A DNA stretch of 55,697 bases from Candidatus Micrarchaeota archaeon (GTDB lineage: Archaea; Micrarchaeota; Micrarchaeia; Anstonellales; JAGGVH01). The stretch is taken from positions 1-55,697 of the forward strand of contig JAGGVH010000039.1 of the NCBI GenBank assembly GCA_021158105.1, written 5' to 3'. Below the pieces are notes generated by a model. It was not told the origin of the DNA and searched no databases. It saw only the letters and a program-made list of their open reading frames with translations. This document shows positions 1-55,697 of the stretch, piece by piece. Positions within the stretch are counted from its first letter, which is position 1, and the number at the start of each line of letters is the position of its first letter. The translations under genes were made by a program, and so were the position numbers.

Positions 1-130
1 CGAAATCCTTTTTCCGAATGGAAAAAGCCAGGGGAAATGTTTTTCTGTTCTCCCAACCAAGGGGGAATCAGGAAGACCGTCAAACTGAAGGGGGGATGTG
101 CCCCCCTGCGGTTCCGTTCCGGGCGGGGCT
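1..130. other. GC-rich, hairpin-forming segment cut by the window edge; possible structured RNA of unknown identity
   Basis: Much higher GC than the surrounding DNA; hairpins TTTTTCC-GAAT-GGAAAAA, TCTCCC-AACCAA-GGGGGA and GGGGGG-ATGTG-CCCCCC; no convincing match to tRNA, rRNA or RNase P consensus. Confidence 0.3.
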
Positions 131-154
131 ATAACATTAAAAGAGGTGAAATCC

Positions 155-421
155 ATGAAGGAAATAAAAGGTCGCATAATAAACTATCGCGGTGGCAAAA
201 AAACTCAATACAACAACCAGATGATTATTGAACCAGAAGGTGTTAAGTTAAGAGATGATGCATCTAAACTTCTGGGCAAGAAAGTCATATGGAAAAATTC
301 TAAGACGCAAATGACTGGTAAGATCACAAGAGTACACGGTAAAAAGGGTTGTGTAGTAGCAAGTTTTGAACCGTCCCTCCCGGGCCAAGCAATAGGGACT
401 GAGGTGACAATTATTGTATAA
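155..421 (+). CDS. rpl35ae: 50S ribosomal protein L35Ae
   Basis: G.I.NYRGGKKTQYNNQMII...GKITRVHGKKG.V.A.F...LPGQAIG signature; ATG at 155 follows a GAGGTGA RBS (the track start at 98 is too long). Confidence 0.95.
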   Translation: MKEIKGRIINYRGGKKTQYNNQMIIEPEGVKLRDDASKLLGKKVIWKNSKTQMTGKITRVHGKKGCVVASFEPSLPGQAIGTEVTIIV

Positions 422-809
422 ATATTTGGAGCACACTGCAGACATTTTGATTGAAGCGCATGGAAAAACATTTGAAGAGGCAATCGAAGAAGCTGCAAGG
501 GCAATGTTCAACGTGATTGGCAACGCAGAACCTAAAATAAAAAAGAATATTCATTCTGAAGCGCCAACAAAGGAGCAACTTGTTGTTTATTTCCTGTCAG
601 ATTTGTTAACAGAGATGGAGATTGACAACATCGTATTTTCTGATGTCAAAATTCAAAAGGTTGAACACAACAAGAATTGGGAGATTAACGCTATTGTCAT
701 GGGCGACCATGTTCTTCCAACAGACCAGGTCAAAGCTGTAACTCATCACATGCTAGAGATTAAAAAAGAAAAGAATGAATGGGTTATACGAGTATTGTTA
801 GACGTTTAA
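414..809 (+). CDS. Archease (RtcB ligase cofactor)
   Basis: N-terminal YLEHTADI motif and C-terminal VKAVTHH...RVLLDV motif. Confidence 0.93.
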   Translation: MYKYLEHTADILIEAHGKTFEEAIEEAARAMFNVIGNAEPKIKKNIHSEAPTKEQLVVYFLSDLLTEMEIDNIVFSDVKIQKVEHNKNWEINAIVMGDHVLPTDQVKAVTHHMLEIKKEKNEWVIRVLLDV

Positions 810-840
810 AAATTGGAATGAAACGACTTTTAATTTTTAA

Positions 841-1401
841 TCAGATCATATGAGCAGCACACATTACCTGTTTAATCTTGTCATATTTGTCCATAAACGT
901 TCTAGAGTTGTTAATGATGCCCAGCTCAACATATTTCTTAGACAACTTTTCAATGTCATCTGGAGTCAACAGTTTACTTTTTTCTAAAACTATAGCTTCA
1001 TACACAATCTCTGTCAATACATCTTGTTTAACATTTGTCAGGTGCCATTGGTTAGTTCGTATAATGACTGAACCGTTTACAAAAAAGTCAGTCGGTTTAA
1101 CCTTTGCAACATGAATACCTTCCTTTAACAAGAATGCATGGTCTTCTGCCAACCACTCAGCAAATTCATCATTATAATCCCCCAATGGATAAAAAGAACC
1201 TTCAATCGTAAATTTAGCAAACAGTTCATCGTTAAACATTATCATCTTTTCAGTTATATTATCATACTTTCTATCCTTTGGCCGTTTATGATATATGACT
1301 GTAACCTCTTTGCCATTGTCATCAATCTTATGGGTAAACATTATGTTTGGGTTTGCCTTTGTATGCAAATCTTGAAATGGGTGTCTGTGTACGTGTTGCA
1401 T
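841..1401 (-). CDS. Hypothetical protein
   Basis: 186-aa ORF filling the gap between convergent neighbours; no recognised motif. Confidence 0.6.
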   Translation of the reverse strand: MQHVHRHPFQDLHTKANPNIMFTHKIDDNGKEVTVIYHKRPKDRKYDNITEKMIMFNDELFAKFTIEGSFYPLGDYNDEFAEWLAEDHAFLLKEGIHVAKVKPTDFFVNGSVIIRTNQWHLTNVKQDVLTEIVYEAIVLEKSKLLTPDDIEKLSKKYVELGIINNSRTFMDKYDKIKQVMCAAHMI

Positions 1402-1512
1402 AGTGTAAGGTATATAAAAAGATATATTTAAAAATTGTTAATGTTATTTTTTAATAATTACCACAATAATACAGATTATGTATAAATTATTAAAAAATTA
1501 AGAAAATAATAA

Positions 1513-3438
1513 CTATTTTATAAGCGGTTCAACGCTCTTAGCATCAACCTCTTCCACAAGTTTAGCAACCAAGTCGTCAATCTTGATATTGTTTATAACT
1601 TTATTATTCCTTGTCCTGACACTAACAGTATTACTTTCAACCTCTTTATCGCCTACAACAAGCATATAATTAACTTTTTCCATTTGCGCATTGCGAACCT
1701 TCTTTGACACACTTTCTAATGTATCATCAACTTCAACACGCAACCTGTGGTCAAACAAAATGCTCCTCAACTTGTCAGCATATTCAACATGACTTTCTGA
1801 TACCGGGATAATCTTAACCTGAACCGGTGACAACCATAACGGTAGCTTGCCAGCATAATGTTCCAACAACATACCAATGAACCTTTCAATACTGCCCAAG
1901 ATTGCACGGTGCAACATCACAGGACGATGGTTCATAGTACCGTCAGGGCCCATATAAGTTATGTCAAGTGTTTCAGGCATTGCAAAGTCTAGTTGTATCG
2001 TGCCGCATTGCCATGACCTTCCCATACAATCCTTTATATGAAAATCAATCTTTGGACCATAGAATGCACCGTCGCCCTCATTAATTTTATACTTTATACC
2101 TTTCTTGTCTAATGCACTTTTTAATGATGATTCTGCACGATTCCACAGGTCAAGCTCACCCATGTAATCGTTAGGACGCGTGCTGAGTTCAACATGAACA
2201 TCTTCAAACCCGAACGTTTTATACATCTCAAAAACCAAATCTATAAGTTTTATTATCTCAGTCTCAATCTGTTCAGGCAGACAGAACACGTGTGCATCGT
2301 CCTGTGTAAACGCACGAACACGGAAAAGACCGTGCAACACGCCCGCCATCTCATGCCTGTGAACCAAACCAAACTCTGCAAGCTTTATCGGGAACTCCTT
2401 GTATGAATGGACCTTTGTCTTATAAATCAAGACATGGCCCGGGCAATTCATAGGTTTGACTGCATAATCAACACCATCTATCTTTAAGAAATACATGTTG
2501 TCATGATAATGGTCCCAGTGCCCAGACCGTTCCCATAAACTCCTGTTTAGGATTATCGGGCCACGGACCTCCTGATAATTCTCCCGTCTTAATATCCCGC
2601 GGTAGTATTCAATAATGGAATTATAAATCACCATGCCCTTAGGATGCCAAAACGGAAACCCCGGACCTTCCTCATGCAAAGAGAACAAGTCAAGTTCTTT
2701 TCCTATCTTACGATGATCCCTCCGTGCAGCCTCTTCAAGCATATTAAGATAACTCCTCAATTCTTTAGGTGTTGGGAATGCTATGCCATAAATCCTCTGA
2801 AGTTGCTTGTTCTTAGCATCACCGCGCCAGTATGCACCAGACACCTTGGTCACCTTAACTGCACCGATATACCCTGTTGATGGCAGGTGGGGACCGCGGC
2901 ATAAGTCATAAAAATCTCCCTGTTTATATATTGACAACTGTCCTCCCGCGCTTGCAACCTCATCAATCATCTCAATCTTATAAGGATTATCCTTAAACAA
3001 TTCTCTTGCCTTGTCAACTGTAACCTCTTCACGAACAAGAGGGATGTCGCGTTTAATGATTTCCTTCATCTTCTCCTCAATCTTAACCAGATCTTCTGGC
3101 GTGAATGGATCATGATCAATGTCATAATAAAACCCATTCTCGATTGCTGGACCGATAGTCAACTTAGCATTTGGAAACAATTCTTTCACTGCCTGTGCAA
3201 GCACATGTGCACTTGTGTGCCAGTAAACCTTTTTCCCGTCAGGGTCATCAAAAGTTATAAACTCTAAAGAATCATAATCGTTGACATTAATCTTTAAATT
3301 AAGGTCAAACAAAAACGTTTTACCATCCTTACTACATCTGACTGCCAGATATTTTTGAGCATTGTTACCTTTCAATAGTTCTAATGGGACCACTTCACCG
3401 TCAACTTCAACTTCTGTACCATTAATCATAATCTTCAT
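1513..3438 (-). CDS. thrS: Threonyl-tRNA synthetase (bacterial-type editing domain)
   Basis: HTSAHVLAQAV, DLCRGPH, RDHRKIG, KPMNCP, LFRVRAFTQDDAH, CGTIQLDF, HRAILGSIERF motifs; ATG 3438 follows GGAGGATGG. Confidence 0.97.
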   Translation of the reverse strand: MKIMINGTEVEVDGEVVPLELLKGNNAQKYLAVRCSKDGKTFLFDLNLKINVNDYDSLEFITFDDPDGKKVYWHTSAHVLAQAVKELFPNAKLTIGPAIENGFYYDIDHDPFTPEDLVKIEEKMKEIIKRDIPLVREEVTVDKARELFKDNPYKIEMIDEVASAGGQLSIYKQGDFYDLCRGPHLPSTGYIGAVKVTKVSGAYWRGDAKNKQLQRIYGIAFPTPKELRSYLNMLEEAARRDHRKIGKELDLFSLHEEGPGFPFWHPKGMVIYNSIIEYYRGILRRENYQEVRGPIILNRSLWERSGHWDHYHDNMYFLKIDGVDYAVKPMNCPGHVLIYKTKVHSYKEFPIKLAEFGLVHRHEMAGVLHGLFRVRAFTQDDAHVFCLPEQIETEIIKLIDLVFEMYKTFGFEDVHVELSTRPNDYMGELDLWNRAESSLKSALDKKGIKYKINEGDGAFYGPKIDFHIKDCMGRSWQCGTIQLDFAMPETLDITYMGPDGTMNHRPVMLHRAILGSIERFIGMLLEHYAGKLPLWLSPVQVKIIPVSESHVEYADKLRSILFDHRLRVEVDDTLESVSKKVRNAQMEKVNYMLVVGDKEVESNTVSVRTRNNKVINNIKIDDLVAKLVEEVDAKSVEPLIK

Positions 3439-3685
3439 AAAACCATCCTCCATTAAACTGTTATGAACTATCCAAAACTTCATACAATATTCATACAATA
3501 TATTTAAATATATTCTTTCACACAATTAAATTATAAATGCCCTGCCATTCATTGTTAAACTACAATTTACAACAAAGAAAGGATACCATCAAACACATCT
3601 TGACAGGAAAACAATATTAACAGACGGTCAGATTTTTGACAACATCTTTTTAAAATTCTCGCCAAAGCTTGACAACCAAACACTA

Positions 3686-4303
3686 ATGCATTCTCGTCAT
3701 GTGGCTGCAATGTCGCAACTTGTCATGGAAAAGATCGTTTCAAATAAAAAATTATCATTTGAATCCAAATTGTTCTGGTCAGAAGCTGCAAGGTGTGCAG
3801 GCCTGGTTCACGACATTGGCAAGATACATTTCCCTGACGAAATGGGAGATTATTCAGTATCTTTTAATGAATACATCCCTTTCATTTTAGAACATACCAT
3901 TTATGGGTTTAATATACTGTTCAACGAGATTATTAAATACCATACTGATGAATTCATAATCGAAGTGCTTGATGCAGTCATTCATCATCATGAAAGGTGG
4001 GACGGAAAGAGGTTTGAATATTCCTTCAAAGTTCATGAAAGGCCGGGCTACCCTCACGGGTTAAAACATGAAGAAATCAATCCCATTGCAAGAGTGATAT
4101 ATGTGGTTGACTACTATGACGCCTCAGTAAACAGGGGAATAAAGGGAATGTCAAGGCAAACTGCAATTGAATGGATAAAAAAAGGCAAGGATGTTCTTTA
4201 TGACCCAGAAGCAGTCAATGCATTCATAGATTCTGAAAAGGAATTGTATGTGATTTCACAGGACGATTCCGGTGCACTGATTTTAGATGAAGGAATATTA
4301 TAA
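3686..4303 (+). CDS. HD-GYP domain phosphohydrolase (true start uncertain)
   Basis: HSRHVA, LVHDIGK, EHTIYG, HHHERWDG...PGYPHGLKHEEI..IARVIYVVDYYDA motifs. Confidence 0.85.
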   Translation: MHSRHVAAMSQLVMEKIVSNKKLSFESKLFWSEAARCAGLVHDIGKIHFPDEMGDYSVSFNEYIPFILEHTIYGFNILFNEIIKYHTDEFIIEVLDAVIHHHERWDGKRFEYSFKVHERPGYPHGLKHEEINPIARVIYVVDYYDASVNRGIKGMSRQTAIEWIKKGKDVLYDPEAVNAFIDSEKELYVISQDDSGALILDEGIL

Positions 4304-4622
4304 TTGCAGGAGGAGCAATGGCCTTTGCTGCAACTTCACCTGTCGGTTGTCCTACTCATCAGCTCAGGCCTGTGGCTTGGCGACACGCCGATACACAGCT
4401 TAGGGCTGCTCCTTTGCCGGCTCTGCTGGCAGATTTTGCATGTGTACCATGCAAAGCTTCCGGCCTGACCCGGTTCACTGTGCACGACGTCCGTCAAGGC
4501 AGACCGTCAACGCCTTTGAATAGGGCCAAACAGACAAAGCGCAACGCAGACCATCTTCGGCCCCGCCTAAAGGGGATTTGCGGGAATGGAGACCCCTGGC
4601 CCCCGGCCTATCCTCCTGCAAT
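4303..4622 (-). ncRNA. ffs: Archaeal SRP (7S) RNA with a 45-nt insertion in helix 8
   Basis: 12-bp terminal helix ATTGCAGGAGGA/TCCTCCTGCAAT; Alu-domain motifs TAGGCCGGGGG and GCGGGGCCGAAG; GTGAACCGGGTCAGGCCGGA...AGGAGCAGCCC helix 8; upstream TTTAAAAA box near 4642-4649. Confidence 0.92.
4414..4458 (-). other. Putative BHB-type intron in SRP RNA helix 8
   Basis: GCCG/CGGC 4-bp central helix, 3-nt bulges GAA and AAA, inner helix GCTTT/AGAGC; canonical cleavage positions give ...CAGGCCGGAAGGAGCAG... Confidence 0.7.
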
Positions 4623-4671
4623 ATAACTTTGCAATTTATCATTTTTAAACCTTATGGCTTTATGTTATCAT

Positions 4672-5208
4672 ATGGACCCTTACAAAATACTAAAGAAATA
4701 TTATAATCCTGACTCAGAACTTTATTATTATCTGGTGAAGCACAGTGAAAATGTCATGAGAAAAGCGGTCAACATTGCAGAAAAGGTTAATGCTGACAAG
4801 GAATTTGTCAGAGAGGCGTCAATGCTTCATGATATCGGAATAATAAAAACAAACGAGCCAAGATTTTTTTGTCATGGGAAATACCCATACATCTCCCACG
4901 GATACTTGGGAAGGGAAATGTTAGAAAAGGAAGGTTACCCAAGGCATGGCCTTGTTGCAGAACGGCATGTTGGCGTGTGCATAACAAAGGATGAAATCAT
5001 AAAAAACAGGCTACCGCTGCCGCACAGGGACATGTGCCCGATAACTTTAGAAGAGAAGATTGTTGCATATGCAGACAAGTTTTATTCAAAACGACCTGAT
5101 GAAAGGATAGATTATGAAAAGTCATACGATGAGGTCATAAGCGAAATTGAAAAATATGGAAAGTGGAAGGTTAAAATATTCAATGAATGGCATAAGATGT
5201 TTGAGTAA
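4672..5208 (+). CDS. HD/HDIG domain metal-dependent phosphohydrolase
   Basis: KHSENV, MLHDIG, SHGYLG, AERHVG, IVAYADKF motifs; start refined to MDPYKIL. Confidence 0.88.
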   Translation: MDPYKILKKYYNPDSELYYYLVKHSENVMRKAVNIAEKVNADKEFVREASMLHDIGIIKTNEPRFFCHGKYPYISHGYLGREMLEKEGYPRHGLVAERHVGVCITKDEIIKNRLPLPHRDMCPITLEEKIVAYADKFYSKRPDERIDYEKSYDEVISEIEKYGKWKVKIFNEWHKMFE

Positions 5209-5261
5209 CCTTTTTTAACCTATCCTTTGTATCATTCAATTGTATAATTTAGGGTGATATT

Positions 5262-6668
5262 ATGTATGGCGGGTATACTTATGTAGAACTGAAATATAAG
5301 CCGTCAAAGGATGACTTTATAGTTCTCTTATGGGTTAAAGGCAAAAATAAGATTGAAAAGATTGCTGAAGCGGTTGCCGCAGAAAGTTCAGTGGGCACAT
5401 GGACAAAACTCAGTACAATGAATGACATTGTATTCAAAAATTATCGTGCCCGTGTTTTCAAAATAATCAAGGTTACAAAAAGTTCAGGGTTTATTTATAT
5501 TGCTTATCCATATGAACATTTTGATTCAAAGAACATATTACAGTTTCAGGCCAGTGTCATGGGCAACATATTCGGAATGAAAGAGGTTGACGAATTATAC
5601 ATAATGGACATATCATTCCCTGAGAAGTATCAGAAACAGTTTAAGGGTCCAAAGAATGGTATTGAAGGCATCAGAAAATATGTAGGAACATTAAAAAGCC
5701 GGCGTCCGCACATTGGCACGATTGTCAAACCCAAGGTGGGGTTAACACCTAAAGAGTTTGCAAATGTCGCATACGACGCATGGAGCAATGGACTGGACCT
5801 TGTCAAAGATGACGAGAACCTGGTCGACCAGAAATTTTGTCCGTGGAAGAAGCGGTTTAATGAAGTAACCAAAAAGATGGACAAGGCAGAAAATGAAACC
5901 GGTGAGAAGAAGTTGTATGCCACAAACATTACTGACTCGTCAATCGACCGTATGATTGAACGGTTGGACTATGTTAGGGAGCACGGGCAGAGGATGGTAA
6001 TGTTAGATGTTTATGTCATGGGACTTGCAGCATTGCATGAAATGATTAAGCACACACGAAAGTATAACATATTTGTCCATGCCCACAGGGCAGGGTATGC
6101 TGCACATAACAGAGGAATGTTTGGTGTAAACTTTCAGGTTTATGAGAAATTTTATAGGATAATAGGTGTTGACCAGCTTCACATTGGCACGGGCGTGGGC
6201 AAGATGGAAGGGTCGGCATTGTACGTTAAACGGTTGCACGACATTGCGATAAAAAACAAGGGAGAAGAAAAGTTTTATCTGGGCTCATTAAAGTTCACGT
6301 TTGCCAAACATATTAAACCGTTGTTCCCAGTATCATCGGGCGGGCTTGACCCTGGCATGGTCGATGCTTTGATTGAATTGTTCGGGAAAGATATAGTCAT
6401 ACAGGCAGGCGGAGGTGTGCACGGGCATCCAAACGGTACTGGTGCAGGCGCAAGGGCGTTACGTTATGCTGTTGATTGTGCAATGAAACACATCCCGCTT
6501 CCAAAGGCATCAGAAAAAAATAATGACCTTAAACTTGCACTTAAAAAGTTTGGATATGCTGACCCGAAAGACATTAAAAATGTATTAAAATATGAAAAGA
6601 ACAACAAACAAAAATTAACAAGAGAGGTTAAGATTGGCGGGTTGGCAGAATACCAAAGGATAGTTTAA
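5262..6668 (+). CDS. rbcL: RuBisCO large subunit, form III / III-like
   Basis: AAESSVGTW, GNIFG, VKPKVGL, VKDDEN, HAHRAG, LHIGT..GKMEG, SSGG, QAGGGVHGHP: catalytic residue set present. Confidence 0.95.
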   Translation: MYGGYTYVELKYKPSKDDFIVLLWVKGKNKIEKIAEAVAAESSVGTWTKLSTMNDIVFKNYRARVFKIIKVTKSSGFIYIAYPYEHFDSKNILQFQASVMGNIFGMKEVDELYIMDISFPEKYQKQFKGPKNGIEGIRKYVGTLKSRRPHIGTIVKPKVGLTPKEFANVAYDAWSNGLDLVKDDENLVDQKFCPWKKRFNEVTKKMDKAENETGEKKLYATNITDSSIDRMIERLDYVREHGQRMVMLDVYVMGLAALHEMIKHTRKYNIFVHAHRAGYAAHNRGMFGVNFQVYEKFYRIIGVDQLHIGTGVGKMEGSALYVKRLHDIAIKNKGEEKFYLGSLKFTFAKHIKPLFPVSSGGLDPGMVDALIELFGKDIVIQAGGGVHGHPNGTGAGARALRYAVDCAMKHIPLPKASEKNNDLKLALKKFGYADPKDIKNVLKYEKNNKQKLTREVKIGGLAEYQRIV

Positions 6669-6695
6669 TTCTTCCAAAAGATGAGGTGAAAACAG

Positions 6696-7784
6696 ATGGT
6701 TGAATTTAGTATGCTTGACATGTTCATTCAAAACATTACTGCAATGGTTAGTGTCAACTCATTGGACAGTTATATTGTATCATTATCAGTTTTTGCTTCA
6801 CTGGTCATAATATTAAAGATTTTTAAGTTTGTCATATTAAAAAAATTGGAGCACATCTCCAAGAAAACAAAATCAGATTTTGATGATGTGATAATAAAAA
6901 TAATAGATGACATCGGTTGGCCGTTTTATCTGTTGTTATCATTGTATATAGGATTACAGTTTATTGTTCTCCCTGATATAATAATAGTGATTGTATACTA
7001 CTTGACATTGGTTTTTGCATTGTATTATACAACAAAAGGTGTAACAACACTGATAGATTATGGGACAAAAAAAATGTTGATAGAAAATAAGAAAAAGGAA
7101 AACAAGATTGACCCGTCAGTTGTCAACCTTCTTAATCAAATCTTAAAAGCAGTGGTCTGGTTCATTGCAATAATTTTTATAATCTCAAACTTGGGTTATG
7201 ATATATCAGCATTGGTTGCAGGATTGGGCATTGGCGGTATTGCTGTAGCATTTGCACTGCAGAATATATTGTCAGACATATTCGCTTATTTCTCAATACA
7301 GTTTGACAAACCGTTCACCACTGGCGATTTCATCGTTATCGGGAAGGATAGCGGGACAGTAAAAAAGATTGGACTAAAATCAACACGCATCAAAACATAT
7401 TCTGGCGGTGAAGAACTGGTCATTTCAAACAAAGAACTTACAGAAGAGCGTGTCCACAATTATAAGAAGATGGACACGCGCAATGTAATCTTTCAGTTTG
7501 GGATAACGTATGATACTCCTGTATCAAAGATTAAGCAAATTCCTAAAATGATAACACAACTAATAAACAAAATCAAACCTGCCAAGGTTAAGTATGTCCA
7601 TTTTAAAAAGTTTGGTGATTTCGCATTAATCTTTGAGGTTGTGTATAACATTCCAACCGGCGATTATGAAACATACCTAAAAATCCAAGAAAAGATTAAC
7701 ATTAGTATAATGGAATTGTTTAAGAAAAACAAAATTGAAATGGCTTATCCCACACAAACAATATATCTTCAAAAGGTTAAATAA
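6696..7784 (+). CDS. mscS: Small-conductance mechanosensitive channel (MscS family)
   Basis: N-terminal TM helices; AGLGIGGIAVAFALQNILSD, DKPF..GDFI, GTVKKIGLKSTRI, ISNKEL, AYPTQT motifs. Confidence 0.93.
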   Translation: MVEFSMLDMFIQNITAMVSVNSLDSYIVSLSVFASLVIILKIFKFVILKKLEHISKKTKSDFDDVIIKIIDDIGWPFYLLLSLYIGLQFIVLPDIIIVIVYYLTLVFALYYTTKGVTTLIDYGTKKMLIENKKKENKIDPSVVNLLNQILKAVVWFIAIIFIISNLGYDISALVAGLGIGGIAVAFALQNILSDIFAYFSIQFDKPFTTGDFIVIGKDSGTVKKIGLKSTRIKTYSGGEELVISNKELTEERVHNYKKMDTRNVIFQFGITYDTPVSKIKQIPKMITQLINKIKPAKVKYVHFKKFGDFALIFEVVYNIPTGDYETYLKIQEKINISIMELFKKNKIEMAYPTQTIYLQKVK

Positions 7785-8560
7785 AGAATAATAGGTGCAT
7801 GGTCTGACCCGGTAATGTCTGTTAATATGTCAGAATCATTTATTACGCCCAAGTGATTCTTATCAATGAAAAAATAGTCAACCCTCCACCCAATGTTACG
7901 TTGCCTTGCATGAAACCTAAAACTCCACCAACTATACTTAACAGTTGTGGGATGGAAATACCTAAATGTATCAACAAACCCTTCACTGAGCAACCTGTCA
8001 ATAAACCTTCTCTCTTCAACAGTATACCCTGCGTTTGTTTCGTTCTGTTTGGGGTTGGCAAGGTCAATTTCATTGTGCGCAACGTTAAAATCCCCGGTCA
8101 ACAACATTGGCTTGTTCTTATGTTTAAACTGTTTATTAACAAAGTGAATATAAGCATCATTAAACTTCATCTTAAACTCCAAACGTGACAAGTCATGACG
8201 CGAATGAGGAAAATAAGTATTAAACAGATAAAATTTATCATATTCAATGAATATAAACCTGCCCTCATCATCAAACTGTTCTACTCCAATCTGTGTTATG
8301 ATTGTTTTTGGTTTAACCTTTGTCATGACAGCAGTTCCCGCATACCCTTTCCTCATAGCAGGATTGATAATTAATTCATAGTTATTACCTTTACAGAAAT
8401 CTATAACATCTTCTGGGATCGTTTTATCATCTGACTTAATCTCTTGTAAACACATAACGTCTGGGTTAAGCTGTTTCAATGAATTGACAAATCCCTTTTT
8501 TACTACTGCACGCAGTCCGTTAACGTTCCATGAGATAACCTTTAACATACATTTGTTCAT
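7769..8560 (-). CDS. xth: Exodeoxyribonuclease III / AP endonuclease
   Basis: SWNVNGLRA, CLQEIK, GYAGTA, EGR, GDFNVAH, YSWW, GWRVDYF, SDHAPI motifs (start 8560 or 8548). Confidence 0.95.
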   Translation of the reverse strand: MNKCMLKVISWNVNGLRAVVKKGFVNSLKQLNPDVMCLQEIKSDDKTIPEDVIDFCKGNNYELIINPAMRKGYAGTAVMTKVKPKTIITQIGVEQFDDEGRFIFIEYDKFYLFNTYFPHSRHDLSRLEFKMKFNDAYIHFVNKQFKHKNKPMLLTGDFNVAHNEIDLANPKQNETNAGYTVEERRFIDRLLSEGFVDTFRYFHPTTVKYSWWSFRFHARQRNIGWRVDYFFIDKNHLGVINDSDILTDITGSDHAPIILYLTF

Positions 8561-8728
8561 GTATAATAATTTATTATATTTTCGCTTGTGCATATTGGAA
8601 ACGATTTAATCACAATTCCAAAGTATTTATAAACAGATGTGATGTAAAAATGCACTACTGTATATTGTTAACAGTATCATTACAAAGGATATATTTGATC
8701 CGTATTATGATAAACTGAGGTGGTTTAA

Positions 8729-9058
8729 ATGAAGATTGAAGTAGACGACGATTCGTTTGAAAAGGAAGTAATTCAAAAATCCAATGAAGTGTTGGTAGTA
8801 GTAGATTTTTGGGCACCGTGGTGCATGCCCTGCCGCGTTCTCGGTCCAGTGCTTGAAAAGATTGCTGACGAATATGACGGCAAATTTTTATTGGCAAAGA
8901 TTAATGTCCAAGAAAATACAATGGTGGCAGACAAGTATCAGATATTAAGCATACCCAACGTCAAATTTTTCAGGAATGGCGGTGTCGTTGACGAGTTTGT
9001 AGGTGCAATGCCTGAACAGATAGTAAAACAATACATTGATAAAAATATTAACAAATAA
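8729..9058 (+). CDS. trxA: Thioredoxin
   Basis: VDFWAPWCMPC active site, SIP cis-Pro motif. Confidence 0.95.
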   Translation: MKIEVDDDSFEKEVIQKSNEVLVVVDFWAPWCMPCRVLGPVLEKIADEYDGKFLLAKINVQENTMVADKYQILSIPNVKFFRNGGVVDEFVGAMPEQIVKQYIDKNINK

Positions 9059-9086
9059 AATCAAAAACAAAAAAGGAGGTGGTAAC

Positions 9087-10328
9087 ATGACAATTTTTGA
9101 GAATGTTATGGATAGGATCGATACTGTAGCAGAAGTATTGGGTTTGAGTGATAATGATAAAGAATACATCTTGAAACACAAGAGGGTTTCCCATGCCACA
9201 CTTAAAGTTAATGGGAAGGAATATGACGCATGGAGGATATTACACAATGACGATTTGGGCCCTGGCAAGGGCGGGATACGATATCATCCAAACGTATCAG
9301 AGGATGAAGTTAAATCATTATCTTTTTGGATGAGCATAAAAAATTCGTTGGCCGGGTTGCCTTATGGCGGTGCAAAGGGTGGGATCAAAGTTAATCCAAA
9401 AGAATTAACAAAGGATGAATTGCAAGAATTAAGCAGAAAATATGTTGATGCGTTTGCTGACGTGTTAGGTGATAACATTGACATTCCCGCCCCTGATGTC
9501 AATACTAATGCAGAGGTTATGGGTTGGATGTTGGATGAGTATGAAAAGGTTAAAGGTGCCCATGCACCTGCAACATTCACCGGCAAACCGTTAGAACTTG
9601 GAGGATTAGAAACACGAAATGAGGCAACCGGGTTTGGCGGCTGGCTTGTTTTAAGAGAAATGATGAACCTGAAGTGTATCAACCAAAAGATGTATTGCCC
9701 GCCAGAACACGAACATGTTACTGTTGCAGTGCAAGGGTTTGGGAATGTTGGCAAATATTTTGCAAAGTATGCTTACATGAACGGACTAAGAATCGTGGCA
9801 GTGAGCGACAGTAAAGGTGCAGTGTACAATCCTGACGGCTTGGAAATTAACAAACTGATTGAACATAAGCAGGAGACCGGTGCACTTAAAGGGTTCAAAA
9901 ATTCTAAAGACATAACCAATGAAGAGTTGTTAGAACTTAAAGTAGACGTAGTGGCCCCTGCAGCACTTGAAAACCAAATCACAGAGGATAATGCTGACAA
10001 GATTAAGGCCGACATGATACTTGAACTTGCAAACGGTCCAGTCAATTCAAAGGCTGATAAAATATTGAAAGAAAAAGGAGTAACAGTAATCCCTGACATA
10101 CTGGCAAATGCCGGCGGAGTAGTGTCAAGCTATCAAGAATGGGTCAACAATAAACTGGGAAATTATATGGACAAGGAAGATGTATTAAAACTGTTTGAAA
10201 AGATAATGGTCGATGCTGCCAAGAAGGTTTATATTGAGTCAAGCACAAAAAACACTGACCTTAGAACTGCAGCATACATGTTAGCAATACAAAGGATCTT
10301 GAAAGCTAAACATGCAAGGGGAAGATGA
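9087..10328 (+). CDS. gdhA: Glutamate (Glu/Leu/Phe/Val) dehydrogenase
   Basis: GPGKGGIRYHP, GGAKGG, DIPAPD, QGFGNVG, ELANGP, PDILANAGGV; ATG 9087 follows GGAGGTGG. Confidence 0.95.
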   Translation: MTIFENVMDRIDTVAEVLGLSDNDKEYILKHKRVSHATLKVNGKEYDAWRILHNDDLGPGKGGIRYHPNVSEDEVKSLSFWMSIKNSLAGLPYGGAKGGIKVNPKELTKDELQELSRKYVDAFADVLGDNIDIPAPDVNTNAEVMGWMLDEYEKVKGAHAPATFTGKPLELGGLETRNEATGFGGWLVLREMMNLKCINQKMYCPPEHEHVTVAVQGFGNVGKYFAKYAYMNGLRIVAVSDSKGAVYNPDGLEINKLIEHKQETGALKGFKNSKDITNEELLELKVDVVAPAALENQITEDNADKIKADMILELANGPVNSKADKILKEKGVTVIPDILANAGGVVSSYQEWVNNKLGNYMDKEDVLKLFEKIMVDAAKKVYIESSTKNTDLRTAAYMLAIQRILKAKHARGR

Positions 10329-10672
10329 TGATAGATTTCGCATGCAAACGAATCAACATGGCAGACATCATCAGATGCAGTTTTAGTTTGACTAAAACTG
10401 AGTATAAGATTTTTGCGTTATTCATCAGTAGCAAGAAACATGTTACTGTGCAACACATTGCCAACAAACTACATCTTGACCGCACAACAGTTCAGAAATC
10501 ATTAAAACGTATGATGACAAAAAACCTTATTATTCGGAGACAGAAGAACTTAAACAAGGGTGGATATGTCTATTTATATTCTTTAAAAGATAAGCATAAG
10601 ATTAAAAAGGACCTGAGTGATATTGTGTATGGCTGGTCAAAAAATGTGTTAATGGAGATTAAACGGTTTTGA
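10325..10672 (+). CDS. Winged HTH transcriptional regulator (TrmB/COG3355-like)
   Basis: IIRCSFSLTKTEYKIF...IANKLHLDRTTVQKSLKRM...GGYVYLY pattern. Confidence 0.8.
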   Translation: MMIDFACKRINMADIIRCSFSLTKTEYKIFALFISSKKHVTVQHIANKLHLDRTTVQKSLKRMMTKNLIIRRQKNLNKGGYVYLYSLKDKHKIKKDLSDIVYGWSKNVLMEIKRF

Positions 10673-10673
10673 G

Positions 10674-10967
10674 ATGAAGTATATGAAGAAAGAGAAAATC
10701 GCCGGTGTCATTGAAAAAATTGACAATAAGGTAACTGAATTTATCAATGAAGATAACAGAAAGAAAAAAGAAGTAATTGGCAAACAGATATCCAACCTGT
10801 GCATAACCAACTTTAAACTTATTGCAGAATACAATCACAAGATGGCAGAGATTGCCCAGCCGTTGATTGCCTTGGGATATTATCGCGCAGATGATAACAT
10901 GTTTGACCCTAACATCACAAAATTAAAAGAAATAATGAACAAGTTGAAAGGGATGATTAGAAAATGA
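10674..10967 (+). CDS. Hypothetical protein
   Basis: Starts 2 nt after the upstream stop and overlaps the next ORF by 4 nt; no motif recognised. Confidence 0.6.
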   Translation: MKYMKKEKIAGVIEKIDNKVTEFINEDNRKKKEVIGKQISNLCITNFKLIAEYNHKMAEIAQPLIALGYYRADDNMFDPNITKLKEIMNKLKGMIRK

Positions 10968-11278
10968 AACACTATGCAATCGTGTATGATAATCTGACAT
11001 TATACTTCCATTCCCACCCAGTCCAGTTTAAAGTCGGGCTTGGGTTTATTGGCGATTTGGAAAACGGAAGAGTTAAAGGTGTTGACCTTAATGCTATGCG
11101 CAATGAACTTGAAAAGATTAACTTTAGTATAAGGGGCAGAGAGATTAAAGACCTGTTTAAAGAATATAAGGGCATGGAAACCATTGCATTATACTTTCTT
11201 GACAAGGTGGGACATGCTGACTTTGTCAAGATTATTGAGAATGACACTGAAGAGGTTGTCATTTATAGAGTTAAATAA
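10964..11278 (+). CDS. Hypothetical protein
   Basis: ATGA overlap with the upstream ORF; no motif recognised. Confidence 0.6.
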   Translation: MKHYAIVYDNLTLYFHSHPVQFKVGLGFIGDLENGRVKGVDLNAMRNELEKINFSIRGREIKDLFKEYKGMETIALYFLDKVGHADFVKIIENDTEEVVIYRVK

Positions 11279-11310
11279 AATACCAAAAATATAAATATTG
11301 CCTGTTAACA

Positions 11311-11901
11311 TTATAACTTCAGTGCAGTATCAGAGATCATAATAAGGATGGGCAACAAATAAATGGGCACTGCAATACCTGATAGTAATCCTGTTACAAT
11401 CCGCAACATGTTGTTACTGTGGTGAAGCCCAACAAATTGCAATGTACCGTCCACTGCCAAAGGCAATATTAACAAAACAAACAACCATATAGGTGGCGGT
11501 TGTGACTTGTCTTTCTTAAACAGAAACGGAATTACGCCCAACAACATTCCAATGTATATTGACAAACATCTTGAACATACTGGAAACTTATACCCTATCA
11601 TGTTCTCATTGGTCACAGTAATATCTTTTGTATAGATAAAAGACGATTCTGGAAGACAATTGCCAACATATTTTAATGAGTCATTATCATAAAACACACA
11701 TAATGACCGCTGGGTCAGCTGGTGACACGTCGGTGCCATTATAGTGTATGACATCCCACCCATTATTGGATCTATCCTGTAAACAAAAGGTGTAACCAAC
11801 AAAAATACAACAAACAAAAACATAAATATTGAATAGATTGCCACAATGACGTTAACTATGTTCCCACGAAAAAAATTTAAGATTACACGGGAGTGCTTCA
11901 T
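11311..11901 (-). CDS. DUF2085-family membrane protein
   Basis: TCHQ...RS, PVCSRCLSIYIG, PLAVDGTLQ, RIVTGLLSG motifs with TM helices. Confidence 0.85.
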   Translation of the reverse strand: MKHSRVILNFFRGNIVNVIVAIYSIFMFLFVVFLLVTPFVYRIDPIMGGMSYTIMAPTCHQLTQRSLCVFYDNDSLKYVGNCLPESSFIYTKDITVTNENMIGYKFPVCSRCLSIYIGMLLGVIPFLFKKDKSQPPPIWLFVLLILPLAVDGTLQFVGLHHSNNMLRIVTGLLSGIAVPIYLLPILIMISDTALKL

Positions 11902-11919
11902 ACTATCATCATAACATCT

Positions 11920-12153
11920 CTATTTGATACCCAACGCCTTGTTAACTTCTTTCTCGTTTGACGGGTCAACCTTGTGCGGTGTAGGTTCAAGATGTTTGAT
12001 TGTACATCTTCTTTCCTTCTGTCCTTTTTTCCTGTCAGCTGACCGTATCATCACAGTTTTATCATCAATAACTTTTGTTATTACTACAGGTTTGCCGGCA
12101 TCCCTGCCAGCCAATTTTATACATACTTTCCCAACTTCAATTATCTTTGCCAT
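11920..12153 (-). CDS. rpl14e: 50S ribosomal protein L14e
   Basis: IEVGKVCIKLAGRDAGK, KHLEPT; conserved position after cmk. Confidence 0.95.
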   Translation of the reverse strand: MAKIIEVGKVCIKLAGRDAGKPVVITKVIDDKTVMIRSADRKKGQKERRCTIKHLEPTPHKVDPSNEKEVNKALGIK

Positions 12154-12835
12154 GATTATCCACCTCGTATTTTATATTAGGATACTTTTCTTCAAGTTTG
12201 TTTAATATCATCCATGCACTATGCTCAGGATCGTTAACATAAGAATCAATCACAAAAAAGTCACTTATGTCAGTAATGTCAATATTGTAAACCTCTTTAT
12301 ACCTTTTTATGTCAGAATTATCTCTTTCAATAAAATACTTCACAAGGTCCTGTTTAGTTTCAAACTTCATAAGGTCTGGCCTGTCCTCATTCCTGTGCAG
12401 CCATGCATGTTCTGCCCGCTGTTCAGGTGTTTTCTTGAGTGCAACTTTGAGGTTCACATCATCAATCTTCCACGGTCCAAGCCTGTTGGTTACAAACACA
12501 ATCAAATACCTCTTTCTCAATTCCTGAACCTCTTTGTTTACCATGTCATCAAACTGCTCATCAAACCCGACAAGTTCACTCGGCTCACCAGTATTCTTTG
12601 CTTTTTGTATATCAGCAGAAAAATCTTTCACATCAGTATACCCATACTGCCCCATAACATGCCTAAACGTCTTGTTATAAAGTTTAACCTTACCTTTAAA
12701 CTTTGCAAACTCTTTCCTATACTCCTCAGGCATGTCCTTCCAATACTTTGGCTTCTCAGCATTTGACAGTCTATAAAATGCATTAGCAACAGAATCTTTG
12801 CCACTGCCAGACATTCCTGTTAATGTTATGACCAT
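12137..12835 (-). CDS. cmk: Cytidylate kinase (archaeal type) with an insertion
   Basis: ITLTGMSGSGKD P-loop, FDDMV, RL..W, D.KRYKEVYNIDI; sits between L34e and L14e. Confidence 0.8.
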   Translation of the reverse strand: MVITLTGMSGSGKDSVANAFYRLSNAEKPKYWKDMPEEYRKEFAKFKGKVKLYNKTFRHVMGQYGYTDVKDFSADIQKAKNTGEPSELVGFDEQFDDMVNKEVQELRKRYLIVFVTNRLGPWKIDDVNLKVALKKTPEQRAEHAWLHRNEDRPDLMKFETKQDLVKYFIERDNSDIKRYKEVYNIDITDISDFFVIDSYVNDPEHSAWMILNKLEEKYPNIKYEVDNHGKDN

Positions 12836-12865
12836 CCCTTTCAAGATATTCTCACCCTACACAAT

Positions 12866-13192
12866 CTATTCTTTCAATTCAACCTTGACATACTTCCTAT
12901 ACTTTATAGCAACATCCTCCAACTTCATCATTCCCTGCTCAACCCTGTTTGCATACTTTAATACTAACTTAAGTTCGTCAGGACTAAGATGTCCTGCATA
13001 CTTTCTTGACGGTACACGGTGGGACTTGGGAATGTTGGGCTTGTTTGATACGCCTCTTAACAACTTGTGAGATATTGAACTGTAATGCAACCTGTTTTTC
13101 TTTCTTCGTTTATACCGTGTTACAGTATTGCCCCCCGGCGTTCTAACAAACAACTTGCGCTTTGATTTTGACCTGTTCATCGGCTTAGTCAT
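12866..13192 (-). CDS. rpl34e: 50S ribosomal protein L34e
   Basis: RKLFVRTPGG, RVPSRKYAGHLSP motifs. Confidence 0.93.
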   Translation of the reverse strand: MTKPMNRSKSKRKLFVRTPGGNTVTRYKRRKKNRLHYSSISHKLLRGVSNKPNIPKSHRVPSRKYAGHLSPDELKLVLKYANRVEQGMMKLEDVAIKYRKYVKVELKE

Positions 13193-13700
13193 CTTCTCTC
13201 ACCTCATCAACATTAACTTTTTTTTTAAAGTGCTCCATCTCAAGAATCTTATAGAACAATGAATTAACCACAAACCCCATGACAAAAAGTAAAATTATCA
13301 GGAACTCTCCCGCATTGTAAACATTGCTCGCGTGAAGAATTGGTATGCCCATCGGCAATGTAAAATAAACACCATTATAGTTTGTGTTGACATATGAAAA
13401 CACCAACGCAACCAATGGTAATATGATAATCATTGGAACCATTGACTTAAACATTACTTTGCTCATCTTGCTCATCATTCCAACCTGTTTGGCCTGTAAT
13501 TCTGAAAGTTTAGCTTTATCATTCCTTTTTTCTGCATCTTTCAACTCCTTCTGCAACTGTTTCATCTCCTTGTTGATTTCCCTCATCTGTTTCCGTGCAC
13601 CCCATGCATGATTGATCGCTACTACAATATACAAATACCCTGTAGCAATCAATACTATTACCATCCAAACTGGAATCTCAATACCCATCATTCTTTCCAC
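13185..13700 (-). CDS. DUF106/EMC3/TMCO1 (Oxa1-superfamily) membrane protein
   Basis: TM - coiled coil - TM layout (MSKVMFKSMVPMIIILP); conserved position between adk and L34e. Confidence 0.85.
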   Translation of the reverse strand: MERMMGIEIPVWMVIVLIATGYLYIVVAINHAWGARKQMREINKEMKQLQKELKDAEKRNDKAKLSELQAKQVGMMSKMSKVMFKSMVPMIIILPLVALVFSYVNTNYNGVYFTLPMGIPILHASNVYNAGEFLIILLFVMGFVVNSLFYKILEMEHFKKKVNVDEVREDD

Positions 13701-14251
13701 CTTAATAACAATTCTTTAACCTTGTTTACTGCTATGCTAACATCCTTTGAATTGTCAACAACTGTCAACGGGGCAGAATAAAAAACTGAATATGATACTG
13801 CATAAAGTTTTGAAAGAGTTGTAAGTTCTTTAATCTCATCTATGAAGTCAGTCCTTTTGCGCGTGGCATCATTAGCCATTCTCTGCCTAATAACTTCATT
13901 GTCTGCAGTGATCAACAAAAACCTTTTCGGTTTGAGATCTGCCCATTCTGGAAGCCCGGGAAGGAAACCCTCTACTGTCCTGACAAAGGCATGAGTATCC
14001 AAAACAACCTCTTTACCATTTTCTTTTTCCATGTTATTAATCACTGAAAATATTTCCTTCTGAAAAGATTGCTGCTTCTTAAGCGGTAATGTGCGAACCA
14101 TGTCCCTGTCAATCCCCAAATCACTTATATGTCTTGATACAAGGTCACCGTAGACTACTTTCTGATACTTATCACTGATTGCATTGTCCTCAAACACCTT
14201 TGAAATCACAGTAGTCTTGCCAGCCCCTGGCACACCAAATATGACAATCAT
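13688..14251 (-). CDS. adkA: Adenylate kinase (archaeal type)
   Basis: FGVPGAGKTT P-loop, LDTHAFV...GFLPGLP, RRMANDATRKR-like lid; follows secY. Confidence 0.92.
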   Translation of the reverse strand: MIVIFGVPGAGKTTVISKVFEDNAISDKYQKVVYGDLVSRHISDLGIDRDMVRTLPLKKQQSFQKEIFSVINNMEKENGKEVVLDTHAFVRTVEGFLPGLPEWADLKPKRFLLITADNEVIRQRMANDATRKRTDFIDEIKELTTLSKLYAVSYSVFYSAPLTVVDNSKDVSIAVNKVKELLLRWKE

Positions 14252-14252
14252 C

Positions 14253-15791
14253 CTACTTCCCTCCAAAGATTGTTCCTAAAATAGGAACAAACCTGAACGC
14301 TCCCATCTGGTCAAGCTGCTGATACAACCTATGAAGGATCATAACAGTCAACAATATCCCTGTCCCTGTGCCCAATGCGCCTGTTATGTTGGCAAACGCA
14401 GCCAACATACCGACAAATGCTGACCCAATTATCGTGATTGTTGGAATATATTTGTCAAGCGTGCGCTCGATAATCCTCGGGTCGCGCCGCATCCCAGGAA
14501 TGTGCAACCCATACTGGAACAATTGTTTTGCAACATCCTTAGCGCTCATGCTTGCAGTCTCAACCCAGAATATGCCAAACATCACTGACAACAGAATGTA
14601 TGCCAACAAATAAACAATAAGATGAATTATCAAAGGAATCTTAAACACCTGTGACGAACCGGTTAATAATGTATCAATATGAGACCCTATGTTAGTATCA
14701 TACCCTGGAACAATATCTCTTGATGTTAACAAATAAAGAAGACCGTCAGCAAACTGTTTCTTGCCACCGACTGTTGAATTTGTCACTTCATTTCCCCCAA
14801 CATTGTAAACTAAAAGCCCAGTAGGATTATTTTCAGCAGTCCATATGATGTTTTGTACAAAGTCGTCATAAGGCGGGAGACCCGCATTACCTATGTTGGG
14901 ATCAGCTGACGGGAACACGTTTGCTACAACCTGCACATTCATCAATAACGCAGCAGTTAATATGACTGGTATGTTCGAAACATAAAGCAGAGGAATAGAA
15001 TGGACAGTATCCATACCCCTCATCTGACCAAACACCAGTGGAATGTCAACCTTTAACCCTTCTGCATACACAACCACTAAGAATACTATCGCAGTAGAAA
15101 CAAACGGTGCAAGGATTATCAATGCCGAAGGGATAGCCTCAGAACCTCCCCCTGCACCACCTAAGAGAGTAGCCAGAGAACTACTCAACAATCCTAACCC
15201 TAATGACACCACCATGAAAGATACGCCTGCTGCGATAAATAAACTAATCCCTGAGCCAATCCCTCTTTTTTGTATGATCTCATCAAGGTACATTAATATG
15301 ATTGACCCGGCAGCTATCTGAACAGTAACTAATAACAAAACTGGAATCTCACTGCCAGGTATGCCGAATGTTTGCAGTGCAAAAAAGCCTTTACCCACTG
15401 TAAAAAAGAACGCCTCAACAAAGGCTAATATGATTGCCAACACTTTCTGAAACGTGAAAAAATTCCGTCTATCCTCTGGGTTGGACATGTCAACCTCAAA
15501 TATCCCTGCACCCATAAACAGTTGCAAGAAAATGCTACCTAAAACGATCGGGCCAATCCCAGTGGTCAACAATGACCCCATCCTAGATGCAGTCACAGCT
15601 GATAAGAAGTTTAATTCACCAGTCATCTCAGAAATGGGTTTGACACCTATCACTATTGTATTGTACATTAAGAAGTAAATCACTAATGCTAACCCCACCC
15701 ACATCAACCTTTCAGACATGCTTGGTATGCCCTCAGCCGGAGTAATCTCAGGCAATACTTTCCTAAACGGTTTAATAAAATCTATCCTCAT
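14253..15791 (-). CDS. secY: Preprotein translocase SecY
   Basis: GSLLTTGIGPIV, LDEII.KRGIGSGISLFIAAG, LLYVSNIPVIL, IPGMRRDPR, GTGTGILL motifs. Confidence 0.97.
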   Translation of the reverse strand: MRIDFIKPFRKVLPEITPAEGIPSMSERLMWVGLALVIYFLMYNTIVIGVKPISEMTGELNFLSAVTASRMGSLLTTGIGPIVLGSIFLQLFMGAGIFEVDMSNPEDRRNFFTFQKVLAIILAFVEAFFFTVGKGFFALQTFGIPGSEIPVLLLVTVQIAAGSIILMYLDEIIQKRGIGSGISLFIAAGVSFMVVSLGLGLLSSSLATLLGGAGGGSEAIPSALIILAPFVSTAIVFLVVVYAEGLKVDIPLVFGQMRGMDTVHSIPLLYVSNIPVILTAALLMNVQVVANVFPSADPNIGNAGLPPYDDFVQNIIWTAENNPTGLLVYNVGGNEVTNSTVGGKKQFADGLLYLLTSRDIVPGYDTNIGSHIDTLLTGSSQVFKIPLIIHLIVYLLAYILLSVMFGIFWVETASMSAKDVAKQLFQYGLHIPGMRRDPRIIERTLDKYIPTITIIGSAFVGMLAAFANITGALGTGTGILLTVMILHRLYQQLDQMGAFRFVPILGTIFGGK

Positions 15792-16315
15792 TCATTATCC
15801 CCTTTCTTATTTTTTGTCACATCCACATCATTTTTTTTATCTTTCTTTACATCTTTGTCCAAGTTCACCTTCTCTTTGCTGTTTCCACTTTTCTTATCAT
15901 CTAAAGAACTTAAAGGAGTATTAAGCAAGACAGCTTTACCTCCTGCACCCACAATCTTATTCTTAGCAACCTTAGTAAACGCAAACGCACTAACCTCAAC
16001 AGGCTTTGTAATAACGCCAGCACCTAACACCTTACCATAGAAAACATAAGACCCGTTGTCCGCCTGTTTTTCAATGTCCATTACATTAATAGTCGGCAAC
16101 CGTCTTTTATTATATCTTCTAAATCCATGAGAGCCACTGCCCAACTTTCCAGGCTCATACCGTGTAGCATAAGTATACCTGTGCTTCTTAATCCCTGCAC
16201 GCCCCCAGCCACCTTTGTTGCCTTTGCCTCTTCTGTTCTTAGAACTGCCAGCACCACACGTCCTAGTGCCACGGTATTTACCACTTTTCTTTTTAAATCT
16301 TATAGGCATAACCAT
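15788..16315 (-). CDS. rpl15: 50S ribosomal protein L15 with charged C-terminal tail
   Basis: KYRGTRTCGAG..KNRRG.GNKGGWGRAG, GKVLGAG motifs. Confidence 0.95.
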   Translation of the reverse strand: MVMPIRFKKKSGKYRGTRTCGAGSSKNRRGKGNKGGWGRAGIKKHRYTYATRYEPGKLGSGSHGFRRYNKRRLPTINVMDIEKQADNGSYVFYGKVLGAGVITKPVEVSAFAFTKVAKNKIVGAGGKAVLLNTPLSSLDDKKSGNSKEKVNLDKDVKKDKKNDVDVTKNKKGDNE

Positions 16316-16333
16316 TCACCTCAATTATTATAT

Positions 16334-16786
16334 TTAAAACATCCTTTCAATCAAGTTGTCAAGACTTGGCCATTTTCCAAGTGCACCATACGGATACGCA
16401 CGCTTAACACTTTTATATCCGTGTTTTGGCGGCTTCAAACGCATAACCGGTTTAATGCCAAACCTCTTGAGTGATGTCTCACCTTTGTCGAGCAAACTTA
16501 GAAAGTTGTCAATGTCTTTCATTTTTGTGTTATCATCCTTAAGTTTTTTATTCCTTGTAATTTCGCCCTTCTTTATCAACAACTTTTTAGCAACATCTTT
16601 GCTTACCTTGCCAAACGCCACATAATCCTTGCAAACCTTTAACATGCCCATGTAATATGATGTGTCAGGAATCAGTGTTGCATGATTAACCCTTGTCAAG
16701 TTAAGCCTTTGCAAAGTTTTTCTAATTTTGGGCTTAATACCCCACATCCCTCTTACTCTTACAACTCCAATAATCATGTTTAACAC
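16334..16786 (-). CDS. rpl30: 50S ribosomal protein L30 (archaeal long form)
   Basis: VVRVRG, TLQRLNLTRVNHA, MRLKPPKHG, GALG motifs. Confidence 0.95.
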   Translation of the reverse strand: MLNMIIGVVRVRGMWGIKPKIRKTLQRLNLTRVNHATLIPDTSYYMGMLKVCKDYVAFGKVSKDVAKKLLIKKGEITRNKKLKDDNTKMKDIDNFLSLLDKGETSLKRFGIKPVMRLKPPKHGYKSVKRAYPYGALGKWPSLDNLIERMF

Positions 16787-16805
16787 CCCATATTAAATTC
16801 TATGA

Positions 16806-17477
16806 TCACCCTTCAATATTCTGTTTCATAGTATTATTTTTTGAATTAAGATTCTTTAATGCGTCAAGCGTTGCCATTGCAAGGTTGTAAGTGTTTGACG
16901 TCTGCCCCATAGCTTTTGTCCATGCATCGCTAACCCCACCAAATGACAACACCTTTTTAACTGTCTTGTTTGCGACAATGCCTACACCACGCGGAGCAGG
17001 CTTGATAGTTACTCTTACACTGCCACAACGTCCAGTTGTCATGATAGGTATAGAATTTGTGTGACCTTTGGTATCTTCCCATGACCCTGAACCGAGGGTA
17101 ACTTTGATCATGTTTCTTTTGGCATTGACCATTGCACGTTCAACTGCCTGCCTGACTTCAACATGTTTGCCGACTCCTATCCCTACATGACTTCTCTTGT
17201 CACCTACTAATACTACTGCGCGATATGACGGTTTTCTACCGTTATCAGTAACCCTCTGCGTGCTCCTAAGTTCAAGAACCTCACCTTCCATGTTGGGAAC
17301 TAGCTTGTCAATAATTTGATATTCCAATATCGGCCTGCCCTCAGAAAGGATGTCGTCAATGTCAGAGATTTCATTATTATAAACCTTCCTACCTATCTCA
17401 GTCCGAGGAGTCCACTTAGCCAGTTCTTCCTCATTAACAACCTTCATCGCACGATTTCCAAACTTTCTAAACTTCAT
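16806..17477 (-). CDS. rps5: 30S ribosomal protein S5
   Basis: WTPRTEIG, TQRVTDNGRK, GSWED, PAPRGVG motifs. Confidence 0.96.
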   Translation of the reverse strand: MKFRKFGNRAMKVVNEEELAKWTPRTEIGRKVYNNEISDIDDILSEGRPILEYQIIDKLVPNMEGEVLELRSTQRVTDNGRKPSYRAVVLVGDKRSHVGIGVGKHVEVRQAVERAMVNAKRNMIKVTLGSGSWEDTKGHTNSIPIMTTGRCGSVRVTIKPAPRGVGIVANKTVKKVLSFGGVSDAWTKAMGQTSNTYNLAMATLDALKNLNSKNNTMKQNIEG

Positions 17478-17494
17478 AATCTCACCTTTAGATG

Positions 17495-18070
17495 TTAAAC
17501 AATCTTACTCTTTACCTTCTCAAACAAATCAGGTATATCTTCAGGGGTTATCCCTTGCTTGATATAACCAGAAAATTGGCGTTTATACTTCTGCTCATCA
17601 CTTTTTAATTTCTTAGCATATTCTGCAATGTGCAACCCGTTTAATCTTTCCTGGGCGATTATCTTGTCATCATAATTAGTTTCCAACCCGGCATCAACTG
17701 CCCCTTTCATCACTGCAAACAGCAAATTGCCTTTTGTGGGCCGCGCAATACCAATATCCAAAACAAAACTTTTAACATTCTTCTTCAAACTCTCCTTGCC
17801 GCACAGATAACCTGTCAGGTATGCAGTTGGAATGTTAGGCTTGTCAAACCATCCATACTTTCTAAGTTTAGTCGAATCAGTACTAACTATTACCTTGTCA
17901 CCAACCTTGACATACTTAATTATCTGTGCAATTATCCTGTTGTTAGTTTTCCTGACAACCAACCTTGGCCTGCCACTCTTTAGCAGTGCTAATCGTTTCT
18001 TATAATCTGTAAGATTTTTCCTTCTTCTTTTAAAATGAATTATATATTTTGGACCTCTTGCGCGAGTCAT
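17495..18070 (-). CDS. rpl18: 50S ribosomal protein L18
   Basis: RRRKNLTDYKKRLALLKSG.PRLVVRKTN, NIPTAYLTG, GAVDAGL motifs. Confidence 0.96.
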   Translation of the reverse strand: MTRARGPKYIIHFKRRRKNLTDYKKRLALLKSGRPRLVVRKTNNRIIAQIIKYVKVGDKVIVSTDSTKLRKYGWFDKPNIPTAYLTGYLCGKESLKKNVKSFVLDIGIARPTKGNLLFAVMKGAVDAGLETNYDDKIIAQERLNGLHIAEYAKKLKSDEQKYKRQFSGYIKQGITPEDIPDLFEKVKSKIV

Positions 18071-18071
18071 A

Positions 18072-18539
18072 TTAATCACCTTTATTCTTATCTTTTAGCA
18101 TTTTATGCTCATTAATATATGTCATAAATGCATTCTTACTTTTAAACATGTTGCCCTTAATCATATAATACAACTTTTTCCTTGTTTGCGAATCCAACAA
18201 TCCATTATCATAAAGCTCTTTCAACTTCTTCCTCTGGGTACGGACCTTTCTCATCCACAACTCCTTAGTGGAAATACGCGAATACTTCTTACCCTTTCTC
18301 GTACCGCTGCCTCTTCTCCTACCCTTCTTAACCTGTGCATGTTTCACCTTTGCCCTAGCACGTGAAACACCCTGTTTAGGTGTTGCGTAAATAACTTTAT
18401 CTTTTATCATAGAACGAACATCTTCAGCTGTCAACGCCTCGCTTGCCCTTGGTACTTCTTCCTGCTTAATCCTAATCTTATTGATGCCTTTCTTCAACAA
18501 CCTTGAAGCGATCCGTTTAATGCTAAGCAACGTCATCAT
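18072..18539 (-). CDS. rpl19e: 50S ribosomal protein L19e
   Basis: KRIASRLL, GRRRGSGTRKGKK, WMRKVRTQR, YYMIKGN motifs. Confidence 0.96.
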   Translation of the reverse strand: MMTLLSIKRIASRLLKKGINKIRIKQEEVPRASEALTAEDVRSMIKDKVIYATPKQGVSRARAKVKHAQVKKGRRRGSGTRKGKKYSRISTKELWMRKVRTQRKKLKELYDNGLLDSQTRKKLYYMIKGNMFKSKNAFMTYINEHKMLKDKNKGD

Positions 18540-18540
18540 A

Positions 18541-19137
18541 TCACCCCTTTAACACCTTTTTCTTTTCAAGGTTAGGTACTTGCTTCTCCTTATTACTCTT
18601 TTTTGAATCATTACTTTTTTCACTCTTGCCTTTAACTTCCTGCTCGGACTTGGCCTTGCTCTCGCCCTCCTTACTAGCCTTTTCTTTTACTTCCTTCTTA
18701 CTCTTTTCTTCTTCTTTTTTCTTCTTAATCTTCTCCTTCTTCTTCATCTTGCTAGCCTTAACAGCCTTTTTGTCATTAAGAGTCTTAAGTTTTCTTTCGC
18801 CAGTCTTGTTGGCAATCTTTAACTTATTTTCTGTAGCACGTTTCTCAATCTCTAACCTTTTCTTTATCCCAACAGAACCTGCAATTCTTACAATAACATC
18901 TTTCAACCCTTTAAGCTCATTAACACTTGAAACTATAACTTCTTTAAGCCCAGATGGATGTTTACCTCTCTCACTCCTTTTTCTTGAATATCCTATGCTG
19001 ACAATCGGCCAAGTTTGCTTTAATTTCTGACGTTGTTTGTTACCAACGCCCCTTGGCCTTTTCCATTTATCATCCAACCTTGACCTCTTGCTTCTGCCAA
19101 GGTTAGGTCTCTTAAAATGTGGTGTATGTCTTGACAT
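18541..19137 (-). CDS. rpl32e: 50S ribosomal protein L32e with Lys/Glu-rich C-terminal extension
   Basis: FKRPN, WKRPRG, GKHPSGLKEV, IAGSVGIKKR motifs. Confidence 0.95.
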   Translation of the reverse strand: MSRHTPHFKRPNLGRSKRSRLDDKWKRPRGVGNKQRQKLKQTWPIVSIGYSRKRSERGKHPSGLKEVIVSSVNELKGLKDVIVRIAGSVGIKKRLEIEKRATENKLKIANKTGERKLKTLNDKKAVKASKMKKKEKIKKKKEEEKSKKEVKEKASKEGESKAKSEQEVKGKSEKSNDSKKSNKEKQVPNLEKKKVLKG

Positions 19138-19141
19138 TTGA

Positions 19142-19645
19142 TCACCCCTCTAAAACATCATATATTCCATCTTGAAATACTCTCCTGTCACGATCTGACC
19201 GTGTAATCTTTTTTATGTTGTGTGCAGTCTGCCCCACTGCTTCTTTATCACAGCTCGTTATTGTTATTTCATTACCCTTGACTTCAACCTTTGCATCACC
19301 ATGTATTTTACACTTCCTAGGACATCTCTCGCCAAGATAATTCTTTATGATTATCTCTTTTCCTTTGACTTCGACAGTGATCGGGAAATGATGATAACGA
19401 ATTATCAACCTTTTTGTAAACGGTTCTACCACACCTTTTATCATGTTTTCAATGTGCGCCTTGACAGTACCATTTATTGCCTTATCATCTGATTCAACAA
19501 CAACCACCCTATTATCATCGGTTGAAATGCTTAAACCACGAATGTTAAACGTTCTATTAATCTCGCCTTTAGGTCCTTTGACATGAACGTTTGAATTTGC
19601 TATTGTGACGTTCACACCTTCTGGTATTATTATTTCACTTTTCAT
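19142..19645 (-). CDS. rpl6: 50S ribosomal protein L6
   Basis: VKGPKG, HFPITV, NYLGE, GQTA.NI, DRRVFQDGIY motifs. Confidence 0.96.
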   Translation of the reverse strand: MKSEIIIPEGVNVTIANSNVHVKGPKGEINRTFNIRGLSISTDDNRVVVVESDDKAINGTVKAHIENMIKGVVEPFTKRLIIRYHHFPITVEVKGKEIIIKNYLGERCPRKCKIHGDAKVEVKGNEITITSCDKEAVGQTAHNIKKITRSDRDRRVFQDGIYDVLEG

Positions 19646-19714
19646 ATCAACACCCCATTCATCTTACAATGCTGTTTCTTATCATCCCATTTCTCACTAT
19701 TATTTAAGATATCT

Positions 19715-20101
19715 TCAATAAACATACGCCAACAACCTTCCGCCTATCCCGTTCTTCTTAGCATCATCATTGGTCATTACACCTTGCGGAGTTGTAACGA
19801 TTAATATCCCAAACCCTTCTGCGGGTATATACTGCTGTTCCCATTGCGGCCATTCGGTCCTCTTGACTGGGAACCGTGGCTTGATAACATTGCACTTGTT
19901 GATTGCACCTTTAAGTTTGACTTCAAAATAACCTGACTTGCCGTCATCAATATACTCAAACTCGTCAACATAATCATGCTGTTGCATCACTTTCAAAACT
20001 TCCTTAATAAGTTTAGATGCTGGTATTCTGCATTTTGTCTTATTAATTGCTTCATGAGTCTTTATTATATTCAGCGCATCTGCTAATAGGTCTTTTGACA
20101 T
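19715..20101 (-). CDS. rps8: 30S ribosomal protein S8
   Basis: DLLADAL, INKCNVIKPRF, LIVTTPQGVM, GGRLLAYVY motifs. Confidence 0.97.
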   Translation of the reverse strand: MSKDLLADALNIIKTHEAINKTKCRIPASKLIKEVLKVMQQHDYVDEFEYIDDGKSGYFEVKLKGAINKCNVIKPRFPVKRTEWPQWEQQYIPAEGFGILIVTTPQGVMTNDDAKKNGIGGRLLAYVY

Positions 20102-20110
20102 TAAACCACC

Positions 20111-20278
20111 TCAATTATACTTCTTAAATCCAATCTTTTCTGCAACTTCTCTAAAACATCTTCTGCAAAGCATGATCCCGTGAGCAGTTATCACATCTCT
20201 AGTAGTGCCACACCTACTACATCTATAACCTTCCTTCTTTTTCATTCTTGGATATTTTTTTGTTTTCTTTTTTGCCAT
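20111..20278 (-). CDS. rps14: 30S ribosomal protein S14 (zinc-binding; not in ORF track)
   Basis: Translated by hand: MAKKKTKKYPRMKKKEGYRCSRCGTTRDVITAHGIMLCRRCFREVAEKIGFKKYN (55 aa), CxxC...CxxC; between L5 and S8. Confidence 0.96.
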   Translation of the reverse strand: MAKKKTKKYPRMKKKEGYRCSRCGTTRDVITAHGIMLCRRCFREVAEKIGFKKYN

Positions 20279-20296
20279 AGTCAGCACCCCTATAAT

Positions 20297-20854
20297 CTAT
20301 ATTATCTCAACACCAAACTCTTTCTTCATAAACTCCATTGCATGTTCTGGCGTTATTCTGTGATTCTTACCAATCTTGCCTTTCCGTCTTTTCCTAAGAT
20401 TAACTCTTCTCCCAGGACGGGACAGCGTTACACATACATCAAACCCCATCATACCAAGCTTTGGATTATACTTAATCCCTGGAAAATCAATGTACTCAGA
20501 CACCCCAAATGACAGATTACCAAACCTGTCAAACATCTTCCTACTAAGTTTATTCTTTCTAGCTTTCAACGATTTCTTTAGAATGTCAACTGCTACAGAT
20601 TTGCGCAATGTCACTTTTGCACCTATCGGGTCACCCTTTTTTATCTTAAACACAGGATTTCTAACCTTTGCAAGAGTTTCAACAGGTGTCCTGCCAGTGA
20701 TCTCTTTTAACAATCCTTTGGCATTCTCTAAAGCTATTCCTGCCTGGCCAACGCCAATGTTTAATGTTACTTTTTCAACAAATATATCCCGCATAGGATT
20801 TGCTTCCTTATTATTTTTTGATTTTGATGTTGACTCTTTAGTATCCTTTGCCAT
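20297..20854 (-). CDS. rpl5: 50S ribosomal protein L5
   Basis: NPMRDIFVEKVTLNIGVG, IGAKVTLR, FDRFGNLSFG, GFDVCVTL motifs. Confidence 0.97.
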   Translation of the reverse strand: MAKDTKESTSKSKNNKEANPMRDIFVEKVTLNIGVGQAGIALENAKGLLKEITGRTPVETLAKVRNPVFKIKKGDPIGAKVTLRKSVAVDILKKSLKARKNKLSRKMFDRFGNLSFGVSEYIDFPGIKYNPKLGMMGFDVCVTLSRPGRRVNLRKRRKGKIGKNHRITPEHAMEFMKKEFGVEII

Positions 20855-20859
20855 GAGTA

Positions 20860-21576
20860 TCACCCCACTACCTTAACCCATTTAACATCATCAACCGGGA
20901 AAAGATACTTTTTAACTGTATAAAATGTCATACCATCATCTGTCTCAAGCTTGGCTTGCCTCTGCCCCATGCCCAAATCTTTAATCTCAACAACCTTTCC
21001 AATACTCCCAGCATGTTTACCCTTTACAACATAACATAATGACCCCTCTTTGATAGGTATATGCTTAACAACGTCCAATTCTGGAACAGTAATAACCACT
21101 GAATCGCCTACTAAATAGTTCTCTTTAATGATTATGTTCTTACCATCATGTAACGTAACTGTAAGCTTACCTTTGGGCTGGACAAATTTATGTTTAATCT
21201 GAACAATCTTCTGCTTACTCTCATCTTTCTTGATTTCCATAGGGACAAGTTTCCCCTTATCATTAATTATCATGCGAAAGTATGTACCCTGAGAAGGAAA
21301 AGATACTATGTCCATGATACCTACTGGATACCTATAATCCTTGACAATTTTGCCATCAACCATTACATGGCCGTTAGCAAGAATCTTTTTAACCTCTTTA
21401 AGCGTTTGAGCATAACCTAAAATGTCTCTTATTAATACTGCCAATGGGATTGAATCGTCCTTAGGATGCGGACCAGGATTAGTTTTCACAATCCAAACGT
21501 CCTGCTTTTTATTTTTAAGCTTTGCAAGTTTTGAAGCATTTAACCGTTTTATACTCTTTGTGCCTCTTTTCATCAT
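20860..21576 (-). CDS. rps4e: 30S ribosomal protein S4e
   Basis: PGPH...SIPL.VLIRD, VDGK...PVGIMDIV, LHDGKN, GKHAG motifs. Confidence 0.96.
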   Translation of the reverse strand: MMKRGTKSIKRLNASKLAKLKNKKQDVWIVKTNPGPHPKDDSIPLAVLIRDILGYAQTLKEVKKILANGHVMVDGKIVKDYRYPVGIMDIVSFPSQGTYFRMIINDKGKLVPMEIKKDESKQKIVQIKHKFVQPKGKLTVTLHDGKNIIIKENYLVGDSVVITVPELDVVKHIPIKEGSLCYVVKGKHAGSIGKVVEIKDLGMGQRQAKLETDDGMTFYTVKKYLFPVDDVKWVKVVG

Positions 21577-21583
21577 ACCACCC

Positions 21584-21970
21584 CTATAATCCTAATTTCT
21601 TTTTTCTGTGTTCAGTCATATTAAGATTAATAATCTCAAGGTTTGACGGTTCAAGCGAAACATTCTTCTCCTGACCTCTCACATTTGTCTGTGTAACGCC
21701 TTCCATGTAAACCTTTAACTTAATATAATCAACATCAACAACCTTGCCAGTCCTACCCTTGAATTTGCCTTTGCGCACCCTGACTGTGTCACCTTTATTG
21801 ACCAGAATGGCACGTTTCTTTGTCTTAATCTTATTCTTTAACTCCTTTGAAATATGAACATTGAGAAATCTTTTCCTTACATTAATGGGCGCCTTTGCCC
21901 TAAACTTTCTTTGTTTTCTGGGCTTGCCAGATTTTGGCATTTTGACAACGGTTTTCTTATCTAACATCAT
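21584..21970 (-). CDS. rpl24: 50S ribosomal protein L24
   Basis: KPRKQRK, KGDTVRVRKGKFKG KOW motif, EPSNLEI. Confidence 0.96.
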   Translation of the reverse strand: MMLDKKTVVKMPKSGKPRKQRKFRAKAPINVRKRFLNVHISKELKNKIKTKKRAILVNKGDTVRVRKGKFKGRTGKVVDVDYIKLKVYMEGVTQTNVRGQEKNVSLEPSNLEIINLNMTEHRKKKLGL

Positions 21971-21985
21971 ACCACCCCAAACATC

Positions 21986-22387
21986 TTATGCCACACCTGA
22001 CGATATCGCAGCAATCTTAGGATAATTCTCAGCAATTTCCCTTGCAATGACACCTTTGATTTCTGTGGCAATGGGCAACATCTTCTTAGGTTCAATGAGC
22101 ACAGCAGCGTTATCCTCAAAAATTACTGTCATGCCATTCGCCCGTTTGTACGGTGCCCTCTGTCGAACAACCAATGCTTTAACCTTCTTCTTCCTCATTG
22201 CAGGAGTGCCTTTCTTCACTGAGCACACAACAACCGAACCGATCCCTGCACTGGGGACTCTCCTGTGAATACCTTTGTATTTAAGAACATTTATGATCTC
22301 TAGAATCTTTGCACCGCTGTTGTCTGCACACGTCAGTCTTGCCCCAACAGGCAATGCACGAGTGATATTTGCACTTAACGCTTTCAT
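21986..22387 (-). CDS. rpl14: 50S ribosomal protein L14
   Basis: CADNSGAK, VKKGTP, VVRQR, FEDNAAVL motifs. Confidence 0.97.
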   Translation of the reverse strand: MKALSANITRALPVGARLTCADNSGAKILEIINVLKYKGIHRRVPSAGIGSVVVCSVKKGTPAMRKKKVKALVVRQRAPYKRANGMTVIFEDNAAVLIEPKKMLPIATEIKGVIAREIAENYPKIAAISSGVA

Positions 22388-22677
22388 TTCTTACCACCTG
22401 CCTTACCTTTATTAACTTCTTTTTTCCCACTTATTGATTCCAATATTATCCACGATTTTGTCTTACTAATTCTCCTTGTCTCGCCAACCTTGACAACATC
22501 TCCAACGTTAACTTCCATACCATCTGGAACATGAGCATGAATCTTTGAATGTTCCCTTGCATACCTCTTATACTTGCCAATCTTCTTAACTCTGTCAATC
22601 CTGATGACAGCAGTCTTTTTTGCCTTGTTGCTTACAACAGTACCAATCTTTACTGCACCTCTCGGTAATATATTCAT
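22384..22677 (-). CDS. rps17: 30S ribosomal protein S17
   Basis: PRG...GTVVS.KAKKT, KYKRY..EHSKIHAH, GETRRISKTK; ATG 22677 follows GAGGTGG. Confidence 0.95.
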   Translation of the reverse strand: MNILPRGAVKIGTVVSNKAKKTAVIRIDRVKKIGKYKRYAREHSKIHAHVPDGMEVNVGDVVKVGETRRISKTKSWIILESISGKKEVNKGKAGGKK

Positions 22678-22702
22678 ACCTACCACCTCAAACATAATCA
22701 TC

Positions 22703-23014
22703 CTATTTCATCATCTTTAATCTGTCATACGGCCTGCGGATAATGTCATTGCCGTCAATCTCCACAATATTATTATTCATATTAAATGCAAATCTGTTGC
22801 CTCTTTTAGGTACAACCTTTACCCCGTGAACTGACATGATCTTCAAAGTGTTATACGTCTCGTCAACAACCTTGCCTTTCACACCCATAAGAACATCATT
22901 GGGCGAGAAAGTTACTGTGACATCTAACCCAATAAACTCATGAGATTTTGGATATCTTAAAAGATATTTCTCATTCCCTATCATCCTTATTAAACTGTCT
23001 AAAGCATCAACCAT
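22703..23014 (-). CDS. rnp1: RNase P protein subunit Rpp29/Pop4
   Basis: HEFIGL.V.V, GKVVDETYNTL, VPK, IDGNDIIRRPYDRL; conserved position. Confidence 0.92.
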   Translation of the reverse strand: MVDALDSLIRMIGNEKYLLRYPKSHEFIGLDVTVTFSPNDVLMGVKGKVVDETYNTLKIMSVHGVKVVPKRGNRFAFNMNNNIVEIDGNDIIRRPYDRLKMMK

Positions 23015-23029
23015 GCAACCATCCTCATT

Positions 23030-23359
23030 CTACTTTCTTTTGCTTTTTCTCATAACATCCTCAACAGTTATATGTTCTGGCTTATAACCGCTCTTTACCA
23101 GAAAATCCTTGACTCTTTTCCTATGATCACCCTGTAATATAATATTCTCACCTTTCACAGTACCACCACATGCAAGAGCATGTTTCAGTTCCTTAGCAGT
23201 TGACACCAATTTCTTTTTATCAACACCTTCCACAACAGTTATAACCTTCCTAAACTTTGAAGTTGTAAGATATATTACAATATTTTCAGTCTGCTCCTTT
23301 TCTAAGATGTCACAAACACACAAATCCTTTGGCAAGCCACACTTTGGACATATATCCAT
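23030..23359 (-). CDS. Translation initiation factor SUI1/aIF1
   Basis: CPKCGLPKDLCVC, LKHALACGGTVK, LQGDHR motifs. Confidence 0.95.
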   Translation of the reverse strand: MDICPKCGLPKDLCVCDILEKEQTENIVIYLTTSKFRKVITVVEGVDKKKLVSTAKELKHALACGGTVKGENIILQGDHRKRVKDFLVKSGYKPEHITVEDVMRKSKRK

Positions 23360-23377
23360 CCATATTTCACCTCACAC

Positions 23378-23569
23378 CTATTTCTGTTCATTTAATATTG
23401 TTTTTATCCTAGCTTTAATCTTCTTAAGATTTCGAATCTTCCCAGGATTGAACGCACGACCTCCGCTACCTTTTTTGCTGCGCTCAAACAACAGTTCATT
23501 CTCAACATCCTTTAACCTCTTAACCAATTGCTCTGTCGTGAGTGCTTTAAGTTCAACAAACTTTTTCAT
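23378..23569 (-). CDS. rpl29: 50S ribosomal protein L29
   Basis: ELL.ER...NPGKIRNLKKIKARIKTILNE. Confidence 0.93.
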   Translation of the reverse strand: MKKFVELKALTTEQLVKRLKDVENELLFERSKKGSGGRAFNPGKIRNLKKIKARIKTILNEQK

Positions 23570-23571
23570 TC

Positions 23572-24177
23572 TTAATCACCACCTTTATCATCCTGTTCTA
23601 TGTTAAGTTTTGATTCTGGGGGCACTATCCTTACAGTTATACCAATAATACCATAAGGTGTTATCGCAACAGAATTTGCAATTTTAACATTCTCCTTTGC
23701 GATCTCGCCTGCCTTTGGAACAAACCCTTTCATTGCTCTGAACGATTTTGCACGACCGCCCTTGCCTGCGAGTTTGCCTGCTATCCTGATCTCCACACCT
23801 ATTGCCCCGCGCTTCATAATCTCATCAATAAATGTGTGCGCGACATACCTATAACTACGTTTCATTTCAATATATTTTGCAGCCTTCTCAGCAACAAGCT
23901 TTGGGTTTAAATACATGTCACCGATCTCAACAACATTAATCTGGGGATTGTCAATATTAAACTTTACTTTTATAGCGTCTGTCAATGTCTGGATCGATTT
24001 GCCTTTACGTCCTATAACCTTTCCCGGCGATAAACATTCAACGTTAACCTTTGTAACCATTGGAGTCCGTCTCACTTCAATATTGCCAATGCCGGCAAAC
24101 TTGAGCTCCTTTGAAACAAATTCAGCTACTCTTTGCCTTAACAATGAATCATCAATAAATTTCTTCTCAATGCCCAT
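23572..24177 (-). CDS. rps3: 30S ribosomal protein S3
   Basis: PGKVIGRKG KH domain, GAIGVEIRIAGKL, YGIIGITV motifs. Confidence 0.97.
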   Translation of the reverse strand: MGIEKKFIDDSLLRQRVAEFVSKELKFAGIGNIEVRRTPMVTKVNVECLSPGKVIGRKGKSIQTLTDAIKVKFNIDNPQINVVEIGDMYLNPKLVAEKAAKYIEMKRSYRYVAHTFIDEIMKRGAIGVEIRIAGKLAGKGGRAKSFRAMKGFVPKAGEIAKENVKIANSVAITPYGIIGITVRIVPPESKLNIEQDDKGGD

Positions 24178-24915
24178 CTAATCACCACCCTTATCATCAG
24201 TTTTCTGTTCACCTTTTCCTTTAACTTCACTGTTGTTATTATTGTCCTTTTTCTCATCGTTCTTATTATCGGTTATAGTTTTGTTATCTTCTTGTTTATC
24301 ATCACTCTTTTGTTCTCGGTCTTTACCTTTATCTTTAGCAACGTTTACAGATTTATCAGGTTGAGCTGTTTCAGTCTTGTACTTCTTAACTTCTTTTGCT
24401 CCCTGTTTTTTCTTGACAGATGAACCCTTTTTCTCCTTGACATTTTTAGCTTTGCCTTTACCTGAATCATCAAAAGAAACCTCTTCAACTACTACTTCTG
24501 CAAACGCATTTTCATAAAATGCTCTGCGCCATCTTCCCCTGGGCGCAACACGTGCATACGTCCTCTGTTTGTTAGCAGCAATGTGGGTTATGACCAAGTC
24601 CTCATCGATCAATCCTTTCTGCTCAGCATTTGCAACTGCACTCTTGACAAGTTTAAGAATAATCCTCGCTTCCTTCATAGGCCACCTGCCCTTTTTACCG
24701 CCAAGTTCTCTGCGGTGCCCCATCTTCTTGTTATGCCTTCTGTACAATATCGGAATCCTACCCTTTACAGCCATCTCCAACATCTCAATTGCGTCTAACG
24801 CTTTCATTCCTCTGACACTATCGCACACTGCACCGAGGTCTTTAAATGAAGCATTGACATCTTCAACCCTTGCACGTGCAAACATCTCATTCTTCGGGTT
24901 ATACATATATCCCAT
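24178..24915 (-). CDS. rpl22: 50S ribosomal protein L22 with long charged C-terminal extension
   Basis: SFKD...VCD, GRWPMK, ANAEQKGL, PRGR motifs; ATG 24915 follows GAGGTGA. Confidence 0.95.
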   Translation of the reverse strand: MGYMYNPKNEMFARARVEDVNASFKDLGAVCDSVRGMKALDAIEMLEMAVKGRIPILYRRHNKKMGHRRELGGKKGRWPMKEARIILKLVKSAVANAEQKGLIDEDLVITHIAANKQRTYARVAPRGRWRRAFYENAFAEVVVEEVSFDDSGKGKAKNVKEKKGSSVKKKQGAKEVKKYKTETAQPDKSVNVAKDKGKDREQKSDDKQEDNKTITDNKNDEKKDNNNNSEVKGKGEQKTDDKGGD

Positions 24916-24926
24916 AAACTTCACCT

Positions 24927-25340
24927 CTACTTAAGCGGGACAAACTTGCTACCACGCGTAGCTCCCACCCCTGCACCAGAATGTTTGACTGCCTTTGTAG
25001 TATAAGAATATTCGCCAAGCCTATGCCCCAGCTTGTCAATCGTAATCTCAACATCGTTCCATTCCTTACCGTTGTGGACAGAAAACTTTAATCCCAACCA
25101 CTCAGGAATGATGACTGCGTCCCTAACATGAGTCTTGACAGGTTTGTTAAGTTTATTCTCTTGCTTTAGTTTGCGAACCTTTTCAATGAGTTTTCTGTAT
25201 TCAGGATTGTTATTCTTCTCAACAAGTCTGACCAATGCCCTGCGCGTGCGCGAACGGACAATCTTTGCAAACTCTTCAATTGACATCTTTTTCAATTCAT
25301 CTTCATTATTACCATAGAACGATTCTAACTTCTTTGCCAT
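24927..25340 (-). CDS. rps19: 30S ribosomal protein S19
   Basis: KTHVRD, VHNGKEW, GHRLGEYSYT, GATRGSKFVPLK motifs. Confidence 0.97.
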   Translation of the reverse strand: MAKKLESFYGNNEDELKKMSIEEFAKIVRSRTRRALVRLVEKNNNPEYRKLIEKVRKLKQENKLNKPVKTHVRDAVIIPEWLGLKFSVHNGKEWNDVEITIDKLGHRLGEYSYTTKAVKHSGAGVGATRGSKFVPLK

Positions 25341-25357
25341 GATTATTCACCTCATTT

Positions 25358-26080
25358 CTACCTCTTCCTCCTACCAGTCCTCCTAGCAGCAATATGGCCT
25401 ACTTTCCTGCCAGGAGGCGCATTCCTTGAGACTGTTGACTGTTTATGCGTATGGCTCTTGCCTCCAAACGGATGGTTTACTGCATTCATTGAAACACCTT
25501 TTACAATAGGCCACCTGCGATTGACTGCCTTAAACTTATGATATGACCGCCCAGCCTTAAACAGTGGACGTTCAAGGCGACCGCCACCTGAAATCACACC
25601 AACAGTTGCTCTGCATTGCCCATCAAATATAACTTTCCTATTACTGGGAAGACGAACCGTCACTTTGCTCCCTTCTTTTGATACAACTATCGCATACGCA
25701 CCCGGCGACCTGACAAACTTGCCGTTCTGGCCGGGCAATTTTTCAATGTTATACACATAATACCCTTCAGGAATGTTTTGTAATGGCAAAACGTTACCCA
25801 ACCCTATCGGTGCTTGGTTACCAGAATATATATTGTCGCCGACCTTAATCCCCTCCGGGGCTAGCATGATTAATTCTTCACCGTTCTCAAAAAGAACTTT
25901 CATTAACAAAGCCTGGTGTCCAGGGTCATCAATAAAACCTAACACCTCTCCTTTTGTAGTTCCACCCTTCTCAACGTCATCATAATTCCTATAAACAAGT
26001 TTAGTCTTAAACCTATGACTAGGTGCTCTGAACGTAGGCGACCCGCGACCTCTCCTTTGCGATAATATCCTTTTACCCAT
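25358..26080 (-). CDS. rpl2: 50S ribosomal protein L2
   Basis: MGKRILSQRRGRG, DDPGH, MNAVNHPFGG, PPGRKVGHIAARRTG motifs. Confidence 0.98.
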   Translation of the reverse strand: MGKRILSQRRGRGSPTFRAPSHRFKTKLVYRNYDDVEKGGTTKGEVLGFIDDPGHQALLMKVLFENGEELIMLAPEGIKVGDNIYSGNQAPIGLGNVLPLQNIPEGYYVYNIEKLPGQNGKFVRSPGAYAIVVSKEGSKVTVRLPSNRKVIFDGQCRATVGVISGGGRLERPLFKAGRSYHKFKAVNRRWPIVKGVSMNAVNHPFGGKSHTHKQSTVSRNAPPGRKVGHIAARRTGRRKR

Positions 26081-26096
26081 TCATACCACCCACTAA

Positions 26097-26345
26097 CTAA
26101 ACTGCACCGCCAATCTTATCAGCAATGTCTGATGCAGAATACTCTTTACCGAGTTTTACATAACATCGTTTGTCACCGCTTATAGTATTGAACATGTTGA
26201 CACTTGCAACTTTAACATTAAACTGAGTTTCAATCTCTTTCTTGACATCGGCCTTTGTAGCCCACTTGTCAACTGAAAACAATAATACATTATTTTCCAA
26301 TTCTCTTACAGCCTTTTCTGTGCTTATCAATCTTATCAATACCAT
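26097..26345 (-). CDS. rpl23: 50S ribosomal protein L23
   Basis: STEKA, ATKADVKKEIE..FNVKV..VN, KRCYVKL motifs. Confidence 0.95.
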   Translation of the reverse strand: MVLIRLISTEKAVRELENNVLLFSVDKWATKADVKKEIETQFNVKVASVNMFNTISGDKRCYVKLGKEYSASDIADKIGGAV

Positions 26346-26366
26346 ACAATCACCTTATCATCGTAA

Positions 26367-27161
26367 TCATCCAACAACTGTTATCATCTCGCTTAACTTT
26401 TTAATCGCACCTTGTGTGAACGCAGTCAACCTGGCAGGTTTCCCGCCCGGTGCTAGCAGTGACACATTAACCTCGTCAACCGGGACAACGTCTATCCCAG
26501 GAATGTTTTTTGCAGTCTTTAGCAATGGCGACTCGTTATCGGTTATGATTAATATTGAACGCGGGACATAAGTCCTGCTTTTAACCGCTCTTGCATTATT
26601 TTTCTTCCTGCCATCGCGTGAACGTAGCATGTCATCATGTGCAATCTTTAATAGTGCATTGTTAACATCTTTTGTCTTGTTAAGTTTTTCAAAATCATCA
26701 GACAATATTATTGGAACATTGCCATTAAACTTGTGCCCACGCATATTCACTAACTTAACATGCGCAGTTGCCGCTATACTGTTCAACAGTGCTTTAAAAT
26801 ATTCTTTTTTGTTCATCCTTTCGATTATCCTCTTCTCTACACGAGGGGGGTGCGCCCTGCGACCGCCGACAGTACTTGGTATGACACGAGCATTGCCCTG
26901 CCTGCCTTCAGGCAACTTCTCTCTTGGAACTTTGGACTGCCCCCTGTTCTTCATAGACCTGTACGATTCTTTCCTTCCCAAATAATCAGCAGACGTTTTC
27001 ATACCAGCCATGGGGTCTGTGCCCTTGGGCTGATAACTGTAAGATGTCTCATGAAGGTACGCCCTTTTTATAATGTCCTGCCTGACCGGCTGGTCAAAGA
27101 ATTTTGGGAGTAATACATCTCCAACCTTTTTCCCGTTGATATCATAAATGTCAGCTTTCAT
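26367..27161 (-). CDS. rpl4: 50S ribosomal protein L4
   Basis: VRQDIIKRA, AGMKTSA, VGGRRAHPP, NIPGIDV, LAPGG.PARLT motifs. Confidence 0.97.
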   Translation of the reverse strand: MKADIYDINGKKVGDVLLPKFFDQPVRQDIIKRAYLHETSYSYQPKGTDPMAGMKTSADYLGRKESYRSMKNRGQSKVPREKLPEGRQGNARVIPSTVGGRRAHPPRVEKRIIERMNKKEYFKALLNSIAATAHVKLVNMRGHKFNGNVPIILSDDFEKLNKTKDVNNALLKIAHDDMLRSRDGRKKNNARAVKSRTYVPRSILIITDNESPLLKTAKNIPGIDVVPVDEVNVSLLAPGGKPARLTAFTQGAIKKLSEMITVVG

Positions 27162-27173
27162 TCATACCACCTT

Positions 27174-28127
27174 TTAATTTTGAGGTTGTTTTGAAACATA
27201 AGACACCTGGACAGGCTGCACTGCACCTGGTTTACGTATTGCAAAACGTAGCCTGACCATTCTCTTCTTAACACCAGGGACAGAACCTTTTAACAGTATG
27301 TAACTATTCTTAACAACACCATACCTTGAAAACCCGCTCGCAGGATTAATGTCGCCGGGGTTGTCACCAATCTTGATTATAAGCTTATTATACTCTGTCC
27401 TTTTATGGTACCCCATCTGGCCGGCTTGAGGGATCTCATACGTAACATAACCGGGTTTAAACGGACCAAGGTTGCCGATGTGCCTAACCTTATTAGTCGC
27501 CTTGGGCCTCTGTTTTCGGATGCCAAAACGTTTTATCACACCTTGCCATCCCTTACCCTTTGTTATTGAAACAACGTCAACATACTGGCCCTGAGAGAAT
27601 ACATCTGTGGCCTTTATAGGTTTATTCAGCAATCCTTTTGCATATTCTAATGCTTCTTTTGGCTCACCGCCAACTTTAATCATCATCTTTTCAACTCTTT
27701 TTTTGCCGATACTGGTCTTTGCAGGTTGTGTGTATGCCAACACATAAACCTCATCAAACAGTTCAGGGTATTCTGGCTTGATAGGGTTTTGTGCGCGTTT
27801 TTTAAACCCTGCCTCAGCCAAAATGTTCTTATCATCTGTCAGGACATCCCTGACAGTCTGTCCATTGCTCATCAATCGTATCCCATAAACGATCATGTCT
27901 GGAACTTCAATGATTGTCACTGGTGAAAATACCTTTTTACCTTTCAGATGCGACTTTGACTGGTCAATGTATGTCACATGGGTCATGCCCGCCTTGTATC
28001 CTGCAAACCCTAACAATTTAGGCTTATCTGACATTGGCCACGCAGTGACACGCGGCATGTCCGTTGAGGCTCTCTTCCTGGGCCTGAATGCCAGGGAACC
28101 TTTCCTTGGTTTATTATGTTTTGCCAT
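27174..28127 (-). CDS. rpl3: 50S ribosomal protein L3
   Basis: PRKGSLAFRPRKRA, GYKAGMT, TKGKGWQGVIKRFG, AGQMGYHKRTEYNK, KGSVPG motifs. Confidence 0.98.
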   Translation of the reverse strand: MAKHNKPRKGSLAFRPRKRASTDMPRVTAWPMSDKPKLLGFAGYKAGMTHVTYIDQSKSHLKGKKVFSPVTIIEVPDMIVYGIRLMSNGQTVRDVLTDDKNILAEAGFKKRAQNPIKPEYPELFDEVYVLAYTQPAKTSIGKKRVEKMMIKVGGEPKEALEYAKGLLNKPIKATDVFSQGQYVDVVSITKGKGWQGVIKRFGIRKQRPKATNKVRHIGNLGPFKPGYVTYEIPQAGQMGYHKRTEYNKLIIKIGDNPGDINPASGFSRYGVVKNSYILLKGSVPGVKKRMVRLRFAIRKPGAVQPVQVSYVSKQPQN

Positions 28128-28370
28128 GATTACACCTCAAACAATTTTATTAAATCTTACCATTTGCGATCCAGACAAAACTGAATCCCACTAACTATAC
28201 TCAAACCTAAACCTAACTTAAACCTGCGAGTGATTCCCAACACAATGCACCATGGATGCCCTATAACCACACATTAAAAGGACCACAGTGACTCGTAATG
28301 TTGAGAGTGTCAGCTCTTTACAATAATGAGCTCCACTGTCCTCTTTTATCATAGAAGGGTTTATAAATAT
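28128..28370 (-). promoter_or_regulatory. Promoter and long (about 215 nt) structured 5' leader of the r-protein operon
   Basis: TTTATAAA box at about 28360-28367 on the minus strand; multi-stem structure at 28276-28347; GAGGTG RBS before rpl3. Confidence 0.55.
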
Positions 28371-28406
28371 ACTGGTTACCTGAAAAGTCCAATCTGCTTT
28401 AACAAG

Positions 28407-29726
28407 TTAGACCAATCCTGCACAGTTGACTGCACTCTGCCAATCGCCGAACATCTCAATTATACTGTCAACATCTACAAGGTTATACTCTGCAGTGTTT
28501 AACTTCCAATCATCTGGAGAGGGAACCTTGCCGATGATTTTCCGCATCATCCTCAACTGCTTAATGACTATTGCAGATTCTTTTGTGTTGGGATACTTTG
28601 CCACATCCATTAAAACATCAAACCCTGCTTCTACAAGAAAAAAGTCCCATTTTCCAAAATAATGATAAATCTTAGATGGTAGCGGGAGTGCAGGGTTGTT
28701 CTTTAATTCTTTGACCCAATCATTACGGTTGGGGATGTAACCGTTCTCACTGACAAAAGTTAGCAATGCACTAATCAGGTTCTGTTTTATTGTTTGGATT
28801 TTTTGTTCTTTATTCTTCATTCTTTTTAATTTCTCAATTTCTTTTTTTGTTTTAACCCCTGCAACTCTTTTAAGATTCTTCCAACTTCCAAACACCGCCT
28901 TCACCACCCGATAAGAAACATCTGTCTGTTCAACCCATAACTTAAAACTCTCATTAGTCTTCTCTAATAAATTATCTTCTAAGAATGACTCAAAACTTTC
29001 CAAGATAGTCTTCTCAAGTTTATACTTTACATAATGTAACAATTTATTGTATGACCCAAAAAGTTTTCTTATCAGCGATGGCGGAACAGAAACCATATTC
29101 TGTTGATAAAGTGAAAGCCAATGCCAATATGATGGAATAAAATGTTTATTATCAACAATACTCAAAAATTCAGTTGTTATTTGCTCCTTTAATTCATCAT
29201 CAGAAACCTTAGCTTTTGTTTGCAAATGACTAATAAAATCGTTCCAGTTTTTAAATATAACATAAATCCACTGCCTTGAAACTACATTATACTGCTTGTG
29301 AAACTTAATCCATTCTGGTGATGACGGGAAACGGTTGTTCAATTTATAGTATAACAATCCTTCCATAATAATCTTGTTTCTTATTACATTACGGTTGGCA
29401 TGAGCACCCTGGCGTTTTGGAGAATATCCTGCTAAACTCAATGCTTTGCGCCATGAACCTATTACTTTATATACTACATATAAAGAAGGCAGAGAATCAT
29501 TATATTTTCTTTCTTCATTCCAATCTATCCTGCGCGGTATATACCCCCTCTTCTTAACAAACGTTTGTATTGCCGAGATAATGTTCATTCTAACCTGCTT
29601 CTTAGAATGTTGTGAATAAGCAGAACTAACATTGTCAACCAATGGTTCTTGTTCTTGTAAAGAATGTGTATCGGTTGCATAGGTGTCGTGAACGGGCAAA
29701 TCTTGTCCACCAAACTTGACTTTCAT
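28407..29726 (-). CDS. Protein built of tandem 'homing endonuclease-associated repeat' (HNH_repeat-like) units, no nuclease domain seen
   Basis: About six repeats of the form [I/L]...F....G..P....W..........P....Y..FGSW...L..AG[YFLV]. Confidence 0.75.
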   Translation of the reverse strand: MKVKFGGQDLPVHDTYATDTHSLQEQEPLVDNVSSAYSQHSKKQVRMNIISAIQTFVKKRGYIPRRIDWNEERKYNDSLPSLYVVYKVIGSWRKALSLAGYSPKRQGAHANRNVIRNKIIMEGLLYYKLNNRFPSSPEWIKFHKQYNVVSRQWIYVIFKNWNDFISHLQTKAKVSDDELKEQITTEFLSIVDNKHFIPSYWHWLSLYQQNMVSVPPSLIRKLFGSYNKLLHYVKYKLEKTILESFESFLEDNLLEKTNESFKLWVEQTDVSYRVVKAVFGSWKNLKRVAGVKTKKEIEKLKRMKNKEQKIQTIKQNLISALLTFVSENGYIPNRNDWVKELKNNPALPLPSKIYHYFGKWDFFLVEAGFDVLMDVAKYPNTKESAIVIKQLRMMRKIIGKVPSPDDWKLNTAEYNLVDVDSIIEMFGDWQSAVNCAGLV

Positions 29727-29901
29727 GGATTTACTTTTATAAAGACATAAATATAAAGCTTTCTGTAAAATTTTTTAAACGTTCTAAAACTAATAATTAA
29801 CAGTAAAATATATATATGTGCATACATACAATTAATTAATAGTGTGGGCATATAAGAACATTTAAAAAGGTTAAATGTCCAGAAAAGTTAGGTGATGTGG
29901 T

Positions 29902-32900
29902 ATGACTCAGGGTGTTAAGTTAGCTGAAAACATAAGCGGGGTTGAAATTGCGAATATTATCAAATCAAAAAATAGTGAAATAGGAAATGTTAATAATCTT
30001 AACATATTCATCGACGCACTCATACAACGGATGACCAAGTTGCATGATGAGGCAAGAAAGCACAACGAAGAGGGGATATTCCCCGACATACCCAAAACTA
30101 ATGAAGGGTTTGCTGACATGTTTATTGAATCGTTCAATAAAGCAAAAAAGATTATTAACGACCCGTTAAACCACGAAGCATTAAAAAATCATATGGGAAG
30201 AGAATTGACTGACGAAGAAGTATTAAAACTTACAATATTCATTGCAGGAAACATTTTGTTGTATGGGGAGAACGGCATTGCAGCAGTCAAAGGCAGTTTT
30301 GGATTATTACCCAATGATAACACCTTCAATTCTGTCCTGTCAACTGTAAACCAAAGAATATCATTTTATTTTACAACAATCTATGACCTTAAAGAGGTAT
30401 GGGAAAATATTCAGGGCAAGCTTAAAAACTCTTTTGACCCGGTTGATGCAGTTGCATTATTAACATTAAAAACTGAAGAGAAAAAAAGAGAAAAGATTGA
30501 ATATGTTCCAAAGAAAATAACCGAGCATGAGGAAAAGGAAGTTTCACCCACTGTCAAACATAAAAAGCCGTCTGTCAAAGAAAAACCTAAAAAAGAAGAA
30601 ACAACTGAAACTAAAGCACCGATAAGCGAAGAGTTGGCAAACGAAACGATTGAACAGATGTACATTATTGAAAACTACCTGACACCTTCTCAGCTTGCCG
30701 ATTTAGGTTATCTCCAGAATACACAGGACTTAGTTAGGATTTATTCTGATACAGACTTAATATTTTCGCCCGGGATGATTGCAGGGTTTGAAAAGCAATT
30801 AGAAGAGAAAGGATTGTCGCCGCAAGGTGAAGGAGTATTCGGCAGGGTTGGACTGAACAAGTATCATCTTGAAGAAGCAATATTGTATGCAACAGGTTAT
30901 CTTGAAGAGTTGTGGGGCGTTCCAAACTTAGTATTATGGGAAAATGATGATGAGAGGAAAGCTTTACAGCAGTTGATAATTAACCTTGGGATTTATGATT
31001 ATATGAACGGTAAAGGTGAACTTAAAGAATTGTTTGACGGTGCAACAGGCGATGAACTTAGGAAGGTGTTCTCAAACGGTAGAATCAACATGGACGCACT
31101 CAATGATATAAACAAAAGAGTGTTGAACGCAGTGCCGGAACAACAACAGTTTGTGATGTTTATCGCAAACCAAATCTTCTCAGATGAAGAAAAGAACAGG
31201 ACAAGTGTAATAAGAGAATACAACCAGTTGACAGCCAATACTGATGCGATGGAAATACTAAACCTGTACCCAACAGGAAAAGATTTAGAACTTGTCTCGA
31301 GCGGCAGGCCTTTAATTTACAATAAAGATGAAAAACAAATTTATGCGTTGACTGAAGAGAGAAAAACATTGTTCAGTGAAAACGTTGAACGGCTTGCACA
31401 AGGTGAGATCACATGGCAACAGTTTGTTAATATGTATCAAAAATATTATGGTGCAAAGTCAGCAGCTAAGATGATGACAGAGTTAAACATAACATATTAC
31501 GGCAACACTCCTATAAACAAAGGTGGCCATGGTGAATATCCAACCATTGGCAGTGATATATTATTAAACTATACAAGCAAAGGCAACCCATACCTCCAAG
31601 GAACAAACATCATAAAAAAACACTGGAAAGAAGCAACAAAAGGATTAGGTGATAAGTGGGACGGCTCAGTCAGTATGATAGGAGAATGGATATTGCAAAA
31701 TGTTAAGTTAAATAAGGCTGACAGGACTGAACTTGAAAATGCAATAATATTTTATAAAGCAGTTGAAAAAGGCGAAATCAATAATTATACATGGAAAGAA
31801 CAAAAAATAAAAAGTTCGCCCATTGACGACTTGTATTATTCAGTATCAAACTACACAGAAAAATGGCAGGATATGTTTGACCAAGGCCTTTTCACATTTG
31901 CCGAGTCGCTGGGTTGGGTTAAGATAACAAAAGATAAAAATGGAAAATGGACAAAAGTCGAGATTAAAAAAGAAGAAGAACTTAATAAAGTGTTAACCGA
32001 CCCGACATACATGCTTTATTTATCATATGCATTTGAGGTATTAGGACAGAATGCTGCAGCTGCACTTCATAACAAATACGGGAAAGAATGGATTCAACGA
32101 TTGAAAACAAAACCTGGAAGGAATGAAATCATTAATTTCCTTGGTAAGAGGTATGGGGCAAACTGGGATGCAAAAAAACGAATCAATGGTTATATTAAGG
32201 GTTCTAAAAATCTTACCAGGTTTATGGATGACCTCAATAAAATATTAGAAAATAATAATATTGACCCATTAAACTGGGCTGAAGTCACAAATAAATTAAG
32301 GACTGATGAAAAACTCAGGAATGAATTAACTAACATTTTTGTCACATTCTTACAGGAAAAGGATTATGCAAGCTCATCATTAATGTTTCCATTATATTTC
32401 AGATTCTATGAATTTGGTTCAGACGGGAAACCTAAGAAAGATAAAAGTGGCAATTATGTTGTTAAAAGGGATGTTGTTGAGGAGGAAGTTATGAAGATAC
32501 TCGACCCCGCAATCACTGACGGGTTTAATCCCTTGATAACATTAGGTTTTCTGATAACTGGTAACACGTATGAAAATGATTACACTGAAAGTTTCCATTG
32601 GAAGAAAAAAAGGGAATATACAGTACACTTTGACCTGGCACCGAACGGTAAAATAATACCTGAAATAATCAATGTTGGCAAACAATTAGGATTTGATGGC
32701 AGGATGGATGTTGAAAAAGATGAAGATGTCATCGTTACAACAGGCAAAGGTCATCCATTGAAATGGAGAAATGTTACTGAAAGAGAACTGATTGCATCAA
32801 TGGATGAAGACACAACCATAACAGAAATACAAATAAAAGACAGGAAAAACAAAAAAAGTGTGATGGCAGACATTGACACTCAAACGTTGTTACAAGTAAC

Positions 32901-34764
32901 TGCACAGACAACCAAAATGAACAGTGCAGAAAACGGTACACAAACTATCAGGACGCCAGACGTCAAAGATGCAGAGGTCACACTCTATTTCTCAAAGGTC
33001 GAAAAAGATGGCACACTAACATTTATCAATGTCCCAATAAAAGGAAATCTAACAACTGACGAGCATGGCAGAAGCCATGTCACTTTTAACATTAATCAGA
33101 AGGATGAAAATGGTGATTTTATTTTTGAGGACGGTGCACAATATGTCATTTCAGGACGCACAGGAAGGGAAGACTTGGGAAGTTCGCACATTGAACACAT
33201 TGCAACGTTTAAAGTCGTTGGAGTGAACGAGATTACGCCAACAGTAAAAGGTGGTGTTGGTGGAGTACTAACAACATACATTCCTGAAACCCCCCTTATA
33301 GAAGGCCACATCTTTAACGGGTTAAATCCGACCATAGCTGCATTAGACCCTGTATGGGGGGATGGGGAATATATGTATAAAGCACTTGAAGCGTTAGGTG
33401 CAGATAAAGAAATAATTGATGCTAACACTACAAGATATTCATATGCTGGGGATGTTATTGAAATAGGATATGATGGAACAACATATAATGTTAACAGAAT
33501 AAGGCATGTTGATCAATGGTATGACATAGAAACAAATCCAGATCCTGGTGTTGTCGCAGGACCATTACTGTTAGCATTGAGTACAGGTCTTCTTAATAGT
33601 TACAGAAATGATGATAACCCTGCAGCACTTGACGCTTTTATAAGAACATTTGTAAATGATGATATGACTACAACAGAAATAGGTCAACATGTGTTCACTG
33701 TATGGAGTACTGATACTGGTGTAACTGATATTCCCGCCTTCAGAAATTCTATCATTGATTCAGCCAATAATGATGAAATTTATTACTATTTATTAAATGA
33801 AGATAATCCTGAGTTGTCTAGATGGGAAGGTGCTCCCCCACAGTTTATGAGATCTCTTGGAAATTCAGTAGGACTTTATCTTGAACATTCGACATTCAAA
33901 GGTGTTGCTGAAACCCGTGTAGCAAGAGTAAATAATGTGTTCTTTAGTTTACCTCTATTACAAAGCATACAAAGAGGAGGGTGGTTAGACATTGAAGCGG
34001 TTGTAGCACTTGATGTTGAAAGCGGTAGATTATACATCGTAGAAGCTGACACAGAATTACCTGAAGAATTAAGAGATAGAGGAGAATATGACATTTATCA
34101 CATACAGGGCTCACTTAGCGGAGAATTTAAAATAAGTGAAAGAATAGGTATGACAACCAGCATTCTAGCGGATGTGCCGGCACCTATAAGGAAACGTATG
34201 GGTTCTGAGAGAGCAAATATATATGGTTTCTTTAAAGAAGCAGTTGAAAGTACTCAAGGGAGTTCTGTTGGATTGCAACATATTGTTTCAGGAGTGTTAA
34301 ACAAAAACATAAAACCGTTTGTTGGAGCAGAAGTAGATTATGTACTCATAGGAGACAAAAAATATGGGGTTGTAGGTGTTGGTGGAGGTGCAGAATTGTA
34401 TCTCAATGATTTAAAACTTACATTATCTTACACAGAACATAGAGGTTTGAAAGGTTCTGAACCTTATGCTAATGTTGATATGCACAGTTTCATATTTACA
34501 ATAGACAAACCGGTTGATAAAGGTTTGGTAGATAACCTTAAGCTAAGAACAGAAGCAACATTTAGAGACACTTATAGAACTGGTAAGATGGGAGTAACTA
34601 TAGGTATGGGACCTGCTGAAGTTACTGCTGGAGCAACTGCAACCCAAAAAATGATAGGGGCAAGGGAAATTAAACCCGGGGTTTATGGAGGAGTTGAGGT
34701 TAGCTTAGACTGGATATGGAAAAGTATAATTTATCCGCCGCTTGATTGGATAGGAATATATTAA
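29902..34764 (+). CDS. Large (1620 aa) multidomain hypothetical protein; Ig-like segment and C-terminal amphipathic beta-strand domain
   Basis: Long uninterrupted ORF after an AGGTGATG RBS; no signal peptide; C-terminal part is similar to the 489-aa ORF at 36706. Confidence 0.85.
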   Translation: MTQGVKLAENISGVEIANIIKSKNSEIGNVNNLNIFIDALIQRMTKLHDEARKHNEEGIFPDIPKTNEGFADMFIESFNKAKKIINDPLNHEALKNHMGRELTDEEVLKLTIFIAGNILLYGENGIAAVKGSFGLLPNDNTFNSVLSTVNQRISFYFTTIYDLKEVWENIQGKLKNSFDPVDAVALLTLKTEEKKREKIEYVPKKITEHEEKEVSPTVKHKKPSVKEKPKKEETTETKAPISEELANETIEQMYIIENYLTPSQLADLGYLQNTQDLVRIYSDTDLIFSPGMIAGFEKQLEEKGLSPQGEGVFGRVGLNKYHLEEAILYATGYLEELWGVPNLVLWENDDERKALQQLIINLGIYDYMNGKGELKELFDGATGDELRKVFSNGRINMDALNDINKRVLNAVPEQQQFVMFIANQIFSDEEKNRTSVIREYNQLTANTDAMEILNLYPTGKDLELVSSGRPLIYNKDEKQIYALTEERKTLFSENVERLAQGEITWQQFVNMYQKYYGAKSAAKMMTELNITYYGNTPINKGGHGEYPTIGSDILLNYTSKGNPYLQGTNIIKKHWKEATKGLGDKWDGSVSMIGEWILQNVKLNKADRTELENAIIFYKAVEKGEINNYTWKEQKIKSSPIDDLYYSVSNYTEKWQDMFDQGLFTFAESLGWVKITKDKNGKWTKVEIKKEEELNKVLTDPTYMLYLSYAFEVLGQNAAAALHNKYGKEWIQRLKTKPGRNEIINFLGKRYGANWDAKKRINGYIKGSKNLTRFMDDLNKILENNNIDPLNWAEVTNKLRTDEKLRNELTNIFVTFLQEKDYASSSLMFPLYFRFYEFGSDGKPKKDKSGNYVVKRDVVEEEVMKILDPAITDGFNPLITLGFLITGNTYENDYTESFHWKKKREYTVHFDLAPNGKIIPEIINVGKQLGFDGRMDVEKDEDVIVTTGKGHPLKWRNVTERELIASMDEDTTITEIQIKDRKNKKSVMADIDTQTLLQVTAQTTKMNSAENGTQTIRTPDVKDAEVTLYFSKVEKDGTLTFINVPIKGNLTTDEHGRSHVTFNINQKDENGDFIFEDGAQYVISGRTGREDLGSSHIEHIATFKVVGVNEITPTVKGGVGGVLTTYIPETPLIEGHIFNGLNPTIAALDPVWGDGEYMYKALEALGADKEIIDANTTRYSYAGDVIEIGYDGTTYNVNRIRHVDQWYDIETNPDPGVVAGPLLLALSTGLLNSYRNDDNPAALDAFIRTFVNDDMTTTEIGQHVFTVWSTDTGVTDIPAFRNSIIDSANNDEIYYYLLNEDNPELSRWEGAPPQFMRSLGNSVGLYLEHSTFKGVAETRVARVNNVFFSLPLLQSIQRGGWLDIEAVVALDVESGRLYIVEADTELPEELRDRGEYDIYHIQGSLSGEFKISERIGMTTSILADVPAPIRKRMGSERANIYGFFKEAVESTQGSSVGLQHIVSGVLNKNIKPFVGAEVDYVLIGDKKYGVVGVGGGAELYLNDLKLTLSYTEHRGLKGSEPYANVDMHSFIFTIDKPVDKGLVDNLKLRTEATFRDTYRTGKMGVTIGMGPAEVTAGATATQKMIGAREIKPGVYGGVEVSLDWIWKSIIYPPLDWIGIY

Positions 34765-34776
34765 TGGAGGGATATT

Positions 34777-36690
34777 ATGAAAAAAGAAATTATAATCATG
34801 ACTTTGATGATTACATTGGTCAGTTGTGATTCGATCGACCGAACTTTTTCAAACGCAGAATTTAGAGGATGTGCACCTCACAACTCAGATAAATTTAACG
34901 CTAATCTTTATGTAACATTTGGTAATGAACTGACAGCATCACAAATAATTAATCCTAGCACTCTTGAAATTTCTGCAGGTAGTTTAGATGATGGGGATTA
35001 TATTTGCCCTGGACAGATTAGACAACAACTTACAAATGAAAGATCAGAGTATGATTTTGTGGGCAAGGGGTATGGATCATATTTTTTAAGCTGTTTAGAT
35101 TTTCCTCTACAAAGCGGTCCGACACCTGGTAATTATAGTTATGAAAATTCAGCTAATTTAAATAAAGAATATGACGGTGGACTTTATTGTAATCCTGAAG
35201 ATCCTTGCAGTGACGTTGAAGTAGGTTACCAAACTGTGTGCAGCGGTGCACCTATGCACGCTCAACCTTTTGTATTAACAGCATATAATGGTTTCTCAGA
35301 AGAATCAGTAGGCTACACAACGATAGTAATGGCCGGACAGCTAACAAGGGGCGATAACGGAAACGTGTATAATACTGAACTTTCAAACGTGATGGACAGC
35401 ACTTTTTCGATCGTTGATTGGTCAGCTCCTTCAGAATTAGGGGACCATAACCTTAACATATACATTGAAAAAATTATTTTTGAAGCTGCAGCATACTATG
35501 AATGCAATAGTTGTCCAGCACCACCATGTGAAAAAGAACTTCAATATTTTAATTATCAACCTGACCAAAACATTGAACTGTTTTCAGGGGAGGTTCACGT
35601 TGTTAACCTGATAGCAAACGGGTCCATAGTAAACATTCAGGCCAATGGAAATCCAATCGATCCAACATCAGGCATCCCGGTCAACCCTGACGGAACACCA
35701 ACACATATTACTATTACTGTCAGCAATGACGGAGCAAGCAATACTGAACAAAACCTTGCCATGCCAATAACTGTAGAAAACGTTGTTGTAACATCTAACC
35801 CATCAGATTGTTTTATATTTACCCCAACAACACCATTGCCTTCATCGGCTATACCTGTCGGAGATACTATAAACATAGAAGGGGATTTATCTGCAAATCC
35901 CACTCCTACACATAATTGCAATGATGCAAACATCTCATTCAATATTAGTTATGAAGGCATAAGTGAGGATTGTAATGGTGCGACACCTGAGGGTAACGAT
36001 GTGTGGACGTATAACAGAAGCAAAGCACCAGACTACACATGTTCAATCAATGACGTGGTTGGTAATTATGGAGATCCAATAACAATCAACATTACAACAT
36101 CAAACATAGGCGGAGGACCAGGAGGTAACCCTTCAAATACATATATTAGAATACTACCATCAGGATATGAAGAACCATTTAACATACCATCACTGAACGC
36201 AGTGCAAAGTATATCCAATTATAGGATGATAACATGCAACTATTCCACTCCTCAAACTATATATGGATATGCAGACGTTAACGACAACATTTCCGAGAGT
36301 GATGAAAACAATAATCAATGCAACGCAACAATCACATGCACAAGTTATCCTGATTATGTTGCAAAATGCACTGGCGGAACAGGATACTTAGGAGATGTTG
36401 TTCAGTATACTGTTGAAACAAAAAATGTAGGGCAACCTGCCACTAACCATTCAATAACTAACGTTAGTATTGAAGGATTCATAATTAACCAATATCCCGT
36501 CCCAGGATTAAACACGAATGACATTGCACAAGAATCATTTAACTTCACATGTATGATAGCAGGACAATATAATATAACACCTTATGCAGATGCATTATTC
36601 AATATAAGCGAATTAGATGAAACGAACAATTATGAACATTCGTGTATTATAAATTGTTTATCAAACTACACATGTATAGATTACGTTTAA
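34777..36690 (+). CDS. Cys-rich secreted protein / putative lipoprotein with two CARDB-like domains
   Basis: MKKEIIIMTLMITLVSC signal with LVSC lipobox; ADVNDNISESDENNN and ADALFNISELDETNN CARDB signatures; GGAGG RBS. Confidence 0.8.
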   Translation: MKKEIIIMTLMITLVSCDSIDRTFSNAEFRGCAPHNSDKFNANLYVTFGNELTASQIINPSTLEISAGSLDDGDYICPGQIRQQLTNERSEYDFVGKGYGSYFLSCLDFPLQSGPTPGNYSYENSANLNKEYDGGLYCNPEDPCSDVEVGYQTVCSGAPMHAQPFVLTAYNGFSEESVGYTTIVMAGQLTRGDNGNVYNTELSNVMDSTFSIVDWSAPSELGDHNLNIYIEKIIFEAAAYYECNSCPAPPCEKELQYFNYQPDQNIELFSGEVHVVNLIANGSIVNIQANGNPIDPTSGIPVNPDGTPTHITITVSNDGASNTEQNLAMPITVENVVVTSNPSDCFIFTPTTPLPSSAIPVGDTINIEGDLSANPTPTHNCNDANISFNISYEGISEDCNGATPEGNDVWTYNRSKAPDYTCSINDVVGNYGDPITINITTSNIGGGPGGNPSNTYIRILPSGYEEPFNIPSLNAVQSISNYRMITCNYSTPQTIYGYADVNDNISESDENNNQCNATITCTSYPDYVAKCTGGTGYLGDVVQYTVETKNVGQPATNHSITNVSIEGFIINQYPVPGLNTNDIAQESFNFTCMIAGQYNITPYADALFNISELDETNNYEHSCIINCLSNYTCIDYV

Positions 36691-36705
36691 ACAAAAGGTG
36701 ATATA

Positions 36706-38175
36706 ATGCCTTATTATGGAAGACAGAACAAAACTGTTCCAAAACCTGTAGGTGAAAAAGGACCTGGCAAAATGCCCATGTATGACATGCCTTACGGTGC
36801 AACAAATACTATTGAAATGTTAAAATTGGCAAAAGGCACACTAATTTTCTGGAACATTACCTCGCCAAATTCATTAGAAAGCGTAAGAAAGATTGCAGAA
36901 AGACATAACCTTCCATTTGAAATATTTACTGAAGGAACTGATATAGTTGGTTTTAGGATGGAAATTAACGGTACTGAATATAACATCTCATTTACTGAAC
37001 CAAATCCTTCAGAAATTTTAGATAACTTTAGTTTATCATTAATAAATTTAGTATTTGAGAATAAAGATGTTGAAGATATGAGAACTTTATTTTACCTTCC
37101 AACAGGTGAACTTAACTCATTAGGAATAGAAATTGTTCAACATTTAGCTTCGCATTACAGTACAGACCAACCCACTGCTCAGGGAATGATAGATAACATG
37201 CTATCACAGTTAGAAGCTGGACAATGGAGAAGGGAAACATTTGACCCGGTGTTTAGGCCATTCTTTGCATCATCAGATTACCTAACAACTGAGAATTATA
37301 ATGTTAACATCCAATCAAAACCTTATCAGATTCACCAATTTCATATATCAGGAATGTTATACAAAAAAATGACAACTGGCAGGGACTTTGGTGTGCAGGC
37401 AATCGAAACAGGGTTATACATTGACAAGAAGAATGGTGTTGCATACTTGGTTGACAAAGAGGACGAACTACCTGACGAAATCAAGAAGGCATTAGATGAC
37501 AATCCGCAAGATATTGATGTTTACCATTACAAACCATACTTTGACCTGTTATGGTGGCAATGTGTATATTCAGGAAGGTTAAGGATTTATGGTGACATTG
37601 TAAACGCAAGTTCTAAACCATCAGGTGAAATCCAGGAGCAAACCTCTCCATATATGGTAGTAAACAAAGTAAGAACTATGTTCAAAACACCGCCAAAGAC
37701 ATGGTACTTTGGAATCCAACACGTGTTCACATACGGCCCGTCACCTTGGCAGCCGGGCAAGAGTTATCAGTTGGACATGGGCGGCGAACTGGGATATGCA
37801 AAATATTCAGAAGACAAAAAATGGATAGTGATCGGGGTCCACGGCGGAGGGTCATTATACCTTAATGCATTGACACTCAGTGGCAGTGTGACTAGACATT
37901 TTACAATAGGCAATACAAAAGGTATGATGGACAGTAATGTGACATCTTTAGGGTTCTCTTTAGGCACGAAAATAAACAACAAATCATTAAATAGGGTTAT
38001 AGGCGACACCAGCATTAAAATATACGAGACTCATAATGAACTTATAACCAGTATCGGTGCACAGCTCTGGAGCAATTACTTGGTAAAAGGCGGGGTTACT
38101 TATGAACACTGGAAACATGGTGAAAAACCTGCACAGGGTTTAGGACTTAAGATGAGTTTAACTGTTTCATTCTAA
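36706..38175 (+). CDS. Hypothetical protein with predicted C-terminal beta-barrel-like domain ending in Phe
   Basis: AGGTGA RBS; alternating polar/non-polar strands, final strand QGLGLKMSLTVSF*; paralog of the 1620-aa protein's C-terminus. Confidence 0.8.
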   Translation: MPYYGRQNKTVPKPVGEKGPGKMPMYDMPYGATNTIEMLKLAKGTLIFWNITSPNSLESVRKIAERHNLPFEIFTEGTDIVGFRMEINGTEYNISFTEPNPSEILDNFSLSLINLVFENKDVEDMRTLFYLPTGELNSLGIEIVQHLASHYSTDQPTAQGMIDNMLSQLEAGQWRRETFDPVFRPFFASSDYLTTENYNVNIQSKPYQIHQFHISGMLYKKMTTGRDFGVQAIETGLYIDKKNGVAYLVDKEDELPDEIKKALDDNPQDIDVYHYKPYFDLLWWQCVYSGRLRIYGDIVNASSKPSGEIQEQTSPYMVVNKVRTMFKTPPKTWYFGIQHVFTYGPSPWQPGKSYQLDMGGELGYAKYSEDKKWIVIGVHGGGSLYLNALTLSGSVTRHFTIGNTKGMMDSNVTSLGFSLGTKINNKSLNRVIGDTSIKIYETHNELITSIGAQLWSNYLVKGGVTYEHWKHGEKPAQGLGLKMSLTVSF

Positions 38176-38206
38176 CCTTTATCATCTATTTAGAACATAT
38201 ATATTC

Positions 38207-38257
38207 GCATTTTAAAATGTAAAAATGATGTAAAAATTGCATTTTAAAATACAATAT
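38207..38257 (+). repeat. 51-bp direct repeat, copy 1
   Basis: GCATTTTAAAATGTAAAAATGATGTAAAAATTGCATTTTAAAATACAATAT; touches the ATPase stop codon. Confidence 0.95.
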
Positions 38258-39534
38258 TATGGCAAAAGATAAAGGTATAATGGAATTTTAGGAACGCCAA
38301 CATATTCAACTTTATTAGTATCAGAAATTATCATTTTGTTTTTACCTGTAAGTTGTTTCATATCTTTTGACCTGCCCCCAACTTCAACTGAAATCTTTTT
38401 TCTTTTGTTTGATATTATAAAATCACTCTCTCTTCCTCTATTTGGCACATACCATATATCAAATCCTGAATAAACTGTGTTGGACACTACAGCTTCTTCT
38501 CTTATCATACCTATGTTCGGTTCTTCACCAAGGTGGTCAAGAATTGATAATCTCAAAGAAGGAGAAGAAAAATAATACTTTGGCATCTTTCTAAGTCCGC
38601 TGCGGCCGCCTGATTTTACTTCAATGAGAAGAGACGATTTCACCATCCCATCTATAATCGCACTCACAGCAGTTCTTGATACTCCAATATCCCTTGAAAT
38701 ACTGTTAACACTTGTCTTTGCATCCTTTGCCATTGCAATTGAATAAAGAATATCTTTTGCTTTATTCAATGTTTCAGAATCAAAAGAGGATATATATCTT
38801 AAATCATCAGTAATTATACGGTCAACAACATCAAACAGTATACTGTACCTTAAATGCTCTGCCCGATTAAACACAACTGGAAGACCGTGATATTTTAAAT
38901 AGTTCCATAATTCACTATGAGCCGAGTCCGGAGCTCTAAATTCTTCTCTAATGATATTTTCATACATGTTTGGACTGAATAATGCTTTTTTGACATCAGT
39001 TTTAACATCATACCCTTTTATCATTAAATATTCACCATATTGTACAGGACAAAGATGCATATAAACTGCTCTTCTTTTCAGTATTCCTTTTTCTCTCAAT
39101 CGCAATGCCGACGAGCCGCTTATTATCAAAAAAATATCCTTATTTTTATCAAAAACATTCTTAACCTCTTCAGCCCATCTCTTATGGATATGGGCTTCAT
39201 CAAGAACTACGACATATGGTGGTTTAACTATTCTTTTATATGCGTTAACAACATCTGAAAGTGATAAGTCATAGAATTCTTTTACATCAGCAAATATAAA
39301 CAACGGGTGAATGTCTACTTTTGAAAGAAACTGGCAGATTGCAGTTGTTTTACCAACGCCTCTTAATCCCCATACAACAATTAATCTATCTTCATTATTA
39401 CCTGATATAAATGATTTGTAAACTTTATCTATTTTATTAACTATCTTCCTTTCATACTGTACCCCTTCAGTATATATTTTTATGATTTTGGGAGTTTCAA
39501 TTAAACATTCTTGAACCCATTCCAGCAATTCCAT
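38257..39534 (-). CDS. AAA_14 ATPase with wHTH and DUF4143 (PD-(D/E)xK-like) domain, COG1373 type
   Basis: Walker A GLRGVGKT, Walker B VVLDEAH, SGSS, KMPKYYF.SP.LR, ESDFII...VEVG motifs. Confidence 0.88.
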   Translation of the reverse strand: MELLEWVQECLIETPKIIKIYTEGVQYERKIVNKIDKVYKSFISGNNEDRLIVVWGLRGVGKTTAICQFLSKVDIHPLFIFADVKEFYDLSLSDVVNAYKRIVKPPYVVVLDEAHIHKRWAEEVKNVFDKNKDIFLIISGSSALRLREKGILKRRAVYMHLCPVQYGEYLMIKGYDVKTDVKKALFSPNMYENIIREEFRAPDSAHSELWNYLKYHGLPVVFNRAEHLRYSILFDVVDRIITDDLRYISSFDSETLNKAKDILYSIAMAKDAKTSVNSISRDIGVSRTAVSAIIDGMVKSSLLIEVKSGGRSGLRKMPKYYFSSPSLRLSILDHLGEEPNIGMIREEAVVSNTVYSGFDIWYVPNRGRESDFIISNKRKKISVEVGGRSKDMKQLTGKNKMIISDTNKVEYVGVPKIPLYLYLLP

Positions 39535-39568
39535 AATAATATATGTATAGTAAACTTTTTATATGTTT

Positions 39569-39619
39569 GCATTTCAAAATGTAAAAATGATGTAAAAATT
39601 GCATTTTAAAATACAATAT
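39569..39619 (+). repeat. 51-bp direct repeat, copy 2
   Basis: GCATTTCAAAATGTAAAAATGATGTAAAAATTGCATTTTAAAATACAATAT; one mismatch to copy 1; just upstream of the ATPase TATA box. Confidence 0.95.
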
Positions 39620-39687
39620 ACATAACACACACTAAACAAGTTCTTTTCTTACAGAGGGTTCTTTGCTTCACCTTGATAAAGAAACCT

Positions 39688-40923
39688 CTATTCGTATCTC
39701 AATGCATCAACAGGATTAAACTTTGACGCTTTCCACGCAGGTGATATCCCTGCCACAACACCAATAAGAAGCGAAAATATGAACGCACCTACTGCCAGCC
39801 ATGGTGTCATTATAGCTTCAACACCCAGATTAAACATCACTGAAACATAATTAAACCCATAAATTAAAAGAAAGCTTAAAACTAAACCTATCAACCCGCC
39901 CAGTCCGCACAACATTGCACTTTCAGTTAAAAATAACATAAGAATCTGGTGATTTTTTGCACCTAACGCTTTCATTATACCAATCTCTTTAGTCCGTTCA
40001 AGAACTGCAGTGAACATCGTATTTGAAACGCCAACTGCACTGACTAATAATGAAATGCCTGCAATTGTCCCTAAGAAAATAGTGATTACTCCTAAAATTG
40101 TATTAATCTGTTCCATGATATATTCAGAAGTCATCACAGTAAAGTCATCCTCTTTAACTTTATGTGCAGAACGCAGTTCAAACTCAATCCTGTCTGCAAC
40201 ATCTTCCGGATCAAACCCGTCAGCCACCCTAACATAAACTGCACTGATCTCGTTTTTGCCCATCAACCCTAAATCATCAACAATGTCACGTGCTGTACTG
40301 TAAGGTATTGCAATCATCTGGTCATCACCACTGCTACCTGACATTCCGCCAATCTTTTTCATTATGCCGACAACCCGATATTTTTTATCATTTATATAGA
40401 TATAAGAATTGACATTTATTGGCTTATCAAAAACATTATATGCAAAATCATGACCTATGAGTACTACATTCTTTTCATTGTCCTTAAAAATTCTACCCTT
40501 TGCAGGAGAATATTGTGGCATGATTCCTGAAGTAAACAGGTTTGATTCCATGCCAGCAGGGGCCATATAAATCTCTTCACCTTTATACCTTATTTTACAC
40601 TTTGGAACGATTAGCATCCTTGATGTGAACACAATTCCGGGAATTCTCTGTATCCTGTCAACATCTGATTCATAAAGTTTACCTTGTTGCGGCCTATACT
40701 GCGCACCCATACCTATCATACTCTTTAAACTTCCAGGCAGGATTATAATATTCTGTGGTCCAAACTCTTCCAATTGCTTAGTAACAGTATGTTTTAACCC
40801 GTCGCCTAAACTTATCATTACAACTATTGCAATCACGCCGACGATGATGCCCAACAACGTCAGCCATGATCTTAAACTCCTATGCTTAATATTGATAGGT
40901 ATGAGCATCAGGTAATCCATCAT
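39688..40923 (-). CDS. ABC transporter permease (MacB/FtsX family)
   Basis: RSWLTLLGIIVGV, GVSNTMFTAVLERTKEIGIMKALGA, PAWKASKFNPVDALRYE motifs. Confidence 0.95.
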   Translation of the reverse strand: MMDYLMLIPINIKHRSLRSWLTLLGIIVGVIAIVVMISLGDGLKHTVTKQLEEFGPQNIIILPGSLKSMIGMGAQYRPQQGKLYESDVDRIQRIPGIVFTSRMLIVPKCKIRYKGEEIYMAPAGMESNLFTSGIMPQYSPAKGRIFKDNEKNVVLIGHDFAYNVFDKPINVNSYIYINDKKYRVVGIMKKIGGMSGSSGDDQMIAIPYSTARDIVDDLGLMGKNEISAVYVRVADGFDPEDVADRIEFELRSAHKVKEDDFTVMTSEYIMEQINTILGVITIFLGTIAGISLLVSAVGVSNTMFTAVLERTKEIGIMKALGAKNHQILMLFLTESAMLCGLGGLIGLVLSFLLIYGFNYVSVMFNLGVEAIMTPWLAVGAFIFSLLIGVVAGISPAWKASKFNPVDALRYE

Positions 40924-42461
40924 TGCTTGCTCACCTTTTTATTCTTGAAAAACACAAAATATGCAACCATGCCTACCAAACCTATCACTATAAAAACAAC
41001 ACAGATAAATGATTGGTTGCCCACAATCGCATCAGTAAAAGATGATTCGGATTCATAAACATTAATGTTCTTTGTCACTTCAACCTGGTGAGGCGTGTTC
41101 GCCATGTCAAGATAACTTATTGTAAATTTGAGAGGATACTGACCTGACGCAACTCTACCAACTTTAATCTTATACTGTACAGTACTGAAATCGTCTGCGT
41201 CAAGAGAACCTATAAACTGTTCACTTTCAGGATCTAAAACATTAAACACATCATTTGAATGAACCATAACCTTCAAAGCCTTAACATCACTCACGCCAAC
41301 ATTAGTAGCCTGAACAGAGAATGTGTGCACCTTGCCTGACTCGACAGGCAATGGACTGGTAGTAACATATACATTAATCGCAGGTGGTGATGAAATATAA
41401 ACACCAACATTACTCGTTTCAGGAGTCATCTCCTTATTATTTTCATCATTGTAAGATATTGTTATTGGGATTGTGTAATATCCTAAGTCAACGTCCTTGG
41501 TCGCAACAGAAATTCTAACTGTCTTAATCTCACCGGGCTGTAATGCTCCAATGCTCACTGCTGACTCAGACAACGGTATCAGCACTGTATTATCACTAAA
41601 GGATAATGTTACATCCTTTGCAAGATGTTCACCATTATTTTTTATACTAAAATAAAGTTCATTTTTTGTATTGGGCAAGAGTTTAGAATCATTCATCAGG
41701 ATTAAGAAGTTTGGACGACGTTCCTTGATAAGAACAGGAAGATTAAACAATGTAGTTTCACTTTCCCCTAATGAATTAGTATAGGTTAAATACAACGGAA
41801 ACTCTGTCCTTCCCGAAGCCGCATCGTCACTTACTGAAAGAACAACATTAACAGTTTTAGTTCCTGACAAGTCGCCAATATAATAATTTGATTGGCCACT
41901 AAGTTTAACATAAGTACCATTAACTATCAAATAAGCATCATTAACCTTCTCGCCATTGTTGACAAACGTCATATTAACAGAAATCTCACTACCAGTCTCA
42001 AACACTGTGGGCTCAACCTGTGCAGAGATAGTTACAGGCTTCTTAACAGTTATTGGTATGTTGACCCATCTACTGATGTACCTCTCTTCATCCTTTTCAT
42101 TGCTGGATAACAATTCTTCCCCTGAAAGATGAAGATATAACGTATAAACTCCACTTGACAGGTTATTATCAATCTGGAACGGTATGTTTACAATTGTGGA
42201 CGCACCAGATTTCAACCTTCCGACTGACACCGACTGGTCGGTCTTTATGCGTGATGACCCTTGTGAATATAATGACAATGAAACAGTATCACTGCCAACA
42301 TTGGTCAAAGTCACCTCAGCCATTCCGTTACTGCCCGGCGGAAGTTCTGATGACGGCAAAATCTGATAACTGACTGTAACATCTGCCCATGCCACCCCCA
42401 ACAAAAATATTATTCCAAACGTCCAGATTAACAATTTATTATTTTCCATCATACTTATCAC
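40920..42461 (-). CDS. COG1361-type S-layer-domain / Ig-like surface protein
   Basis: Signal peptide, repeated Ig-like units (N.G...A.DV, IG.L.PGE, Y...I.Y), C-terminal TM; usual partner of archaeal MacB-type ABC systems. Confidence 0.85.
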   Translation of the reverse strand: MISMMENNKLLIWTFGIIFLLGVAWADVTVSYQILPSSELPPGSNGMAEVTLTNVGSDTVSLSLYSQGSSRIKTDQSVSVGRLKSGASTIVNIPFQIDNNLSSGVYTLYLHLSGEELLSSNEKDEERYISRWVNIPITVKKPVTISAQVEPTVFETGSEISVNMTFVNNGEKVNDAYLIVNGTYVKLSGQSNYYIGDLSGTKTVNVVLSVSDDAASGRTEFPLYLTYTNSLGESETTLFNLPVLIKERRPNFLILMNDSKLLPNTKNELYFSIKNNGEHLAKDVTLSFSDNTVLIPLSESAVSIGALQPGEIKTVRISVATKDVDLGYYTIPITISYNDENNKEMTPETSNVGVYISSPPAINVYVTTSPLPVESGKVHTFSVQATNVGVSDVKALKVMVHSNDVFNVLDPESEQFIGSLDADDFSTVQYKIKVGRVASGQYPLKFTISYLDMANTPHQVEVTKNINVYESESSFTDAIVGNQSFICVVFIVIGLVGMVAYFVFFKNKKVSKQ

Positions 42462-42462
42462 C

Positions 42463-43185
42463 TCACTTTTTCATTTCAATTTTTTCAATCATACCATCCC
42501 TGATATGTATAACCTTATTAACATATTTCCTTTTTGAAACATTAACATCATGTGTTATAATCACGACAGTTTTCCCATTATCATGAATCTCTTTTAGGAT
42601 ATCATAAACCTCTTCGCCACTCTTTGAATCCAAATTGCCTGTCGGTTCATCCGCAAGGATAAGATTTGGATCATTGACAAGTGCACGTGCAACAGAAACA
42701 CGTTGTTGCTGTCCTCCTGAAAGTTCACTTGGCAGATTATACAACTTATCAGAAAGGCCCAACCTGTTCAGAAGCTGCCTTGCCTTTCTAAGCCTGACAT
42801 CATAAGGCACATCATAAAACATCATTGGAAGCATAACGTTCTGGAGTGCATTGAGCGACTGGACAAGATTAAAGGATTGAAAAACAAAACCGATGTCTTT
42901 AAACCTTATATTAGCCAACTGGTCATATGTATATAAGGAAGTATTCTTCCCACGAAAATAAACTTTTCCCTCTGTTGGAGTATCGAGCAGTCCTAAGATA
43001 TGAAGTAAAGTAGATTTGCCACTGCCACTCGGACCCAGAATCACCACAAAATCGTTCTTATTGATGCTGAAATTTATTTTTTTCAATGCATAAAAATCAA
43101 TCTCGCCCATGACATATTTTTTATATACATTTTCCAATCTTATTATCTCTTCAGTTTTAGTTCTTCCAGTCTTTTTTGGTTTCAT
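42463..43185 (-). CDS. ABC transporter ATP-binding protein (LolD/MacB-like)
   Basis: [41 protein letters not shown] motifs. Confidence 0.96.
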
Positions 43186-43196
43186 ATTATTATCAC

Positions 43197-43535
43197 CTAT
43201 CTAACTAGATATCTTAAGAAAGACCTAACAGATGATGGGATACGTTTCTTAAAATCTTTAAGGTATTTTCTTCCTTTTGGAGTTAACGTATATTCTTTTC
43301 TTTTTCTCTTACCAACATATTTTACTTTTGACTTTATTAAATTCCTCCTTTCCAATGATTTCAAAAAAGGATATATCCGCGACGGTTGCATTTTATGGTT
43401 TGCAGGAACAATACTTTCAAATAATTTATATCCATGCATTTTATTATTTCTAAGTTCCCATAATATCCTAACCTCTGCCAGACCACGAAATATTTTTCCC
43501 ATTTGTTTTTGAGTAGTTGTTTTTCCTTTCTTCAT
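43197..43535 (-). CDS. PadR-family transcriptional regulator
   Basis: ILWEL...MHGYKL, IYPFL..LE...LI, RKRKEYTLTPKG motifs; heads the ABC operon. Confidence 0.88.
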   Translation of the reverse strand: MKKGKTTTQKQMGKIFRGLAEVRILWELRNNKMHGYKLFESIVPANHKMQPSRIYPFLKSLERRNLIKSKVKYVGKRKRKEYTLTPKGRKYLKDFKKRIPSSVRSFLRYLVR

Positions 43536-43707
43536 AAGGATATTTACACACGCAAAGTTTATATATCTATCTTTTAATATATCATAATTGTGATATATCA
43601 AATTTATAACACAACATCAAAAAATAATCAAAAATCTAAATTTTTATCTCAAAAAACTCTGCGAAACCTTTATTAATGTATTCTTTGTTATTTTGACTGG
43701 TGATTAA

Positions 43708-43905
43708 ATGGTTTCAAGAAAAAAGAAAACTACCAAGAAGAAAGTAACCAAAAAGAAAACTACTAAGAAAAAGAAAACTACCAGGAAGAAAGTAACCAAA
43801 AAGAAAACTACTAAGAAAAAGAAAACTACCAAGAAGAAAGTAACTAAAAAGAAGACTACTAAGAAAAAGGTTACTAAAAAAAAGACTACCAAAAGGAAAA
43901 GATAA
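43708..43905 (+). CDS. Lys/Thr-rich basic peptide (histone H1-like, low complexity)
   Basis: KKKTT/KKKVT repeats with synonymous codon variation; GGTGA RBS; followed by a long T-rich tract. Confidence 0.7.
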   Translation: MVSRKKKTTKKKVTKKKTTKKKKTTRKKVTKKKTTKKKKTTKKKVTKKKTTKKKVTKKKTTKRKR

Positions 43906-43915
43906 GTTATAAGAC

Positions 43916-43957
43916 TTTATTTTTTAATTTCTTATTTTATTTTTTATTTTTATTTTG
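43916..43957 (+). terminator. Oligo-T archaeal terminator tract
   Basis: TTTATTTTTTAATTTCTTATTTTATTTTTTATTTTTATTTT directly after the basic-peptide stop. Confidence 0.5.
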
Positions 43958-43960
43958 TCT

Positions 43961-44974
43961 CTAAATTTTCTTTATTTTTTCCACATAAATATTACCATCG
44001 TCCTCCTTGACTTCTAAAGTAAACGTATGGCCTATTAGATCTCTTTTCATTAATGCTAACAGCACAGATAACTTCAAATCTTGCGGCAACCTGCTAATCC
44101 TTATAAAACGTAAAAATACATCTTGGGGTATGATTACCTTTCGGTTTCCAAGAAAACCTATAACTTCTCCGTCTTCACAGTTCAATTCAGAAAATTCACC
44201 AACAATCTCATTGTCAGATGGACAATATATCACAACAATCCTTGAATAATTTTTTACATGAATTTCGTTGTTATAATAACTAACATTCTCCAATCTGATT
44301 CTACACCCTGACTTAAAAGAAGGAACATCTTTCTCCCAAACAGTTACTATCATGTTGCCAGTGGAATCTACTATCTTAAACGTCAAGAGCATATGAGTTT
44401 TATTGTTAATTTTATAAGGAACATCTTCTGGATCAGAAGCCACTGTACATTTCAGATAATACTTGTTGTTAGGTTTCATGTCTATAATATTAACAAATTT
44501 CGGTTCTTTCAATACATCCAAACGAGTTTTCTTATTTATGTAAATCTTAGAATACTTGCACAATCCCTTTTTTATCATAACAACTGAACCTAAAATAAGA
44601 TTTTTTATTATACTTTTATCATAACATACAACCATCGTCTTGCCGGTTTCATCTTCAATGTTGAAAGAATATTGTGTATACTCCTTATCATCTTTCTTAA
44701 TAATCACAGGCTTATTTATATGTGTAACAACACCCACAACAGTAGCAAAATATATTCCTGGCAGGATATCTTTTATTTTTATCTTAGTTTCTGACTTGAT
44801 TTTTTCAAAGTATAGAATTTTTATTATGCTATGCTCAGGAATTAGATGGTAGTATTCATTTTTCTTTTTAGATATCATATTGTCAACAATGTTCTTCCCA
44901 AATTTTTTGATTAACATGTTTAATAATATTTTTGTTTCATTATCATAATTCTCCATGACAAAATAATCATACAT
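43961..44974 (-). CDS. OB-fold nucleic-acid-binding protein (RPA-like)
   Basis: Two OB-fold patterns: FNIEDETGKTMVVCYD and FKIVDSTGNMIVTVWE...IRLENV. Confidence 0.8.
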   Translation of the reverse strand: MYDYFVMENYDNETKILLNMLIKKFGKNIVDNMISKKKNEYYHLIPEHSIIKILYFEKIKSETKIKIKDILPGIYFATVVGVVTHINKPVIIKKDDKEYTQYSFNIEDETGKTMVVCYDKSIIKNLILGSVVMIKKGLCKYSKIYINKKTRLDVLKEPKFVNIIDMKPNNKYYLKCTVASDPEDVPYKINNKTHMLLTFKIVDSTGNMIVTVWEKDVPSFKSGCRIRLENVSYYNNEIHVKNYSRIVVIYCPSDNEIVGEFSELNCEDGEVIGFLGNRKVIIPQDVFLRFIRISRLPQDLKLSVLLALMKRDLIGHTFTLEVKEDDGNIYVEKIKKI

Positions 44975-45024
44975 AACATTTATATTAAGTTTTGCACCAA
45001 CAAATTTATGAAAATGGTGGGAAT

Positions 45025-45927
45025 ATGAAAAAGATATTGTGTTTAGGGCATATATTACATGATATGAGATGCTACATAAAAGAGTTTCCTGACAAGGATA
45101 AGACTGCCATCATAAAATATATCTTTTACAGTACTGGAGGCAGTGCAACCAATACTGGGATAGATTTTTCAATGTTGGGAATGGAGAGCAGAGTTATAGG
45201 AACGATAGGTAATGACGACAACGGCAGTTTCATTCTTAACAACCTAAAAAGTTTTAAAGTTGACACTAAATACATAAATATAAAAAAAGGCACTACAGGA
45301 CAAAGTGTCATAATAATCAATCATAAAGGCAATGTAAAAATATTTGAATATTTGGGCACTGCAAACCGTCCCATAACACCTCATGATAAAATGTTTAAAG
45401 GAATATCTCATTTTCATATCAGTGGTTATGAACTAAACACAATCAAAAAATTTATTAACAAATCAAAAGATGTATCCCTCTCTTTTGACCCGGGAAGGTC
45501 AATATCACATCTCGGGCACCGCAAATTGAATGACATCTTAAAACGAACCGATTATCTCTTTGTTAACAAAAGAGAAATAATAGAACTTTACCCCTCTATT
45601 AACATAACAAATTCCATCGTTCAATTAAGCAAAAGGTATAAAATAAACATTGCAGTAAAGAGAGGAAAACAAGGTGCCTTAGCATACGATTACGAAAAGA
45701 AACAGATGTATAACATTAAAGGACATAACGTAAAATCAGTTGATACGATCGGTGCAGGTGATTCGTTCAACGCAGGAGTAATATTCTATTTGTTGAGAGG
45801 CGAATCATTCCAAGATGCAGTCGAATTTGGAAACAAAGTTGCAGCGATTAATGTAACCATAAAAGGAACGCACACGATTCCGGTTTGGAAAAATGTTGAC
45901 AACATCTTAAACAAAATAAGAAAGTGA
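45025..45927 (+). CDS. PfkB-family carbohydrate/nucleoside kinase
   Basis: GGSATN, G.IGNDDNG, SFDPG, FVNKRE, DTIGAGDSFNAG motifs. Confidence 0.93.
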   Translation: MKKILCLGHILHDMRCYIKEFPDKDKTAIIKYIFYSTGGSATNTGIDFSMLGMESRVIGTIGNDDNGSFILNNLKSFKVDTKYINIKKGTTGQSVIIINHKGNVKIFEYLGTANRPITPHDKMFKGISHFHISGYELNTIKKFINKSKDVSLSFDPGRSISHLGHRKLNDILKRTDYLFVNKREIIELYPSINITNSIVQLSKRYKINIAVKRGKQGALAYDYEKKQMYNIKGHNVKSVDTIGAGDSFNAGVIFYLLRGESFQDAVEFGNKVAAINVTIKGTHTIPVWKNVDNILNKIRK

Positions 45928-45931
45928 TCGT

Positions 45932-46918
45932 ATGGTTTCATTAATAGAATTAAAGTTCATTGTTGAATACATAAAAAAAAGGACACTCAACAAAAGAATA
46001 AGTAAGATTTATATTGACAAAGATAACTTTATTTTTAAAATAAATGGTAATATGCTTTTTGTGATGTTGCCCACAACAATTTCAATAACACAAGCCAGGT
46101 TTAAGATACCGTTTAAACTTACAAACATGGCTACATTCCTAAGGAAACGATTGACAGGTCAGATAATCAATGAAATTGAATTGGTTAATTCTGACAGAAT
46201 TGTAAGAATCAGCACTGGAAAATATTTGATATACATTGAACTGTTTTCTAAGGGCAATCTTATCCTATGCAACAAAGAAAACAAAATTTTGATCGCAAAA
46301 AGGTATGAAGAAAGGAAAGGAAGAAGCATTAAAAAGAATAACAAATATCTGCCACCTGTAAACATCAAACCCATTGACTTTTCCAACAGCAGTGAAGTGT
46401 ATAACGTGCTGGCTACACACATTAAAAAAACTGATTCATTTGAAAAGGCATTGACAATCATGGGAATCAATCCAGAAGTGGTCAAGTTCCATAACAATGA
46501 AAAATATACAATTGTTGAAAACAACCAGATTTCTGATGAAAATATTAAAACAATTGCAGAAATAATCGCAAGATTGTGGAACTCTGAACCGTCTGATAAG
46601 TATGTTGAAAAAATCATCACAGAATCAAACAAAAAAATACTTAACATTATCGCATCATCTACTGCATCATCTGAAAAAATTAAAAAATTGAGTAGAATAA
46701 TTTCTGAGCAAAAGAAAAAGATTTCTGAGTCTGAAGATGACATTGAAAAGATTAACTCAAAAATAGATTTTATCCTAAACAATTATGAAACAATTGAAAG
46801 AATATTAAGAATGGTCAAACATAATCCTGATGGCATCAAAAATATCGAAAACGAATTAAACTGGAAAGTTAAAATAAAATATCCCAATGTTAAAATTGAA
46901 ATAGAAAAAAAGGATTAA
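45932..46918 (+). CDS. NFACT/Rqc2 (RqcH)-family protein, short form
   Basis: RISKIY, FLRKRL.GQII..IE....DRIVRI, IELFSKGNLILC, Y.PP NFACT-N motifs followed by a coiled coil. Confidence 0.8.
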   Translation: MVSLIELKFIVEYIKKRTLNKRISKIYIDKDNFIFKINGNMLFVMLPTTISITQARFKIPFKLTNMATFLRKRLTGQIINEIELVNSDRIVRISTGKYLIYIELFSKGNLILCNKENKILIAKRYEERKGRSIKKNNKYLPPVNIKPIDFSNSSEVYNVLATHIKKTDSFEKALTIMGINPEVVKFHNNEKYTIVENNQISDENIKTIAEIIARLWNSEPSDKYVEKIITESNKKILNIIASSTASSEKIKKLSRIISEQKKKISESEDDIEKINSKIDFILNNYETIERILRMVKHNPDGIKNIENELNWKVKIKYPNVKIEIEKKD

Positions 46919-47310
46919 ATTAAATAAGGTTTTAACAATTTTTCTGCTTTACGTTTCTTGTCCACTAATAATGAAACTACTGCCATTTTAGAACCTTTGC
47001 TCACTATATCAACCCTTAACAGTCTTACGCCATTGTCATCCAACATCTTTGATATTTTAAACAATTCGCCGGGCTGGTCCTTTAGAGCAACCAACATAAA
47101 TTTACCAAGCATAGTAGGTTCGTATTTGTTCTGCTGTAAGACACCAACTGCTTTTTTAGGGTCGTCAACTGTTAAATCAACAATTACCCTATCCCCTGTA
47201 TCAACATAATTTATATCTTCAATGTTGACCTTAGATTTACTAAGCAAATATGTAATATGAGCTAATACCCTCGGCTTACTCTCTAAATTAAGAATTATCC
47301 TTCCTTTCAT
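46915..47310 (-). CDS. Tandem ACT-domain protein
   Basis: ESKPRVLAHITYLLSKSKVNIE and KDQPGELFKISKML...GV ACT motifs. Confidence 0.88.
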   Translation of the reverse strand: MKGRIILNLESKPRVLAHITYLLSKSKVNIEDINYVDTGDRVIVDLTVDDPKKAVGVLQQNKYEPTMLGKFMLVALKDQPGELFKISKMLDDNGVRLLRVDIVSKGSKMAVVSLLVDKKRKAEKLLKPYLI

Positions 47311-47395
47311 ATGAATCACCCCCTTATTCAAACTAAAAGTAGAACAAAAGAAATATAAACCTAATTTCCCCTATTTTAGCAGGTAAGGTGATGTT

Positions 47396-47905
47396 ATGAT
47401 AAACAAAAAAATCCTTATTGGATTCTTAATGTTGCTTATGGTTGTGGGATATTCAACACCAAAGATGGATGTTTATTCTAATGGAAAAGTCATCACATAT
47501 AAAATTACTTCCACTGATGACTTTGGTAATTTAACATCATCAAGCGGGAGGATTACAATCAAAAAGAATGATTTGATTGTCTGGTCTGGGACAATATATT
47601 CCATAACTGGTGTTTACCAGTCAAATTTTACCACTACTGGACCGGGAGTGTACAAAATAATATACATCGAAGACGGAACGAGCAAAGTAGCAAGGGCCAC
47701 AGTTACAATCACAACTATCAAAAAGAAAACCAACCAAACTAATGCCACCACAGATAATAATGCCAATAAAAAAGATGTTACTATTTTCTCATTACAAAAT
47801 CCTTTGTGTTACGGCATCGTACTGGTTTTAATAATTCTATTAATTTACATATTATACTCAGGGTTTAAACCGCCAAAAAAGAAAACTGTGTTCAAATTCA
47901 AGTAA
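47396..47905 (+). CDS. Secreted/membrane-anchored small Ig-like protein
   Basis: Signal peptide, beta-rich core (PGVYKI), Thr/Asn linker, C-terminal TM plus basic tail. Confidence 0.7.
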   Translation: MINKKILIGFLMLLMVVGYSTPKMDVYSNGKVITYKITSTDDFGNLTSSSGRITIKKNDLIVWSGTIYSITGVYQSNFTTTGPGVYKIIYIEDGTSKVARATVTITTIKKKTNQTNATTDNNANKKDVTIFSLQNPLCYGIVLVLIILLIYILYSGFKPPKKKTVFKFK

Positions 47906-47927
47906 ACTATAAAGAAGAGGTGAAAAT

Positions 47928-48131
47928 ATGAGTATAGCAAAAGTTATTGAAATAATAGGCAAATCTGATAAGAGTTGGGAAGATGCAACAAAAGAAGCTG
48001 TTGAAACTGCATCAAAAACTATCAGAAACATAAAAGGTGTTGAGGTCATAGGACAAACAGCTAATGTCAAAGATGGTAAAATCACTAGTTATAAATCAAC
48101 AGTTAAGATAGTTTTTAAAGTTGAAGAATGA
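47928..48131 (+). CDS. Dodecin-family flavin-binding protein
   Basis: KVIEIIG.S.KSWEDA..EAV..ASKTIRNI, DGKI..Y...VKI.F pattern; GAGGTGA RBS. Confidence 0.92.
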   Translation: MSIAKVIEIIGKSDKSWEDATKEAVETASKTIRNIKGVEVIGQTANVKDGKITSYKSTVKIVFKVEE

Positions 48132-48190
48132 GTTTTCAGAATTCTAAGATTATTAAAAAATAAAAAATGATAAAGGTTATAATTGCTTAG

Positions 48191-48625
48191 TTACTTAACC
48201 TTAATCTTCTTCGCCTTCTTTTCCTTTACAGGTTTTGCCTTTGGAAGATAAACCCTTAAGACGCCATTCTTATATTCTGCCTTTGCCTTGCCGGGAATAA
48301 CCTCAACTGGAAGACTGACCATTCGCGAGAACCCGCTGTGCCTCCTTTCCTGATAATAATAATTCTTTTTCTTCTTTTCAGTTTTAAACTGCGACTCAGC
48401 TGATATCTTGATATGGTCTGGCTCAACTTCAATGTCAATGTCTTCCTTGTTGATCCCTGGCATGTCAGCAACTATTACCAACTCCTTACCCCTATCCTCA
48501 ATATCAAGAAGAGGCGCCTTAAACCCTGTCAAGTCCTCAAAAGAGAATGGTCGCACTGGCCAATTTATAAAATCACTCATCAATTCATTCCACGGGTCCC
48601 ATACTTTAATCCTCTTTTCAGTCAT
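48191..48625 (-). CDS. Small heat-shock protein Hsp20
   Basis: DIEDRGKELVIVADMPG, FSRMVSLP.EV, AEYKNGVLRVYLPK motifs. Confidence 0.95.
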   Translation of the reverse strand: MTEKRIKVWDPWNELMSDFINWPVRPFSFEDLTGFKAPLLDIEDRGKELVIVADMPGINKEDIDIEVEPDHIKISAESQFKTEKKKKNYYYQERRHSGFSRMVSLPVEVIPGKAKAEYKNGVLRVYLPKAKPVKEKKAKKIKVK

Positions 48626-48710
48626 TATACCACCTCAAAAAATTAGTAACACACTATTAAGAATTGAAAAATATTTTAAAGGTTACTGTAGTAGGTCTAA
48701 GTGTGATTTT

Positions 48711-49157
48711 ATGAATTATAAAAAGAATAAACCGTTTGTGATTTATAAGGCCAACAAAAACATTACAGGGTCAGCATTACAGATCGATTTCAATCCTGAT
48801 AAGAAATCTGTTTTTATAGATTGCACCAACCAGAAAACTATCGACAGGTTTGACTGGGACAACAAGATAACATTCAAACTCTCATCATCAGACATTGCAC
48901 AAATATTAAGCGTATTAAGAAATGATGTTCAAACTATTAAACTGTTCCATCAACCTTCAAAAGGAGAATATAAGAGTTCACAGAATATCAAAAATACAGT
49001 GGTCAATTTTTCAAAGACACAAACCGGATTTTCAGCGCGTATCAGTCAACAGACAACTGATAAACTTAAAACAGTAACAATAAACATATCAAAAAGCGAA
49101 GGAGTAATACTAACAATATTATTATCAAAAGCTATTGAAGAGATATATGGATGGTAA
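48711..49157 (+). CDS. Whirly-like ssDNA-binding protein (148 aa)
   Basis: IYK...AL, FDWDNKITFKLSSSDI, LFHQPSKG, ISKSEG.IL...IYGW match plant Whirly motifs from memory; real start 48711, not 48408. Confidence 0.7.
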   Translation: MNYKKNKPFVIYKANKNITGSALQIDFNPDKKSVFIDCTNQKTIDRFDWDNKITFKLSSSDIAQILSVLRNDVQTIKLFHQPSKGEYKSSQNIKNTVVNFSKTQTGFSARISQQTTDKLKTVTINISKSEGVILTILLSKAIEEIYGW

Positions 49158-49161
49158 CAAC

Positions 49162-49899
49162 TCATCCATACGTGCCCAGCGATTCCATCTTACGATATTT
49201 ATCTTGTTCACTTCTGGCCCTTGACACAATCTTCTGTGTGGTTTCTTCAAGTTCTTTTGCTTCTCTTTCAAGCGTTTTAGTGTCAATGTTGGGTGGTATG
49301 ATCTTGTTCAATACTTTGACAACCATTGACGCAGCACCGGGGTCGATATACTCTGACTTTGCCTCTGCAAGCAGAGAGATCACTGGAAAGTTATTAATTT
49401 TTCCCTTTGCAAGCAACATGGCGGTCACACCAGTGGTTGCACCTTCCTTGATAAGCTCTACAGATTTGATCTTGGCAAGCTTTTTCAGGTCGCTTTCAAG
49501 CGAAGTGATGGAATACACAGTATCCTGCTCGCCTTTGATTGTAATACTTCCTAATGAAATGATCTTTTCAATGTTGTTCTTCTTAGCAAAATCAAAAATT
49601 AAATCTGCAAGCTCGTTAACCAATGGTGTAGGAACAACAAACTCTGACAACAACGCAAACATGTTTTCCTTTTTTGAGTAATATAAACGCATTGGGTATG
49701 TCGGTGTAAACTTATGGATTGCAATGATTGGAGGAAAGTATGGCGAGTATACATAACCTACCATCTCAAGCCCGAGCTTTTGAACTATGTATGACGTTGC
49801 AATGGTTCCAACCAGACCTACTCCTGGCAACCCTTCAATAAAAACTCCGCCCTTCTTAGGCTTAATTTTTTTAATCATTCTAATTTCAATCTTTCTCAT
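49162..49899 (-). CDS. Proteasome assembly chaperone (PAC2/COG1938 family)
   Basis: IEGLPGVGLVGTIA, PMRLY, SEFVVP, TTGVTA.LL, DPGAA, IDTKTL motifs. Confidence 0.9.
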   Translation of the reverse strand: MRKIEIRMIKKIKPKKGGVFIEGLPGVGLVGTIATSYIVQKLGLEMVGYVYSPYFPPIIAIHKFTPTYPMRLYYSKKENMFALLSEFVVPTPLVNELADLIFDFAKKNNIEKIISLGSITIKGEQDTVYSITSLESDLKKLAKIKSVELIKEGATTGVTAMLLAKGKINNFPVISLLAEAKSEYIDPGAASMVVKVLNKIIPPNIDTKTLEREAKELEETTQKIVSRARSEQDKYRKMESLGTYG

Positions 49900-49976
49900 T
49901 TACTCACCTTTACCATTATATTGGTAAAAAATACTCAAAGTTAATATTTATATGCTTTTGTATTTGTCTGAAAAAT

Positions 49977-51731
49977 TTAAATGATCTTATAACTCAATGC
50001 TGCATTATAAAGTATGGTTGATGAAATTGCAATCAACGTTATATATATTATGGCCTTTTTAGGTTCACCTTCCTGCTGTGCAATCATTATACCAGAAATG
50101 ATACTAAACAGGATCAGATAAACCTGGGTTGCATCCTTGACAGTGCCCAACAATTCAACAGGATGTGCACCGCCAGCCATTAAACTAATTAAACCTTCAC
50201 TGTTGAGCGAACCCACCACTTGAACTATACTTCCAAGGATTAACGGAACAAGTATCGCACCGCCAAGGAGCAATGTATATTTTTGCAAGGATAATACCGA
50301 CTTCCGTTGTGAAATGAGGTTGAAAAGCGAATAAATGTCTTCTGCTGTCTCGCGCAGTGCAGTGTACATATCTGCCCCTGCATAATACCCGTGAATCATT
50401 AACCTCACAGAACGTTCTATCAACAACGAGTTATTTCTTTCAGCTATGTCCATCAACGCCTTTTCAATGTCCTCACCTGCAGAAATCTGGCGGTATGCAA
50501 TCTTAAATTCATTACCCAGTGGCCCTTTATGCCTGCCAATCTCTTTTATTATGTTCTCAGTGCTCATTCCTTTCTGCAACATTGCAGCATGTGTCAACGC
50601 ATCTGGCAAAGACTTCTCCATCTTGATTATCCTGTTCTCAGCAAGGAACAATAGATAAAAATAAATCATAAACGGAGAAATCAATGAAATGAATGATAAT
50701 AAATAGAATGCAGAGGAGAAATAATATCCCATTATTATAAACAGTATAAACAATAGCGCTGCAAACAATGAAACCTTAACAAACAAACGTTTGATAGGTG
50801 CAACGTCGTTCTCATCATCAACCTTAATCCACTTCTTATCCCCCATAAACCTCTGGATTACTATTAAATCCTTATCAAAAGATGACTTGTGCAATGTTGC
50901 AGACGGAGGAGTTGACAGATTAATAAATATTAAAGAAATCAAACTTATAACCGGAAACACAAAAACAAAGAGCAGCCACACATGCAACGGTGTTAGAATT
51001 ATACTACCAAACAAACTACTGATCGATATAAATATCTGAAAAAATGCGGGCATAAGACAAGATACTGCTATGAATATTAACCCTGTAAACGCCATCTTAG
51101 ATTCAAACGCTTTAAGCTCAGATGTCTGGAGATCAGTCAACTGGCCGGCAATCTGTTTAATCTCATCACCTCTCCCGCCCTTCTCATAATTCATTATCAA
51201 TTGGTTAACAACCCTGTTAAATGTTTCAGAATCAACCCTGTCAGTCATGTGCTGTAATGCAACAGGAATGGGTATGCCCGACTTAATTTCTCTGTGTGCA
51301 ATGGTAAACTCTTTTGATACCTCATAATCCTCGTTTGCAATGTTTTTTATTATCTTTTCAAACCTAATCTTTATATCAAGCTGTATGCCGATCATCCTGA
51401 GCACAGTGGGAAGTTCAGCTTCTATAAGTTTTCCTCTACGCTTAGCTTCAAATGAAGGGTAATACTTTAAACCGAGATAACATAAAAGAAACGTTAACAA
51501 ACTCACAACAAAAGTCCATACAACCTCCTTGATTATTACAAAAGTCATCAGACCAACGTAAGCAGTAAACAAAAAGGATAACACCAGAACAAACGACAAG
51601 TACTGCTCAACTGAAACATTCATCTGCGCCATGTCAAGTTTCTTATGAATCTTTTCCTTAGTGTTCTTTGAAAATGTGTTACCCAACCATTTCCCAAACT
51701 TCTTAGATATCTGCACTACCAATTTCTTCAT
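49977..51731 (-). CDS. Type II secretion F / TadC-like pilus platform protein (two T2SSF domains)
   Basis: ELPTVLR, SKEF...G.P...AL, LPDAL, LGNEF..AYRQI.AG.DIE.AL; multiple TMs. Confidence 0.88.
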   Translation of the reverse strand: MKKLVVQISKKFGKWLGNTFSKNTKEKIHKKLDMAQMNVSVEQYLSFVLVLSFLFTAYVGLMTFVIIKEVVWTFVVSLLTFLLCYLGLKYYPSFEAKRRGKLIEAELPTVLRMIGIQLDIKIRFEKIIKNIANEDYEVSKEFTIAHREIKSGIPIPVALQHMTDRVDSETFNRVVNQLIMNYEKGGRGDEIKQIAGQLTDLQTSELKAFESKMAFTGLIFIAVSCLMPAFFQIFISISSLFGSIILTPLHVWLLFVFVFPVISLISLIFINLSTPPSATLHKSSFDKDLIVIQRFMGDKKWIKVDDENDVAPIKRLFVKVSLFAALLFILFIIMGYYFSSAFYLLSFISLISPFMIYFYLLFLAENRIIKMEKSLPDALTHAAMLQKGMSTENIIKEIGRHKGPLGNEFKIAYRQISAGEDIEKALMDIAERNNSLLIERSVRLMIHGYYAGADMYTALRETAEDIYSLFNLISQRKSVLSLQKYTLLLGGAILVPLILGSIVQVVGSLNSEGLISLMAGGAHPVELLGTVKDATQVYLILFSIISGIMIAQQEGEPKKAIIYITLIAISSTILYNAALSYKII

Positions 51732-51772
51732 TACTCCACCCACCAATACAATGACAAAAAATCATGCATCAA

Positions 51773-53143
51773 TTATAAAGATAACCCATAACCAAACTTT
51801 TGGATTTCATTGACAGCAGTGGCAAAGTCCCATTTCTTTTTCATATTCTTCTTAAGGAACTCTTTACGCTTCTTAATCTCTGCCAAGGTATCTTTTTTTG
51901 TCATGCCCAGTGATGACGATAATCTGGACAACAATTCAGAATCTTGATAATTGGGCTTCCATTTATCTTCTTCATAATCATACACAAACAAAGGATTAGT
52001 CCTGCCAATGTTTTTCTTGTCAACCTCTACAATCTCAACAATTCGTCTGACTTCAACAGAATTTCTTGTTTTGATGTTATACTTCATCATCCTCCTCTGG
52101 ATAACAATCACATCAATAGATGGAAGGTCAATGTCTAAGACGCCAAGAGAACGTAACCGGTTCAAAGCTTCAACTGACGACTGGGCATGAAATGTGGCAT
52201 AACTGCCCCTAGCCTGCCCGCTTAATATTGTATCCATTAATGCTGACACTTCTTCGCTTGTCCTAACCTCGCCGACTATTACTCTGTCGGGCCTCATCCT
52301 AAGAGAATCTGAAACAAGGTTTGACAACGTAATGTTCAATTCAGGGTTTGAAATCAGTTTAACGATGTGCTTATGAGGAATATTGATCTCAGGAGTTTCT
52401 TCAGTTATCAATACCCTTTCATTCAACGGAATGTATGAGAACAACGCATTCAACGTAGTTGTTTTTCCTGAAGCAGTATTGCCTGCTATGAGTATTGAAA
52501 TATCAGACTGCATAAGAAACCATAACAATGCCATTGCTTCATCAGAAACAGTTTTGAAGGCCAACAGGTCAAAAACAGTCATAGGATTTTCCCTGAACTT
52601 GCGAATCGTAACCTCAACGTTTGATATTGGCGGGATTGAGGCGTGCAACCGTGACCCGTCAGGAAGGATAGCATTAAGCCGCGGGTTCTTATACGTTATC
52701 CGCCTGCCGATCGTGCGCGACATTTTGTTTATGAGATTGATTGTGAATTCTAAGTCGTCATAATAAAGATTGGTTTGTTTCCATCCCTGTTTTCTTATAT
52801 AAACATACACTGGCTTGCCAAGGCCTATTATTCCAATCTCCTCAATACTATTGTCCTTTAAAAGTTCTTCCATCCCAGCAAACCCATATATGTGATAAAC
52901 TGTCATCTTTGTTAAGTATTCTTCCTGATCCTCATCAATCATAATCTCCTCAGATTCACAATACTTCATAAGAAGTTTATGAATCTCCTTCTTGGCCTTA
53001 TCAGGACTGTCAAACTCCTTATACTTGGTAATCTCTTTAAACATGTTTTCAATGTGATTTATAACTTCAATCTCATCATCGCTAAGGACAGGAAGATTAA
53101 CTTTGTATTCACCGCCCTTACCAATGTGCCAACCAAGAGACAA
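51773..53143 (-). CDS. Type II/IV secretion ATPase (CpaF/TadA/VirB11 family)
   Basis: LPDGSRL, TIRKF, GNTASGKTTTLNAL, ITEETPE, LRMRPDRVIVGEVR, TFHA motifs. Confidence 0.95.
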   Translation of the reverse strand: MSLGWHIGKGGEYKVNLPVLSDDEIEVINHIENMFKEITKYKEFDSPDKAKKEIHKLLMKYCESEEIMIDEDQEEYLTKMTVYHIYGFAGMEELLKDNSIEEIGIIGLGKPVYVYIRKQGWKQTNLYYDDLEFTINLINKMSRTIGRRITYKNPRLNAILPDGSRLHASIPPISNVEVTIRKFRENPMTVFDLLAFKTVSDEAMALLWFLMQSDISILIAGNTASGKTTTLNALFSYIPLNERVLITEETPEINIPHKHIVKLISNPELNITLSNLVSDSLRMRPDRVIVGEVRTSEEVSALMDTILSGQARGSYATFHAQSSVEALNRLRSLGVLDIDLPSIDVIVIQRRMMKYNIKTRNSVEVRRIVEIVEVDKKNIGRTNPLFVYDYEEDKWKPNYQDSELLSRLSSSLGMTKKDTLAEIKKRKEFLKKNMKKKWDFATAVNEIQKFGYGLSL

Positions 53144-53152
53144 TCAATCACC

Positions 53153-53557
53153 TTATGGACCATGTGTACAAAATTCATTATAAACAATATAACTACATGT
53201 TCCTGGTGAGGCCCCAGAACCAAGACCATCACAAGTTATTGTAACACCGCTTGCCTTCAAAAGCATTGCTAATATGCGCGGGACAATCTGTATTATCACC
53301 CAACCAATGATTGCACCGAATATCGCAGACTGCGCCCATACACTGGCACGCGCCCTCATCTGCGCATCACCCAACTGCCCTGCAAGATAAACAAGTGCAG
53401 CAAATGTTACAAGCAGGTATGCCAAAGGGCCTATCAAACCCATTAGACCATCACACAAATTAAGGAGCGCTTCTGCCAAAGGGTCAGTATCTGCATACAA
53501 CAGTCCAATCATCAATAAAATCATAATACTTGTAAATAATAATGTCTTCTTTAACAT
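53153..53557 (-). CDS. TrbC/VirB2-like pilin with Sec-type signal peptide
   Basis: Signal peptide (..LLYA|D), two hydrophobic helices joined by G-D-AQMRARAS linker, AIFGAIIG; no class III signal seen. Confidence 0.7.
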   Translation of the reverse strand: MLKKTLLFTSIMILLMIGLLYADTDPLAEALLNLCDGLMGLIGPLAYLLVTFAALVYLAGQLGDAQMRARASVWAQSAIFGAIIGWVIIQIVPRILAMLLKASGVTITCDGLGSGASPGTCSYIVYNEFCTHGP

Positions 53558-53682
53558 TCTAAATCACCTTTGTATTCTTATTTAAAGGTTAAATATAAAA
53601 AGCATTCGCTAAAAGAATATTTAACTGCATATTAAACATTAAACGATATATTTAAATACTCTTTTACATATAATACAATATT

Positions 53683-54987
53683 ATGACACAAAAAATAAAG
53701 ATTAAATTTTATGGGGCCGCAGGTGAAGTTGGACGCAGTGCAATCCTAATCAAAACTGACAGAAACATTTTGCTTGACTTTGGTGCTAAACAAATCAATT
53801 CTGACAATAAAATTGAATATCCTATAATGCCTGAGGAGAATGTTGATGCAGTCATACTTTCACATGCACATTTTGACCACTCAGGTGCAATACCAATGTT
53901 ATTTTCTAATGGCAGAAAAATCCCTGTTTATATGACACAAGGAACAAAGGTCCAGACTGAAATCATATTATACGACTCAATATGCAACATAGGAAACAGT
54001 GAAATGACCCCTGAAATGTTAAACTCTGCTCTTGAACATTTCAAGGTTGTTTCGTTCGGTCATGTTTTTAGGATTGGCGATACTGAAATCACATTATACC
54101 GCGCGGGGCACATCCCTGGCTCAGCATTCGTTGACATAAGGTACAAAGGTGAACGATTGATTTACACCGGCGACTTTAATCTGAATGATACAAGACTATT
54201 GCACGGTGCAGATATCACACCATTAACCACCGGTCCAAAGATTGATTACCTTATTTCTGAGAGCACATACGCCAGGAGGGATCATCCAGACAGAGAACAA
54301 ACTGAACATGAATTTATTGAAGCAATAAAAAAAGGATTGGAAAGAGGTAGAGTTTTGATACCTTCTTTTGCCATACAACGAACCGCAGAAGTATTAAGGG
54401 TAATATTTGAACACTTGAACTTCAACAGCAATAATCATAATTACAATCATCACAAAAAGAATCATAAAAACAGAACAAAGGTTTATGTCCACGGTATGGG
54501 GTTAACAATAACACAGAAATACCTTAAATTAGATGAAGTTAAACGTTTAGATAAACTAAAATATATCCTTAAGAAGATTGTTGAGGTGCACACATCATCA
54601 ACTGCAAACCGCGCGCTCAGAGAACACAGTATAATCATATCAACAGCCGGCATGATGAACGGTGGCCCAGTTTTAAAGTATGCAGTAGAACTTAACAGCA
54701 AAGATACAATCATACTTCCAGGTTATTGTGTAGAAGGAACCAATGGGAGAAAACTGATGGATGAGCACATCATAACATTGGACGGATTTGATATACCTAT
54801 GCCTGTTAAAGTTTTACATTTTAGTTTCTCAGCACATGCAGACAGGTCAGACCTTTTAAGGTTATACAATGCTGTTGCACCAAGAAAAATATTCATTGTC
54901 CACGGGGATTACACACAAGAGTTTACTGGTGAACTTATAAACATGGGATTTGATGCAGTAGCACCAAAGCTCGGCGATGAGTTTTAA
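53683..54987 (+). CDS. MBL-fold beta-CASP ribonuclease (aCPSF-like)
   Basis: FYGAAGEVGRS, LSHAHFDHSG, AGHIPGS, TGDF, ESTY, FSAHAD motifs. Confidence 0.93.
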   Translation: MTQKIKIKFYGAAGEVGRSAILIKTDRNILLDFGAKQINSDNKIEYPIMPEENVDAVILSHAHFDHSGAIPMLFSNGRKIPVYMTQGTKVQTEIILYDSICNIGNSEMTPEMLNSALEHFKVVSFGHVFRIGDTEITLYRAGHIPGSAFVDIRYKGERLIYTGDFNLNDTRLLHGADITPLTTGPKIDYLISESTYARRDHPDREQTEHEFIEAIKKGLERGRVLIPSFAIQRTAEVLRVIFEHLNFNSNNHNYNHHKKNHKNRTKVYVHGMGLTITQKYLKLDEVKRLDKLKYILKKIVEVHTSSTANRALREHSIIISTAGMMNGGPVLKYAVELNSKDTIILPGYCVEGTNGRKLMDEHIITLDGFDIPMPVKVLHFSFSAHADRSDLLRLYNAVAPRKIFIVHGDYTQEFTGELINMGFDAVAPKLGDEF

Positions 54988-55028
54988 CTAAACCTTTTCT
55001 CATTTTTCAGTTGTTCAAAAATCAAAAA

Positions 55029-55697
55029 TTAATATTTGTCCATGTATATGTAATCTCTAACTTCAACCTTTTTGAAGAATGGTTTAACAGTATTAACCAA
55101 AAGCTGAATCTCTTCTTTTTTGAACAGACCGGGATTAAAGCCTGGCTTGACAAACTCTACACCCTCTGGCGAGATAAATGTTTGTATGACATACCTGTCT
55201 TTTTCTCCGATGTCATTCAACCACTCACCGATTTTAGTCATTGCATCAACATTATGAATACCTGGAACAATCGTAGTTCTAAAATCATGCGGCAACCCTG
55301 AAGATACAATATACCTTAATGTTTCTTCAATCTTATCAACTGGCGGGCTGGAAATACCGACAGCTTTTTGGTATTCATCCTTAGCAGTTTTAACGTCAAT
55401 CGCTATATAATCTATAAGTTTTTCATCAATAACCTTCTTGACAAAGCCAGGATTTGTCCCATTCGTGTCAAACTTGACTGAAAACCCTTCATCCTTAAGA
55501 CGCTTCAGAAAATTTAACATGTCATCCCCATGCAACGTAGGCTCACCACCAGTTATCGCCACTGCATCAACTATCCTCTTTCTTGACATAAGAATGTTAA
55601 ATATCTCATCTTCATCGATCTGTTCTTCACTTTTTGGATATTTTTCTGGAATGACCAATGACGCATTGTAACAAAAGGGACATCTGAAATTACATCC
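55029..55697 (-). CDS. Radical SAM protein, anaerobic RNR activase-like (5' end outside the window)
   Basis: Frame stays open to the window edge: GCNFRCPFCYN (CxxxCxxC), then AITGGEPTL, KFDTNG, IAIDVK, FRTT. Confidence 0.88.
   Translation of the reverse strand, partial: GCNFRCPFCYNASLVIPEKYPKSEEQIDEDEIFNILMSRKRIVDAVAITGGEPTLHGDDMLNFLKRLKDEGFSVKFDTNGTNPGFVKKVIDEKLIDYIAIDVKTAKDEYQKAVGISSPPVDKIEETLRYIVSSGLPHDFRTTIVPGIHNVDAMTKIGEWLNDIGEKDRYVIQTFISPEGVEFVKPGFNPGLFKKEEIQLLVNTVKPFFKKVEVRDYIYMDKY

Follow-up and report, generated by a model that had tools for sequence, protein, structure and literature searches.

A putative bulge-helix-bulge intron in helix 8 of the SRP RNA gene of a Micrarchaeota archaeon

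The SRP RNA gene and its surroundings

The window, that is, the whole stretch of DNA that was analysed, comprises 55,697 nucleotides of contig JAGGVH010000039.1 from Candidatus Micrarchaeota archaeon, the genome of which (GCA_021158105.1, referred to as G000) is a metagenome-assembled draft of 0.96 Mb with 36% G+C, consisting of 50 contigs and 89% complete. The sole structured RNA recognised by Rfam in the window is an SRP RNA on the minus strand at 4307-4618, which is also the single SRP RNA match in the whole genome; weak Rfam matches to sR35 and Six3os1 in the window were rejected as chance. The gene, its predicted parts and the archease gene encoded in the same window are as follows:

414-809 (+): archease, the RtcB ligase cofactor (Pfam PF01951, E 3.6e-34, full length)
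4307-4618 (-): SRP RNA gene, 312 nt with the insert described below and 267 nt without it (Rfam Archaea_SRP)
4459-4618 (-): predicted exon 1, RNA positions 1-160, with the 3' end ...GGGUCAGGCCGGA (from the bulge-helix-bulge geometry and the same-genus alignment)
4307-4413 (-): predicted exon 2, 107 nt, with the 5' start AGGAGCAGCCC...
4642-4649 (-): TTTAAAAA, likely an archaeal TATA box, located some 27 nt upstream of the RNA's 5' end (read from sequence)

The Archaea_SRP model of Rfam (RF01857) matches 4307-4618 over its full length (model positions 1-317) with 92.9 bits and an E-value of 1e-21, and both the helix-8 CAGG/AGCA loop and the Alu-domain motifs, by which membership of RF01857 is judged, are present. 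This score lies below the curated Archaea_SRP cut-off of 96.5 bits, and the gene exceeds a curated threshold solely under the related bacterial large-SRP model of Rfam. The sub-threshold score is lineage-wide, since two uninterrupted SRP RNA genes of the same genus reach 81.8 and 89.7 bits with Archaea_SRP. The gene is collinear with model positions 1-317, i.e., it does not have the organization of a permuted gene, and in the Rfam alignment helix 6 is absent. SRP RNAs of the order are about 260 nt long without helix 6, with 1 nt in place of 40 model positions, and helix 6 is kept in some families of the class, the SRP RNA of which is about 300 nt long. These SRP RNAs of about 300 nt were considered as intron cases and rejected, as helix 6 is retained in them and their helix 8 is normal.

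On the opposite strand, a 102-aa open reading frame at 4318-4626 (+) runs antisense to the SRP RNA gene. It has no Pfam match and is almost certainly spurious, and gene callers may annotate it instead of the RNA. Downstream of the SRP RNA gene lies a gene for the large subunit of RuBisCO at 5262-6668 (+) of the window (Pfam PF00016 and PF02788), which is flanked by genes encoding an HD-domain protein and an MscS-type channel.

A previous reading of this DNA, made from its sequence only, had placed an intron in helix 8 of the SRP RNA. When the archaeal SRP model is run on the gene with the insert in place, the excess nucleotides of the full-length match do fall at the helix-8 apex, which has 49 nt vs. 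6 in the Rfam model. The comparison set consisted of SRP RNA genes from 176 species in the order and from some 400 in the class. Almost all of those in the order are 258-280 nt long, and the genes of two species of the same genus (G001 and G002) measure 268 and 267 nt, respectively, vs. 312 nt in G000. Aligned to the G000 gene, they leave one clean 45-nt gap, located at the tetraloop, and the remainder of the gene is conserved outside the insert. The 35 genomes of the order in which no SRP RNA had been matched went through a second search with relaxed filters, which returned a few normal-length or partial matches and no new intron.

Geometry of the 45-nt insert

Positions 4471-4403 of the minus strand read GGGTCAG-GCCG-GAA-GCTTT-(28 nt)-AGAGC-CGGC-AAA-GGAGCAGCCC, and the GGAA tetraloop of helix 8 is split by the insert at 4414-4458. 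The elements of a motif of the bulge-helix-bulge (BHB) kind can be assigned as follows:

4414-4458 (-): putative 45-nt BHB-type intron AGCUUUGCAUGGUACACAUGCAAAAUCUGCCAGCAGAGCCGGCAA (clean 45-nt gap against G001 and G002; likeness to tRNA introns)
4461-4464 (-): central BHB helix, 5' strand GCCG (exon), pairing with 4416-4419 in 4 of 4 standard pairs
4416-4419 (-): central BHB helix, 3' strand CGGC (intron)
4458-4460 (-): 5' bulge GAA, three bases left unpaired between central and inner helix; predicted cut 4459/4458
4413-4415 (-): 3' bulge AAA, not closed by an outer helix; predicted cut 4414/4413
4451-4457 (-): inner helix, 5' strand GCUUUGC, pairing with 4420-4426 in 7 bp that include one G.U
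4420-4426 (-): inner helix, 3' strand GCAGAGC, stacked on the central helix without a gap

The sequence-only reading had described this segment in much the same terms, and every feature that it named lies at the coordinates it gave. For the inner helix, which it gave as GCTTT/AGAGC, the pairing holds and the length does not, as the helix has 7 bp, two more than claimed.

The insert thus described has a 4-bp central helix and two 3-nt bulges, each located 3' of its own helix strand. The rule of a cut after the second base of a bulge is derived from the canonical pre-tRNA intron at 37/38, the bulge topology of which is given by the tRNA numbering, and the bulge topology of the insert matches that of this canonical intron. 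On the RNA, the predicted cuts are after base 160 for the 5' site (4459/4458) and after base 205 for the 3' site (4414/4413). The strict hBHBh' form, with flanking helices on both sides, is not what is found, as the inner helix has 7 bp and the outer one 0, with G.G and A.G oppositions in place of Watson-Crick pairs. What is present is the relaxed form, HBh' or bulge-helix-loop, in agreement with the earlier description of the outer helix as non-canonical.

Excision of 4414-4458 in silico joins the exons as GGGUCAGGCCGGA|AGGAGCAGCCC and gives the consensus CAGG-CC-GGAA-GG-AGCA. The proposal that the second-bulge-base rule removes 45 nt and restores the CAGG/AGCA loop with its GGAA is thereby borne out, and the product matches the uninterrupted relatives. 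Neighbouring cut pairs with the same product have no BHB structure, and the pair chosen by the rule is the sole one that combines BHB geometry with restoration of the consensus. A 4-bp helix with an inner helix of 5 bp or more in this register occurs at a frequency of 2.6e-4 among 497,502 site pairs in SRP RNAs of the order, and shuffled inserts have such a motif at a consensus-restoring cut pair in 12 cases out of 200,000; the BHB motif at 4414-4458 exceeds chance.

In the order, a helix-8 pattern matches 46 SRP RNA genes, a set that includes one gene which is itself interrupted (G137, see below). CAGG-CC-GGAA-GG-AGCA is present in 37 of them, and the remaining matches are the covarying variants CC-GAAA-GG, UC-GGAA-GA, UC-GAAA-GA and UU-GAAA-AA. 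In this order, helix 8 normally ends in a GNRA loop on an apical stem of 2 bp, and the 2-bp stem of the spliced RNA, which had been entered as a caveat against the intron, does not count against it.

The BHB fold of helix 8 in G000 has a local free energy of -23.0 vs. -24.1 kcal/mol for the minimum, a gap of 1.1 kcal/mol, and the central helix GCCG/CGGC has an ensemble probability of 0.57. At the minimum, the predicted structure is a long, imperfect hairpin and not the BHB, and the fold of the full-length SRP RNA likewise favours an alternative pairing. The hairpin would suit a different explanation of the insert, namely that the mature SRP RNA keeps the 45 nt and helix 8 is extended in this lineage, which is weighed below together with the inserts of other species. 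No C/D-box or other small-RNA content was seen in 4414-4458.

Related inserts in SRP RNA and tRNA genes

Inserts at the same helix-8 site are present in two further species of the order, each from another family: G156 (JAWCKZ010000017) and G006 (JAGGTN010000057). The insert of G156 is also 45 nt long, with ends identical to those in G000 (5' end GCUUUG, 3' end UGCCAGCAGAGCCGGCAA) and a different interior, while that of G006 has 53 nt and an unrelated, A-rich interior. Their central helices are GCCG/CGGC or GCCG/CGGU, their bulges are GAU and AAA, and their inner helices have 6 bp (G156) and 11 bp (G006). The sequence-only reading had looked to the SRP RNA genes of relatives for presence or absence of the insert and for the persistence of its helix and bulges. 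Their alignment agrees with an intron on both counts, the insert being absent in G001 and G002, and the same-site inserts of G156 and G006 keeping the 4-bp helix and the 3-nt bulges.

We also searched a collection of genomes from 185,579 species with the helix-8 pattern allowing gaps of 8-24, 25-55, and 56-86 nt, and found only G006, G156 and bacterial chance matches. A scan of the same collection for the 3' junction again found G006 and G156 and no others, and the exact site pattern occurs in three species only among about 185,000. Two scans of metagenome contigs gave no genuine example; one was empty, and the other returned three chance matches in coding sequence.

Besides the helix-8 tip, BHB inserts are found at other sites in three SRP RNA genes of the order. 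G137 has a 20-nt insert in the AGCA side of the SRP54-binding loop (GAAG/CUUC; locus L036), G135 has a 38-nt insert in the conserved Alu-domain loop GCAAA^UCC (locus L035), and G017 has a 35-nt insert in helix 5 with a 12-bp inner helix (locus L034). Removal of these inserts restores the conserved sequence and the length of the relatives, i.e., of the genus for G135 and G017 and of the family for G137. In G156, G006, G137, G135, and G017, the fold of lowest energy is the BHB core. Two other inserts were tried as BHB candidates and rejected, with no fit at the consensus-restoring sites: one of 40 nt in helix 3/4 of G071 (L032) and one of 54 nt in helix 5 of G066 (L033). Both look like structured GNRA hairpins, and the insert of G066 consists of two hairpins with GNRA loops (GCAA and GCGA).

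The 3' 18 nt of the G000 intron, with up to 2 mismatches, have 34 matches in the order vs. 5 for the reversed control. Seven of the 34 lie in the D-loop of tRNA-Val genes, in the context GUCG-AA^U...CGGC or CGAC-AA^U-GG, and six of these fit the BHB test, with inserts of 40-45 nt, inner helices of 5-9 bp and an outer helix of 0 bp. ARAGORN recognises no tRNA in any of the seven unspliced tRNA-Val sequences; after removal of the insert at the BHB sites, an intact tRNA-Val (UAC, GAC, or CAC) is recognised in five of the six tested. A further match is a 45-nt member at position 37/38 of a tRNA with the anticodon CGC (tRNA-Ala), which scores 50 bits with the Rfam tRNA model. In ungapped comparison, the SRP intron at 4414-4458 shares 34 of its 45 bases with the tRNA-Ala intron and 32 of 45 with a tRNA-Val intron, both from related genomes. 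Among the new lines of evidence, this likeness to tRNA introns weighs most.

In an alignment of ten family members (A1), 96% of the cells in the central and inner helices pair vs. 31-48% in slid controls, and for the central helix the figure is 95%. Compensatory changes are present at two pairs of the inner helix (GCUUUG/CAAAGC, GCUCUG/CAGAGC, and GCCCUG/CAGGGC), and the exon base of the second central-helix pair covaries with the intron, forming U.G or U-A in tRNA and C-G in SRP RNA. The intron-side strand of the central helix is CGGC or CGAC across the family in tRNA and SRP RNA (CGGU in G006), and AA^N at the 3' bulge is conserved in all family members. Judged by this homology and by the pairing and compensatory pairs in the family alignment, the insert at 4414-4458 belongs to a confirmed family of tRNA introns. 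The host sites are alike as well (GCCGGA^AGG in SRP RNA and GUCGAA^UGG in tRNA-Val) and share the motif GYCGRA^WGG, a likeness that would fit transposition into a site able to form the central helix, or survival of only such insertions.

No other members of the family were found in the G000 genome by BLAST and fuzzy searches, and for the G006 intron, matches to possible relatives were no more frequent than those of the control. Two loci in other genomes, L096 (G064:C26:7209-7226) and L101 (G031:C10:405-422), carry the 3' motif of the family as TGCCGGCAGAGCCGGCAA or with GGG, in a conserved and hairpin-rich context. They are recognised by neither Rfam nor ARAGORN and may represent another interrupted RNA gene. 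In G000, the genes for tRNA-Val(UAC) (C30:19831-20027) and tRNA-Val(CAC) (C39:608-806) carry A+T-rich inserts of about 125 nt, long introns of the canonical kind, in the anticodon loop, and the two inserts are nearly identical to each other.

We consider it very likely that the insert at 4414-4458 is a relaxed BHB intron that is spliced out of helix 8 of the SRP RNA. A retained extension of helix 8 can draw on the non-BHB inserts with GNRA hairpins in the SRP RNAs of G066 and G071, in addition to the hairpin fold of G000 itself, but it would remove a GNRA tetraloop that is found in all 46 matches of the helix-8 pattern. Further, the insert is missing in both same-genus species and in five of the six species of G156's genus, and the three same-site inserts keep the exact BHB geometry, one of them with an unrelated interior. 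An extension of this kind is, in our judgement, improbable.

Splicing machinery, origin of the intron and known systems

The sole splicing endonuclease (EndA) of G000 is encoded by an open reading frame of 379 aa on contig C23. It aligns with the EndA of ARMAN-2 (PDB 4FZ2) over residues 5-387 with an E-value of 1.5e-98, and the key residues named for the ARMAN-2 enzyme (PMC3488258) are conserved in the alignment, namely the catalytic Y236, H251, and K282 and K161 of the ARMAN-specific loop (GTYK). By this alignment, EndA of G000 is of the epsilon2 (ARMAN-2) type, as the sequence-only reading had guessed, and enzymes of this type cleave relaxed BHB and bulge-helix-loop substrates (PMC3239211, PMC3488258, PMC12397907). 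The type is defined by a single chain of three units and about 390 aa, to which the 379 aa of the G000 protein correspond. A full-length copy of EndA is present in all eight genomes of the order that were tested, with or without SRP introns.

The ligase RtcB is also encoded in G000, at C30:14051-16735, outside the window. Its Pfam match is in two pieces (profile positions 1-50 and 44-426), which are about 1.36 kb apart within one open frame of 940 aa, and the gene probably contains an intein of about 450 aa. The archease gene, which had been pointed out as a neighbour of the SRP RNA gene, is indeed found at 414-809 (+) as a PF01951 match. We found no evidence that the two genes are linked, and their closeness is probably a coincidence. 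Splicing is a heavily used pathway in this genome, since ARAGORN detects 20 interrupted tRNA genes vs. 3 uninterrupted ones. At the intron calls of ARAGORN, strict BHB motifs are mostly not found; its boundaries are unreliable for non-canonical introns.

From the geometry of the insert, the restored consensus, the homology to tRNA introns and the presence of the enzyme genes, we infer that the SRP RNA precursor is cut and ligated. In the precursor, GCCG of the exon would pair with CGGC of the intron, with the 7-bp intron helix stacked on top, and this pairing would present the GAA and AAA bulges to the dimeric epsilon2 EndA. The enzyme would then cut after the second base of each bulge (4459/4458 and 4414/4413), and cutting at the 3' site would depend on the broad specificity of the epsilon2 type, because no outer helix closes the 3' bulge. 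RtcB, aided by archease, would join the exons at CAGGCCGGA|AGGAGCAG to form CAGG-CC-GGAA-GG-AGCA, i.e., the SRP54-binding loop with its tetraloop. The excised 45-nt intron would probably be circularised, with a predicted back-splice junction ...GCCGGCAA|AGCUUUGC....

Cutting might also take place without ligation, in which case the SRP RNA would consist of two pieces held together by the pairing of helix 5 and helix 8. Other systems do have stable RNAs that are fragmented, and the cut sites lie in a terminal loop, where the halves would remain base-paired. We regard this as less likely still than a retained extension, considering that RtcB and archease are both encoded and that products of archaeal EndA are normally ligated. 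The tetraloop that ligation recreates is conserved across the order, and the equivalent helix-8 ends are ligated in Thermoproteus (PMC4731332). The least credible explanation is an artefact or a decaying gene, i.e., a mis-assembly in this draft of 50 contigs and 89% completeness or an inactivating insertion in a pseudogene, given that the same 45-nt architecture occurs at the same site in the independent G156, from another study and family, and that the interrupted gene is the only SRP RNA gene of the genome, with its remainder conserved.

As for the origin of the putative intron, its family also occupies the D-loop of tRNA-Val genes and the anticodon loop of tRNA-Ala genes in related Micrarchaeia, and for this reason it most likely reached the SRP RNA gene by transposition, probably from a tRNA gene, a direction and a mechanism that we infer. 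The target GCCGGA^AGG resembles the intron's tRNA site GUCGAA^UGG. A broader scheme, which we put forward tentatively and with some doubt, would have the BHB introns of Micrarchaeia mobile between unrelated RNA genes. One family would have moved among tRNA-Val, tRNA-Ala, and SRP RNA genes via GYCGRA^WGG sites where the exon pairs with CGRC of the intron, and the SRP RNA genes of the order would carry such introns at at least four sites. In this scheme, introns would have landed repeatedly at the helix-8 tip in different archaeal phyla, and the genes described here would represent a simple-intron stage before permuted SRP RNA genes such as those of Thermoproteus.

If the intron is spliced, some DPANN archaea would need their tRNA-splicing enzymes to make an essential and universally conserved RNA of protein targeting. 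The likeness to tRNA introns also offers a concrete and testable example of introns that move between different classes of RNA genes, and the target motif is recognisable. For genome annotation, the inserts push SRP RNA genes and D-loop-interrupted tRNA genes under the thresholds in use, and such genes may be reported missing.

Known hosts of BHB introns are tRNA, rRNA and a few mRNAs. A full-text literature search returned no account of an SRP RNA gene with a simple intron, the closest case being the permuted SRP RNA of Thermoproteus. The evidence points to a known type of intron and a known enzyme that is predicted to act on a new host RNA, and to one intron family common to tRNA and SRP RNA genes. 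The introns of archaeal rRNA genes and of the cbf5 pre-mRNA of Crenarchaeota are likewise BHB introns on which the tRNA-splicing machinery acts in non-tRNA substrates. Unlike the rRNA introns, which are often long and may encode homing endonucleases, the SRP intron is 45 nt long and non-coding. Transposition of introns among tRNA genes was reportedly described in a 2010 study (Mol Biol Evol 27:2233). Similarly, related introns are found here at the tRNA-Val D-loop, at tRNA-Ala 37/38, and in SRP RNA helix 8, with the difference that this family is also present in a non-tRNA gene and that its targets share GYCGRA^WGG.

Non-canonical pre-tRNA introns are processed by the epsilon2 EndA of Candidatus Micrarchaeum ARMAN-2 and by the (alpha-beta)2 EndA of Thermoproteales (PMC3239211, PMC3488258, PMC12397907). 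Like these, the SRP inserts have a 4-bp helix, 3-nt bulges and the same predicted cut rule, and they are 20-53 nt long and non-coding. The genome also encodes the type of enzyme found in ARMAN-2, and the G000 intron has 32-34 of 45 bases in common with tRNA-Val and tRNA-Ala introns of related genomes. Unlike in pre-tRNA, the host here is the SRP RNA, in which the helix-8 tetraloop beside the SRP54-binding loop is split.

In Thermoproteus tenax and T. uzoniensis, the SRP RNA is permuted and circularised, and the ends of its gene lie at the helix-8 tip (Plagens et al., 2015; PMC4731332). Its precursor is cleaved by the tRNA-splicing endonuclease at a BHB and then circularised, and the authors proposed simple BHB introns in the ancestor of the permuted genes (PMC4731332). 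As in Thermoproteus, the BHB site in G000 is at the tip of helix 8, and ligation is predicted to recreate the apical loop. Unlike in Thermoproteus, the gene is collinear, the BHB is formed by exon and intron instead of leader and trailer, a linear mature RNA is expected, the lineage is Micrarchaeia (DPANN), and the enzyme is of the epsilon2 type. The G000 locus and its relatives would be the form of SRP RNA gene with a simple BHB intron that the Thermoproteus authors proposed.

Follow-up and report, generated by a model that had tools for sequence, protein, structure and literature searches.

Organization and distribution of the locus

The locus analyzed here lies within a 55,697-nucleotide stretch of DNA (the window) from a Micrarchaeota metagenome-assembled genome (MAG), and comprises three open-reading frames (ORF) on the + strand that encode proteins of 1620, 637 and 489 aa (genes 1, 2 and 3) separated by gaps of 12 and 15 nt. 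All coordinates given below refer to this strand of the window. Each ATG is preceded, at 5-7 nt, by a Shine-Dalgarno-like site (AGGTGAT for gene 1, read at positions 29890-29896, GGAGGGA for gene 2 and AGGTGA for gene 3). Reading of the upstream sequence places an AT-rich intergenic region (29727-29901) 5′ of gene 1, with an A/T-rich, TATA-like run (~29806-29820) that we infer to be a putative promoter. A preliminary description of this DNA, made from the sequence alone, had reported co-oriented genes with 12-15 nt gaps and one ribosome-binding site (RBS) each, all of which is confirmed; the DPANN/Micrarchaeota origin it had suggested agrees with the identity of a genus-mate, a ‘Ca. Micrarchaeota archaeon’ MAG.

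Across approximately 1,000 genomes, and proteins numbering in the billions, the operon family is an orphan restricted to one genus, the sole representative of its GTDB family in the genome set; the gene 1-gene 2 pair was found in none of the other families of the order. In each of the four genomes with the family (the window, the Logan contig L003, G349 and G432), genes 1 and 2 are neighbors, flanked in every case by the rpl3 operon on one side and a PadR-ABC-CARDB-FtsX operon on the other. Gene 3 is present only in the window and in L003, being absent from two of the three operon-carrying relatives. The linkage of three genes put forward in the preliminary description extends, therefore, to all relatives for genes 1 and 2, but to a single relative for gene 3. 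This conservation of synteny is observed within one genus and could reflect shared descent rather than function. An AAA_14/DUF4143 cassette (a PADLOC PDC-S01 candidate) and an HNH-repeat gene found at the locus are both missing in the relatives; the locus tolerates insertions.

The large protein encoded by gene 1

Gene 1 (29902-34764; P0001), characterized through its ORF, composition and family searches, encodes an orphan multi-domain protein of 1620 aa and ~180 kDa, with a pI of 5.15 and no Cys residues (P = 2.6e-4 against background). Its orthologs span ~1620-1675 aa and are almost devoid of Cys. Charged residues make up K+R 11.4% and D+E 14.6% of the protein, and N-glycosylation sequons occur at 7.4 per 1000 residues; both charge content and sequon density resemble those of cytoplasmic proteins and not those of gene 2. 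Neither a Sec, Tat or class III signal nor a transmembrane (TM) segment was detected in the large protein, in gene 3 or in any of their orthologs, with all six family members lacking signal peptide and TM helix alike, and neither a hydrophobic N-terminus nor a 19-residue window with KD>1.5 was found in P0001, P0003, P0004, P0008 or P0010. An in-frame TGA located 9 nt 5′ of the gene 1 ATG excludes an N-terminal extension. Searches against Pfam, PHROGs, NCBIfam, PADLOC and PDB sequences returned no family match for P0001, and no structural or sequence homolog providing a functional anchor was found for the operon proteins.

Four parts can be distinguished in the large protein: a long N-terminal half, a beta-sandwich of Ig-like type, a region of alpha/beta character and a beta- and Gly-rich C-terminal domain. 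Residues 1-860 (29902-32481), defined from alignments and the conservation profile, align full-length with the two full-length orthologs. Conservation along the protein peaks here, reaching 57% identity at residues 301-420, and the conserved motifs include YDY.NGK...KEL.D, WDG, KWQD.F..G and FPLYFRF. This region yielded no catalytic motif, and the large protein as a whole no nuclease, ATPase or protease motif. Residues ~932-1112 (32695-33237) are predicted to adopt an Ig-like beta-sandwich fold. The AF2 model of this segment, derived from a six-row alignment, reaches a pLDDT of 70-87, sub-threshold Pfam matches to Big_3/Big_7 in the orthologs coincide with it, and its top Foldseek matches, although non-significant, are Ig-like folds.

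An exported CARDB protein encoded by gene 2

Gene 2 (34777-36690; P0002), analyzed on the basis of its ORF, Pfam matches and composition, encodes an acidic, exported CARDB protein of 637 aa with 22 Cys (19-24 in the orthologs P0007, P0009 and P0011), a pI of 4.05 and a K+R content of 2.8%. With 23.5 N-glycosylation sequons per 1000 residues, compared with 5.3 in the background, its composition is, as far as sequence indicates, that of an exported surface protein. P0002 (MKKEIIIMTLMITLVSC, 34777-34827) and its orthologs P0007, P0009 and P0011 all begin with a hydrophobic signal sequence. CARDB (PF07705) is matched over two stretches of P0002 with 53.6 bits (cut-off 22.7), the best-scoring stretch being assigned by Pfam to residues 537-619 (36385-36633) and the second lying upstream; the orthologs P0009 and P0011 score 39 bits and 21.4 bits, the latter slightly under the cut-off. 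The portrayal of the middle gene as an exported, Cys-rich CARDB protein in the preliminary description is thus upheld by the domain match, the signal sequence and the Cys content, but its designation as a lipoprotein is not established, because the lipobox-like LVSC of P0002 (lipobox consensus [LVI][ASTVI][GAS]C) is not found in the orthologs. In their signal sequences, P0011 has LILC (...LILC-VNA), the Cys of P0009 lies within the hydrophobic core and P0007 lacks Cys altogether. Comparison of the orthologs also identified a C-terminal motif, NYTCIDYV (36664-36687), that all four orthologs share in the form NYTCID[YF][VI] and that occurs nowhere else in the genome of the window.

The sole sequence relative found for gene 2 matches over CARDB only. 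A close parallel is provided by the strain-specific secreted CARDB proteins of the Micrarchaeote Mia14, for which a role in the surface layer and in cell-cell contact has been proposed (Golyshina et al. 2017, PMC5498576). Like them, gene 2 is Sec-exported, lineage-specific and built with CARDB modules; unlike them, it has no PKD or beta-propeller domains, and it combines a novel N-terminal half carrying ~20 Cys with the C-terminal motif and with a giant partner that has no signal peptide.

A variable C-terminal module shared by genes 1 and 3

Gene 3 (36706-38175; P0003) encodes a 489-aa protein without a signal peptide, ending in ...GLGLKMSLTVSF, and constitutes a stand-alone paralog of the final ~400 residues of gene 1. 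In hhalign comparisons, residues 89-478 of P0003 (36970-38139) align with residues 1204-1590 of P0001 (33511-34671) with a probability of 99% and an E of 5.8e-18 over 350 columns, and BLASTP aligns residues 1364-1539 of P0001 with residues 233-424 of P0003 (23% identity, E 2e-8). Judged from these alignments, the similarity is far above chance. The paralogy had been noted in the preliminary description, and all the blocks quoted there fall within the BLASTP alignment, with the homology extending further than noted. A separate start codon, a separate RBS and 88 unique N-terminal residues distinguish gene 3, which is only 20-23% identical to the module of gene 1. Per-window identity reveals the module at residues 1204-1590 as the fastest-diverging part of gene 1, with 13-28% identity between species. 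Gene 3 is 56% identical between P0003 and its L003 counterpart (P0004), above the 41-43% of the neighboring genes 1 and 2.

Reading of the strands defines residues 1340-1620 of gene 1 (33919-34761) as a beta- and Gly-rich C-domain with ~8 long amphipathic strands, the conserved motifs TELPEEL, G.Q and GGGAELYLN, and the end ...DWIGIY. The AF2 model of the C-domain reaches a pLDDT of ~25 with the six-row alignment and a single-sequence model one of 39, and Foldseek searches of PDB and BFVD with these low-confidence models yielded no significant match and no barrel.

Divergence of the gene pair

The large protein of the window is 27%, 31% and 43% identical to its counterparts in G349, G432 and L003, respectively, and the CARDB protein 27%, 29% and 41%. 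The identity of the ribosomal proteins L2/L3/L4 to those of the window is 67-75% (G349, G432), and that of FtsX, ABC and CARDB2 is 47-80% (G349, G432, L003). Genes 1 and 2 have therefore diverged in lock-step, ~2.5-fold further than their housekeeping neighbors. Fast divergence in lock-step is a signature that points to proteins touching each other, facing the outside world, or both.

Alternative interpretations

The preliminary description interpreted the C-terminal domain as a transmembrane beta-barrel forming a pore or conduit, either in an archaeal outer lipid layer or in a host membrane, with the CARDB protein acting as an adhesin. Several properties are consistent with this proposal and recall bacterial outer-membrane proteins (OMP) and autotransporters (PF13505, PF03797). 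The last ~160-280 residues, a length comparable to that of these bacterial domains, form ~8 amphipathic strands of 10-16 residues, connected by turns of mostly 2-5 residues, and one face of the strands is fully hydrophobic in all six homologs. The composition of the four members scored (Gly 8.5-14%, aromatics 10-12%) is OMP-like, the reference proteins OmpA, OmpX and OmpW having Gly 13-16% and aromatics 13-17%, and differs from that of the operon's own Ig-like and CARDB sandwiches. An aromatic residue, F or Y, closes five of the six sequences; in P0003 and P0004 the final strand (...LKMSLTVSF) alternates strictly; and the large N-terminal ‘passenger’ of the big protein contains no Cys, a usual trait of autotransporter passengers. 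Unlike OMPs and autotransporters, however, the operon proteins combine the lack of a signal peptide with the lack of any OMP family match in Pfam (E<=1) or NCBIfam (E<=0.1) for any member. A search of the 89%-complete genome for an Omp85/BamA-like insertase, a check proposed along with the barrel, found neither Omp85/BamA (PF01103, E<=1) nor OMP_b-brl, with positive controls. The aromatic is not terminal in P0010, where it is followed by a 21-residue charged tail of Lys, Arg and Glu, and the big proteins, instead of ending in a clean strand, carry a Pro-Pro-containing 17-residue insert before the terminal aromatic. The alternation of long loops and short turns is interrupted by two tight turns in a row (A-B and B-C), the structural models contain no confident barrel, and the amphipathic-strand metric is non-specific, 10% of the ORFs in the genome reaching OMP-like values. 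Alignment of the C-domain with OmpA, OmpX and OmpW by hhalign is powerless, because true OMPs score <3% against each other. The two-membrane premise of the proposal has also been revised: the cultivated Micrarchaeota A_DKE and ARM-1 have an S-layer, rather than an outer membrane, as their outer layer (10.1101/2021.04.28.441871; PMC11329633). We consequently regard the barrel as unlikely, and caution that a membrane barrel in an archaeon should not be called from strand patterns of OMP type and a terminal Phe alone. A variant of this proposal, in which the C-domain would enter the host membrane from outside as a beta-barrel or beta-pore without Sec or BAM, in a manner likened to that of mitochondrial barrels or beta-pore-forming toxins, is very unlikely. 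In this variant, the large protein would be a conduit-bearing scaffold, gene 3 would contribute a further barrel subunit and the adhesin would be the CARDB protein; if true, it would define a new kind of archaeal host-contact pore.

The large protein and gene 3 may also be cytoplasmic, as a scaffold, a large assembly or a fast-evolving conflict or defense protein, forming no extracellular complex with the CARDB protein. The missing export signal and the cytoplasm-like charge and sequon profile fit this view, as do the large protein cages and filament stacks, of composition not known, present inside ARM-1 cells (PMC11329633); defense and conflict genes, too, typically diverge fast and occur in few taxa, and the tolerance of the locus to insertions is in keeping with them. 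The position of the pair is nevertheless fixed in the four genomes, instead of variable as in a defense island, no PADLOC model matches above noise and, as described above, motifs of nucleases, ATPases and proteases were not found. That genes 1 and 2 diverge in step and are separated by gaps of translational-coupling size argues for a shared function, and Ig-like sandwiches are mostly extracellular in prokaryotes. We regard a cytoplasmic location as rather unlikely. In another reading, the gene pair would constitute the S-layer of this lineage, with the large protein as lattice and its exported partner as membrane-proximal anchor. As in slaA/slaB of Sulfolobales, a large protein that is acidic and poor in Cys is encoded in one operon with a smaller, exported partner, and both drift extremely fast between close relatives; the mass, pI and lack of Cys of the large protein match published criteria (10.1101/2021.04.28.441871), and the S-layer families TIGR01567 and TIGR01564 were not found in the genome. 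SlaA, however, has a signal peptide and SlaB a C-terminal TM anchor, whereas the candidate lattice protein has neither signal peptide nor sequon enrichment and gene 2 has no such anchor. No NCBIfam match or homology to an S-layer family was found for the operon proteins, several other large, signal-bearing proteins in the genome are better candidates, and the pair is missing from all other families of the order, so that we consider an S-layer function improbable. Finally, the C-terminal ~480 residues, the most variable of the large protein, and the diverged copy downstream recall Rhs/CdiA loci with orphan C-terminal cassettes; in such a layout, gene 1 would encode a large delivered protein with a variable C-terminal effector module, and gene 3 would be an orphan alternative module. 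Against this polymorphic-toxin layout, no toxin, trafficking or pre-toxin domain was matched in Pfam, NCBIfam or PADLOC, and the copies are separated by a 637-aa exported, adhesin-like CARDB protein instead of a small immunity protein. Gene 3 has the start codon, RBS and unique N-terminus of an independent gene and is better conserved than its neighbors, and its low identity to the resident module indicates that there is no recombination tract; this layout is most improbable.

A candidate envelope or host-contact gene pair

With the beta-barrel pore or conduit left unsupported, an envelope or host-contact role, already put forward in the preliminary description, is still the most plausible reading of the operon. 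We tentatively propose that the operon is a lineage-specific, co-evolving cell-envelope or host-contact gene pair. We infer its role, the interaction of its products and the location of the large protein from the operon layout, the paralogy, the fixed synteny and the matched fast divergence, together with the surface-type composition and CARDB domain of gene 2 and the Mia14 precedent (PMC5498576). The Ig-like sandwich modeled in the large protein, the agreement of its mass, pI and lack of Cys with S-layer and envelope traits (10.1101/2021.04.28.441871), the duplication of its most variable part and the lack of a recognizable S-layer family in the genome point in the same direction. Against this reading, the large protein and gene 3 have no export signal or TM segment and show cytoplasm-like charge and sequon values, and other large surface proteins of the genome have clear signal peptides.

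Under the envelope or host-contact reading, the large protein and the CARDB protein would form a complex in which the CARDB protein is displayed on the outer side of the membrane and the large protein is attached, via its variable C-terminal module, to the CARDB protein or to the envelope. In one sub-lineage, the final ~400 residues of gene 1 were duplicated to give rise to the free-standing gene 3, the product of which probably either assembles together with the C-terminal module or takes its place. To our knowledge, how DPANN archaea attach to their hosts and exchange material with them is largely unexplained. If the envelope or host-contact reading is true, this locus, an orphan family of uncultured organisms, would be a candidate for determining partner specificity within one genus of Micrarchaeota, pairing a giant Cys-free protein, exported without a known signal, with a co-evolving Cys-rich adhesin.

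Operon structure and genomic context

Three co-oriented ORFs on the plus strand encode P0001 (gene 1; 29902-34764, 1620 aa), P0002 (gene 2; 34777-36690, 637 aa) and P0003 (gene 3; 36706-38175, 489 aa), with gaps of 12 nt between genes 1 and 2 and of 15 nt between genes 2 and 3. A Shine-Dalgarno-like site precedes each ATG (AGGTGAT, GGAGGGA and AGGTGA, respectively), bearing out the three-gene operon with one ribosome-binding site per gene that had been proposed from the sequence, and an in-frame TGA located 9 nt upstream of the gene 1 ATG excludes a longer gene 1. The window makes up contig C14 of a genome of 0.96 Mb and 89% completeness, and the operon is flanked by the divergent ribosomal operon rpl3-rpl4-rpl2 and by a convergent PadR-ABC ATPase-CARDB-MacB/FtsX operon (39688-43601, minus strand). 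The latter adjoins the orphan operon in each of the four genomes in which it is present; G349 and G432, which represent further species of this genus, have two FtsX genes in tandem, against one in the window and in L003, a Logan contig from a close relative. A provirus or mobile-element origin of the orphan operon was rejected, given that its G+C content is in keeping with its surroundings, its position is fixed in the four genomes and it yields no viral matches.

Two neighboring genes are lacking in relatives. An AAA_14/DUF4143 ATPase gene (38257-39534, minus strand; within 38198-39619) is flanked by 60-nt direct repeats, 95% identical and 1362 nt apart, and is missing at the corresponding site of L003, G349 and G432; it resembles a single-gene insertion of recent origin and shows a match to PDC-S01, a candidate defence family in PADLOC (E 5e-27). 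Between rpl3 and gene 1, a 439-aa protein (28407-29726, minus strand) carries homing-endonuclease-associated HNH_repeat domains (PF18780, E 8e-20). Since the rpl3-to-gene-1 spacing is just 570 bp in G349 and 318 bp in G432, this gene, too, is a lineage-specific insertion, the second one here.

Distribution and divergence of the family

The gene 1/gene 3 family is an orphan. A word-indexed search of 5.8 billion proteins with each of P0001-P0003 returned only P0004 and a CARDB-only match to gene 2. P0004, the gene 3 ortholog, is 56% identical to P0003 and lies on the 9.9-kb contig L003, which has all three genes of the window's operon together with their neighbors. The sole phmmer match of the C-terminal domain of P0001 (C-domain) among 1.84 billion representatives was a repeat-protein false positive, scans of metagenome and viral contigs revealed no homologs, and genes 1 and 3 matched nothing in Pfam, PHROGs, NCBIfam, PADLOC or PDB sequences. 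Whole-genome six-frame searches, which took in every one of the order's 176 genomes and 401 each from the class and the phylum, located the big gene outside the window species only in G349 (P0008, 1626 aa) and G432 (P0010, 1675 aa). In both, it is followed by a Cys-rich CARDB gene (encoding P0009 and P0011) and sits between rpl3 and the PadR-ABC operon, as in the window; neither operon locus contains a third gene. Positional analogs upstream of rpl3 were absent from nine genomes of six other families. Weak matches in three genomes from outside the genus (G143, G333 and G080; E ~1e-3 per genome) were dismissed as chance hits to a short ELPEELK-like motif of an unrelated 246-aa protein. The gene content of these relatives thus identifies genes 1 and 2 as a conserved pair and gene 3 as a sub-lineage duplication.

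Relative to the window's copies, the big protein retains 27% (G349), 31% (G432) and 43% (L003) identity, and the gene 2 product 27%, 29% and 41%. The two genes hence diverge in step, and far faster than the flanking genes: L2, L3 and L4 show 69-75% identity in G349 and 67-75% in G432 (not available for L003), and FtsX, ABC and CARDB2 show 47-69%, 54-63% and 69-80% in G349, G432 and L003, respectively. The least conserved part of the big protein is its C-terminal ~480 residues (13-28% identity).

The preliminary description had noted a C-terminal region shared by genes 1 and 3. All of the blocks it quoted fall within a BLASTP alignment of P0001 1364-1539 with P0003 233-424 (23% identity, E 2e-8), and the homology is longer than noted. 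Comparison of a P0003 and P0004 profile with a profile of four big-protein orthologs aligned P0003 89-478 with P0001 1204-1590 (probability 99%, E 5.8e-18, 350 columns), so that gene 3 is a stand-alone copy of the terminal ~400 residues of gene 1, to which it adds 88 residues of its own; for P0003 residues 31-100, further towards the N-terminus, the paralogy did not reach significance (z = 0.9).

Properties of the encoded proteins

P0001 has neither a signal peptide nor a TM helix; its pI is 5.15, and there is no Cys among its 1620 residues (P = 2.6e-4 at the window background frequency of 0.51%). It contains no conserved catalytic motif. Using the only alignment obtainable, of six rows, AF2 predicted an Ig-like beta-sandwich at ~932-1112 (pLDDT 70-87) and an alpha/beta region at ~1152-1292 (pLDDT 70-81), with a pLDDT of ~25 for the C-domain (1389-1620). 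P0003, which likewise lacks a signal peptide and terminates in GLGLKMSLTVSF, gave a poor single-sequence model. Three Foldseek searches against PDB and BFVD produced no significant match.

P0002 bears a signal sequence and 22 Cys; its pI is 4.05, K+R make up just 2.8%, and N-glycosylation sequons number 23.5 per 1000 residues (background 5.3). Every ortholog keeps its C-terminal NYTCIDYV in the form NYTCID[YF][VI], a motif that occurs nowhere else in the genome. Of its earlier reading as a CARDB lipoprotein, the CARDB domains hold (53.6 bits); the lipobox-like LVSC is not kept in orthologs, leaving the lipoprotein assignment unproven.

Interpretation of the operon

Strain-specific secreted CARDB proteins have been proposed as surface and cell-contact proteins of Micrarchaeota (PMC5498576). 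In the best-supported reading, which we advance tentatively, genes 1 and 2 would form a co-evolving pair, specific to the lineage, that acts in the envelope or in host contact, in line with the predicted Ig-like domain and S-layer-like bulk properties of the big protein. The genome contains no recognizable S-layer family. The chief weakness of this reading is that P0001 and P0003 carry no known export signal and resemble cytoplasmic proteins in charge and sequon profile, which makes a cytoplasmic role for the big protein and gene 3 a serious rival, if a rather unlikely one. Next in the ranking comes a pore formed by the C-domain as a transmembrane barrel, which we consider improbable, followed by genes 1 and 2 as an S-layer pair, a decidedly doubtful proposition. 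Ranked last, and very improbable, is a polymorphic-toxin-like layout.

The barrel had been the preliminary reading of both C-termini. In its favor, the C-domain has some eight long amphipathic strands joined by tight turns, with one face fully apolar in all homologs; its Gly and aromatic content is near that of OmpA, OmpX and OmpW and unlike that of the operon's own sandwiches; and five of the six family members end in an aromatic residue. In the sixth, P0010, however, the aromatic residue is followed by a charged 21-residue tail, and in the big proteins a Pro-Pro-containing insert precedes the C-terminal end. The signal peptide is absent throughout the family, there are no matches to outer-membrane protein (OMP) families, AF2 did not yield a confident barrel for the C-domain, and neither Omp85, the insertase for which the preliminary description had suggested a search, nor OMP_b-brl genes occur in the 89%-complete genome. 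The amphipathic-strand score of the C-domain also resembles that of OmpA, OmpX and OmpW and not that of the operon's sandwiches, but 10% of the genome's ORFs fall in the OMP-like range and the score was therefore rejected as a discriminator; hhalign against the three E. coli proteins was powerless, as real OMPs missed each other as single sequences. The two-membrane premise has likewise been revised: Gfrerer et al. (10.1101/2021.04.28.441871) state that it was a hypothesis, and they show that Ca. Micrarchaeum harzensis bears an S-layer. Taken with the evidence against it, this leaves the barrel model unsupported.

Other large proteins and features of the genome

A second large ORF (L029; contig C11, 2-2944), of at least 980 aa, runs off the contig start and is followed by GatD/GatE-like genes. 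It is Cys-free, has no Pfam match, and its last ~400 residues consist of Gly/aromatic-rich amphipathic strands ending in ...EYSVWLYLSTTF, and hhalign detects no kinship with the C-domain of P0001 and P0003 (probability 0.2%). About ten other proteins, 1000-1900 aa long and encoded on contigs C1, C8, C17, C24 and C46, have a clear signal sequence at the N-terminus; five of their genes form a cluster on C46, and several of the proteins are exceptionally rich in Cys, with as many as 91. They are candidates for surface proteins, more plausible than P0001 as S-layer constituents. Lastly, an SRP RNA maps to 4315-4619 of the window on the minus strand (Rfam clan CL00003; best model Bacteria_large_SRP, 72.5 bits), so the 102-aa ORF on the opposite strand (4318-4626) is probably spurious.

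Follow-up and report, generated by a model that had tools for sequence, protein, structure and literature searches.

In this work, a gene for a predicted Orc1/Cdc6-like ATPase of Candidatus Micrarchaeota archaeon was found to lie between two direct copies of its own private 60-nt repeat, which is the putative binding-site module of the encoded protein. The gene belongs to a very common family that is listed as a phage-defence candidate but has not been experimentally validated. Of 31 testable AAA_14-family ATPase genes in this 0.96-Mb genome, 16 are bracketed in this way, each by a different repeat. We could not find this arrangement described, and it looks like a new kind of portable gene unit. 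The window analyzed was the 55,697-nt stretch at positions 1-55,697 (forward strand) of contig JAGGVH010000039.1 (assembly GCA_021158105.1), and all coordinates refer to it unless another contig is named.

Results

The original prediction that a 51-bp direct repeat brackets the ATPase gene was confirmed. The 51-mer matches at 38207-38257 and 39569-39619 with one mismatch (50/51), whereas none of 100 shuffled sequences gave a single match. The repeat extends to 60 nt (38198-38257 and 39560-39619, both on the minus strand), with 57/60 identical positions, a spacing of 1362 nt and identity that ends sharply on both sides. All three mismatches lie in the promoter-proximal 16 nt of the upstream copy. 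These are the only two copies in the whole 961,869-base genome. An independent JGI assembly (locus L030) spans the whole cassette with both copies, and other ENA/JGI contigs from further samples run through the left copy into the gene. It is therefore not an assembly artefact. The source metagenomes are the samples behind ENA ERZ23499350/514/525/535 and JGI 3300016457. The whole cassette (38198-39619, minus strand, 1422 nt) has 31% G+C, against 37-38% in the two neighbouring genes. The repeat overlaps no neighbouring gene end and no tRNA, and no tRNA lies in the window. The genome has a single tyrosine recombinase, on another contig (C21) and not near any cassette.

The gene (38257-39534, minus strand) encodes a 425-aa protein with AAA_14 (PF13173, 1.8e-18, 67.2 bits against a cut-off of 27), winged-helix and PD-(D/E)xK-like DUF4143 (PF13635, 2e-09, 37.8 bits against a cut-off of 28.1) domains, as in COG1373. 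Seven PADLOC PDC-S01 models matched it, the best at 5.1e-27. Walker A (GxxGxGK(T); G56, G61 and K62), Walker B (D112 and E113) and the acidic residues E346, D371 and E384 are invariant among the aligned sequences. However, the Lys of the (D/E)xK motif is replaced by Gly (EVGGRSK), so any nuclease activity of the domain remains putative. A sequence search of the PDB returned no relative. The AF2 model had a pLDDT of 84, and its predicted AAA+ core, lid and winged helix resemble Orc1/Cdc6 bound to origin DNA (2qby), PABY2304 (2qen) and STAND NTPases. The top Foldseek hits were ORC4/5 and Orc1/Cdc6-DNA with a probability of 1.0 but TM scores of only 0.24-0.34, the best TM was to PABY2304 (0.45/0.54), and STAND, RFC and RuvB scored similarly.

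The downstream repeat copy (38198-38257) abuts the stop codon, ending on its first base, and has no cassette TATA box after it. The upstream copy (39560-39619, putative operator) ends 25 nt before the ATG. Next to it, in the inferred core promoter region (39535-39565, minus strand), a TATA-like ATATAAAAA sits about 22-30 nt upstream of the ATG, implying a leaderless or very short-leader mRNA. Most of this region lies outside the duplicated segment. A bacterial-type promoter and terminator scan was uninformative for an archaeon. The internal order of the repeat given in the original prediction, with one palindrome-containing unit placed twice around two copies of another, is correct, but it is better read as two 18-bp imperfect palindromes of type TTGCATTTTAAAATRCAA, whose GCATTTTAAAAT cores start 32 nt apart (38207 and 38239). 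In the downstream copy, unit A (38204-38222) is the imperfect palindrome TTCGCATTTTAAAATGTAA with core CATTTTAAAATG, and unit B (38237-38254) is the imperfect palindrome TTGCATTTTAAAATACAA; the period of 32 is supported by 13/14 matches. In the upstream copy, the units lie at 39566-39584 (promoter-proximal) and 39599-39616 (distal).

The bracket is not a single curiosity, a point missed by the original prediction, but a property of at least 16 paralogous genes in this genome. Of the 31 testable genes, 18 have a flanking direct repeat of 20 nt or more, and 16 have one of 35 nt or more at 92-100% identity. Whole blocks of 40-70 nt including spacers are 92-100% identical, with sharp edges. Each repeat differs from the others and occurs only at its own gene, and most hold two units about 32 nt apart. 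The upstream copy ends about 20-40 nt before the start codon, the downstream copy starts 17 nt before to 22 nt after the end of the stop codon, and a TTTAWA/TTATAAA element follows the upstream copy in most of the 16 cassettes. All 16 long brackets are direct and 0 of 31 genes have an inverted bracket of 35 nt or more, although many units are palindromic. As a control, 444 ORFs of 250 aa or more were tested, and the only 14 with a flanking repeat of 20 nt or more are all these ATPases, for which simple arithmetic gives a chance of about 0.07^14. The unit period is 31-33 nt in 11 of the 13 genes with a strong upstream sub-repeat, including four genes without a bracket. Genome-wide, clusters with this period number 14-26 against 1-10 at control periods, and 11-16 of them lie in the 7% of the genome next to ATPase genes. 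On the other hand, 13 of the 31 genes have no bracket, and no decayed remnant was found (a search for decayed downstream remnants at four bracket-less genes returned none). Since bracket identities are all 92% or higher, there is no simple decay series. Bracketed and unbracketed genes do not differ in G+C (P=0.72) or GC3 (P=0.13). Three cassettes abut one another on contig C43, and ATPase genes are enriched near contig ends (P=0.013).

Comparison with other archaea showed that the repeat belongs to the cassette and not to the target. The orthologue P0002 (74% identical) sits between cbf5 and a thioredoxin gene, an unrelated locus of another archaeon, and has a homologous 54-nt bracket with the same half-sites. 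Most shared housekeeping proteins of the two hosts are 41-60% identical, with TFB at 77%. The half-sites are invariant in the four-copy alignment while spacers change, and the two copies of the orthologue have drifted to 87% identity, mainly in the spacer. Variable sites group the copies by lineage 18 times and by position 2 times, so the two copies around one gene are each other's closest relatives. The start of the predicted recognition helix (SRTAV) and the wing (RKMPKYYF) are identical in this orthologue. In a second orthologous pair (G006/G003, 79% identical), DNA homology runs 1303-2648 against 1301-2647, i.e. it is bounded by the two repeats, and the two-unit motif of this pair occurs in only these 2 of 176 genomes, exactly twice in each.

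Both same-genus relatives lack the gene at the syntenic site, where the convergent intergenic region is 129 and 100 nt long. However, these congeners are too distant (permease 57-59% identical) for the empty site to be aligned base by base. A tandem palindromic unit in the syntenic intergenic region of G001 was considered as a possible solo site but was rejected, as its other copies lie next to tRNA-like sequence and not ATPase genes. No empty site with a single repeat, circle junction or solo copy was found. Exact-protein searches with both flanking genes, the ATPase and a gene flanking the C43 array returned, from other samples, only contigs of the same population, which carry the cassette or break before or within it. 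Every contig that reaches the site from the left, across four samples, carries the cassette, and an apparent indel in locus L031 is a run of N. A DNA search of 40 relatives with the whole cassette gave nothing alignable, and a protein search of 176 genomes of the order gave a best hit of 36% identity. In a search for an empty cbf5-thioredoxin site, no relative of the orthologue's host closer than 42% was found in the collection. A search of 185k species genomes for the operator pair of the window cassette gave two chance-like bacterial hits.

Discussion

We hypothesize, with about even confidence, that the two 60-nt repeats are the ends of a compact, portable one-gene cassette. In this view, each repeat is a two-unit DNA site in which the palindromes are spaced by about three helical turns and so face the same side of the DNA, and it is most likely the cognate site of the winged-helix domain of the encoded ATPase. 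The upstream copy, abutting the TATA box, would act as the gene's own operator, and the downstream copy would be a duplicate of that operator without a core promoter, marking the other end of the unit. Repeat-gene-repeat would be inherited and relocated as one piece. The two copies would stay nearly identical either because the duplication is regenerated from a single-copy intermediate (for example a 1362-bp circle, or a linear form with terminal redundancy) each time the cassette inserts, or because they are homogenised by gene conversion. The architecture, its gene-specificity, its co-inheritance with the gene, the concerted evolution of the two copies, their exclusively direct orientation and the absence of the gene from the syntenic site in congeners are established by the analysis, whereas binding of the protein to the repeat, autoregulation, promoter function, any catalysis, protection against viruses and the way in which the duplication is made and the unit moves are inferences. 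No direct sign of movement was found. If excision by recombination between the repeats were common, solo two-unit sites should accumulate, but none above background were found in the genome. Moreover, no mechanism is known that duplicates an element's own operator on insertion.

The interpretation in the original prediction, that the protein binds these repeats and that the unit is mobile or the repeats are its operators, is only partly supported. The specificity of the repeats for this gene, their presence with it at a different locus in another archaeon, the conserved half-sites and the lack of the gene in both congeners fit cognate sites of the encoded protein and a portable unit. On the other hand, no empty site with one copy, no circle junction and no solo copy was found.

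A further possibility, which we consider doubtful but which is compatible with the evidence, is that AAA_14-family genes (PDC-S01 and the archaeal ATPase_2 relatives) are, or include, a new class of minimal mobile elements consisting of a promoter, one gene for an Orc1/Cdc6-like DNA-binding ATPase and a two-unit site for that protein. The protein would assemble on its site and, together with host or trans-acting enzymes, drive excision to a single-copy intermediate and re-insertion, duplicating the site at both ends. It would mean an element-borne direct terminal repeat, the reverse of a target-site duplication. This would explain why the family is among the commonest defence candidates, why it is multi-copy, and why 4.3% of this reduced genome consists of such genes.

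PDC-S01/COG1373 is one of the most abundant uncharacterised gene families in prokaryotes, with about 40,000 copies counted. It ranks as the fourth most common defence candidate, is enriched in Archaea, and has no reported experimental validation (PMC12988326). The papers that could be searched say nothing about flanking repeats, cognate DNA sites or mobility of these genes, whereas here the gene comes with a private two-unit site on both sides. This genome supplies about 16 natural, inferred protein-site pairs, each with a private site present exactly twice, which makes specificity, ATP-dependent assembly and any cleavage directly testable in vitro. If the brackets mark a mobility mechanism, it would be a recombinase-free, one-gene mobile element with element-borne direct terminal repeats, a type not in current classifications. 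If they are purely regulatory, they are a new example of a gene enclosed by its own operators in archaea. Either way, this bears on how extremely reduced DPANN genomes come to devote 4% of their DNA to one gene family.

Several known systems share parts of this architecture. Integron gene cassettes are also compact, mostly single-gene units that can stack into arrays, and each has its own imperfectly palindromic site whose sequence differs between cassettes while the architecture is shared. However, an integron cassette has one attC at its 3' end and is flanked by two different sites, whereas here each gene is flanked by two copies of the same site, no IntI, attI or common promoter is present, and each cassette carries its own promoter (TATA box). 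The terminal inverted repeats and target-site duplication of a transposon or insertion sequence were not found, as no inverted bracket of 35 nt or more is present and the direct repeat travels with the gene to other loci. Integrase-less att-flanked elements (CIMEs) and Campbell-type insertion-duplications likewise consist of a segment between direct repeats with no recombinase of its own, but in those elements the repeat is target sequence, whereas that of the window cassette is element-borne. At the orc1/cdc6-adjacent replication origins of haloarchaea and Sulfolobus, an Orc1/Cdc6-like AAA+ winged-helix protein is encoded next to its own repeated recognition boxes, with many paralogues per genome, each with private boxes, and the gene-plus-site pairs transfer together. 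These ORB boxes are inverted repeats around an unwinding element on one side of the gene, whereas here identical direct repeats lie on both sides and no unwinding element is evident. The direct terminal repeats of retroelements (LTRs) and T7-type phages are also copies of one element-borne segment and each other's closest relatives, as expected if both are made from one template at each round. However, no reverse transcriptase or phage packaging genes are present here, the unit is 1.4 kb with one gene, and the process that would duplicate the segment remains hypothetical. In phage lambda, cI lies between OL and OR, two clusters of its own operators, with CI-mediated looping, but OL and OR are not near-identical 60-nt direct repeats and do not delimit a transferable unit.

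The strongest alternative, which is possible but less likely, is a purely regulatory architecture. In this view, the ATPase is an autoregulator that needs operator clusters on both sides of its gene, for DNA looping or to insulate the cassette from read-through. The clusters would be kept alike by gene conversion, and the gene would spread only by ordinary horizontal transfer of larger fragments, with no part played by the repeats. The two-unit upstream site with a 32-nt period, which occurs even in genes without a bracket, the conserved half-sites with variable spacers, the drift of the orthologue's copies, the absence of solo sites and circles and the lambda precedent are consistent with this. 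However, palindromic units would work in either orientation, yet all 16 long brackets are direct; whole blocks including spacers are nearly identical; 13 of 31 genes manage with no downstream copy at all; and DNA homology between two genomes is bounded by the repeats. Moreover, some relatives are bracketed instead by duplicated host gene ends or tRNA ends, which is a recombination footprint.

Self-transposition, in which the DUF4143 domain cuts at the two repeats and excises or inserts its own gene, is the strong version of the original prediction and is unlikely. The invariant acidic residues and the specificity of the sites for each protein agree with it. However, the nuclease cannot be the general engine, because four ATPase_2-type genes (C42:5425, C37:3541, C20:24667 and C46:72054, given as contig and position) with an MCM_C-like winged helix and no nuclease domain have the same bracket. 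Many paralogues also have QV(T/C) or EVG in place of the (D/E)xK motif.

An integrated mini-replicon, in which the ATPase is a replication initiator, the two-unit repeats are its iterons or origin boxes and the bracket results from integration of a small plasmid, is still less likely. The top structural matches are ORC subunits and Orc1/Cdc6 on origin DNA, and the sites are repeated at whole helical turns and are initiator-specific, as at the orc-adjacent origins of haloarchaea. However, no A+T-rich unwinding element sits between inverted boxes, dozens of active origins in a 1-Mb genome would be harmful, no free circular contig was found among the contigs searched, and the family is listed as defence-associated and not plasmid-associated.

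A target-site or att-type duplication of host sequence, made by a trans-acting integrase or by homologous recombination through a host gene end, is very unlikely for the window cassette, as a homologous repeat flanks the orthologue in an unrelated locus and so came with the element, and only one tyrosine recombinase is present in the genome. Such duplications do occur for some relatives: C22:29824 is flanked by a 21-nt copy of a tRNA 3' end, C11:41824 has an outer 129-nt repeat that starts with the 3' end of a host gene, and the loci L053, L175 and L177 carry coding-like repeats. Chance similarity or an assembly artefact, suggested by nothing beyond the low-complexity, A+T-rich nature of the repeat, is refuted by the shuffles, by the same layout in independent assemblies and by the recurrence of the pattern in 16 genes here and in other genomes.

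A direct repeat brackets a single AAA_14/DUF4143 gene

In this work, a direct repeat was identified at 38198-38257 and 39560-39619, with 57/60 identical positions and a spacing of 1362 nt. The original prediction had described this repeat over 51 nt (38207-38257 and 39569-39619), where 50/51 positions are identical, and its observation was confirmed. Shuffled sequence gave no match, and these are the only two copies in the 961,869-base, 50-contig genome of this Candidatus Micrarchaeota (DPANN) archaeon, in which the window is contig C14. Between the copies lies one ORF of 425 aa on the minus strand (38257-39534), which hits AAA_14 and DUF4143 above the Pfam cut-offs and also seven PADLOC PDC-S01 models. 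One repeat copy ends on the first base of the stop codon, and the other ends 25 nt before the ATG, next to a TATA-like ATATAAAAA. Each copy contains two 18-bp imperfect palindromes of the type TTGCATTTTAAAATRCAA, whose cores start 32 nt apart. An independent JGI assembly spans the whole cassette, and other ENA/JGI contigs run through the left copy into the gene, so the layout is not an assembly artefact. Contigs of the same population from other samples often stop within or a few bases from a bracket repeat (contigs L028 and L029 at window 39606-39628, and contigs L160-L162 on C43, within or near the repeat at 31864-31932). This may be only the response of the assembler to a repeat, or it may hint at variation in the population.

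Brackets recur across the AAA_14 family

A tblastn search and a Pfam search of the whole genome found about 33 AAA_14-family genes, which total 41.7 kb or 4.3% of the genome. The flanks of each gene were compared by anchoring on the Walker A hit, so that the result does not depend on start-codon calls. A flanking direct repeat of 20 nt or more was observed in 18 of 31 testable genes, and 16 have one of 35-129 nt at 92-100% identity. Every repeat is different and occurs only at its own gene. In gene orientation, the upstream copy ends roughly 20-40 nt before the start codon, usually right at a TTTAWA/TTATAAA box that is not duplicated, and the downstream copy starts between 17 nt before and 22 nt after the end of the stop codon. 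Identity stops sharply at both edges. As a control, the same test was applied to all 444 ORFs of 250 aa or more that lie away from contig ends. Only 14 of them have a flanking repeat of 20 nt or more, and all 14 are these ATPases. The brackets occur in both C-terminal subgroups of the DUF4143 proteins, and also in all four ATPase_2-type genes (one of them at C46:72054-73073), which have an MCM_C-like winged helix and no nuclease domain.

Most repeats consist of two units, palindromic in some cassettes and direct in others, with a period of 31-33 nt. Of the 13 genes with a strong upstream sub-repeat (12/14 matches or better), 11 have this period, and four of them have no downstream copy. Genome-wide, sub-repeats at period 31-33 form 14-26 clusters, compared with 1-10 at six control periods. 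Of those clusters, 11-16 fall in the 7% of the genome next to ATPase genes, and the remainder equals background. Thus, the two-unit site upstream of the promoter is a general feature of the family, the downstream duplicate is an addition present in about half of the genes, and there is no excess of solo sites. Two operator-like two-unit sites with a period of about 32 nt (for example TTGTCTAAGAAAATGGACAA / TTGTCCAGAAAAATGGACAA) lie at C40:6270-6329 and C4:85-136, within 200 nt of contig ends. The cognate gene, if there is one, is beyond the assembly break.

The repeat belongs to the cassette

In a collection of 5.8 billion proteins, the window protein has one close relative, P0002, which is 74% identical. 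It is encoded between a cbf5/truB-like gene and a thioredoxin gene in another archaeon, most of whose housekeeping proteins are 41-60% identical to those of this genome, with TFB at 77%. That gene is bracketed by its own 54-nt direct repeat (47/54), which is homologous to that of the window. The half-sites ATnTTGnnTTTnnAAAnGCAA and TTnCnTTTTnAAATG are invariant in all four copies, whereas the spacers differ. Furthermore, the start of the recognition helix and the wing of the predicted winged helix are identical in the two proteins. A second, independent pair, with the two encoded proteins 79% identical, was found among relatives in the genomes G006 and G003, which belong to different families. 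DNA homology between these two genomes runs 1303-2648 against 1301-2647, from the outer edge of the downstream repeat to about 10 nt beyond the upstream one. The two-unit motif of that cassette occurs in only these 2 of 176 genomes of the order, exactly twice in each.

In the two four-copy alignments, variable sites group the copies by genome 18 times and by position (upstream against downstream) twice. The two copies around one gene are therefore each other's closest relatives, and either they are homogenised or the duplication is re-made from one copy. All 16 long brackets are direct and none is inverted, although many units are palindromic, which argues for a duplicative origin rather than independent recruitment of sites.

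Possible signs of foreignness and movement

Both same-genus genomes have the syntenic arrangement, in which giant surface-protein genes converge on ABC-transporter genes, but their intergenic regions there are 129 and 100 nt and contain no ATPase gene. These genomes are distant (permease 57-59% identical), so the empty site cannot be aligned base by base. In one of them (G001, contig L019:5277-5405, syntenic to window about 38176-39687), the 'empty' convergent intergenic region holds 2.5 tandem copies of a 31-nt unit with the palindrome AAAAGTTTC...GAAACTTTT; related motifs elsewhere in that genome lie next to tRNA-like sequence, not ATPase genes. When window 34777-43185 was compared with the corresponding contigs of both congeners (L019 and L020), both were found to have two tandem MacB/FtsX-type permease genes, whereas this genome has one (39688-40923), plus an extra 489-aa gene with no Pfam hit (36706-38175) that the congeners lack as a separate gene.

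The cassette is 31% G+C, compared with 37-38% in its neighbours. The ATPase genes lie near contig ends more often than expected, with 17 of 35 within 3 kb against 10.5 expected (P=0.013). This genome has 22 DUF4143 hits against 0-9 in 14 relatives, and half of 201 sampled genomes of the phylum have at least one. Brackets were found at about 8 of 24 loci in relatives and at 7 of 23 loci across the phylum. Some of these are operator-type, and others are duplicated host-like coding sequence or tRNA ends. Both other kinds also occur in this genome. An ATPase gene on C22 (29824-31071, within 29707-31097) is flanked by a 21-nt duplication of the 3' end of a tRNA gene that lies just downstream on the opposite strand, which is an att-like footprint, although the genome holds only one tyrosine recombinase (C21:6342-6671). 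The second case, at C11:41824, has an inner palindromic bracket plus an outer 129-nt repeat that begins with the 3' end of a host gene. On the other hand, no empty site with one repeat copy, no circular contig, and no solo copy were found in the assembled sequences searched. There was also no decay series, because identities are either 92% or higher or there is nothing, and bracketed and unbracketed genes did not differ in composition.

Predicted structure of the encoded ATPase

An AlphaFold model built with paralogues as the alignment is confident (pLDDT 84, pTM 0.84). It shows a predicted AAA+ core, a helical lid, a winged helix (about residues 253-322), and a C-terminal alpha/beta domain. 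The nearest structures to this model in Foldseek were ORC subunits, Orc1/Cdc6 bound to origin DNA, the Pyrococcus ATPase PABY2304 (best TM score), and STAND proteins such as Avs4 and CED-4. Walker A, Walker B, and three acidic residues of the PD-(D/E)xK core are invariant among the aligned sequences, but the catalytic Lys is not in its canonical place.

Interpretation of the bracket

We hypothesize that repeat-gene-repeat is a portable one-gene cassette, whose ends would be two copies of the cognate two-unit binding site of the encoded winged-helix ATPase, with the upstream copy doubling as the operator at the promoter. This is the best-supported reading, although we consider it only about as likely as not. 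The architecture, its specificity, its co-inheritance with the gene, the concerted evolution of the two copies, and their direct orientation are established by the analysis, while binding of the protein, autoregulation, and the mechanism that makes the duplicate are inferred. The interpretation of the original prediction, namely that the protein binds these repeats and that the unit is mobile, or that the repeats are its operators, was partly supported. The main alternative, which we regard as possible but less likely, is a purely regulatory design with operators on both sides kept alike by gene conversion. It would explain the absence of solo sites and the conserved half-sites, but it does not explain the exclusive direct orientation, the sharp full-length identity, the 13 genes that do without a downstream copy, or the homology bounded by the repeats. 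A self-encoded nuclease as the engine is unlikely to be general, because nuclease-less relatives have the same bracket. A mini-replicon and a target duplication are weaker readings still, and chance and artefact are excluded.

The protein is a member of PDC-S01/COG1373. In the papers that could be searched, this family is described only as a very common, untested defence candidate with an ATPase and a PD-(D/E)xK domain, and none mentions flanking repeats. We could not find this highly non-random architecture described. What this genome adds is the density of operator-type brackets, two orthologous pairs showing that the repeat is element-borne and evolves in concert, and the nuclease-less members. 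The cassette resembles integron cassettes in its compact size, stacking, and private palindromic sites; att-flanked integrase-less elements in having direct repeats without a recombinase; orc-adjacent origins in its paralogue-specific boxes; and LTR-type or T7-type terminal repeats in having two ends that may be copied from one template. However, it fails a defining feature of each of these systems.

Stacked and compound brackets

Three bracketed ATPase cassettes abut one another at C43:31864-36101 with gaps of 23 and 2 nt, in mixed orientation. At C11:40502-43385, the last 35 nt of a host membrane-protein gene (39593-40552) are present three times, at 40502, 41584, and 43257. These copies separate a 181-aa plus 143-aa gene pair from the ATPase cassette that also has its own inner 36-nt palindromic bracket, which makes this a stack of cassettes behind one gene end. 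In the relative's contig L053 (G002:C54), a 187-nt bracket (901-1080 and 2321-2507) combines a two-unit 32-nt-period site with about 120 nt of further sequence, and the upstream side carries a third unit. Operator-type and longer duplications can therefore be joined in one repeat. At C42:5352-7686 of this genome, the same 69-nt repeat type occurs three times (5352, 6425, and 7618; the third copy is 88% identical), in the order repeat, ATPase_2-type gene, repeat, 1.1-kb segment with a RelE/ParE-like 104-aa ORF (7016-7330, minus strand), and repeat, so that a second, non-ATPase cassette shares the bracket of the ATPase.

What the first reader, a model, noticed from the sequence alone, without database searches (positions are those of the whole stretch)
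48711..49157. Archaeal protein with residue-level similarity to plant Whirly proteins
Seen vs plant Why1 as I recall it: VIYKANKNITGSALQID / SIYKGKAALTVE; RFDWDNKITFKLSSSDIAQIL / QYDWSRKQVFSLSVTEIGSII; LFHQPSKG / FFHDPNKG; INISKSEGVILTILLSKAIEEIYGW* / IPVTKAEFAVLVSAFNFVMPYLLGW. Established: Whirly (PF08536) is a tetrameric ssDNA-binding family usually described as plant/green-algal organellar. A compact stand-alone homolog in a DPANN archaeon would bear on the family's origin and add a second SSB-type protein besides the RPA-like gene at 43961.
Basis: partly seen in the sequence, partly recalled or inferred. Interest (0 to 1): 0.7.

Follow-up and report, generated by a model that had tools for sequence, protein, structure and literature searches.

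The report
Archaeal member of plant Whirly family
[quoted passage not shown] Such prokaryotic and viral relatives are common in sequence databases, but none has been studied.

Summary
Window 48711-49157 (+) is a 148-aa gene whose product matches Pfam Whirly (PF08536) at 41.5 bits (cut-off 23). A profile of its homologues hits potato p24/PBF-2 at E 7e-20. Its AlphaFold model (pLDDT 96) has the full beta4-alpha-beta4-alpha Whirly fold, and its best PDB matches are plant Whirly structures (TM 0.74-0.80). The host is a Micrarchaeota (DPANN) MAG.

The gene is single-copy and patchy, found in 31 of 301 genomes of the phylum. It forms a well-supported archaeal clade.

That clade groups with Verrucomicrobiota, Amoeba-type eukaryotic and viral proteins. 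Plant Whirlies instead share their indel signature, including the KGKAAL hairpin, with homologues from viral or viral-like contigs. The archaeal gene is therefore probably not the plant ancestor, although an AU test does not reject that (p 0.14).

The most likely function is a homotetrameric, sequence-unspecific ssDNA binder acting as an accessory genome-maintenance factor. This is inferred, not shown. In other Micrarchaeota orders the gene sits just behind a RecJ/HAN-like DHH nuclease, but not in this lineage, and inherited synteny is not excluded.

Pfam already flags these proteins, and a 2024 plant paper used archaeal sequences as an outgroup. This is a new, uncharacterised member of a known family.

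The parts
48711..49157 (+). Coding sequence of the 148-aa stand-alone Whirly-domain protein (stop codon included)
   Evidence: ORF and translation. PF08536 at 41.5 bits against a cut-off of 23. Homologues at 54-68% identity in Micrarchaeota MAGs.
48735..48881 (+). First four-stranded beta-sheet (residues 9-57: strands 9-13, 21-28, 33-43, 53-57)
   Evidence: DSSP on the AlphaFold2 model, block pLDDT 86-98.
48741..48779 (+). Motif IYKANKNITGSAL (residues 11-23), the counterpart of the plant YKGKAAL motif. Y12, K13, A22 and L23 are kept. The hairpin is 5 residues longer, and the plant second lysine aligns with the invariant G20.
   Evidence: HMMER alignment to p24 and AtWHY2. MAFFT alignment with plant and viral sequences. 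Invariant columns in the archaeal alignment.
48849..48866 (+). FDWDNK motif (residues 47-52). W49 is conserved in at least 90% of 135 family members, plants included.
48885..48917 (+). Helix 1 (residues 59-69)
48933..49091 (+). Second four-stranded beta-sheet (residues 75-127: strands 75-80, 93-102, 106-115, 119-127). It includes LFHQPSKG (residues 78-85). H80 is the only column invariant in all 135 homologues and corresponds to the His of the plant FFHDP motif.
49092..49154 (+). C-terminal amphipathic helix (residues 128-146) and terminal G-W. Almost every prokaryotic homologue ends exactly at this Trp. In plants the two helices form the core of the tetramer.
   Evidence: The role of the helices in plants is from PMC3245945.
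48626..48710 (.). 85-bp intergenic region shared with the divergently transcribed Hsp20 gene (48191-48625, minus strand). An A/T-rich TATA-like box, AAAAATATTTTAAAGG, lies at about 48667-48682, roughly 30-45 nt upstream of the ATG.
   Evidence: Read directly from the sequence. Hsp20 assignment. The promoter function is inferred only.

Best explanation
The gene encodes a true but minimal member of the Whirly family (PF08536). It consists of the bare beta4-alpha-beta4-alpha domain, with no targeting peptide and no C-terminal tail.

By homology it most likely assembles through its two helices into a whirligig-shaped homotetramer. That tetramer would bind single-stranded DNA without sequence specificity along the edges of the beta-sheets.

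In this Micrarchaeote it would act as an accessory, dispensable genome-maintenance factor. It would coat or protect ssDNA at resected ends, gaps or stalled forks, working beside the OB-fold SSB/RPA-like protein rather than as the replicative SSB.

What is shown: family membership by sequence and by predicted fold, conservation under constraint within a Micrarchaeota clade, and patchy single-copy distribution.

What is inferred: the tetramer, ssDNA binding, and a role in repair or recombination. My odds are about 0.93 that it is a genuine Whirly homologue, and about 0.6 for the whole statement including the mechanism.
For: Family membership:
- PF08536 matches above the gathering score.
- Only plant Whirlies are hit in PDB by sequence, and the profile of homologues hits p24 at E 6.9e-20.
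- The model has pLDDT 96.3 and all eight strands and two helices.
- Foldseek's top matches are p24/WHY1/2/3/StWhy2 (TM 0.74-0.80). T. brucei MRP1/2 come next (0.65-0.75) and Pur-alpha is far weaker (0.33-0.43).
- The family-wide conserved positions H80, W49, E130 and W148 are shared with plants.

Constraint:
- 48 of 148 columns are invariant among 7 Micrarchaeota proteins at 54-68% identity.
- The Micrarchaeota clade is monophyletic at 99/96 support.

Accessory status:
- One copy per genome, in 9 of 61 genomes of the order and 31 of 301 of the phylum.
- The protein is basic (pI 9.7; 22 K+R against 13 D+E).

DNA-metabolism context of relatives:
- In 15 of 25 Whirly-bearing Micrarchaeota of other orders, a DHH/DHHA1 nuclease lies one or two genes upstream on the same strand. 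Eleven are RecJ/HAN-like and four NrnA-like. Gaps range from a 32-bp overlap to 38 bp in 8 of the 9 directly adjacent pairs. In three genomes an HhH-GPD glycosylase sits in between.
- A homologue carrying the KGKAAL motif lies between RecA and a PolA/DnaG module.
- An IMG/VR viral homologue lies beside a 3'-5' exonuclease and an AAA ATPase.

Plant mechanism:
- Tetramer with a helical core, ssDNA stacked between beta-sheets, little sequence specificity (PMC3245945).
Against: - There is no biochemical, expression or structural data for any archaeal Whirly, and no RNA runs hold this locus.
- The tools fold single chains only, so the tetramer was not modelled.
- In this window the neighbours are Hsp20, dodecin and PAC2, which say nothing about DNA metabolism. 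The three DHH genes of this genome lie on other contigs.
- DHH linkage is 0 of 9 in the window's own order.
- Where DHH linkage exists, other neighbours are about as conserved: a Trm1-like gene in 15 of 25 loci, TFB in 11 of 25 and a TrmB-like gene in 11 of 25. The pairing may therefore be inherited synteny.
- Fold relatives MRP1/2 and jumbo-phage ChmC bind RNA.
Confidence: 0.6

Rival explanations
1. It is mainly an RNA-binding protein, acting as an RNA chaperone, annealer or mRNA-binding tetramer. It would work like kinetoplastid MRP1/MRP2 or jumbo-phage ChmC rather than on DNA.
For: - MRP1/2 are the second-best structural matches (TM 0.65-0.75), and the family profile reaches MRP1 at E 0.0046.
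- ChmC is a Whirly-fold homotetramer that binds RNA (Kd 58 nM) better than DNA (184 nM) (bioRxiv 10.1101/2023.09.22.559000).
- The same paper cites maize WHY1 as an RNA- and DNA-binding protein.
Against: - Sequence and fold are clearly closer to the ssDNA-binding plant proteins than to MRP1/2.
- Relatives sit beside DNA enzymes (RecJ-like DHH, HhH-GPD, RecA, PolA, primase, 3'-5' exonuclease), not RNA-processing genes.
Confidence: 0.15
2. It is an abundant nucleoid-architectural protein that coats and compacts the chromosome, as proposed for WHIRLY1 in monocot chloroplast nucleoids.
For: - The protein is small, basic (pI 9.7) and stand-alone.
- Plant WHIRLY1 is described as an architectural nucleoid-associated protein comparable to HU or Dps (PMC9070903).
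- The promoter region is shared with Hsp20, a stress gene.
Against: - It is present in only about 10% of genomes of the phylum. That is odd for a core chromatin protein.
- It lacks the KGKAAL second lysine that drives higher-order assembly and cooperative coating in StWHY2.
- The Hsp20 adjacency is not conserved even within the genus.
Confidence: 0.1
3. It is of viral or mobile-element origin and serves a virus, or acts as a nucleic-acid sensor in an anti-virus system, rather than in host genome maintenance.
For: - Many family members lie on viral contigs.
- The distribution among hosts is patchy.
- sPC4/Whirly-fold domains serve as presumed nucleic-acid sensors in Shedu.
- One same-order genome (G005) carries a divergent copy that falls outside the archaeal clade.
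Against: - The window gene lies among housekeeping genes, with no integrase, capsid or defence genes beside it.
- Its GC content (0.315) is within the range of its neighbours (0.30-0.41).
- The Micrarchaeota proteins form one clade at 99/96 support, and the window's order groups within it. This is consistent with vertical descent plus losses.
- There is no PHROG match and no match in the phage genome collection.
Confidence: 0.05
4. It is a sequence-specific transcription factor, as PBF-2/p24 was first described.
For: The Pfam family name is 'Whirly transcription factor'. Plant Whirlies bind promoter elements in single-stranded form (PMC9070903).
Against: - The structural work shows binding with little sequence specificity.
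- Archaeal transcription uses TBP/TFB with wHTH-type regulators.
- No conserved target gene lies next to it.
Confidence: 0.04

Closest known systems
Plant organellar Whirly proteins (StWhy1/PBF-2 p24, StWHY2, AtWHY1/2/3; Pfam PF08536; PDB 1L3A, 3N1H, 4KOO, 4KOP, 4KOQ)
   Same: - The same Pfam family, matched above the gathering score.
- The same beta4-alpha-beta4-alpha fold (TM 0.74-0.80).
- Shared motifs: Y-K...A-L, (F/Y)DW..K, FH(D/Q)P.K, the helix-start Glu and the terminal G-W.
   Different: - No transit peptide and no C-terminal extension.
- The beta1-beta2 hairpin is 5-6 residues longer, with Gly in place of the KGKAAL second lysine (the 24-mer switch).
- It lacks the roughly 14-residue insert between beta2 and beta3.
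- Identity to the plant proteins is about 20%.
- The host is archaeal, and the function is untested.
Uncharacterised prokaryotic and viral Whirly-family proteins (Verrucomicrobiota such as Haloferula chungangensis and Akkermansiaceae MAGs; IMG/VR contigs; UniProt A0A6J5NR37 'Whirly transcription factor [uncultured Caudovirales phage]')
   Same: - Stand-alone proteins of about 145-190 aa that end at G-W.
- The Verrucomicrobiota and 'other' viral clades share the long YK.NK...G.A hairpin and group with the archaeal clade at 100/93 support.
   Different: - Only 29-35% identity.
- Different gene contexts.
- Some viral forms carry a Cys-rich insert of 20-40 residues or the plant-like KGKAAL hairpin.
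[quoted passage not shown]
   Same: A Whirly-type fold (TM 0.65-0.75), and a weak profile match (E 0.0046).
   Different: A mitochondrial heterotetramer that anneals RNA. There is no significant single-sequence similarity.
Jumbo-phage ChmC (PhiPA3 gp61)
   Same: A Whirly-fold protein outside plants, shown experimentally to be a homotetramer that binds single-stranded nucleic acid.
   Different: - It has no detectable sequence similarity to Whirly proteins and is built from beta3-alpha repeats.
- It prefers RNA.
- It has a disordered condensate-forming tail.
Pur-alpha / PC4-like superfamily (PDB 3K44, 8CHT)
   Same: The beta-beta-beta-beta-alpha repeat architecture (PMC7549692).
   Different: Only weak structural matches (TM 0.33-0.43), no tetrameric whirligig, and a different family.
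OB-fold SSB/RPA (functional analogue; candidate at window 43961-44974)
   Same: The presumed activity, which is coating ssDNA.
   Different: An unrelated fold. In most organisms this is the essential replicative protein, whereas Whirly is present in only about 10% of Micrarchaeota.

Membership tests
Whirly (Pfam PF08536) | Sequence match to the family HMM above the curated gathering score | tested here: met
   41.5 bits against a cut-off of 23, E 1.5e-10, covering profile positions 35-134 of 136. The whole-genome scan gives the same result.
Whirly (Pfam PF08536) | Whirly domain fold: two four-stranded antiparallel beta-sheets and two alpha-helices (beta4-alpha-beta4-alpha) | tested here: met
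   The AlphaFold2 model has pLDDT 96.3 and exactly this order of elements. The best PDB matches are all plant Whirly structures, at TM 0.74-0.80. This rests on a predicted structure, not a solved one.
Whirly (Pfam PF08536) | Homotetramer with a helical core (whirligig) | not testable with these tools
   Structure prediction folds one chain only. Both helices are present, and the C-terminal helix is strongly hydrophobic (VILTILLSKAIEEIYGW).
Whirly (Pfam PF08536) | [quoted passage not shown] | tested here: not met
   The archaeal sequence is YKANKNITGSAL. The Y-K and A-L residues are kept, but the second lysine aligns with the invariant G20 of a 5-residue-longer hairpin. This motif defines the plant subfamily rather than PF08536 as a whole, because the Verrucomicrobiota, Amoeba-type and several viral-contig members examined lack it too.
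Whirly (Pfam PF08536) | High-affinity, sequence-unspecific binding of single-stranded DNA | not testable with these tools
   Needs EMSA or fluorescence polarisation with purified protein.
Whirly (Pfam PF08536) | Family-wide conserved residues (DW, FH.P, helix-2 Glu, terminal GW) | tested here: met
   H80 is invariant, and W49, D61 and E130 are at least 90% conserved in 135 homologues. H, W, E and the terminal W are also present in p24 and AtWHY2.
Plant organellar Whirly subfamily | N-terminal organelle transit peptide, the beta2-beta3 insert and a C-terminal extension beyond G-W | tested here: not met
   The protein starts 8 residues before strand 1 and ends at W148. The roughly 14-residue plant insert is absent.
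MRP1/MRP2 (kinetoplastid RNA-binding) | Significant sequence similarity to the MRP family, and a heterotetramer of two paralogues | tested here: not met
   No Pfam hit other than Whirly passes its cut-off. There is only a profile E of 0.0046 to MRP1, and the genome carries a single copy.
Pur-alpha / PUR repeat | PUR repeats with a close structural match | tested here: not met
   TM is only 0.33-0.43, and there is no PUR Pfam hit.

The most novel reading that the evidence does not exclude
Micrarchaeota (and other DPANN) Whirly proteins are the dedicated ssDNA-binding partner of a stripped-down RecJ/HAN-type DHH nuclease, in some lineages together with an HhH-GPD glycosylase. Together they would form an undescribed archaeal end-processing or repair module, in which a Whirly tetramer plays the part that OB-fold SSB plays for bacterial RecJ. 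In some lineages the Whirly protein would be recruited to the replisome through an N-terminal PIP-like motif on a long disordered linker. More broadly, Whirly would be an ancient prokaryotic and viral ssDNA-binding module. Plants would have obtained theirs from the KGKAAL-bearing, viral-type branch, not from archaea.
Probability: 0.3. Interest if true: 0.6.

Novelty: new member of a known kind. Interest (0 to 1): 0.4.

Why it matters
Reviews and gene-family papers still call Whirly proteins plant-specific or 'unique to plants' (PMC9070903, PMC11359715). This gene is a clean example showing that the family also exists in archaea as a bare 148-residue domain. It belongs to a large uncharacterised radiation in DPANN archaea, PVC bacteria, viruses and amoebae.

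A minimal archaeal version would be a convenient model for several questions: what the core Whirly domain does without plant-specific additions, how a non-OB-fold ssDNA binder is used next to RPA in a reduced genome, and where the plant organellar proteins came from.

For this particular window the gain is limited. The gene context is uninformative, databases already flag the domain, and no function has been tested.

Tried and rejected
1. The longer TTG start at 48408 was rejected. That frame overlaps Hsp20 on the other strand and is not matched by homologues.

2. Conserved neighbours of the window gene. Only PAC2 is shared, and only within the genus. Hsp20 and dodecin adjacency is not conserved.

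3. DHH-nuclease linkage as proof of function. The linkage is real in other orders (15 of 25) but absent in the window's order (0 of 9). It is no more conserved than the Trm1-like, TFB and TrmB-like neighbours, so it was downgraded to a lead.

4. Complementary distribution with the OB-fold SSB/RPA-like protein. That protein evolves too fast for single-sequence detection (found in 23 of 61 genomes), so the test was inconclusive.

5. 'The archaeal clade is sister to plants.' The best tree does not show this (three branches at 98/90 or better lie between them), and neither does the indel pattern. However, the AU test does not reject it (p 0.138).

6. Phage databases. There is no PHROG family and no tblastn hit in INPHARED genomes, although IMG/VR and BFVD do hold homologues.

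7. Conserved context in Verrucomicrobiota, checked from one reference locus (L052). Nothing was shared.

8. Broad alignments (A2, A3, A5) were too divergent for pattern-based locus searches.

9. RNA-seq evidence. Only DNA runs from hydrothermal-vent metagenomes hold the locus.

10. Two encoding-contig look-ups with inexact viral ORF borders found nothing.

Full report
**The gene**

Window 48711-49157 (+) is an ATG-to-TAA ORF of 148 codons. The mechanical ORF list extends it to a TTG at 48408. That extension overlaps the Hsp20 gene on the opposite strand (48191-48625).

The 85-bp spacer to the divergent Hsp20 gene contains an A/T-rich TATA-like box, AAAAATATTTTAAAGG, about 30-45 nt upstream of the ATG. 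The promoter role is inferred. Downstream, a PAC2 gene converges with a 4-bp gap. GC content is 0.315, within the range of the neighbours.

**Is it Whirly?**

Yes, by every test available.

- Pfam PF08536 scores 41.5 bits against a gathering cut-off of 23 (E 1.5e-10). The next hits are far below their cut-offs. NCBIfam has nothing relevant.
- phmmer against all PDB chains returns only plant Whirly proteins below E 0.03.
- A profile built from 135 homologues hits potato p24/PBF-2 at 6.9e-20, AtWHY2 at 3.8e-18 and StWhy2 at 3.4e-17. T. brucei MRP1 is a distant seventh at 0.0046.
- With that alignment, AlphaFold2 gives pLDDT 96.3 and pTM 0.88. The element order is four strands, a helix, four strands and a long C-terminal helix. 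This is the composition of the Whirly domain as described for the plant proteins (PMC3245945).
- Foldseek against PDB ranks p24, AtWHY1/2/3 and StWhy2 first (E 6.5e-9 to 7e-7, TM 0.74-0.80). MRP1/MRP2 follow (TM 0.65-0.75), and Pur-alpha is far behind (TM 0.33-0.43).

**How it differs from plant Whirlies**

The archaeal protein is the bare domain, with no transit peptide and nothing after the terminal Gly-Trp.

In the first sheet the plant motif YKGKAAL reads YKANKNITGSAL. The hairpin is five residues longer. The second lysine, K67 of StWHY2, aligns with a Gly that is invariant in the archaeal group. In StWHY2 that lysine is needed for 24-mer assembly, cooperative binding to long ssDNA and protection against DNA damage (PMC3245945).

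The roughly 14-residue plant insert between strands 2 and 3 is absent.

Positions conserved across the whole family are kept: H80 of FH(D/Q)P, W49 of DW, E130 at the start of helix 2 and the C-terminal W.

**Host and distribution**

The closest proteins (54-68% identity, one at 99%) come from Candidatus Micrarchaeota/Micrarchaeia MAGs. The window's genome is 0.96 Mb and about 89% complete. The locus is found in hydrothermal-vent metagenomes.

The gene is single-copy and patchy:
- 9 of 61 genomes of the order carry it (5 of 29 genera).
- 31 of 301 genomes of the phylum carry it. That is 20 of 129 genera, and 17 of 176 high-quality genomes.

Such a distribution fits an accessory function, not the essential replicative SSB. 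An OB-fold gene with weak SSB/RPA similarity lies at 43961-44974. It evolves too fast for a clean presence/absence comparison.

**The wider family**

A full HMMER scan of 1.84 billion cluster representatives finds 239 clusters at E <= 1e-3. Most are stand-alone proteins of about 145-190 residues.

- A pattern scan of GTDB species genomes recovered 10 Micrarchaeota loci, one Phycisphaerae locus and about 70 Verrucomicrobiota loci. The last group includes the cultured Haloferula chungangensis.
- One representative is from Amoeba proteus and has an N-terminal presequence-like extension.
- Others lie on IMG/VR viral contigs of 40-180 kb.
- One carries an exact KGKAAL motif. It sits between RecA and a PolA (UDG, intein)/DnaG-primase module on a 25-29-kb contig.
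- A viral locus places the gene beside a 3'-5' exonuclease and an AAA ATPase.
- BFVD's best structural match is a UniProt entry already named 'Whirly transcription factor [uncultured Caudovirales phage]'.
- PHROGs and the INPHARED phage genomes give nothing.

**Phylogeny**

In a careful IQ-TREE analysis (78 sequences, 163 columns), the Micrarchaeota proteins form one clade at 99/96 support. That clade groups at 100/93 with Verrucomicrobiota, the Amoeba-type eukaryotic clade and a largely viral clade.

The three plant sequences attach on the other side, among homologues of the 'YKG' type from viral or viral-like contigs. They are separated from the archaeal clade by three branches with support of 98/90 or better.

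The indel pattern agrees. Plants share the short KGKAAL-type hairpin and an insert between strands 2 and 3 with those viral-type proteins. The archaeal, verrucomicrobial and amoebal proteins share the long hairpin and lack the insert.

An AU test does not reject a tree that forces plants and Micrarchaeota together (delta lnL 20.3, p 0.138). The deep topology is therefore suggestive, not settled. One same-order genome (G005) has a divergent copy outside the archaeal clade.

**Gene context as a clue to function**

Around the window gene nothing is conserved beyond the genus.

In other Micrarchaeota orders, however, 15 of 25 Whirly-bearing genomes have a DHH/DHHA1 phosphoesterase one or two genes upstream on the same strand:
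- It is directly adjacent in nine, and separated only by a 370-bp stretch holding a doubtful opposite-strand ORF in a tenth (L120). In 8 of the 9 adjacent pairs the spacing runs from a 32-bp overlap to a 38-bp gap.
- Eleven are RecJ-family-like. Their best NCBIfam matches are HAN, archaeal RecJ and recJ, all below equivalog cut-offs. Four are NrnA-like.
- In three genomes an HhH-GPD glycosylase sits between the two genes.

This fits an ssDNA-processing role. The caveat is that a Trm1-like gene (15 of 25), TFB (11 of 25) and a TrmB-like regulator (11 of 25) are about as conserved in the same neighbourhood. Inherited synteny in compact genomes is therefore not excluded. The window's own order has lost the linkage (0 of 9), and its three DHH genes lie on other contigs.

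**Mechanism**

The best-supported reading is a homotetrameric, sequence-unspecific ssDNA binder acting as an accessory genome-maintenance factor. This is an inference from homology and from the contexts of relatives.

The main rival is RNA binding. MRP1/2 anneal RNA, and jumbo-phage ChmC is a Whirly-fold homotetramer that prefers RNA. A nucleoid-architectural role, a viral or defence role and a transcription-factor role are less likely, for the reasons given under rivals.

**Novelty**

No paper on archaeal or bacterial Whirly-family proteins was found. Even so, their existence is on record:
- Pfam hits are precomputed for them.
- A 2026 paper speaks of the Whirly/Pur-alpha family across three domains.

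Earlier notes of this scan reached the same conclusions on other DPANN, PVC and phage genomes. I treat these as leads. I independently reproduced the family assignment, the phage homologues and the partial RecJ/HAN pairing.

Verdict: a real and correctly interpreted finding. It is a new, uncharacterised member of a known family, of moderate interest.

Noticed in passing
L001:1462-2511 (-), L002:1456-2271 (-), L013:3749-4489 (+), L014:3863-4432 (+); also P0009, P0011: Some Micrarchaeota Whirly proteins carry a 40-200-residue Pro/Gln/Ser-rich N-terminal extension. It starts with a conserved short motif (KKIYPSL[ST]SF, KIQPTLNQF, KTPTLNSI) that resembles a PCNA-interacting (PIP-box-like) peptide. 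This could be a recruitment handle analogous to the bacterial SSB tail. The window protein lacks it.
   Followed up: partly
L121:2074-4354, L130:3956-6145, L124:1769-3496: One Micrarchaeota family has the same-strand string DHH/DHHA1 (NrnA-like) - HhH-GPD base-excision glycosylase - Whirly.
   Followed up: partly
L094-L099 (IMG/VR contigs), Whirly genes at about 5000-5560: Viral Whirly homologues carry a 20-40-residue insert between strands 2 and 3, and some hold Cys pairs (zinc-ribbon-like). They sit in a conserved module with a ClpP-like protease, a 3'-5' exonuclease, a weak HIRAN-like hit and an AAA ATPase.
   Followed up: partly
L091:6001-6459 and L092:6001-6459: A 152-aa Whirly protein with an exact plant-type KGKAAL motif lies between RecA and a PolA (UDG domain, intein)/DnaG-primase module. 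An IS605 TnpA/TnpB pair is inserted nearby. In the tree it is among the sequences nearest to plant Whirlies.
   Followed up: partly
P0151 (Amoeba proteus transcript) and clade P0032, P0088, P0141, P0152, P0078, P0095, P0112: A eukaryotic, non-plant Whirly clade has presequence-like N-termini and a C-terminal G-F instead of G-W. It is placed next to the Verrucomicrobiota clade (85/89), not next to plants.
   Followed up: no
L005:1423-1860 (+) (genome G005, same order as the window): A very divergent Whirly copy (identical to P0113) sits on a long branch and falls outside the Micrarchaeota clade. It may be a separate acquisition.
   Followed up: no
window 43961-44974 (-): A two-OB-fold SSB/RPA-like protein evolves very fast: 48% and 41% identity within the genus, and about 20-27% within the order. 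The copy in one same-genus genome reads through two in-frame stops.
   Followed up: partly
window 47928-48131 (+) and 48191-48625 (-): A dodecin gene (90.7 bits) and an Hsp20 gene lie immediately upstream. Hsp20 shares the 85-bp promoter spacer with the Whirly gene, which hints at stress co-regulation. The adjacency is not conserved in the genus.
   Followed up: partly
L090:5001-5483 (NCBI assembly contig of 185 kb): A Whirly homologue (P0027) lies in a long run of co-directional small unknown genes with a LAGLIDADG-like hit, DUF1508, RNase T and glycosyltransferases. This looks like a large virus or jumbo phage inside a highly fragmented assembly.
   Followed up: no
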